Shown here in pieces: positions 1-24,000 of a stretch of DNA of 24,000 nucleotides. Made by a program: the position numbers and the translations under genes. The notes beneath the pieces are model-generated. The model saw nothing but the letters and a program-made list of their open reading frames with translations, had not been told where the DNA came from and did no database searches. How positions within the stretch are numbered: position 1 is the stretch's first letter; the number at the start of each line of letters is the position of its first letter. The stretch is from Castellaniella defragrans. Its GTDB lineage: Bacteria > Pseudomonadota > Gammaproteobacteria > Burkholderiales > Burkholderiaceae_B. The DNA lies in the NCBI RefSeq assembly GCF_014203015.1, contig NZ_JACHIB010000004.1:131454-155453 (forward strand), given 5' to 3'.

Positions 1-282
1 ACAGAGCAGTCCGCAGGGACTGCTCTTTTACAGCTGCCGCATCCCCCCCACCTCCCGGCCTGCAGGCCGGTCGGATTCGTCAGGCACAGAGCAGTCCGCA
101 GGGACTGCCCTTTTACAGCTGTCGCATCCCTCCACCTCCCGGCCTGCAGGCCGGTCGGATTCGTCAGGCACAGAGCAGTCCGCAGGGACTGCTCTTTTAC
201 AGCTGTCGCATCCCTCCACCTCCCGGCCTGCAGGCCGGTCGGATTCGTCAGGCACAGAGCAGTCCGCAGGGACTGCTCTGTG
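1..282. repeat. Tandem 84/85-bp repeat array (3 full units + partial), each unit holding two palindromes; truncated by the window edge
   Basis: Head-to-tail units at 1-85, 86-169 and 170-253, plus a partial unit at 254-282, nearly identical. Each unit has a hairpin AGAGCAGTCC-GCAG-GGACTGCTCT (10-bp stem; unit 2 has one mismatch) running into TTTT. This is followed by a C-rich tract (CATCCCTCCACCTCCC; unit 1 has CATCCCCCCCACCTCCC) and a perfect 16-bp palindrome CCGGCCTGCAGGCCGG. The last partial copy has a 13-bp stem (253-265 / 270-282) and sits 8 nt from the stop of the minus-strand gene at 290. Confidence 0.9.
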
Positions 283-289
283 TCCTGCC

Positions 290-856
290 TCATCCCCCGA
301 ATCCTCCTTCGTCCAGGAACCGCTCCTCCTCCGAGGTGCTGGTGCGCCCGAGCGCGCCGTTGCGGTGCGGGAACCGGCCGAACCGCCGGATGATGTCGCG
401 GTGTTCCACCGCCCAGTGCAGCGAAGCGGGCACCTCGCGCGCGTACAGGGCTACGGATTCCTCCTGGACGGCGAGGTCCTCGGCATGCATGAAGGGCAGG
501 CAGACGAAGCCGCGCAAGGCGGGCTCGATCCGCTCCAGGAAGCAGAGCGAACGGCGCGCATAGGCCAGCGCCAGGCCGTCCGTGGCGTACATGTGGCCCG
601 TGCCGCGGAAGGCGTTGCGGGGATACTGGTCCAGCAGCAGGATCAGCGCCAGGGCCGGCTCGGCATGCTCCAGCCAGTCTTCCAGTTCCCGCCGGGCGGC
701 GGCGAAGTGGGCGGCGCGGAACCGCTCGCGGAACTCGACGTCGAAGGCGGCGTCCTTGGCGAACCACCGGGCGGGGCCTGCCTCGCGCCAGAAGGAAACG
801 ACGGCGCGCGCCGTCTCCGGCGAAGCGACGGAGATCGAGGCGGGGGCATGCGGCAT
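290..856 (-). CDS. DUF924 family protein
   Basis: 188-aa ORF with DUF924 hallmarks as I recall them (LLLDQYPRNAF..., ...HRDIIRRFGRFPHRNGALGRTSTSEEERFL). ATG at 856 is preceded by GGAG 6 nt upstream. GC3-rich codon usage. Confidence 0.8.
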   Translation of the reverse strand: MPHAPASISVASPETARAVVSFWREAGPARWFAKDAAFDVEFRERFRAAHFAAARRELEDWLEHAEPALALILLLDQYPRNAFRGTGHMYATDGLALAYARRSLCFLERIEPALRGFVCLPFMHAEDLAVQEESVALYAREVPASLHWAVEHRDIIRRFGRFPHRNGALGRTSTSEEERFLDEGGFGG

Positions 857-946
857 GAAAGGCTCCGGGATACGAGAAACGGTCTACGGTACACCGATCC
901 TTCTCCCTTATACAATCGCACCATCGATCACCTCGCCGAGCCCGCC

Positions 947-1663
947 ATGTCCCTGTCCGCCGCCCTCGCTCCCACCGGCGCCCTGCGCGCCTCCATCAAT
1001 CTGGGCAATCCCCTGCTGGCCCGGCGCGACGCCGGCACCGGCGAAGTCTCCGGGGTGTCCGTGGACCTGGCCGGGGAACTGGCGCGCGAACTCGGCGTGC
1101 CCCTGGAGCTGGCGGTGTTCGACAAGGCCGCCCAGTCGGTGGAGGCCGTCACCGGCCAGGCCGCGGACATCGGCTTCTTCGCCATCGATCCCAAGCGCGG
1201 CGAAGGCATCGCCTTCACCGCGCCCTACGTCCTTATCGAGGGCGCCTACCTGGTGCGCCAGGATTCCCCGCTGCGCGACAACGCCGAGGTCGACCGGCCC
1301 GGCCACCGCGTCGTGGTGGGCCAGGGCAGCGCCTACGACCTGTTCCTCAGCCGCCACCTGCAGCAGGCGGAAATCGTGCGCGCGGAAAATTCCCAGCGCG
1401 TGGTGGACGACTTCCTGGCCGGCGGCCAGGAAGTCGCCGCGGGCGTGCGCCAGCAGCTCCAGGCCGACGCCGACCGGGTGGGCGGCGTGCGCCTGCTGCC
1501 CGGCCGGTTCATGGTGATCGAGCAGGCCATGGGTCTGCCGAAATCGCGCCCGGCGCAGGCCGCCGCCGCGCTGGCCGACTTCGTCGAACGCTGCAAGGCG
1601 TCCGGCTTCGTGGCCCGGGCGCTGGCGCGCCACGGCATCCGGGGCGCCTCGGTCGCGCCGTAA
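947..1663 (+). CDS. Substrate-binding-protein-fold protein (SBP_bac_3-like / amino-acid ABC binding-protein family), no signal peptide
   Basis: In-frame ATG at 947 within ORF 365-1663; the upstream part of that ORF is antisense to the DUF924 gene. Sequence (INLGNPLLA..., GVSVDLAGELARELG, DIGFFAIDPKR, FTAPY) resembles polar amino-acid binding proteins. The N-terminus MSLSAALAPTGALRAS has no hydrophobic signal sequence. Confidence 0.7.
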   Translation: MSLSAALAPTGALRASINLGNPLLARRDAGTGEVSGVSVDLAGELARELGVPLELAVFDKAAQSVEAVTGQAADIGFFAIDPKRGEGIAFTAPYVLIEGAYLVRQDSPLRDNAEVDRPGHRVVVGQGSAYDLFLSRHLQQAEIVRAENSQRVVDDFLAGGQEVAAGVRQQLQADADRVGGVRLLPGRFMVIEQAMGLPKSRPAQAAAALADFVERCKASGFVARALARHGIRGASVAP

Positions 1664-1672
1664 TGTCCCGCC

Positions 1673-1708
1673 AGGCACCGATCAGCCCGCAGGGACTGAT
1701 CAGTGTCC
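1673..1708. terminator. REP-like hairpin between convergent genes, homologous to the hairpin of the 1-282 array
   Basis: CAGGCAC-CGATCAGCCC-GCAG-GGACTGATCA-GTGTCC aligns base for base with the last array copy CAGGCAC-AGAGCAGTCC-GCAG-GGACTGCTCT-GTGTCC. The stem is 1680-1688 / 1693-1701 with one C.A mismatch. It lies between the stop at 1663 (+) and the stop at 1700 (-) and overlaps the latter. Confidence 0.6.
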
Positions 1709-2665
1709 GGACGCACCCCGCCGCCCCCGCCAGTGGCGGTACCAGCCGTAGCCGCTCAGCAGCACGACCCCGGACACCACCAGCAGCGTTCCTCCCAGGA
1801 AGCCCGCCCCCACCGGCTCGTCCAGCAGCCAGGCGCCCAGGGCCACGCCGAACAGCGGCGTGAGGAAGGAAAACACGCCCAGGCGGGACGCCAGGTACTT
1901 GCGCAGCAGCCAGAACCAGGCCAGATAGCTGAGGAATGCGACGAACACCGCCTGGAAGGCCAGGCTGGCCCAGACCATCGGCGTCATGCGGAATTCCGTC
2001 TGCCCCATCAGGAACGCGGCCGCCAGCAGGCACACGGCGCCCGCCGCCAGCTGGTACATCAGGGTCTGGCTGGCGGGCAGCGCGGCCAGCCGCGTCACCC
2101 GCACCACCACGGTGGTCGCGCCCCAGGCGGCTCCGCCCAGCAGGGCCAGCAGATCGCCCCACAGCATGGCGGCGCCCGCCGCCCGCACGCCCTCGTCGCG
2201 CCACAGGAACGCCAGCGCCACCCCGCCGAAGGCGAGCGCCACGCCCAGCCACTGCGCGGCGGCCAGGCGCTCGTCGGGCAGCTTCCAGTGCAGCCCCAGC
2301 GCCGCGAAGATCGGCGCCGTGTACAGCAGCACCACGACGTGGCTGGCCGAGGTGTGACGCAGGCTTTCGCCCACCAGCAGGAACTCCACGGCATACAGGA
2401 TCCCGGCGAACAGCCCCGGGCGCCACAAGGCCAGGGCGCCGTCCAGGCGCTCGCCGCGCCAGGCCATGAACAGGCCCACCAGCATCCCGCCCACGGCGCT
2501 GCGCACGGCGATCTGGAACACCGGGGAGAAGTCGGGGGCGGTGGCCTTGAGCACGATCTGCTGCAGCGCCCAGACCAGGCACAGCACCAGCATCAGGCCG
2601 GAGGCCAGGCCATCCATGGGCCGGCGGGATTCCATAGGGGTCATCCGGTAATGGAAAACCGCCAT
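1700..2665 (-). CDS. DMT superfamily (EamA-like) transporter
   Basis: Polytopic membrane protein with two EamA-type halves. I chose the ATG at 2665 (MAVFHYRMTPMESRRP...) because GGGAGA lies 6 nt upstream. The ORF track extends to 2857, but that extra N-terminus is Gly/Arg/Pro-rich and unlike a transporter. Alternative starts are at 2644, 2635 and 2617. Confidence 0.8.
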   Translation of the reverse strand: MAVFHYRMTPMESRRPMDGLASGLMLVLCLVWALQQIVLKATAPDFSPVFQIAVRSAVGGMLVGLFMAWRGERLDGALALWRPGLFAGILYAVEFLLVGESLRHTSASHVVVLLYTAPIFAALGLHWKLPDERLAAAQWLGVALAFGGVALAFLWRDEGVRAAGAAMLWGDLLALLGGAAWGATTVVVRVTRLAALPASQTLMYQLAAGAVCLLAAAFLMGQTEFRMTPMVWASLAFQAVFVAFLSYLAWFWLLRKYLASRLGVFSFLTPLFGVALGAWLLDEPVGAGFLGGTLLVVSGVVLLSGYGWYRHWRGRRGASGH

Positions 2666-2891
2666 TGTAGGTCTCCCGCCCGCCGGAACCGGATGGAACG
2701 CACGCCAGCCGCCCAGTCCACAGCGCGAGAGCGCGGGGCCCGCGCCCCCACGCGCCGCCGCGGGCGCGGGGACCGATCCCCTGCCCCGGCCGGGGCTTTC
2801 CTGGCCGCGCGGGGGGTACGGGTCTATGATGGTCTTCATCGCAGCCCCCTTCACCACAGCCTCTCTTCATCACCCTCCAGGAGCCCGCATC

Positions 2892-3239
2892 ATGGATTCT
2901 CCGATGTATCCCCACCCCACTCCCGAACTGGCCCGGCGGCGCGCCGAACTCGCGCCCGAGGCCCTGTCCGCGTTCAAGGCCTTCAGCAAGGCCGTGTTCG
3001 CCCCCGGCGCGCTGGACGCGAAGACCAAGCAGCTGATCGCCGTGGCCGTGGCGCACGTCACCCAGTGCCCCTATTGCATCAAGGGCCACACCGAAGGCGC
3101 GTCCCGCGCGGGCGCGTCCGGCGCGGAAATCATGGAAGCCATCTGGGTGGCGGCCGAGATGCGGGCGGGCGGCGCCTACGCCCATTCCGCCCTGGCCCTG
3201 CAGACCCTGGACGAACTGGCCGAACGCAAGAAGGCCTGA
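2892..3239 (+). CDS. Carboxymuconolactone decarboxylase (AhpD-like) family protein with CxxC motif
   Basis: 115 aa from the ATG at 2892, with AGGAG 8 nt upstream. Contains AVAHVTQCPYCIKGHT and EAIWVAAEMRAGGAYAH, typical of the AhpD/CMD core domain. Confidence 0.8.
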   Translation: MDSPMYPHPTPELARRRAELAPEALSAFKAFSKAVFAPGALDAKTKQLIAVAVAHVTQCPYCIKGHTEGASRAGASGAEIMEAIWVAAEMRAGGAYAHSALALQTLDELAERKKA

Positions 3240-3249
3240 TGCGCGGCGT

Positions 3250-3279
3250 GAAACGTTTCCCGGCCTGGCCTCATCCAAT
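3250..3279 (+). promoter_or_regulatory. ECF-type promoter candidate (site A): tGAAAC-N17-CATCCAAT upstream of the sigma gene
   Basis: GAAAC at 3250-3254, 17-nt spacer, CATCCAAT at 3272-3279. It ends 27 nt before the GTG start at 3307. Specified bases are identical to the sites at 3593-3622 and 5153-5124. Confidence 0.6.
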
Positions 3280-3306
3280 CGCCACGGTATTCTTTCAGGA
3301 GTTCAC

Positions 3307-4011
3307 GTGGACATCCAGCTCCAGCACGATCCTGCGGCCACGGACGACCTCGCGCTGATCGGGCGCGCGGCGGACGGCGACCTGGCGGCCTTCGAGGCCT
3401 TGATGCGCCGCCACAACCAGCAGCTCTACCGGGCGGCGCGCAGCATCCTGCGCGATGAATCCGAGGCCGAGGACGCCGTCCAGGAGGCCTGGTGGAAGGC
3501 CTACGGCCACCTGCGGGACTTCCGTTCGGAAGCCCGGCCCGCCACCTGGCTGACGCGCATCGCCATCAACGAGGCCCTGATGCGGCGGCGGCGAAACAAA
3601 ACGCGCGAGGCGCTCATCCAATCCGCATACCAGTCTCCGCACGAACACGACCCCATGCCGACGTACGCTCCCGACACCGAGGCCCCCGCCTCCGCCGGCC
3701 CCGACCAGATGGCCTGGCGCGCCGAACTGCGGCGCCGCCTGGAGCGGCGCATCGACGAGCTGCCCGACCTCTACCGCACCGTCTTCGTGCTGCGCGCCGT
3801 GGACGACATGCCGGCCGCCGAGGTCGCGCTCGTCCTGGGGCTGCCCGAAGCCACCGTGCGCGTGCGCTTCATGCGCGCCCGCCGCCTGCTGCAGGCGGCC
3901 CTGCAGCCGGACTTCGACCCGCGCGCGGCGGGCGCCTTCTCGTTCGCGGGCCAGCGCTGCGACCGCATCGTGGCCGGCGTCCTCGCGCGGGTGCGGGCCG
4001 CGGGCGGCTGA
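3307..4011 (+). CDS. ECF (sigma-70 family) RNA polymerase sigma factor with long inter-domain linker and short C-terminal tail
   Basis: GTG start at 3307 with AGGAG 5 nt upstream. Region 2 (AEDAVQEAWWKAYGHLRDFRSEARPATWLTRIAINEAL) and region 4 (LPDLYRTVFVLRAVDDMPAAEVALVLGLPEATVRVRFMRARRLL) are recognisable. About 35 residues follow region 4 (...FSFAGQRCDRIVAGVLARVRAAGG). Confidence 0.9.
   Translation: MDIQLQHDPAATDDLALIGRAADGDLAAFEALMRRHNQQLYRAARSILRDESEAEDAVQEAWWKAYGHLRDFRSEARPATWLTRIAINEALMRRRRNKTREALIQSAYQSPHEHDPMPTYAPDTEAPASAGPDQMAWRAELRRRLERRIDELPDLYRTVFVLRAVDDMPAAEVALVLGLPEATVRVRFMRARRLLQAALQPDFDPRAAGAFSFAGQRCDRIVAGVLARVRAAGG
3593..3622 (+). promoter_or_regulatory. Intragenic copy (site C) of GAAAC-N17-CATCCAAT inside the sigma-factor coding sequence
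   Basis: GAAAC at 3593-3597, 17-nt spacer, CATCCAAT at 3615-3622, within the codons for RRNKTREALIQS in the linker between regions 2 and 4. The next in-frame ATG is at 3655. Confidence 0.45.
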
Positions 4012-4107
4012 AGGAAGCATCGCCCTCCGGGCACGGCCGCCGGGGCACGGCCAATCAGGTGGCGGGCACGATCGGGACTTCGCCAACGACGTCCCCGCAC
4101 CCCGCGG

Positions 4108-4647
4108 TCAATCGATCCGGCCCTGCTTCAGGATGGCCGCCACGGCGGGAAAGCCCGCCGCGGCGGCCGGGGGCAGCCGCGCGTCCGTATCGGCATAGGG
4201 CGGCGCGGCATCCGCGTCCCCCACCACGATCCGGCCGACCATCCCCGCATGCTCGTGCGGCAGGCAGAAATAGTCGTAGACGCCGGGCGCCTCGAACACC
4301 ACGGTGTAGGACTGCCCCGGCAGCAGATAGTCCGAATTCCACGGCTTCGCGCCCGCCGGCATGCGCAGCGGCCTGCCGTTGGCGGGATGATAGGCCGTCG
4401 AGGTATGGACGTTGCCGGCGTCGCGGTTGACCCAGCGGACGGCCTGGCCCGGCCGGATCAGCAGCCCCCGGGGACGGAACCAGACCTGCGAGCCGCTCGG
4501 CGTGCCCGACATGCCGATCTCGACCGCCTCGTCGGCTCCCGCCGGCCGCGGCAGGACCGCCGCCAGCAGCAGGCCGCCACCGGCCGCGAGCAGCAGCCGC
4601 CGGCGCGGGTCGTGCGGGAGCGCGTGGCCGTGCAGGGGCGCGTTCAT
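4108..4647 (-). CDS. Cupredoxin (plastocyanin/azurin-family type-1 copper protein) with twin-arginine signal
   Basis: 179 aa from the ATG at 4647, which overlaps the upstream gene's stop as ATGA. Tat-like HDPRRRLLLAAGGGLLLAAVLPRPAGA. Copper-ligand block YDYFCLPHEHAGMVGRIVV (C-x2-H-x4-M), with an upstream His in NVHTSTAYH. Confidence 0.8.
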   Translation of the reverse strand: MNAPLHGHALPHDPRRRLLLAAGGGLLLAAVLPRPAGADEAVEIGMSGTPSGSQVWFRPRGLLIRPGQAVRWVNRDAGNVHTSTAYHPANGRPLRMPAGAKPWNSDYLLPGQSYTVVFEAPGVYDYFCLPHEHAGMVGRIVVGDADAAPPYADTDARLPPAAAAGFPAVAAILKQGRID

Positions 4648-5078
4648 TTCGCCACGCGGCTTTCCTGCGCCGCCGGCACGTTCCACAGCACGATGTGGAT
4701 GTGCGGCTCTTCCACGCCGGGATGCCCCGCGTTGTACATGATGTCCACGTGATCCACCTTCGCGCCGGCCGGCACCTTCAGGTCGTTCAGGTGCATGTCG
4801 GGCTTCATCAGCGCCAGCGGGATCATGTAGGTGGTGTTCACCAGGCGGCCGTCATGGTCGTAGCCCAGGAAGGGCCCGGCCGGCAGCGTGGCGGGATCGA
4901 CGAACAGCTGCCCCAGTCCGGGAATGAAGTCGGGCAGCTTCACCAGCGAACTGACCGCCTTGTAGGGGGCGGCCGGCGGCGCCTTGAGCGCCGATGCGCC
5001 GGCCGCCTGGGCCGCGGGCGCGCCCAGGCCGAGCGCCAGGGCGGCCGCGGCCGCCGTCAGGAAGGAACGTGAGGACAT
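4644..5078 (-). CDS. Secreted hypothetical protein (Sec signal peptide, His-rich C-terminal motif)
   Basis: 144 aa; GGGAGA lies 5 nt before the ATG at 5078. Signal peptide MSSRSFLTAAAAALALGLGAPAAQA/AG. C-terminal HVDIMYNAGHPGVEEPHIHIVLW. Translationally coupled to the cupredoxin gene. I cannot assign a family with confidence. Confidence 0.7.
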   Translation of the reverse strand: MSSRSFLTAAAAALALGLGAPAAQAAGASALKAPPAAPYKAVSSLVKLPDFIPGLGQLFVDPATLPAGPFLGYDHDGRLVNTTYMIPLALMKPDMHLNDLKVPAGAKVDHVDIMYNAGHPGVEEPHIHIVLWNVPAAQESRVAK

Positions 5079-5123
5079 GAGAATCTCCCGGTATGCGCGG
5101 CGGGAATCGCCGTGTTTCGCGCC

Positions 5124-5153
5124 ATTGGATGCGCGGTCCGGAAGATCCGTTTC
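5124..5153 (-). promoter_or_regulatory. ECF-type promoter candidate (site B): GAAAC-N17-CATCCAAT upstream of the secreted-protein/cupredoxin operon
   Basis: On the minus strand, GAAAC is at 5153-5149, followed by a 17-nt spacer and CATCCAAT at 5131-5124. It ends 45 nt before the ATG at 5078. Confidence 0.6.
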
Positions 5154-5225
5154 GGCGGCTGCAGGGACTGGGTCGGGAGCGGCGGCAATTGCGGCGGCGG
5201 CAGCGGCTGCCGCCGGGGCGGCGGC

Positions 5226-5591
5226 TCAGGCGGCCTCGTCCTCGCACATCAGCTCGGGCAGGCCCCGCAGCACGGCGCGCGCGTCCAGCGAGCGCAGCGG
5301 CACGCCCGCATCCGCCGGAATGCGGCCGTCGACCTGCAGCATCTGGTAGCGCAGGCAGCAGACGCGCAGGAAGGAGGAAAAATTGCCGGTCTCGCCGCGG
5401 TGTTCCAGCAGTTCGTCGTACAGGCGCTCGATCAGCTGGGTCACCCGCATGCCGTCGCGCCGCGCGATGTCCTCCAGCACCTGCCAGAACAGGTGCTCCA
5501 GGCGCACGCTGGTCGCCACGCCATGCAGGCGCAGGGAGCGGGATTCGCTGTCGTAGGACCGGGGATTGGCCCTGATGAAGATTTCGCACAT
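5226..5591 (-). CDS. Ribbon-helix-helix domain protein (RHH_4-like)
   Basis: 121 aa from the ATG at 5591 (MCEIFIRANPRSYDSESRSLRLHGVATSVRLEHLFWQVLEDIARRDGMRVTQLI...). The SVRLE..FW..L..IA pattern matches the RHH_4 family as I recall it. This is the 3' end of an 819-aa track ORF whose remainder is spurious. Confidence 0.7.
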   Translation of the reverse strand: MCEIFIRANPRSYDSESRSLRLHGVATSVRLEHLFWQVLEDIARRDGMRVTQLIERLYDELLEHRGETGNFSSFLRVCCLRYQMLQVDGRIPADAGVPLRSLDARAVLRGLPELMCEDEAA

Positions 5592-5657
5592 GACGCGGGC
5601 TCCGGAACGGGCACTGAATCTTGTGACTGTAGAGACGGCCGCCCGGACCGCGCAAGA

Positions 5658-5683
5658 GGGAAATCCCGGGGGGAAATCCCGGG
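5658..5683. repeat. Perfect tandem 13-bp direct repeat GGGAAATCCCGGG x2 upstream of the RHH gene
   Basis: Copies at 5658-5670 and 5671-5683 are identical and lie 67-92 nt upstream of the RHH start at 5591. A second pair, CGAGGCGTGCGCC, is at 5713-5725 and 5729-5741. GC hairpins (GCCTCGCC-TCGAAA-GGCGAGGC) lie in the same spacer. Confidence 0.7.
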
Positions 5684-5749
5684 AGGCGGCCTCCCGGCCT
5701 CGCCTCGAAAGGCGAGGCGTGCGCCGGACGAGGCGTGCGCCCGGGTGCG

Positions 5750-6328
5750 TCAATGCTGGATGCGCGTGCCCAGCACCGCCAGGAACTGGGCGATCCAGGC
5801 CGGATGCGCGGGCCAGGCCGGCGCGGTCACCAGGTTGCCGTCCGTGTGGGCCTGGTCCACCGCGATGTCGGCATAGCGGCCGCCCGCGAGGCGGACCTCG
5901 GCCGCGCAGGCCGGATAGGCGGAGCAGGTGCGGCCCTGCAGCACGCCGGCCGCCGCCAGCAGCTGCGCGCCATGGCAGATCGCCGCGATGGGCTTGGCGG
6001 CGGCGTCGAAGTGCCGCACGATGGCCAGCACGCGCTCGTCCATGCGCAGGTACTCGGGCGCGCGCCCGCCGGGGATCACCAGCGCGTCGTAGGCCGCCGC
6101 GTCCACCGCGTCGAAATCGCGGTTGACGGTGAAGCGATGCCCGGGCTTTTCGCTGTAGGTCTGGGCGCCGTCGAAGTCGTGGACGGCGGTGGCCACCCAC
6201 TCGCCGGCCTTCTTCCCCGGGCACGCCGCATCGACCTCGTGGCCCACGGCCTTCAGCGCCTGGAACGGCACCATGACCTCGTAGTCCTCGACATAGTCGC
6301 CCACCAGCATCAGCAATTTCTTCGCCAT
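5750..6328 (-). CDS. DJ-1/PfpI family protein
   Basis: 192 aa from the ATG at 6328, with AGGAGA 6 nt upstream. Nucleophile-elbow motif [12 protein letters not shown], plus [13 protein letters not shown]. Confidence 0.85.
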
Positions 6329-6400
6329 CGTTCGTCTCCTGTAAAGTAGTCCCGGGCCGATGCCCGGCGCATGGATGCCGGCCGCCGAATTCCGCGTGCT

Positions 6401-6440
6401 CCCGCATGCGGGCTTCGCATGCGGATGTCGCCGCATGCAG
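6401..6440. promoter_or_regulatory. Cluster of CGCATGCG palindromes in the divergent DJ-1 / OYE intergenic region
   Basis: CCCGCATGCGGG (6401-6412) is a perfect 12-bp palindrome. It is followed by TCGCATGCGGA (6415-6425) and CCGCATGCAG (6431-6440). A separate direct repeat CCCATACCGCCGC x2 is at 6504-6516 and 6519-6531. Confidence 0.4.
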
Positions 6441-6605
6441 TCTGCGCATTCGGACGCCGCCTCCGCCCATTGTGGCGCCCCGGGCCGGCGCCCGGGTGGT
6501 ATTCCCATACCGCCGCACCCCATACCGCCGCGCGCCGGCCGCGCGGACCTTGGAAAACCCCGTTCCGGCCCCATGTATCCCTCGTTCAACTCCCGGAAGC
6601 CCCTC

Positions 6606-7676
6606 ATGCCCACTCTGTTCGATCCGCTCCAGCTCGGCGACCTGTCGCTGCCCAACCGCATCATCATGGCGCCCCTGACCCGCTGCCGGGCCGAGCCCGG
6701 GCGCGTGCCCGGCGAACTGATGGTCGAATACTATCGCCAGCGCGCCGGCGCCGGCCTGATCATCAGCGAAGCCACCGCCGTCACGCCGATGGGCGTGGGC
6801 TATCCGGACACGCCGGGCATCTGGTCGGACGCCCAGGTCGAAGGCTGGAAGAAAGTCACCGCCGCCGTGCACGCCGCCGGCGGGCGCATCTTCCTGCAGC
6901 TCTGGCACGTGGGCCGCATCTCCGACCCGCTGTATCTCGACGGCGCCCTGCCGGTCGCGCCCAGCGCCCTCCAGCCCGCCGGCACCGTCAGCCTGGTGCG
7001 TCCGAAGAAGGCCTACGTCACGCCCCGCGCCCTGGACGCCGGCGAAATCCCCGGCATCGTCGAGGCCTACCGGAAAGGCGCGGAAAACGCGCGCGCGGCG
7101 GGCTTCGACGGCGTGGAGATCCATGCCGCCAACGGCTACCTGATCGACCAGTTCCTGCAGAGCCGCAGCAACCGGCGCACCGACGCCTACGGCGGCCCGG
7201 TCGAGAACCGCGCCCGCCTGCTGCTGGAGATCACGGACGCGATCCTGGAGGTCTGGTCGCCCGGCCGGGTCGGTGTCCACCTCGCGCCCCGGGGCGACAG
7301 CCACGACATGGGCGACGACCGCCCCGAAGAAACCTTCGGCTATGTGGCCGAGGCGCTGGGCCGGCGCGGCATCGCCTTCCTGTGCCTGCGCGAACACGAG
7401 GGCCCGGACAGCCTGGCGCCGATGATGCGCGGGAAATTCCCGGGCCGATTCATCGCCAACGAGGCCTTCGACCAGGACAAGGCGGCCGATTGGCTGGCGC
7501 GGGGCCGCGCCGACGCGGTCGCCTTCGGCCGGCTGTTCATCGCCAACCCCGACCTGCCCGTCCGTTTCGCCCAGGGAGCGCCGCTGAACGACCCCCGGCC
7601 GGAACTGTTCTACGCCTCGGGCGCCGAGGGCTACACCGACTATCCGGCGCTGGAAGGCTGCGGGACCGCCGCCTGA
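6606..7676 (+). CDS. Old Yellow Enzyme family NADH:flavin oxidoreductase (N-ethylmaleimide reductase-like alkene reductase)
   Basis: 356 aa from the ATG at 6606 ([29 protein letters not shown]...), which aligns with the usual OYE N-terminus. Also has [37 protein letters not shown] and [13 protein letters not shown]. The ORF track starts earlier, at 6360; an alternative ATG is at 6573. Confidence 0.9.
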
Positions 7677-7718
7677 GGCGGCCATGAGGCAGCCCCGGCG
7701 GCGCGCCGCCGCGCGATC

Positions 7719-8345
7719 CTATGCCAGGCTGGCGTCGATCAGGCGCGCCGCCGCATCCGCCAGGTGCCGCGCCGGACCGTCCGCGCCGAACATCTGGCTG
7801 GACACGTAGGCGCCTTCCAGCAGGAGCTGCAGGCCGTCGCCCAGCGCCCCGGGATCGCGCGCGCCCATCTGCCGCGCCAGCTCGGCCAGGCGCGCGCGCA
7901 CCTTCCGCTTGTGCGCCACCGATACCAGCCGGGCGGGGTGATCGGGCTCGGGGTATTCGACGCAGGCGTTGGTCAGGCCGCAGCCCCGGTATCCCGGCAG
8001 GCCGGTCCGTTCGGCCAGCCCGGCGAAATAGGCCAGGACCTGCGCGCGCGGGTCGCCCGGATGGGCCTCGGCCGCCGCATCGAAGCGGCGCCAGAATTCC
8101 AGCTCGTAATCCCGCAGATAGGCCGCGGCCAGATCGTCCTTCGAGGCGAAGCTGCGATAAAGGCTGGGCTTGGTCACGCCCGCCTCGGCCACGATGGCAT
8201 CCACGCCCACCGCCCGGATCCCCTGATGGTAGAACAGGTCGCGCGCGCTGCTGCGGATGCGGTCGGCCGCGCGCGGCGACCCCGCCTTGGGAGCGGCGGA
8301 CGCCCGGCCCTCCGGACGCGGTCCGGCCTGCACTGTCTTTTTCAT
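7719..8345 (-). CDS. TetR/AcrR family transcriptional regulator
   Basis: 208 aa with N-terminal HTH RIRSSARDLFYHQGIRAVGVDAIVAEAGVTKPSLYRSFASKDDL. Divergent from the MFS gene. Confidence 0.9.
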   Translation of the reverse strand: MKKTVQAGPRPEGRASAAPKAGSPRAADRIRSSARDLFYHQGIRAVGVDAIVAEAGVTKPSLYRSFASKDDLAAAYLRDYELEFWRRFDAAAEAHPGDPRAQVLAYFAGLAERTGLPGYRGCGLTNACVEYPEPDHPARLVSVAHKRKVRARLAELARQMGARDPGALGDGLQLLLEGAYVSSQMFGADGPARHLADAAARLIDASLA

Positions 8346-8391
8346 GATTCCGCTCGATTCCGCCCGATTGATTCCTGATGCCTGATTCCGC

Positions 8392-8450
8392 TTGACGATG
8401 TTACTGACCGGTACGTATTATATCCCGTCCAGAACGTACCGGTCAGTAAC
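8392..8450. promoter_or_regulatory. Sigma-70-like promoter with paired 17-bp operators (putative TetR binding sites) for the MFS gene
   Basis: -35 TTGACG (8392-8397), 18-nt spacer, -10 TATTAT (8416-8421). Perfect inverted repeat GTTACTGACCGGTACGT (8400-8416) / ACGTACCGGTCAGTAAC (8434-8450), separated by 17 bp. Each arm is itself a 12/16 pseudo-palindrome centred on ACCGGT. The right arm ends 5 nt before the ATG at 8456. Confidence 0.65.
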
Positions 8451-8455
8451 ATACC

Positions 8456-9754
8456 ATGCCCTCTCCCGCGCGTCCCGCGAACTCCACCCTCGTGTCCCGC
8501 CTAGGCCAGCGCTACGCCTTCGTGGTGGTGGGCGTCATCTTCTTCTGCCTGCTGTTCTCCGCCGGGCTGCGCGCCACGCCCGGCGTGCTGCTGGATCCGC
8601 TGCACCAGGCCTTCGGCTGGAGCCGGGCGACCATCTCGCTGGCGGCCGCCCTCGGCATCTTCTTCTACGGCATGGCGGGGCCTTTCGCCGCCGCCGCCAT
8701 GGACCGTTTCGGCCTGCGCCGCGTGCTGCTGGCGGCCCTGGCCGTCATGGCGGCCTCCTCGGCCGCCAGCGCCTACATGACCCAGTCCTGGCACCTCGTC
8801 GCCCTGTGGGGCGTTTTCTCGGGGATCGGCTCGGGCGCCGTCGCCACGGTGCTGGGCGCCACCATCGCCAGCCGCTGGTTTCTCCGCCATCGCGGCCTGG
8901 CCATGGGCATCCTCACCGCCAGCACCGCCACCGGCAACCTCGTCTTCCTGCCCCTGCTCGCGGCGCTCGCCTCCTCGGGCGACTGGACGCGCGCGGTCTG
9001 GGCCGTGGCCATCGCCATGGTGGCCATGGTGCCGCTGGTCTGGCGGCTGGTGCCCGACAGTCCCGCCAGCGTGGGCCTGCTGCCCTACGGCAGCGACCCC
9101 GCCGATCCGCCCGCGCCTCCCGCGCCGCGCACCGGCCTGATCGCCGCCGCCTTCGGCGCGCTCGGGCGCGCCAGCCGCACCCGCGCCTTCTGGTTCCTGT
9201 TCGCCACCTTCTGGGTCTGCGGCTTCACCACCAACGGCCTGGTGGGCACGCACCTGATCGCAATGTGCGGCGACCACGGCATCCTCCCGGTCCAGGCCGC
9301 GGGCCTGCTCGCGCTGATGGGTGTGTTCGACCTGGTCGGCACCACGGCTTCCGGCTGGCTCACCGACCGCTACGATCCGCGCAAGCTGCTCTTCGTCTAC
9401 TACGGCCTGCGCGGCGTCTCGCTGATGGTGCTGCCCTACACCGATTTCTCGCTCTACAGCCTGTCCATCTTCGCCATCTTCTACGGCCTGGACTGGATCG
9501 CCACCGTGCCGCCCACCCTGCGCCTGGCCACCGACGTCTTCGGCGAGCGCGACGCCCCGGTGGTCTTCGGCTGGATCGTCGCCGGCCACCAGATCGGCGC
9601 CGCCACGGCGGCCTGGATGGGCGGCTTCATCCGCGAGGCGTCCGGCAGCTACCTGCTGGCCTTCGTGCTTTCGGGCGCCACCGGCCTCGTCGCCGCCGTG
9701 ATCGCGCTGCTGATCAAGCGCCAGCGCGTGGCGATAGGGCTGGCGGCGGCTTGA
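8456..9754 (+). CDS. MFS transporter
   Basis: 432-aa polytopic protein with about 12 hydrophobic segments, MFS-like loop motifs (MDRFGLRRV, DRYDPRKLL) and GC3-rich codons. Confidence 0.9.
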   Translation: MPSPARPANSTLVSRLGQRYAFVVVGVIFFCLLFSAGLRATPGVLLDPLHQAFGWSRATISLAAALGIFFYGMAGPFAAAAMDRFGLRRVLLAALAVMAASSAASAYMTQSWHLVALWGVFSGIGSGAVATVLGATIASRWFLRHRGLAMGILTASTATGNLVFLPLLAALASSGDWTRAVWAVAIAMVAMVPLVWRLVPDSPASVGLLPYGSDPADPPAPPAPRTGLIAAAFGALGRASRTRAFWFLFATFWVCGFTTNGLVGTHLIAMCGDHGILPVQAAGLLALMGVFDLVGTTASGWLTDRYDPRKLLFVYYGLRGVSLMVLPYTDFSLYSLSIFAIFYGLDWIATVPPTLRLATDVFGERDAPVVFGWIVAGHQIGAATAAWMGGFIREASGSYLLAFVLSGATGLVAAVIALLIKRQRVAIGLAAA

Positions 9755-9811
9755 GGGCGTGTCGTTCAGGCCATAGCGCATCGGACATGGCGCCGCCCCA
9801 GCGCTTATGAT

Positions 9812-9898
9812 TCCGATACCATCATCCTGTATCGCAGAGCGGAGCGCGGCTTTTTCGTGTACGGATTCGCCAAAAGCGACCACGACAACATCGCGCCC
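9812..9898 (+). pseudogene. Remnant of a RelE/ParE-superfamily toxin gene (DUF1044/PF06296-like), about 28 codons
   Basis: This frame translates to SDTIILYRRAERGFFVYGFAKSDHDNIAP. It matches my recollection of the conserved core of these toxins (...R.I.. YR.GD.AFF.YGFAKNERDNI...). There is no start codon, no matching N-terminal part, and the reading frame runs into the terminator and tRNA. Confidence 0.45.
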
Positions 9899-9910
9899 TG
9901 CGCGAACCCC

Positions 9911-9952
9911 AAAAAACGAACAGGCCCTGGGAATCCAAGGGCCTGTCGTTTT
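9911..9952. terminator. Bidirectional rho-independent terminator
   Basis: AAAAAACGAA-CAGGCCC(9921-9927)-TGGGAATCCAA-GGGCCTG(9939-9945)-TCGTTTT. The A-run on one side and T-run on the other give a U-tract on either strand. It lies 6 nt downstream of the tRNA 3' end on the minus strand. Confidence 0.75.
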
Positions 9953-9956
9953 GAAA

Positions 9957-10048
<92 letters not shown>

Positions 10049-10250
10049 GGGTACGACGCATTGCGAGTCGAGTCGCGCATCATAGCATGAATCCAGACGC
10101 ATCGTTCCGGGCCGGCCCGCCACGCCCACGGGCTTTGAGCCGGGTCAACGCATGCCGGCGGGCACGTCGCGCCCCGTGTCGCGCCCCGTTGCCCGCCCCC
10201 GCCTTCTGGCCTATAGTGGATTCAGGCATCAACGCAGCCGGGGGTCCGCC

Positions 10251-10619
10251 ATGAACATCCAAGCCCTGCATTTCGTGCTCGACGTCGACGGCAACGGTTC
10301 GGTCGCCGGCTGGGAGGTCATCGATGCCCTGAAATGGGCCTTCTCCCTGCCCGGCCGCCTGATGGTCGAAGGCCTGGGAAACATCCCCTTCATCGCCGAC
10401 ACCTTCGGCATCCGGGCCTCGGCCGCGACTGGCTATGCCAGTTTCCACAGCCTGCTGGCCACGGTCCTGACCCTGCTGTTCTGGGTGGGCTGCCTGGTCC
10501 TGGTCACGCGCATCGGCGCCGACCGGAAAGCGCCCGATGCGGCCGCCTCCGACACGGCGGCGGCCCCGGGCACGCCCGGCATGCCGCGCTACCGCGGCCC
10601 GAAGGCCCGCAAGACCTAG
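10251..10619 (+). CDS. Hypothetical small membrane protein with EF-hand-like loop
   Basis: 122 aa from the ATG at 10251 (the track ORF begins at 10152). DVDGNGSVAGWE fits the 12-residue EF-hand loop pattern (D-x-D-x-N-G-x-V-x-x-x-E). One clear hydrophobic helix (LLATVLTLLFWVGCLVLV) and a basic C-terminal tail. GC3-rich codons support coding. Confidence 0.55.
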   Translation: MNIQALHFVLDVDGNGSVAGWEVIDALKWAFSLPGRLMVEGLGNIPFIADTFGIRASAATGYASFHSLLATVLTLLFWVGCLVLVTRIGADRKAPDAAASDTAAAPGTPGMPRYRGPKARKT

Positions 10620-10713
10620 GCTCGACGGAAGGCTTCCGGCGCACCGGCCGCGCAGGCCGGTCCTCAACCATGCGCCGGAACCCATCCGCCGAACGGGCGC
10701 CCCGCCCGGCCGC

Positions 10714-12153
<1,440 letters not shown>

Positions 12154-12176
12154 TCATCAGGAAAGGAGTCTTCCCC

Positions 12177-12776
12177 ATGTCCAAAGTGCTGGTGCTCTAC
12201 CACTCGACCTACGGTCACATCGAAACCATGGCCCAGGCCGTCGCCGAAGGCGCCCGCTCGACGGGCGCCACCGTCGACATCAAGCGCGTGCCCGAGCTGG
12301 TCCCCGAGGACGTGGCGCGCAAGTCCGGCTACAAGCTCGACCAGGCCGCGCCCGTGGCCCAGGTCCAGGACCTGGCCGACTACGACGCCATCCTGATCGG
12401 CTGCGGCACCCGCTTCGGGCGCATGTGCTCGCAGATGGCGAACTTCCTCGACCAGGCGGGCGGCCTGTGGGCCAGCGGCCAGCTGAACGGCAAGGTGGGC
12501 GCTGCCTTCACCAGCACCGCCACGCAGCACGGCGGCCAGGAAATGACACTGTTCTCCATCATCGCCAACATGCTGCATTTCGGCTTCGTGGTGGTGGGCC
12601 TGCCTTACAGCTTCCAGGGCCAGATGCGCCTGGACGAAGTCACCGGCGGGGCGCCCTACGGCGCCTCCACCATCGCCGGCGGCGACGGCTCGCGCAAGCC
12701 CTCCGCCAACGAACTGGACGGCGCGCGCTTCCAGGGCCGGCACGCGGCGGAGATCGCCAACAAGCTGTTCGGCTGA
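12177..12776 (+). CDS. wrbA: NAD(P)H:quinone oxidoreductase, WrbA type (flavodoxin-like)
   Basis: 199 aa from the ATG at 12177, with AAAGGAG 8 nt upstream. [26 protein letters not shown]..., GCGTRFGRM and GGQEMTL are typical of WrbA. Confidence 0.9.
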
Positions 12777-12794
12777 GCCCTTGGCCCTTGGCCC

Positions 12795-14093
12795 TCAGCG
12801 GTAGACGGGCAGGACGTCCAGCACGTCGGGCGACAGCAGGTGGAAGGCCGCCGTCACCACGCCATAGAGCCAGACGACCCGGACCAGCCTCAATCCCGGG
12901 CCGGCCCGCTCCCCGCGGGGTGGGACCGGCCGGCCGGCACCGCCGCGCAGGAACTTCCATTCCATGGCGGCGGGGATGATCACCGACCAGATGGCGGCGG
13001 CAAAGCCGGCGAAGCCGATGGCGATGATGAACCCATCCGGGAACATCACGCCCGCCAGCACCGGCGGCGCGAAGGTGACGATCGAGGTCTTGAGCCGGCC
13101 CTGCTGCGTATCGTCGAACCCGCATGCGTCGGCAATGTAGTCGAACAGCCCCAGGCCCGCGCCCAGGAACGACGTCACCACGGCGAGGAAAGCGAAGACC
13201 GACACGAAATGCCCGACCCAGGCGCCCGGAATGATCGTGTCCACGGCCGCCAGGAAGTGGCTGATGTTCCCTCCCTGGGCGTACACCTCGCGCAGCGGCT
13301 CCCGGCCCAGCACGCCGAAGCCCACCAGGATCCAGAGGGCGTAAAACGCCGCCGCGATCAGCAGCCCGTAGAGGATGCAGGCCTTGATGCGCCGCACGTC
13401 CGTGCCATAGTATTTGACCAGGCTCGGCACGCTGGCGTGGAAGCAGAACGAGGTCAGGAAATACGGCAGCGCGGCCAGGACGAACCAGGCGCTTGCCGAC
13501 GCGCCCGGCCCGCCCGGCGCGGCGGGCGATGCCGGGGCCGATAGCCACAGGTTCTCGAACCGGAACGCCGGCAGCATGCCCGAGACCGCCACGGCGAAGG
13601 TCACGACCATCCCCACGACCAGGACCACCGACAAGCGGTCCACCACCCGCGTGCTCCAGAAGATGCAGAACGCCAGCGCCAGGGCGAAGCACAGGCTGAC
13701 GATGCCCTGCGGCAGGGACAAACCCAGGCTGTGCTTCAAGGTGGCGCCGCCGCCGCTGGTATAGGCGTACATCAGCATGTACAGCACGAATCCGACGGAC
13801 ACGCCGTTGACGACGTTCCACACCGGCCCCAGCGTCCCCCGCACCAGGGTGTCGAAACTGGCCCCCGGGCCGAACCGCACATTGGCCCGCAGGATCATGT
13901 GGGCGCTGGACAGCATCAGGAAGAAGGACGCGGCCAGGACCAGCAAGGCCCAGCCGGTCCACATGCCCGCCGAAATGATGGGCAGGGCCAGCATGCCGGC
14001 GCCGATCACGGTGCCGGCCACGATCATCACGCCGCCGACCACCGACGGCGCCGCCCCGCCCGATGCGGGGCTAGCATTCTTCTTCTCCACCAT
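12795..14093 (-). CDS. Aromatic amino acid permease, HAAAP family (TyrP/Mtr/TnaB-like)
   Basis: 432 aa. N-terminal GGVMIVAGTVIGAGMLALP matches the HAAAP signature (compare TyrP ...FIVAGTTIGAGMLAMP). About 11 TM segments. Immediately downstream of tpl on the same strand. Confidence 0.85.
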   Translation of the reverse strand: MVEKKNASPASGGAAPSVVGGVMIVAGTVIGAGMLALPIISAGMWTGWALLVLAASFFLMLSSAHMILRANVRFGPGASFDTLVRGTLGPVWNVVNGVSVGFVLYMLMYAYTSGGGATLKHSLGLSLPQGIVSLCFALALAFCIFWSTRVVDRLSVVLVVGMVVTFAVAVSGMLPAFRFENLWLSAPASPAAPGGPGASASAWFVLAALPYFLTSFCFHASVPSLVKYYGTDVRRIKACILYGLLIAAAFYALWILVGFGVLGREPLREVYAQGGNISHFLAAVDTIIPGAWVGHFVSVFAFLAVVTSFLGAGLGLFDYIADACGFDDTQQGRLKTSIVTFAPPVLAGVMFPDGFIIAIGFAGFAAAIWSVIIPAAMEWKFLRGGAGRPVPPRGERAGPGLRLVRVVWLYGVVTAAFHLLSPDVLDVLPVYR

Positions 14094-14159
14094 GAGTCTC
14101 CATTGATTATTGATCGTGCATGATGCGCCGCCGCCCCTCCGGCGCGGCGGCGGACGCGC

Positions 14160-16285
<2,126 letters not shown>

Positions 16286-16415
16286 CCAACGATTGACGAA
16301 TTATGTTTCCGTCATTGGATGAAGATTAGCATCTGCAACCCTTCAAATCAGTAGCATGGGCTACACGCCGCGCGCTTCCGGGCCCGGCATGCGGCGGAAG
16401 GGGCGAGCCTCGGGC

Positions 16416-17522
16416 TCAGGCGAGCGCTCCCGCCTGCCGGGAGTGGATCAGATCGCCCTGTTCCAGCACGAACCGGTCCACCATGGCGGCGATGAACTGC
16501 CGGATGTCGAATTCCGTGCGCAAGGGCTGGCGCCCCACCCGCTCGATCAGGTACATGACGCGGCACATCACGGGGCTGACGATCCGCCGCATCTCGAATT
16601 CCCCCGACTGCAATTCGGCCATGACCGAGCCGCGGGGCAGGATGCCCGCCGCCCCGCCGTGCGCGATGATGCCCTTCATCATGGAATTGGACGAGGCCTC
16701 GAAGGCCACGTTGAAGGGATAGCCGAGGCGGCGCGCCTGGGCCTCGATCAATTTGCGCAAGGGATCGCGGCCCTCCGCCAGGACCAGCGGATGGGAGACG
16801 GCTTCCTTCAGGGTGATCGATACCGCGCCGGCGCCGAACATCCAGGAGGACGTCCGCGGGGAGGCAACGAACACCAGTTCCTCCTGAAGCAGCTCGATGC
16901 TGCGCAGTTCGGGAAAATCGCTGACGTCGTAGGCCAGCGCCAGATCGACGTCCCCCCGCTCCACGGCGCCGGCCAGGGCATAGCTCATCTGCTCCACCAG
17001 GCTCAGGTGCACCGAGGGCAGCGTTTCCCGGGCATGCACCAGCAGGCTGCTGCCGAGCACGTTCGCAATGCTGGGCGTGACGCCGAACACCAGGCTTTCG
17101 GGCTTCACGTCCGCCAGCGCCATCACGTCCCGGCGGGCGGATTCGAGATCCTGCAGGATGGACAGCGCCTTCCGGTACAGGAGATCCCCTGCCGGGGTGG
17201 TGCGGACGCCCCGGGAATGGCGTTCCAGCAGCGTGACGCCGAGTTCCTCTTCCAGCAGGCGCATCTGCGAGCCCACGGCCGGCTGCGCCACGTACAGCTG
17301 GCGGGCTGCCCGCGTGATGCTGCCGGCCTCCACGATGCGGGTGAAATAGCGAAGCTGGCGCAGGTTGATGACGGCCTCCTGAACGAAGCATGTCAGAACA
17401 TGGACACAGGGCCACGGCCGGCCCGAGGAAGGCGTGAGGCCACTATAGCACGAGCCATACAAAATTCTTTGAGCAGGGCAAGAAAAGCCGTTCTGGACGC
17501 CCGCCATGCCTGTTCTTAACAT
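16416..17522 (-). CDS. LysR family transcriptional regulator (true start probably well inside this ORF, near 17369)
   Basis: The conserved LysR N-terminus INLRQLRYFTRIVEAGSITRAARQLYVAQPAVGSQMRLLEEELG begins at codon ATC 17369-17367, which is preceded by AGGAGG with a 5-nt spacer. The nearest canonical in-frame starts are TTG 17462, ATG 17507 and ATG 17522, and they would add 31-51 non-homologous residues. The coordinates given are the maximal ORF. Confidence 0.85.
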   Translation of the reverse strand: MLRTGMAGVQNGFSCPAQRILYGSCYSGLTPSSGRPWPCVHVLTCFVQEAVINLRQLRYFTRIVEAGSITRAARQLYVAQPAVGSQMRLLEEELGVTLLERHSRGVRTTPAGDLLYRKALSILQDLESARRDVMALADVKPESLVFGVTPSIANVLGSSLLVHARETLPSVHLSLVEQMSYALAGAVERGDVDLALAYDVSDFPELRSIELLQEELVFVASPRTSSWMFGAGAVSITLKEAVSHPLVLAEGRDPLRKLIEAQARRLGYPFNVAFEASSNSMMKGIIAHGGAAGILPRGSVMAELQSGEFEMRRIVSPVMCRVMYLIERVGRQPLRTEFDIRQFIAAMVDRFVLEQGDLIHSRQAGALA

Positions 17523-17555
17523 AAATCAATCTTTAAGCCCCCCAAGGACGGTTCC

Positions 17556-19043
17556 ATGGAAATGAAGACATCGCCCGCCCCGGCCTCTCCCACGCATCCG
17601 GCGCTGCCCGCGCACCGCGAACTGTTCTACGGCGGCGCGTGGCATCCCGCCCACGGCGGCGCGCACTGGGAGTGCTTCAGCCCCACGAACGGAAGCTCTC
17701 TGGGAATCTGCGCCGACGCGTCCGACGCCGACGTCGATGCGGCCGTCCAGGCGGCGCACTGCGCCTTTCCGGCCTGGCGCGACACGCATCCCTCGGACCG
17801 CGCCGCGCGCCTGCGCCAGGCGGCCGCCAGGATCCGGCAGCACGGCGGCGATCTCGCGCTCATCGACGCCCTGGATTGCGGCAATGCCATCACGCCCATG
17901 AAGGGCGACGTGGAAAATGCCGCGACGCAGCTCGAATTCTTCGCCGGGCTGGTCACCGAAGCCAAGGGAGAAACCATTCCCATGGGTCACGGGCGCCTCA
18001 ACTACACGCTGCGCGAGCCCCTGGGCGTCGTCGGCCGCATCGGCGCCTTCAACCATCCCTTCATGTTCTCCGCGGCCAAGATGGCGGCCCCGCTCGCCGC
18101 CGGCAATACCGTGGTCATCAAGCCGCCCGAACAGGCGCCGCTGTCCACGCTGAGGCTGGCGGAGCTGGTGGGCGATCTGTTTCCCCCCGGGGTCTTCAAC
18201 GTGGTGACCGGCCGGGGCAAGGAGGCCGGCCAGGCGCTGGTGCGGCATCCCGCCGTCGCCAAGATCGGCCTCATCGGCAGCGTCGAGGCCGGCCGCGCGG
18301 TGATGCGGACGGCCGCCGACACGCTCAAGCCGGTGCTGCTGGAGCTGGGCGGCAAGAACGCCTTGATCGGGTTCGCGGACGCGGACCTGCCGGCGCTGGC
18401 CGATGCCATCGTCCAGGGCATGAACTTCGCCTGGTGCGGGCAATCCTGCGGCTCCACCAGCCGGGTCTTCCTGCACGAATCGATCCACGACCGGATCGCG
18501 GACATGGTCCGCGAGCGGCTGGCCGCCTTCCAGCCCGGGCTGCCCCAGGACCCCGACACCACGATGGGGGCCATCGTCAGCGCCGAGCAGCACCGGCGCA
18601 TCCTGGATTACATCCGGATCGGCCGGGACGAGGGCGCCACGCTGAGCTACGGCGGAACGGTTCCCGCGGACCCCGGACTCGCCCAGGGCTTCTTCATCGA
18701 ACCGACCCTGTTCACCGGCGTCCAGCCGTCCATGCGCATCGCCCGCGAGGAGATCTTCGGGCCAGTGCTGTCGCTCTTTCGCTGGACGGACGCCGGCGCG
18801 ATGCTGGCGGCCGTCAACGCGCCGGACTACGGCCTGACCTGCTCGCTCTGGACCCGCGACCTGGCGACGGCGCTGGAATTCTCGTCCCGCGTGCAGGCGG
18901 GCTACGTCTGGATCAACGAGGTCGGCCGCCATTTCCTGGGAGCGCCCTATGGCGGTTTCAAGCAATCCGGCAACGGGCGCGAGGAATGCTTCGACGAACT
19001 GCTCGCCTTCACGCAGACCAAGAACGTCCACGTGCGCTACTGA
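17556..19043 (+). CDS. NAD(P)-dependent aldehyde dehydrogenase family protein
   Basis: 495 aa, with AAGGA 7 nt before the ATG. ALDH motifs: VVIKPPEQAPLS, catalytic Glu in LLELGGKNA, catalytic Cys in AWCGQSCGSTSR, EEIFGPV, and GGFKQSGNGRE near the C-terminus. Confidence 0.93.
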   Translation: MEMKTSPAPASPTHPALPAHRELFYGGAWHPAHGGAHWECFSPTNGSSLGICADASDADVDAAVQAAHCAFPAWRDTHPSDRAARLRQAAARIRQHGGDLALIDALDCGNAITPMKGDVENAATQLEFFAGLVTEAKGETIPMGHGRLNYTLREPLGVVGRIGAFNHPFMFSAAKMAAPLAAGNTVVIKPPEQAPLSTLRLAELVGDLFPPGVFNVVTGRGKEAGQALVRHPAVAKIGLIGSVEAGRAVMRTAADTLKPVLLELGGKNALIGFADADLPALADAIVQGMNFAWCGQSCGSTSRVFLHESIHDRIADMVRERLAAFQPGLPQDPDTTMGAIVSAEQHRRILDYIRIGRDEGATLSYGGTVPADPGLAQGFFIEPTLFTGVQPSMRIAREEIFGPVLSLFRWTDAGAMLAAVNAPDYGLTCSLWTRDLATALEFSSRVQAGYVWINEVGRHFLGAPYGGFKQSGNGREECFDELLAFTQTKNVHVRY

Positions 19044-19096
19044 CGCGCTCCGCCGGACCCCATCCACTCCCCCTTCACGACGACATCCGCCGATAC

Positions 19097-20929
19097 ATGA
19101 CCGCCGATCCCACGCCCCGCGCCCCGTCCGTCCCCGAAGCCCTGAACCCCCGGGAACGCCCGCCCCTGCCGGCCGCCGCTTCGCCCATGTTCGGCAGCGA
19201 CGCCATCGCGCAAACCCTGGCGGCCCTGGACATCCCCTACATCGCCCTGAATCCGGGCGCGAGCTTCCGGGGCCTGCACGACAGCCTGGTCAACCACCTG
19301 GGCAACCGCACGCCGCAGATGCTGCTCTGTCTGCACGAAGAACACGCCGTGGCATTGGCCCACGGCTATGCCAAAGTCACCGGCAAGGCCATGGCGGCCG
19401 CAGTGCACGCCAACGTCGGATTGATGCATGCCACGATGGCCGTCTTCAATGCCTGGTGCGACCGCATGCCGCTGCTGCTGCTGGGCGCGACCGGCCATCT
19501 GGACGCCGCCCGACGCCGGCCCTGGATCGAATGGATCCACACGGCGCGGGACCAGGGCGCGCTGGTGCGCAATTTCACCAAATGGGACGACCAGCCGGCC
19601 TCCCCCGCCGCGGCGCGCGAGTCCCTGTTCCGGGCCAAATGGCTGAGCGAATCGGCGCCCCAGGCCCCCGTGTACGTCAACCTGGACGTGGACGTGCAGG
19701 AGCAGGCCCTGCGGGAGCCCTTGCCGCCGGCGAATCCCGCCGATTTCCTGCCCGAAGCCCGCGTCGGCGCCAGCGCCCGCCAGATTGCCGCACTCGCGGC
19801 GCTCATCCGCCGGGCGCAGCGGCCCGTGCTGCTGATGGGACGCGTCTCGCGCTGCGCGCAGGCCTGGGCGCAGCGCCTGCGCCTGGCCGAAGGCATCGGG
19901 GCCCGCGTGCTCACCGACCTGAAGGTCGGCGCCGCATTCCCGACGGATCACCCGCTGCACGCGGGGGCGCCGGGCATCTATGCGGATGCGGCGGCCCTCG
20001 GCGCCCTGGAACAGGCCGACCTGATCATCAGCCTGGACTGGGTGGATCTGGCCGGCTTGCTGCGCGAGGCCTGCGCGGACGGCCGGCCCGCCGCGCGCAT
20101 CGTCCAGGTTTCCGTCGACGCCGCGCTGCACCGCGGCTGGAGCATGGACTACCAGGCCCTGCCCGCGGTGGACCTCTGCATCCGCGCCGAACCCGAGCTG
20201 CTGGTGGCGGACCTGAACGAGGCCCTGGGCCTGGCCCCCCGGCCCGGCGAAGCGCACGCGCCGGTCTCGGCCCCGGCGGCCCCGGCGGCCCCGGCGGCCG
20301 CCGGACAAGCCCCCCTGCTGTCCATGGCGGAACTGGCCCACGGGCTGCGCGAGTGCCTCGCCGGCCGCGAGGTCTCGCTGACCCACCTGCCCCTGGGATG
20401 GGATGGCGCCCTGTGGCCCTTCCACCATCCCCTGGACTTCCTGGGCTCGGACGGCGGCGGCGGCGTGGGCGCCGGCCCCGGGCTGACCGTGGGCGCGGCG
20501 CTGTCCCTCCGGGGCTCGTCCCGCGTCCCGCTCGGGATCTGCGGGGACGGCGATTTCCTGATGGGGGCGACGGCGCTGTGGACGGCCGTGCACTACCGCA
20601 TCCCGCTGATCTGCGTGGTGGCCAACAACCAGTCGTTCTTCAACGACGAAGTGCACCAGGAGCGCGTGGCCCGGATGCGGGGGCGCGCCGTGGACAACAA
20701 GTGGATAGGCCAGCGCATCGCCGACCCCGACGTGGACATCGCGGGCCTGGCCCGCGCGCAGGGGGCGGCGGCGTACGGCCCGGTGGCGACCCCGCGGGAT
20801 CTCGCGCAGGCCTGCGCCGGCGCCCTGCGGGACTTCGACCAGGGGCGCGTGGCCGTCATCGACGCCCGCATCGCCTCGGGCTACACGCCCGCCATGACGA
20901 ACGCACTGACCGAACAAGGGGCGGACTGA
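19097..20929 (+). CDS. Thiamine diphosphate-dependent enzyme (acetolactate synthase / benzoylformate decarboxylase superfamily), specificity unknown
   Basis: Part of a 1096-aa track ORF whose first 486 codons overlap the ALDH gene out of frame. First in-frame ATG after the ALDH stop is at 19097; an alternative ATG at 19187 (MFGSDAIAQTL...) removes a Pro-rich leader. PYR domain (HEEHAVALAHGYAKVTGK..., NAWCDRMPLLLLGA) and ThDP-binding motif GDGDFLM...N(N) (ICGDGDFLMGATALWTAVHYRIPLICVVANNQSF). Confidence 0.85.
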   Translation: MTADPTPRAPSVPEALNPRERPPLPAAASPMFGSDAIAQTLAALDIPYIALNPGASFRGLHDSLVNHLGNRTPQMLLCLHEEHAVALAHGYAKVTGKAMAAAVHANVGLMHATMAVFNAWCDRMPLLLLGATGHLDAARRRPWIEWIHTARDQGALVRNFTKWDDQPASPAAARESLFRAKWLSESAPQAPVYVNLDVDVQEQALREPLPPANPADFLPEARVGASARQIAALAALIRRAQRPVLLMGRVSRCAQAWAQRLRLAEGIGARVLTDLKVGAAFPTDHPLHAGAPGIYADAAALGALEQADLIISLDWVDLAGLLREACADGRPAARIVQVSVDAALHRGWSMDYQALPAVDLCIRAEPELLVADLNEALGLAPRPGEAHAPVSAPAAPAAPAAAGQAPLLSMAELAHGLRECLAGREVSLTHLPLGWDGALWPFHHPLDFLGSDGGGGVGAGPGLTVGAALSLRGSSRVPLGICGDGDFLMGATALWTAVHYRIPLICVVANNQSFFNDEVHQERVARMRGRAVDNKWIGQRIADPDVDIAGLARAQGAAAYGPVATPRDLAQACAGALRDFDQGRVAVIDARIASGYTPAMTNALTEQGAD

Positions 20930-20933
20930 AGCC

Positions 20934-21803
20934 ATGAACACTGCCAGCAGACAAGCGGACGAAGCGGCGCGCGCGCGGACGGCGCCCCCCATCCTCACGG
21001 TGGACGGCGTGAGCCGCCATTTCGACACCGCCGACGGCCGGGTGGACGCGGTCAGCGACATTTCCCTGTCGGTGAGCCATGGGGAATTCGTCTCCATCAT
21101 CGGGCCCTCGGGATGCGGTAAATCCACGCTGTTCAGCATGATCGGCGGCCTGCTTCCGGCAAGCGCCGGCGCCATCCGCATCGAAGACGAGACCATCCGC
21201 GGCCCGCACCCCGCCATCGGCATGGTCTTCCAGGAGGACTCCACCTTTCCGTGGCGCACCGTGATCGACAACGTGGCCTTCCCGCTGGAACTGCAGGGCG
21301 TCGCCAGGTCCGAACGCCTGGAAAAGGCGCGGCATTTCATCGATCTGGTGGGCCTGTCGGGCTTCGAGCGCAGCTACCCGGCCCAGCTCTCCGGCGGCAT
21401 GCGGCAGCGGGTCTCCATCGCCCGCACGCTGGTCTTCGAGCCCAAGCTCCTGCTGATGGACGAACCCTTTGCCGCGCTGGACGAGCAGACCCGCCTGCTG
21501 CTGGGCGACAAGGTCTCGCAGATCCAGGCCACGCTGGACCAGACCGTGCTGCTCATCACGCACAACATCGCCGAAGCCGTCCAGCTCTCGGACCGCGTGA
21601 TGATCATGAGCTACCGCCCCGGCCGCAACAAGCGCATCCTGCCCATCGACCTGCCGCGCCCCAGGACGTCGGAGATGCTGAGCAGCGACGCCTTCGGCCA
21701 CTACGTCGCCCGGATCTGGGCCGACCTGCGCGAAGAGGCCGGGCGCGGCATGCGGGAAACCGAAGGCGTCAGCGCACGTGGAGCCGACCATGCCTCGTCC
21801 TGA
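20934..21803 (+). CDS. ABC transporter ATP-binding protein (NitT/TauT, nitrate/sulfonate/bicarbonate-type)
   Basis: 289 aa. Walker A GPSGCGKST, Q-loop, signature LSGGMRQRVSIAR, Walker B LLLMDEPFAALD, H-loop ITHNI. Confidence 0.93.
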   Translation: MNTASRQADEAARARTAPPILTVDGVSRHFDTADGRVDAVSDISLSVSHGEFVSIIGPSGCGKSTLFSMIGGLLPASAGAIRIEDETIRGPHPAIGMVFQEDSTFPWRTVIDNVAFPLELQGVARSERLEKARHFIDLVGLSGFERSYPAQLSGGMRQRVSIARTLVFEPKLLLMDEPFAALDEQTRLLLGDKVSQIQATLDQTVLLITHNIAEAVQLSDRVMIMSYRPGRNKRILPIDLPRPRTSEMLSSDAFGHYVARIWADLREEAGRGMRETEGVSARGADHASS

Positions 21804-22563
21804 TGCCACGCGGCTGCGGTTCGGCCCGGAGCTGGGCGGCCTGGCCGTGCTCGTCCTCCTGCTGGCCATCGTGGAGCTGCTCGTGCGGTCCGCCCTCCTC
21901 AACCCCTTCCTAGTGCCGCAGCCCTCGGCCGTGCTGCTCGCCTTCGGACGCATCGTCGCCGAGGAGAACGTCCTGCACCGGTTCCTCGTCACCGGCAGCG
22001 AAGCCGGGACGGCGGCCGTCCTGGTCGCCTGCATCGGCGTGCCGCTGGGCGCGCTGCTGCACCGGGCGCATCTGCTGCGTGCGGCGATCGGCTCCTGGAT
22101 CGCGGCCGTGGCGGCCGCCCCCATCGTGCTGGCCTATCCGCTCTTCCTGGTGATGTTCGGGCGCAGCGCCTCCACCATCATCGTGATCAGCGTGCTCTCG
22201 GGCTTGCCGCCCGTGATCCTCATGACCACCGACAGCCTGCAGTCGGTGCGGCCCGCGCTCATCGACGTCGGCAAGAGCCTGCGCATGAACGCCTGGTCGC
22301 TGTTCTGGAAAATCATGTTCCCCGCCGCCCTGCCCGGCATCTTCTCGGGCCTGCGCATCGGTTTCATCTTCGCGCTCATCAACGTGGTGGGCGTGGAATT
22401 CCTCATCAACTTCGGCGGCCTCGGGCCGCTCATCAATGAACTGGCGGAACGCTACGACCTGCCCGGCACCTACGCGGCCATCGGCTTCGTCGTTCTGGTC
22501 AGCATCGTCGTGTTCCTGATTCTGGAGGCACTGGAAAAATGGCTACGTCCCGGCAAGCGCTGA
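21790..22563 (+). CDS. ABC transporter permease (BPD_transp_1 type)
   Basis: ATG at 21790 with GGAG 6 nt upstream; the track start GTG 21778 is an alternative. Overlaps the ATPase gene's end. Multi-TM protein with the EAA-like loop DVGKSLRMNAWSLFWKIMFPAALPGIFSGLRIG. Confidence 0.88.
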   Translation: MPRPDATRLRFGPELGGLAVLVLLLAIVELLVRSALLNPFLVPQPSAVLLAFGRIVAEENVLHRFLVTGSEAGTAAVLVACIGVPLGALLHRAHLLRAAIGSWIAAVAAAPIVLAYPLFLVMFGRSASTIIVISVLSGLPPVILMTTDSLQSVRPALIDVGKSLRMNAWSLFWKIMFPAALPGIFSGLRIGFIFALINVVGVEFLINFGGLGPLINELAERYDLPGTYAAIGFVVLVSIVVFLILEALEKWLRPGKR

Positions 22564-23318
22564 GCCATCGGCAGGCATCCCCCCGGCGCGTCCTGATGCT
22601 GCGCATCCTCATCGCCGCCATTCTGCTGCTGATCTGGCAGGCCATGGCCATGTCGGGGCTGTTCTATCAGGACGTGGTCCTGGGGCTGCCCGACATCGCA
22701 CGCGGCATGGCGCGTCTCCTGCTGGACCCCGATTTCTACCGGAATCTCTGGATCACGGTGGCCGAAATCCTGGCCGCTTCGGCGATCGGGTCGCTCACGG
22801 GCCTGGTGTGCGGCATGGTGCTGGGAGGCAGCCGCATCCTGGAGCGCGCCTTCGAGCGCTATCTGTACTATCTCGGCCCCACGCCCAAGATCATTTTCTT
22901 TCCGCTGATGATCCTGTGGTTCGGCGTGGGACCGGGGTCGAAGGTCGCGCTGGGCGCCCTCTCGTGCTTCTTCCCGGTCGCCCTGGCCGTGGCCGCCGGC
23001 ATGCGCGAGATCCCCTTCATCCTGAAGTGCGTCGGCACCAGCCTGCGCGCCACGCCGCTGCAGAAGACCCTGAAGATCTACCTGCCCGCCATGCGCGGCC
23101 CGGTCATCAACGGTCTGCGCATGGGATTCGGCGTCGCCGTCATCGGCGTGCTGCTCGCGGAAACCAAATTGTCCAACCAGGGCCTGGGCTACCTGGTGAT
23201 CCAGAACTACCAGCATTTCGACATGCAGGCCATGTACGCCCTGCTCATCGCCATCTTCGGACTGGCCGTGGCCGCCAACACGGCGCTCAGCCATTGGGCG
23301 GATCCGAACCACCGTTGA
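22539..23318 (+). CDS. ABC transporter permease (second subunit)
   Basis: 259 aa; overlaps the previous permease by 25 nt. The EAA-like loop is less canonical (VGTSLRATPLQKTLKIYLPAMRGPVINGLRMG). An alternative start is at 22596. Confidence 0.85.
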   Translation: MATSRQALSHRQASPRRVLMLRILIAAILLLIWQAMAMSGLFYQDVVLGLPDIARGMARLLLDPDFYRNLWITVAEILAASAIGSLTGLVCGMVLGGSRILERAFERYLYYLGPTPKIIFFPLMILWFGVGPGSKVALGALSCFFPVALAVAAGMREIPFILKCVGTSLRATPLQKTLKIYLPAMRGPVINGLRMGFGVAVIGVLLAETKLSNQGLGYLVIQNYQHFDMQAMYALLIAIFGLAVAANTALSHWADPNHR

Positions 23319-23348
23319 CCCCCGCGACAACAACTCAGGAGACAGACC

Positions 23349-24000
23349 ATGAAAACATCGCGCACCTTGCTGGGCATCCTCGCCCTCGCCTCGGCCTGCG
23401 TCTGCGCAGCGCCCGCGCAGGCCGACGACACGCTGAAACTCGCCGTCGGCCAGCGCGGCAACTGGGACACCATCGTGTCCCAGCTCGGCCAGGATGCCGG
23501 CATCTTCAAGAAGCACGGACTGGAGCTGGAAATCCTCTACACCCAGGGCGGCGGGGAAACCCTCCAGGCCGTGATTTCCAACAGCGTGGACATCGGCGTG
23601 GCCGCCGGCACCATCGGCGTCTTCTCGGCCTTCCAGAAGGGCGCGCCGATCCGCATCATCGGCGCCCAGGCCACGGGCGCCGCGGACTTCTGGTACGTGC
23701 GGGCCGATTCCCCGCTGCACAGCATCAAGGACGCGACGCCGCAGACCACCATCGCCTACTCCACCAACGGTTCCTCGACCAACAGCGTGGCGCTGGGCTT
23801 CGCCAAGGCCTACGGCCTCAAATCGAAACTCGTCGCCACCGGGAACCCCTCGGCGACCTTCACCCAGGTCATGACCAAACAGGTCGACGTGGGCTGGTCC
23901 TCGCCGCCCTTCGGCTTCGACGCGCTGGCGCAGGGCAAGATCCGCATCGTCGCCAAGGCCAACGACCTGGACGAGATCCGGCACGAATCCATCCGGACCC
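23349..24000 (+). CDS. ABC transporter periplasmic substrate-binding protein (NMT1/THI5-like, NitT/TauT family), 3'-truncated by the window
   Basis: Not in the ORF track because no stop lies within the window. I translated from ATG 23349, with CAGGAGA 6 nt upstream: MKTSRTLLGILALASACVCAAPAQA/DDTLKLAVGQRGNWDTIVSQLGQDAGIFKKHGLELEILYTQGGGETLQAVISNSVDIGVAAG... Sec signal peptide, then an NMT1-like fold. The frame stays open to position 24000. Confidence 0.85.
   Translation, partial: MKTSRTLLGILALASACVCAAPAQADDTLKLAVGQRGNWDTIVSQLGQDAGIFKKHGLELEILYTQGGGETLQAVISNSVDIGVAAGTIGVFSAFQKGAPIRIIGAQATGAADFWYVRADSPLHSIKDATPQTTIAYSTNGSSTNSVALGFAKAYGLKSKLVATGNPSATFTQVMTKQVDVGWSSPPFGFDALAQGKIRIVAKANDLDEIRHESIRT

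What the first reader, a model, noticed from the sequence alone, without database searches (positions are those of the whole stretch)
3250..5153. Three base-perfect copies of GAAAC-N17-CATCCAAT link an orphan ECF sigma factor to itself and to a secreted-protein/cupredoxin operon
The 30-nt pattern occurs at three places. Site A (3250-3279, +) ends 27 nt before the sigma gene's GTG. Site C (3593-3622, +) lies inside the sigma gene. Site B (5153-5124, -) ends 45 nt before the ATG of the 5078-4108 operon. All 13 specified bases and the 17-nt spacing are identical, while the spacers differ. (T)GAAAC followed by a 16-17 nt spacer is a classical ECF -35 arrangement. CATCCAAT is not one of the textbook ECF -10 boxes (CGTC/CGTA/TCTGA types). 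For an AT-leaning 13-base pattern in DNA this GC-rich, my rough estimate of chance occurrences in this window (both strands) is about 1e-4, so three copies are not accidental. The simplest reading is an autoregulated ECF sigma with a very local regulon: a Sec-exported His-rich protein plus a Tat-exported type-1 copper protein. It would use a promoter specificity I do not recognise.
Basis: partly seen in the sequence, partly recalled or inferred. Interest (0 to 1): 0.78.

Follow-up and report, generated by a model that had tools for sequence, protein, structure and literature searches.

The report
ECF29 sigma factor with intragenic promoter
The three repeated motifs are promoters for a known but never-characterised type of alternative sigma factor (group ECF29) that appears to switch on itself and a neighbouring copper-protein operon; the part that seems new is that one promoter copy lies inside the sigma factor's own gene and has been kept there by selection on silent codon positions.

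Summary
GAAAC-N17-CATCCAAT occurs exactly three times (3250-3279 +, 3593-3622 +, 5124-5153 -), and no match was found in 100 shuffles.

The sigma factor (3307-4011, Castellaniella defragrans) belongs to group ECF29: sigma2 and sigma4 domains, a ~30-aa C-terminal extension with the RCD motif, and no anti-sigma. The ECF29 consensus is -35 GGGAAC / -10 GCATCCAA. It has been reported upstream of Sinorhizobium meliloti rpoE8 and of the neighbouring gene pair that includes the blue-copper protein AmcY.

Two things appear to be new.

1. This Castellaniella-centred subclade uses GAAAC instead of GGAAC at -35. The switch matches two substitutions in the sigma4 recognition helix (V186/M189) in 8 of 8 loci, against 41 of 41 loci for the other type.

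2. The intragenic copy (site C, codons R96-S106) is conserved as DNA in 10 of 12 orthologous genes. It uses the rare Gln codon CAA in 11 of 12 genes, against a 21% background. Its Arg codon third base follows the local -35 type.

So site C is almost certainly recognised by the sigma factor itself. What it does is unknown. Candidates are a truncated transcript, transcriptional interference, or antisense transcription into the convergent operon.

Verdict: new variant of a known kind, moderate interest.

The parts
3250..3279 (+). Site A: ECF29-type promoter of the sigma gene (-35 tGAAAC, 17 nt, -10 CATCCAAT). The predicted start is about 7-10 nt downstream, and the leader carries an AGGAG Shine-Dalgarno at 3297-3301.
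   Evidence: Exact match. The same element lies 53-61 nt upstream of the sigma start in L081, L082, L086, L087, L169 and L170. In S. meliloti, rpoE8 has a mapped transcription start behind the equivalent motif (PMC6180224).
3307..4011 (+). ECF sigma factor of group ECF29, 234 aa. It has sigma2 (res. 32-98), a disordered linker (109-129), sigma4 (143-196) and a C-terminal helix (215-231) carrying FSFAGQRCDR with the nearly invariant Cys218 (>=90% of 75 homologues).
   Evidence: Pfam PF04542 + PF08281. NCBIfam NF008888 scores 260.6 bits against a cut-off of 204; S. meliloti RpoE8 passes the same model with 323 bits. RCD motif and conservation. AlphaFold2 model, mean pLDDT 79.9. 99-100% identical to C. 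defragrans proteins.
3593..3622 (+). Site C: a complete cognate promoter motif inside the sigma gene. CGA AAC (R96 N97) supplies the -35 and C ATC CAA T (L103 third base, I104, Q105, S106 first base) supplies the -10. It lies at the C-terminal end of the long sigma2 helix.
   Evidence: Exact match. The motif is kept in 10 of 12 orthologous genes. Q105 is CAA in 11 of 12, against a 21% background. R96 has the least expected codon mix of 99 conserved columns. The third base of R96 follows the local -35 type. Relatives at ~50% identity vary these residues and mostly use CAG.
5124..5153 (-). Site B: ECF29-type promoter of the two-gene operon (-35 cGAAAC, 17 nt, -10 GCATCCAAT), 45 nt upstream of the ATG at 5078.
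   Evidence: Exact match. The same element lies upstream of the orthologous TTHB210-like gene in L081, L082, L085, L086, L168, L169 and L171.
4644..5078 (-). First operon gene: a secreted 144-aa protein with a TTHB210-like domain and an N-terminal signal peptide.
   Evidence: Pfam PF18197, E 3.3e-9. Orthologues sit in the same position in six related loci and, without the cupredoxin, also in L086.
4108..4647 (-). Second operon gene: a cupredoxin (type-1 copper protein) with a twin-arginine signal (PRRRLLL) and a C-x2-H-x4-M copper site. Its start overlaps the upstream stop codon (ATGA).
   Evidence: Pfam PF00127, E 5.9e-12. Sequence reading. A cupredoxin also accompanies ECF29 in S. meliloti (AmcY).
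5095..5120 (-). Possible stem-loop at the 5' end of the operon leader (GCG..CGGCG ATTCC CGCCG CGC).
   Evidence: A hairpin is predicted at the same place in each of 8 orthologous leaders. RNAalifold gives a 6-bp consensus stem in which 2 pairs change on both sides, and two leaders fold in a different register. The evidence is weak.
2892..3239 (+). Upstream neighbour: a CMD/AhpD-family protein with a CxxC motif. It is context only and has no motif in front of it. Site A lies in the 67-nt gap after its stop codon.
   Evidence: Pfam PF02627 and TIGR00778. It keeps this position in L081 and L082 only.

Best explanation
The locus is an ECF29-type sigma factor module with no anti-sigma factor. The sigma factor (3307-4011) recognises -35 GAAAC / 17 nt / -10 CATCCAAT.

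When active, it transcribes two units. One is its own gene, from site A (positive autoregulation). The other is the convergent two-gene operon, from site B; this operon encodes a secreted TTHB210-like protein and a Tat-exported cupredoxin.

The same holoenzyme also recognises site C, a complete promoter written into codons 96-106 of the sigma gene and maintained by selection on synonymous positions. Site C therefore gives sigma-dependent initiation or binding inside the gene. Its most likely effect is to modulate how much full-length sigma mRNA is made, or to send a 5'-truncated transcript towards the convergent operon.

Shown here: the sites, their conservation, the family membership, the co-variation of the sigma4 helix with the -35, and the codon-level selection on site C.

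Inferred: that the sites fire in vivo, the outcome at site C, and the activating signal. The signal probably acts through the C-terminal helix with nearly invariant Cys218, and the cupredoxin target suggests copper or redox.
For: - Motif statistics: three exact matches, none in 100 shuffles.
- Family: Pfam sigma2 + sigma4. NF008888 is passed by both this protein and S. meliloti RpoE8. The RCD motif sits in a ~30-aa extension, which is how Casas-Pastor et al. describe ECF29 (PMC7826278).
- Published promoter: GGGAAC/GCATCCAA with a mapped transcription start at rpoE8 and a second copy before SMb20593-amcY (PMC6180224). Both copies were re-found in the pSymB sequence.
- Conservation of the motif across fetched loci: 73 hits. 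By reading the start of each downstream ORF (not by individual Pfam scans), about 25 lie upstream of sigma genes, about 18 upstream of DUF4142-like genes, and 8 upstream of TTHB210-like genes; others precede cupredoxin, FolE-like and Rieske-type genes.
- Sigma4 helix versus -35: VRVRxMRAR goes with GAAAC in 8/8 loci; T/S186 with F/H/L/M189 goes with GGAAC in 41/41 loci.
- Site C is kept in 10/12 orthologous genes at a fixed 17-nt spacing.
- Site C codons: Q105 is CAA in 11/12, against 26 CAA: 97 CAG elsewhere in the same genes (binomial P about 3e-7). R96 is CGA/AGA where the intergenic promoters are GAAAC, and CGG/AGG where they are GGAAC, in 9/9 loci that have both kinds of site.
- Synonymous sites are otherwise near saturation between lineages: 0.48 same-codon observed against 0.42 expected.
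- Relatives at about 50% identity vary residues 97, 104 and 105 freely, so the protein does not need them.
Against: - There is no transcription data for this organism.
- In S. meliloti, 126-fold overexpression of RpoE8 induced no target, not even SMb20593. The promoter assignment therefore still rests on one mapped start plus comparative data.
- The GAAAC/GGAAC switch probably happened once, so the perfect co-variation counts as roughly one evolutionary event.
- The DNA evidence for site C comes from 12 genes (about 11 independent lineages).
- Five of the 12 loci have no recognisable autoregulatory promoter directly upstream of sigma, so autoregulation is not universal in the clade.
- No Shine-Dalgarno sequence or conserved start codon can be tied to site C.
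Confidence: 0.8

Rival explanations
1. Site C is an accident. The protein needs R96, N97, I104 and Q105, and the codons happen to spell the promoter. Only sites A and B are functional.
For: N97 and I104 are nearly invariant (>=90%) among 75 close homologues, and the region continues the sigma2 helix. 94 of 120 homologues carry RN[KR]x5IQ.
Against: The codon choice is far from background. CAA occurs in 11/12 genes against 21% elsewhere. R96 avoids CGC (50% of Arg codons) in 11/12 genes and uses the rare AGA/AGG. The third base of R96 follows the -35 type used by the intergenic promoters of the same genome. Relatives at ~50% identity replace these residues (V, P, D, K, S...), and where IQ persists three of four use CAG. 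The one gene that uses CAG (L170) is also the one that lost I104.
Confidence: 0.08
2. Site C is a true promoter whose product is an N-terminally truncated protein: the sigma4 domain plus the C-terminal extension, starting at Met117 (ATG 3655). This fragment would feed back on the full-length sigma factor, for example by competing for -35 elements or for the activating signal.
For: An in-frame ATG lies 32 nt after the -10 in most GAAAC-type genes and 26-38 nt after it in the GGAAC-type genes. 89 of 94 homologues with the site have a Met within 20 residues after IQ. From my own knowledge, unchecked: internal promoters that yield shorter isoforms were described for M. tuberculosis sigE.
Against: There is no consistent Shine-Dalgarno sequence before that ATG. 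The Met is also kept in homologues whose protein sequence shows the site is lost (the 'IE' subclade, L083, L170). It is therefore more likely a protein-level feature of the linker.
Confidence: 0.15
3. Site C works at the level of transcription. One option is that holoenzyme bound there obstructs polymerases coming from site A, which would cap the positive feedback loop. The other is that it launches a transcript that runs past the sigma stop codon and is antisense to the convergent operon.
For: The gene immediately downstream of sigma is convergent in 10 of 12 loci, with gaps of 2-96 nt. No terminator-like site or unusually stable structure lies in 4012-4107. Four loci keep site C although they lack an upstream sigma promoter.
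Against: In L168 the cupredoxin operon lies upstream and in the same orientation. In L084 and L087 there is no such operon at all, yet site C is intact, so antisense control of the cupredoxin operon cannot be the general role. Nothing here measures interference.
Confidence: 0.3
4. The motifs are operators for a different DNA-binding regulator, not promoters read by this sigma factor.
For: There is no direct binding or transcription data for this organism. RpoE8 overexpression induced nothing in S. meliloti.
Against: The motif has the two-block geometry and the distance to start codons expected of ECF promoters. A mapped transcription start lies behind it in S. meliloti. The -35 block changes together with the sigma4 recognition helix of the adjacent sigma factor. 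No other regulator is conserved across the loci.
Confidence: 0.04

Closest known systems
ECF29 sigma factors, represented by Sinorhizobium meliloti RpoE8 (SMb20592) with SMb20593-amcY
   Same: Both pass the same NCBIfam model, NF008888, and are 41.6% identical over residues 9-219. Both have the C-terminal FxFxGxRC[DE] motif and no anti-sigma factor. Both have an identical -10 (CATCCAA) upstream of the sigma gene and of an adjacent operon that ends in a cupredoxin.
   Different: The -35 is GAAAC instead of GGGAAC, with V186/M189 in the sigma4 helix. The cupredoxin's partner is a TTHB210-like protein instead of a DUF4142 protein. The operon is convergent with sigma rather than downstream of it. 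There is a third, intragenic promoter copy, which rpoE8 lacks.
CorE/CorE2 of Myxococcus xanthus (ECF44, now ECF238), copper- or cadmium/zinc-sensing sigma factors with a C-terminal Cys-rich domain
   Same: [quoted passage not shown]
   Different: [quoted passage not shown] This protein has a single Cys (C218) and no CxC. It also falls in a different group and has a different promoter.
ECF41 (SigJ-type) sigma factors
   Same: Both lack an anti-sigma factor and are regulated through a C-terminal extension. A CMD/AhpD-type CxxC gene is the neighbour in both.
   Different: ECF41 has a SnoaL-like extension (120-150 aa in the related groups) and a TGTCACA..CGTC-type promoter that drives the CMD gene. 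Here the extension is ~30 aa, the promoter is different, and the CMD gene has no motif.
Cognate internal promoters in sigma operons or genes: the sigB operon PB of Bacillus subtilis, and the sigE P2/P3 promoters of M. tuberculosis (from my own knowledge, not checked here)
   Same: In each case a sigma-dependent promoter lies downstream of the primary promoter of the sigma transcription unit.
   Different: Those promoters still yield a functional sigma factor. Site C lies after the whole sigma2 domain, so any product would lack promoter-melting and core-binding functions. A full-text search found no description of such a case.

Membership tests
ECF29 (Staron 2009 / Casas-Pastor 2021) | ECF architecture: sigma2 and sigma4 domains only | tested here: met
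   PF04542 (res. 32-98) and PF08281 (143-195), with nothing else. Foldseek returns only ECF sigma factors.
ECF29 (Staron 2009 / Casas-Pastor 2021) | Short (~30 aa) C-terminal extension with a conserved RCE/D motif | tested here: met
   FSFAGQRCDR at residues 211-220. R217 is invariant and C218 nearly invariant (>=90%) in 75 homologues. A confident helix spans 215-231. The definition is quoted from PMC7826278.
ECF29 (Staron 2009 / Casas-Pastor 2021) | No anti-sigma factor encoded nearby | tested here: met
   The neighbours are CMD, TTHB210-like, cupredoxin, RHH_4, EamA and DUF924, and none gives an anti-sigma domain hit. No conserved extra gene appears across 12 loci. A novel anti-sigma cannot be excluded by sequence alone.
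ECF29 (Staron 2009 / Casas-Pastor 2021) | Group promoter, -10 element GCATCCAA | tested here: met
   CATCCAAT is present at all three sites, and site B has the full GCATCCAAT. The consensus comes from PMC6180224, citing Rhodius 2013.
ECF29 (Staron 2009 / Casas-Pastor 2021) | Group promoter, -35 element GGGAAC | tested here: not met
   All three sites have (T/C)GAAAC. This is a subclade-specific variant that co-varies with V186/M189 in sigma4: 8/8 loci against 41/41 for the GGAAC type. It is a change of specificity within the group, not grounds for exclusion.
ECF29 (Staron 2009 / Casas-Pastor 2021) | Sequence assignment by the ECF Hub / ECFfinder group HMM | not testable with these tools
   The proxy used is NCBIfam equivalog NF008888. 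The window protein scores 260.6 bits and RpoE8 (assigned to ECF29 by ECFfinder in PMC6180224) scores 323 bits, against a cut-off of 204.
ECF29 (Staron 2009 / Casas-Pastor 2021) | Genomic association with a blue-copper protein, as described for rhizobial rpoE8 | tested here: met
   A cupredoxin lies in the motif-driven operon here and in L081, L082, L085, L168, L169 and L171. AmcY plays this role in S. meliloti. Lang et al. thought the trio uncommon outside nodulating bacteria; these data extend it to Betaproteobacteria.
CorE-like (ECF44/ECF238) | Cys-rich C-terminal domain plus a CxC motif in the sigma2-sigma4 linker | tested here: not met
   The whole protein has a single Cys (C218), and the linker 109-140 has none. 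The definition comes from PMC8999054.
ECF41 | SnoaL-like C-terminal extension (~100 aa or more) | tested here: not met
   The extension is ~30 aa, gives no SnoaL hit and is modelled as one helix.

The most novel reading that the evidence does not exclude
An orphan ECF sigma factor carries a full copy of its own promoter inside its coding sequence. The copy has been kept for a long evolutionary time by selection on silent sites, and it was re-tuned (CGG->CGA) when the sigma factor's -35 specificity changed. This intragenic promoter would be a built-in feedback device: a truncated sigma4 product, a roadblock, or an antisense transcript. It would stand in for the missing anti-sigma factor in controlling a self-activating sigma factor.
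Probability: 0.35. Interest if true: 0.7.

Novelty: new variant of a known kind. Interest (0 to 1): 0.5.

Why it matters
According to the 2021 ECF reclassification and the papers found here, ECF29 is a widespread group of sigma factors of which no member has been characterised. In the one attempt found (S. meliloti RpoE8), overexpression induced no targets.

This locus offers three concrete handles.

- A natural pair of specificities (GAAAC with V186/M189 against GGAAC with T/S186 and F/H189) can be swapped to prove direct recognition, and it adds an orthogonal -35 code for synthetic biology.
- The copper-protein target operon is conserved between Alpha- and Betaproteobacteria, which points to the physiological signal.
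- An intragenic cognate promoter can be tested with silent mutations alone. It may show how a self-activating sigma factor without an anti-sigma factor avoids runaway expression.

If site C turns out to be inert, the finding reduces to a routine new member of ECF29.

Tried and rejected
- **Dispersed repeat:** rejected. The spacers differ, and the window holds no further copies even at 3 mismatches.
- **Sigma70-type promoters or intrinsic terminators near the sites:** the scan found no promoter-like site. The only terminator-like hit (4629-4642, +) is no more than the shuffles give and lies outside the convergent gap. The gap 4000-4115 is not unusually structured (z = 0.49).
- **Rfam:** only a tRNA in the window.
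- **CorE-like or ECF41 membership:** rejected on their defining features (see the membership test).
- **Met117 as an internal start codon:** weakened. There is no consistent Shine-Dalgarno sequence, and the Met persists where the site is lost.
- **Site C as a general ECF29 feature:** rejected. S. meliloti rpoE8 and all relatives at 50% identity or less lack it.
- **AlphaFold2 model and Foldseek:** these gave the secondary-structure context only.
- **Leader hairpin of the operon:** only weak covariation.
- **Literature:** no paper on TTHB210 is in the library. No ECF29 text appears in the body of Rhodius 2013, whose figures are not held. The supplements of Casas-Pastor 2021 are not held.
- **One look-up failed:** P0056 is not on record.
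- **The genome and metagenome scans hit their row limits.** They returned only relatives at 53% identity or less, so close-clade DNA had to come from 11 successful exact-protein look-ups.
Full report
**Observation**

The pattern GAAAC-N17-CATCCAAT occurs exactly three times in the window: 3250-3279 (+), 3593-3622 (+) and 5124-5153 (-). None of 100 dinucleotide-preserving shuffles gave a match. Relaxing the pattern to 3 mismatches or to a 14-20 nt spacer adds nothing relevant. The spacers differ, so these are three independent instances of a bipartite motif and not copies of a repeat.

Site A ends 27 nt before the GTG at 3307, with an AGGAG at 3297-3301. Site B ends 45 nt before the ATG at 5078. 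Site C lies in the sigma gene.

**What the genes are**

- The window comes from Castellaniella defragrans; the sigma protein is 99-100% identical to NCBI entries of that species.
- ORF 3307-4011 has sigma2 and sigma4 domains only. It passes the NCBIfam equivalog NF008888/PRK11922 over its full length (260.6 bits, cut-off 204).
- Its last ~30 residues contain FSFAGQRCDR. R217 is invariant and C218 nearly invariant among 75 homologues.
- The operon on the minus strand encodes a signal-peptide protein with a TTHB210-like domain (4644-5078). It also encodes a cupredoxin (4108-4647) with a twin-arginine signal and a C-x2-H-x4-M copper site. The two genes overlap by ATGA.
- The upstream neighbour is a CMD/AhpD CxxC protein.
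- No neighbour resembles an anti-sigma factor.

**Comparison with what is known**

Casas-Pastor et al. [quoted passage not shown]

Lang et al. 2018 classified S. meliloti RpoE8 as ECF29. They noted that its gene sits next to SMb20593 and the blue-copper protein AmcY. They mapped a transcription start behind '-35 GGGAAC / -10 GCATCCAA', the cross-species ECF29 consensus of Rhodius et al. 2013. They also saw a second perfect copy before SMb20593, yet 126-fold overexpression of RpoE8 induced no gene (PMC6180224).

I retrieved that locus from pSymB and confirmed the following:

- Both published promoter sequences are present.
- RpoE8 ends in FPFAGKRCER.
- RpoE8 passes NF008888 with 323 bits.
- SMb20593 is a DUF4142 protein and AmcY is a cupredoxin.
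- The window protein is 41.6% identical to RpoE8.

The sigma/secreted-protein/cupredoxin arrangement is also a known association, here extended from rhizobia to Betaproteobacteria.

**Comparative support for sites A and B**

I searched 172 fetched loci (genome scan, metagenome scan and exact-protein look-ups) for RAAC-N16/17-CATCCAA. This gave 73 hits.

I sorted the hits by reading the start of each downstream ORF; apart from SMb20593 they were not scanned individually against Pfam.

| Downstream gene | Approximate number of hits |
|---|---|
| Sigma gene itself | about 25 |
| Proteins sharing the PTDPQIAxI.YTAG start of the DUF4142 protein SMb20593 | about 18 |
| TTHB210-like genes of the Alcaligenaceae-centred clade | 8 |
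| Cupredoxin, FolE-like, Rieske-type and unknown genes | remainder |

In the 12 close-clade loci, the operon promoter is present in 8. A promoter 53-61 nt upstream of sigma is present in 7. Five loci have no recognisable promoter directly upstream of sigma.

**A change of -35 specificity**

Distant ECF29 loci all use GGGAAC (or NGGAAC). The Castellaniella-centred subclade uses (T/C/A)GAAAC.

Mapping the sigma4 recognition helix onto each locus gives a perfect partition. EATVR-V-Rx-M-RAR (V186, M189) goes with GAAAC in 8 of 8 loci. T/S at 186 with F/H/L/M at 189 goes with GGAAC in 41 of 41 loci.

E. coli sigmaE has VRSRIFRAR at the equivalent helix and reads GGAAC. The two changed positions appear to correspond to base-contacting residues of the sigmaE region 4 / -35 structure (PDB 2H27 appears among the Foldseek hits). 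The residue-level contacts are from my own knowledge and were not tested.

The switch probably happened once, so it is one evolutionary event. It is nevertheless the kind of protein-DNA co-variation expected if this sigma factor reads these sites.

**Site C**

In the coding sequence the motif is spelled by CGA AAC (R96 N97), then 17 nt, then C ATC CAA T (third base of codon 103, I104, Q105, first base of S106).

Presence of the motif in the 12 orthologous genes with DNA in hand:

- It is intact in 10 genes. Eight of these match perfectly and two have CATCCAAC.
- It is degenerate in L083 (CGC AAC .. ATT CAA).
- It is lost in L170 (CTT CAG).

Codon use at site C:

- **Q105:** CAA in 11 of 12 genes, the exception being L170. 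Elsewhere in the same 12 genes Gln is 26 CAA to 97 CAG (21% CAA). In the window gene, Q105 is the only CAA among 11 Gln codons (binomial P about 3e-7).
- **R96:** CGA ×7, AGA ×1, CGG ×2, AGG ×1, CGC ×1, although CGC makes up 50% of Arg codons. R96 is the least expected of 99 conserved columns.
- **Third base of R96:** A in every locus whose intergenic promoters are GAAAC and G in every locus whose promoters are GGAAC. This holds in 9 of 9 loci that have both kinds of site.

Between lineages, synonymous sites are otherwise close to saturation. Same-codon frequency is 0.48 observed against 0.42 expected from codon usage; only window and L081 are close relatives.

Relatives at about 50% identity have other residues at 97, 104 and 105. 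Where IQ persists, three of four use CAG. The protein therefore tolerates change here, and the invariance inside the clade is best explained by constraint on the DNA.

The element exists in both -35 subclades, so it predates the specificity switch and was re-tuned with it. I conclude that site C is recognised by the sigma factor holoenzyme.

By protein signature, 94 of the 120 best homologues are compatible with the site. At least one subclade (IE instead of IQ) has lost it. It is absent from rpoE8 and from all distant ECF29 genes.

**What site C does is not resolved**

The AlphaFold2 model (mean pLDDT 79.9) places codons 93-108 at the end of a long helix (78-108). A disordered linker (109-129) follows, then sigma4, then a confident C-terminal helix at 215-231. 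A transcript starting at about 3630 would encode at most sigma4 plus the extension.

An in-frame ATG (Met117, 3655) lies 32 nt after the -10 and is conserved. However, it has no consistent Shine-Dalgarno sequence and is retained where the site is lost. The truncated-protein idea therefore remains weak.

The gene downstream of sigma is convergent in 10 of 12 loci, with gaps of 2-96 nt and no terminator-like signal in the window. Read-through antisense transcription is possible. But the convergent partner is not always the cupredoxin operon.

A roadblock or interference role that limits the positive feedback loop is equally possible. Four loci keep site C while lacking an upstream sigma promoter. 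This argues that site C has a role of its own.

A full-text search found no description of a cognate promoter inside an ECF sigma coding sequence.

**How the system most likely works**

- Shown: family membership, the three sites, their conservation, the sigma4/-35 co-variation, and the selection on site C.
- Inferred: the sigma factor is held inactive by its own C-terminal helix, which carries the nearly invariant Cys218. This is by analogy with other extension-regulated ECF groups (PMC8999054) and fits the inertness of overexpressed RpoE8.
- Inferred: a signal, plausibly copper or redox given the exported cupredoxin and the Cys, releases it.
- Inferred: the holoenzyme then fires at A (more sigma), B (TTHB210-like protein plus cupredoxin) and C (modulation).

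**Verdict**

The module and its promoter belong to a known but uncharacterised kind (ECF29). The GAAAC specificity variant and the selected intragenic promoter have no description in the literature I searched. Interest is moderate (0.5). It would be higher if site C proves to be a feedback device.

Noticed in passing
window 1-279: An 84-bp unit is repeated 3.3 times in tandem (97% matches) and runs off the window start. Each unit holds two perfect hairpins (AGAGCAGTCC-GCAG-GGACTGCTCT and the palindrome CCGGCCTGCAGGCCGG). It looks like an intergenic REP/BIME-like array next to the DUF924 gene.
   Followed up: no
window 5095-5120 (-), and the equivalent leaders in L081, L082, L085, L086, L168, L169, L171: The 5' leader of the TTHB210-like/cupredoxin operon folds into a GC-rich hairpin starting about 10 nt after the -10 in all 8 orthologues. 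The stem sequences differ, and the loops are often ATTC(C). The consensus stem has 6 bp, only 2 pairs change on both sides, and two leaders fold in another register. It could be a 5' stabiliser or an operator.
   Followed up: partly
L084 and L168 (both from assembly GCA_964020585.1, labelled C. defragrans by the source): Two further ECF29 paralogues (61-67% identical) carry the same V186/M189 helix and an intact intragenic site. L168 has its own TTHB210-like/cupredoxin operon upstream in the same orientation. L084 lies near a multicopper-oxidase/cytochrome c fusion and a DUF2231 gene. Paralogues that share one promoter code suggest cross-talk.
   Followed up: partly
L024 2239 (+) and 2222 (-); L032 2259; L036 1010; L037 835 (-): In alphaproteobacterial and other ECF29 loci the same promoter motif precedes GTP-cyclohydrolase-I-like (FolE-like) genes and Rieske/FAD-oxidoreductase-like genes. 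These were judged by eye from the N-terminal sequences only, not scanned against Pfam.
   Followed up: no
window 4012-4107; L171 4310-4313; L083 4205-4213: The sigma gene and its downstream neighbour are convergent in 10 of 12 loci. The gaps are very short (2-96 nt) and no terminator-like signal was found in the window.
   Followed up: partly
window codon K98 (3598-3600) and orthologues: The Lys codon right after the intragenic -35 is AAA in 10 of 10 genes that have Lys there (AGA in the two with Arg), against a 55% AAA background. The constraint may therefore extend beyond the five -35 bases.
   Followed up: no
window 9958-10048 (-): A tRNA-Ser (anticodon CGA) is the only Rfam or ARAGORN hit in the window.
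   Followed up: no
L083 2562-2590 (+): In Candidimonas the only perfect motif precedes a 216-aa secreted protein with no Pfam family, which lies just upstream of sigma. The intragenic site is degenerate there, and no cupredoxin operon is nearby.
   Followed up: no

Follow-up and report, generated by a model that had tools for sequence, protein, structure and literature searches.

An exact copy of the cognate ECF29 promoter motif is kept within the interdomain codons of a sigma factor gene of Castellaniella defragrans

The window analysed here is a stretch of 24,000 nucleotides from Castellaniella defragrans (contig NZ_JACHIB010000004.1, positions 131,454 to 155,453 of the forward strand), and all positions given below are counted from its first nucleotide. 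Its plus strand carries a gene for an ECF29-group sigma factor of 234 amino acids at 3307..4011, with a GTG start and the Shine-Dalgarno (SD) sequence AGGAG. Upstream on the same strand, at 2826..3239, lies an AhpD/CMD-family gene with a CPYC motif (Pfam CMD; NCBIfam AhpD core domain). The target operon (4108..5078) is on the minus strand, convergent with the sigma gene, and consists of a 144-aa TTHB210-like gene, P144 (4644..5078, minus strand; Pfam TTHB210-like), and a cupredoxin gene (4108..4686, minus strand; Pfam Copper-bind); beyond it is a minus-strand gene for a protein of 819 amino acids. All three of these minus-strand genes are confirmed by homology in relatives, in which the target operon is also syntenic. 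The initial annotation had no plus-strand gene following the sigma gene, and that is what this arrangement of convergent genes bears out.

The sigma protein matches NCBIfam NF008888 over its full length with 260.6 bits (cut-off 204), and its best protein match is 99% identical. Pfam places Sigma70_r2 at residues 32-98 and Sigma70_r4_2 at residues 143-195 and finds no other domain in it. In the AlphaFold model, residues 78-108 form one helix and residues 108-127 are disordered. Beyond region 4 there is a C-terminal tail of ~38 residues (about 197-234) with a conserved FSFAGxRCDRIV motif, in which F211, F213, G215, R217 and C218 are invariant, and D219 is nearly so, among 20 homologues. No anti-sigma domain was found by Pfam among the neighbours of the gene, which are the CMD/AhpD-family gene and the convergent cupredoxin operon. 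Members of the ECF29 group are defined by a conserved RCE/D motif, carried on a short C-terminal extension (~30 aa), and by having no anti-sigma factor (PMC7826278). By its domains, its RCD tail, the absence of a recognisable anti-sigma domain nearby and the promoter match described below, the window sigma is to be placed in that group. According to Casas-Pastor et al. 2021, no member of ECF29 has been studied experimentally (PMC7826278). The RpoE8 protein of S. meliloti, which belongs to ECF29, is linked to a blue-copper protein gene; its 126-fold overexpression revealed no targets (Lang et al. 2018; PMC6180224). In the same work the consensus of ECF29 promoters is put at -35 GGGAAC / -10 GCATCCAA.

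The 24-kb window contains the motif GAAAC-N17-CATCCAAT in three exact copies and no more, against 0.00 in 100 dinucleotide shuffles; even with up to 2 mismatches allowed, only 0.26 matches are expected in the window. By sequence comparison the motif equals the published ECF29 consensus (GGGAAC/GCATCCAA; PMC6180224), the spacer being 17 nt long in the window as against 16 nt in S. meliloti. The first copy, site A (3250..3279, plus strand), is an exact match with its GAAAC beginning 57 nt ahead of the start codon of the sigma gene, the place of a canonical autoregulatory ECF29 promoter. The second, site B (5124..5153, minus strand), likewise exact, has the place of the promoter of the convergent target operon. 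An A-like motif is found at the same position in most members of the family: G[GA]AAC-N17-CATC[CTG]AAT lies 40-85 nt upstream of the sigma gene in most of 80 related genes, and more distant family members provide 52 sites at most 140 nt upstream of it (counted as GAAAC or GGAAC at -35, a 17-nt spacer and no more than one mismatch to CATCCAAT). Site B is kept in relatives along with a conserved leader, and in many family members a second copy of the motif lies just past or overlaps the stop codon of the sigma gene, serving the downstream gene. Judged by motif and position, sites A and B are ordinary ECF29 promoters.

The third copy, site C (3593..3622, plus strand), lies within the sigma gene itself and in the same orientation, over codons 96-106. 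It matches exactly, at 13 of 13 specified bases: GAAAC at 3593-3597 and CATCCAAT at 3615-3622 are separated by a spacer of 17 nt. The -35 element is written in the codons for R96-N97 (CGA AAC) and the -10 element in those for I104-Q105-S106 (ATC CAA Tcc), the peptide over the site being RRNKTREALIQS (residues 95-106). The Pfam boundaries and the AlphaFold model together put site C across the junction at which the last helix of region 2 gives way to the linker. All positions that the initial annotation gave for site C, together with its orientation and its placement in codons, are correct by sequence, and its description of the site as a copy of the sigma factor's own promoter motif is upheld by the three exact copies in the window and the published ECF29 consensus. 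With the ordinary autoregulatory promoters of ECF29 factors (S. meliloti RpoE8; PMC6180224) site C shares the bipartite motif, the orientation and, presumably, the sigma factor that reads it. It lies 286 nt inside the coding sequence, so that, unlike those promoters, it cannot yield full-length sigma.

It had also been noticed that sites A and C share upstream sequence, and an extended promoter element or a small duplication had been suggested. The shared sequence is there: TGATGCG, flanked by GGCC and CGGCG, lies upstream of both sites (at 3237-3243 and 3578-3584, respectively). The interpretation fails. Upstream of site C, TGATGCG is made of codons for Leu-Met-Arg that are family-wide (NEALMR; with its flank, NEALMRRR). 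Upstream of site A it overlaps the stop codon of the AhpD/CMD gene, which supplies the TGA, and it is found there only in the window and in its 99%-identical relative L081, the other orthologues that were compared being without it. The spacers of A and C match, by inspection, at 6 of 17 positions. As an extended element or a recent duplication, TGATGCG was therefore set aside: absent from the other site A orthologues and next to spacers that agree at 6/17, it is a lineage-specific coincidence.

Any short DNA motif that lies in coding sequence might be kept for the sake of the protein, and the evidence on site C consequently turns on codons. The related loci compared (denoted L below) were 80 from species genomes, 16 from metagenomes and 7 more obtained by exact protein look-up; the codon alignment comprises 22 clade members. 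In this clade R95, R96, N97, I104 and Q105 are invariant or nearly so, as they should be if the motif were a by-product of conserved residues, and rare codons ending in A do cluster at site C (CGA, AAA/AGA, CAA, GCA), as they might if a cluster of rare codons slowed translation at the domain boundary. Either of these two readings, which give the DNA sequence as such no function, is nevertheless very improbable. Arg96 is encoded by CGA in 16 of the 22 close relatives, whereas each of the 19 other conserved arginine columns has at most 3 CGA and the share of CGA among arginine codons is 6.7% gene-wide; at Gln105, 20 of 21 sequences have CAA, as against a predominance of CAG in the other conserved glutamine columns. 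In all, about 24 relatives have rare CGA or AGA at Arg96 and rare CAA at Gln105. No other codon column of the gene is as surprising as that of R96, and K98 and A107 belong with it to the four most surprising. The codons of the spacer are in the meantime free to vary (K/R, T/S, A/N/T, L/I/H/V). Four-fold degenerate sites of the deep lineages are 20-62% identical, compared with the 37% that is expected from composition for unrelated sequence; synonymous sites are thus near saturation, and shared ancestry does not explain why site C is retained. When the window protein was synonymously recoded with local codon usage, G[AG]AAC-N17-CATCCAAT arose in 358 of 200,000 recodings (0.18%), yet at least 10 lineages, saturated at their synonymous sites, have the motif. 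The initial annotation had asked whether the nucleotide motif is conserved beyond what the amino acids require, and the answer is clearly positive: rare CGA/AGA and CAA are kept and the spacer is free. On this comparison of codons, site C is under selection at the nucleotide level.

The residues themselves point in the same direction. In the wider family, positions 97 and 105 are not conserved; they vary there, mostly among R/Q/K and P, from which it follows that the fold of the protein does not demand Asn97 and Gln105. Plausibly, it is the DNA motif that fixes the identity of these two residues.

A second line of evidence comes from the canonical promoters of the same genomes. These have GGAAC in place of GAAAC in L007 (sites A and B) and in L099 and L100 (site A), and it is in exactly these three loci that site C also reads GGAAC, by way of a CGG codon in L007 and AGG codons in L099 and L100; in the GAAAC lineages Arg96 is CGA or, in L102, AGA. 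The first base of the Arg96 codon thus switches between C and A, and the third base follows the type of the promoter. CGG is a common arginine codon. Its presence in a GGAAC lineage indicates that identity to the cognate promoter, not codon rarity, is what is kept, and it argues against the rare-codon or translational-pausing alternative in particular. The covariation of GGAAC and GAAAC may have come from a single evolutionary switch. Site C is an exact cognate ECF29 promoter sequence, kept synonymously, its -35 element changing as the canonical promoters of its genome do.

Several features of the DNA around site C bear on its strength and extent. Third-position GC content over codons about 96-113 (3592..3645, plus strand) falls to 0.62-0.68, against 0.82 gene-wide, and is the deepest trough in the gene. 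This stretch of unusual codon choice runs from the -35 element to about +20 of the putative transcription start, reaching about 20 nt past the -10 element of site C. A separate observation concerns the codon that follows the -35 element. At site C it is AAA or AGA without exception; the corresponding bases of sites A and B are GTT and GGA, a difference for which the canonical motif gives no reason. A 55-column matrix made from promoters of distant family members, which penalises GAAAC and includes noise columns, scores site C at 1.0, site A at 11.1 and site B at 23.5, with a background of -0.9; on account of the penalty and the noise columns it was discarded as uninformative for site C.

Copies in the middle of the gene are found only in one clade, of Alcaligenaceae type, which comprises Castellaniella, Paralcaligenes, Paracandidimonas and metagenomic relatives and whose proteins are 53-100% identical to that of the window. 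The 72 more distant ECF29 loci lack such a copy; within their sigma genes the motif occurs only across the stop codon, where it serves the gene that follows. Within the clade, site C has decayed in six members (L089/L097, L006/L090, L091 and L092) and must accordingly be dispensable in some backgrounds. Where it is kept, it does not depend on what surrounds it. The 300 nt before the sigma gene contain no ECF29-type promoter in L088, L098, L101, L102 and L103, in all of which site C is exact or has only its last T changed, a T that is not part of the published consensus; L002 and L104 combine an exact site C with a site A that has decayed to CATCTAAG or CATCTAAC. The convergent gene after the sigma gene varies from locus to locus (the cupredoxin operon, LplA/B, DUF2231), and in L088, where the target operon is divergent, site C is still exact. 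Downstream of the sigma gene there is no plus-strand gene in the window, L004 or L005; L103 has a plus-strand NlpE gene directly after it. These loci make site C independent of site A, of a same-strand downstream gene and of any particular convergent partner. A role as promoter of a downstream plus-strand gene was rejected for the window, L004 and L005, which have convergent genes; a plus-strand neighbour is found in L103 only.

What, then, would such a site do? Going by its sequence and conservation, site C would be bound functionally by RNA polymerase that carries this sigma factor, and it is most probably a promoter. Selection would keep it within the sigma gene, constraining codons 96-106, and the holoenzyme would bind there and start a sense transcript over only the 3' half of the gene. 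For the mapped rpoE8 promoter of S. meliloti, the listed sequence extends 9 nt past CATCCAAT (PMC6180224), and by analogy the putative transcription start of site C is at 3627..3631 (plus strand). The site may be a weak promoter or a mere binding site, considering the A-rich bases after its -35 element and its low matrix score. A sense transcript from site C would make the element one that couples sigma activity back on to the sigma gene, and in a family that has no anti-sigma factor this feedback would most likely be negative. We consider an internal promoter that is recognised by its own gene's product, and that feeds sigma activity back on the gene, probably negatively, to be somewhat better than an even bet. 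As to the output, the two leading candidates, a 118-aa protein that starts at Met117 and an effect in cis, share the field about evenly, and each on its own is a minority possibility.

The first of these was the proposal of the initial annotation, which had the first in-frame ATG downstream of site C at 3655 (Met117) and a product of 118 amino acids; both statements are correct. The ORF (3655..4011, plus strand) would encode what remains of the linker, followed by region 4 and the RCD tail, and its hypothetical product, translated from the mRNA of site C, would amount to a built-in anti-sigma factor; that this is what happens is a tentative proposition. Just as tentatively, the protein might act by competing for the -35 element or for the beta-flap, or by binding to full-length sigma. 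Several features are in keeping with the proposal. In most clade members an in-frame ATG lies 29-38 nt after the -10 element (32 nt in the window); Met117 is in the linker that AlphaFold models as disordered, which would make the 118-aa product a clean domain plus tail; the leader before Met117 is predicted to be weakly structured; ECF29 factors are without an anti-sigma factor (PMC7826278); and the survival of site C without site A fits a role for a product of this kind. RNA structure around Met117 is nothing special (z-score -0.14). Nearly all of the clade retains Met117, members with a decayed site C among them.

The translation signal tells against it. As the initial annotation had itself remarked, there is no good SD sequence before Met117: its anti-SD duplex has an energy of +0.1 kcal/mol, as against -6.9 to -10.7 kcal/mol at the true starts of the sigma, P144 and CMD genes (-6.9 and -7.4 kcal/mol for sigma and P144), and the mean over 19 orthologues, -2.4 kcal/mol, is no better than the -3.1 kcal/mol of random 20-mers of the gene. 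Nor did inspection by eye of 3620-4011 uncover a hidden ORF with an SD after site C, there being no start codon 5-12 nt past any GGAG or GAGG. A methionine in an acidic linker (ExxMxD) is common in distant ECF29 members that have no site C. Finally, a search with residues 117-234 returned many short calls, but no stand-alone gene for sigma region 4 plus tail was found, the three calls on long contigs that were inspected being frameshifted full-length sigma genes. As an output, a region-4-only protein is thus an unsupported possibility: it has no SD sequence, the linker methionine is family-wide, and the region-4-only calls that were checked are frameshifts.

The effect in cis would be that of a brake or decoy: holoenzyme bound at site C, productively or not, would hinder polymerases arriving from upstream or compete locally with sites A and B. 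It stands about as high in our estimation as the 118-aa protein, that is, as a possibility held at well under even chances, and the same reserve applies to the consequence that the brake would limit full-length sigma mRNA at high sigma activity. Its demands are modest. A selected cognate site in the gene, in the same orientation, is all that it needs; it would operate with or without site A; and it accounts for the missing translation signal and for the lack of a conserved 3' region. The brake is likely to be a weak one, however, since in tandem-promoter interference elongating polymerases usually dislodge those that are bound at a promoter. Titration, which had also been put forward for this site, is quantitatively unattractive, one site being unable to sequester many holoenzymes. 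The low third-position GC content for some 20 nt past the -10 element is also left unaccounted for by a brake in cis.

An output of some other kind, be it a MicL-like RNA made from the 3' part of the gene or its 3' UTR, antisense transcription over the convergent target operon, or expression of a downstream gene, appears improbable, though less so than a motif with no DNA function. There is precedent in MicL, a sigmaE-dependent sRNA with its promoter within the coding sequence of cutC (PMC4102768). Most loci of the clade have a convergent gene next, often the sigma-dependent operon; L103, for its part, has the plus-strand NlpE gene. Against these points, the 3' intergenic length ranges from negative (overlapping genes, L002) to more than 100 nt and the region cannot be aligned; the sigma gene is followed by no terminator-like site and no Rfam match, and the fold z-score is +0.30; and the convergent neighbour is not constant, the L088 operon being divergent in the presence of an exact site C. 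An sRNA from the 3' end, in the manner of MicL, is specifically disfavoured, having neither terminator, conserved 3' region, unusual fold nor Rfam family to go with it.

The internal sigma-dependent promoter that we favour has relatives among known systems. Like the promoter of MicL, site C is an ECF-type promoter sequence embedded in coding sequence and conserved for a purpose other than the host protein; the differences are that its host is the sigma gene itself and that the search for a conserved 3' UTR, a terminator or an RNA structure gave nothing. The sigma isoforms SigR and SigR' of Streptomyces arise from alternative promoters or starts (PMC4921905, PMC5472188). There too, a sigma-dependent promoter of a sigma gene leads to a different product that shapes the feedback loop, but SigR' is a longer and complete sigma factor, whereas the only possible product of site C would be without region 2. 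In vertebrates, p53 activates an internal promoter of its own gene, from which delta133p53, a dominant-negative, N-terminally truncated isoform, is made. A factor that activates a promoter in its own gene and so gives rise to a truncated inhibitor is the logic of the region-4-only model; the p53 promoter is eukaryotic and intronic, with no relation of sequence or mechanism to site C, and the comparison is an analogy only. ECF promoters inside coding sequences and sigma-dependent alternative sigma isoforms are thus already known, and what seems to be new is a sigma factor's own promoter in its interdomain codons. In the open-access literature we found neither a bacterial precedent for a sigma gene with an internal, interdomain copy of its own promoter nor a description of a natural region-4-only sigma factor.

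To our knowledge, ECF29 is a widespread group of sigma factors with no known regulator and no member that is understood experimentally. On its regulation site C, with evolutionary evidence that is unusually clean, provides a cheap and concrete handle: two synonymous substitutions. The site is also a natural instance of dual coding: rare codons, and apparently also which amino acid stands at two positions, are set by a promoter within the very gene whose product recognises it. If the internal promoter gives negative feedback, whichever the output, it would be a compact autoregulatory design that could interest those who build synthetic ECF-based circuits. The boldest reading has the sigma gene encoding its own antagonist: active sigma would fire the linker promoter, and the resulting short mRNA would yield a region-4-plus-RCD-tail protein that ends the response. 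We rate this full chain of events as unlikely, a little more so than the 118-aa protein taken by itself. Were it true, a regulatory DNA element would, at Asn97 and Gln105, plainly be dictating residues of the protein that reads it, and an anti-sigma function nested in a sigma gene would account for the control of at least one clade of the ECF29 group, which lacks anti-sigma factors.

The promoter for the convergent operon, site B, is followed on the minus strand by a 5' leader (window 5079-5123) with the conserved sequence CATCCAAT-GGCGCGAAACACGGCGATTCCCGCCGCGCATACCGGGAG-ATG, which recurs at the equivalent position in eight related loci (L001, L002, L003, L082, L084, L086, L101 and L102) and also lies 3' of the far-upstream promoters of three others (L005, L093 and L097). 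Within it is a small hairpin, GCGGCG-ATTCC-CGCCGC, whose counterpart in L003 reads GCAGCG-ATTCG-CGCTGC, the changed pair being compensatory. In distant ECF29 loci the consensus 3' of site A, the promoter of the sigma gene, is CATCCAATGGCGTAAAACAG, and the site-B leader begins similarly. Possibly the site-B sequence serves the ECF29 regulon as a leader element.

Site C, the copy of the promoter motif inside the sigma gene (3593-3622), has decayed in L006 and L090, which belong to the Alcaligenaceae-type clade that carries it, and reads GTCAC-N17-CATCCAAT there. In L088, a locus with an exact site C and a divergent target operon, the same form precedes the 144-aa gene (minus strand, about 1400-1430). 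GTCAC may be an alternative -35 element that these sigma factors accept. Directly 3' of the -35 element of site C, the K98 codon (window 3598-3600) is AAA or AGA in all 24 of 24 clade members, and both codons are rare in the GC-rich genes of the clade. This constancy is not explained by a match to the promoter, because canonical sites carry GTT or GGA at the corresponding position.

Three database entries, P0121, P0153 and P0201 (loci L104, L105 and L106), have the appearance of stand-alone sigma region-4 proteins. That reading is rejected: tblastn yields two segments in different frames for each full-length ECF29 gene, of which these entries are the 3' parts, split off by frameshifts. They represent assembly errors or pseudogenes, and no distinct gene family is involved.

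The sigma gene is immediately preceded by a gene of the AhpD/CMD family (window 2826-3239) encoding a CPYC redox motif, with its stop codon 10 nt 5' of the site A -35 element; relatives retain the gene, ending it a few codons earlier. CMD genes are the classic partners of ECF41, not of ECF29. In the target operon, the ORF list has the cupredoxin gene overlapping the 144-aa gene by 43 nt (window 4644-4686). No Shine-Dalgarno sequence precedes the GTG called as the cupredoxin start at 4686 (+0.6 kcal/mol), and the real start is probably further downstream. The convergent intergenic region between the sigma and cupredoxin genes (window 4012-4107) differs widely in length among relatives, the two 3' ends even overlapping by ~26 nt in C. 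hirudinis (L002 4689-4714), and no recognisable terminator was found in it; transcripts of the two sigma-dependent units therefore probably run into each other.

Castellaniella genomes apparently hold two or three ECF29 paralogues each (P0041 and P0062 in C. defragrans; L002 versus L103 in C. hirudinis), with 61-67% identity and a common promoter motif. The L103 paralogue has an exact site C yet lacks an upstream ECF29 promoter. It is conceivable that the paralogues cross-regulate one another via site C.
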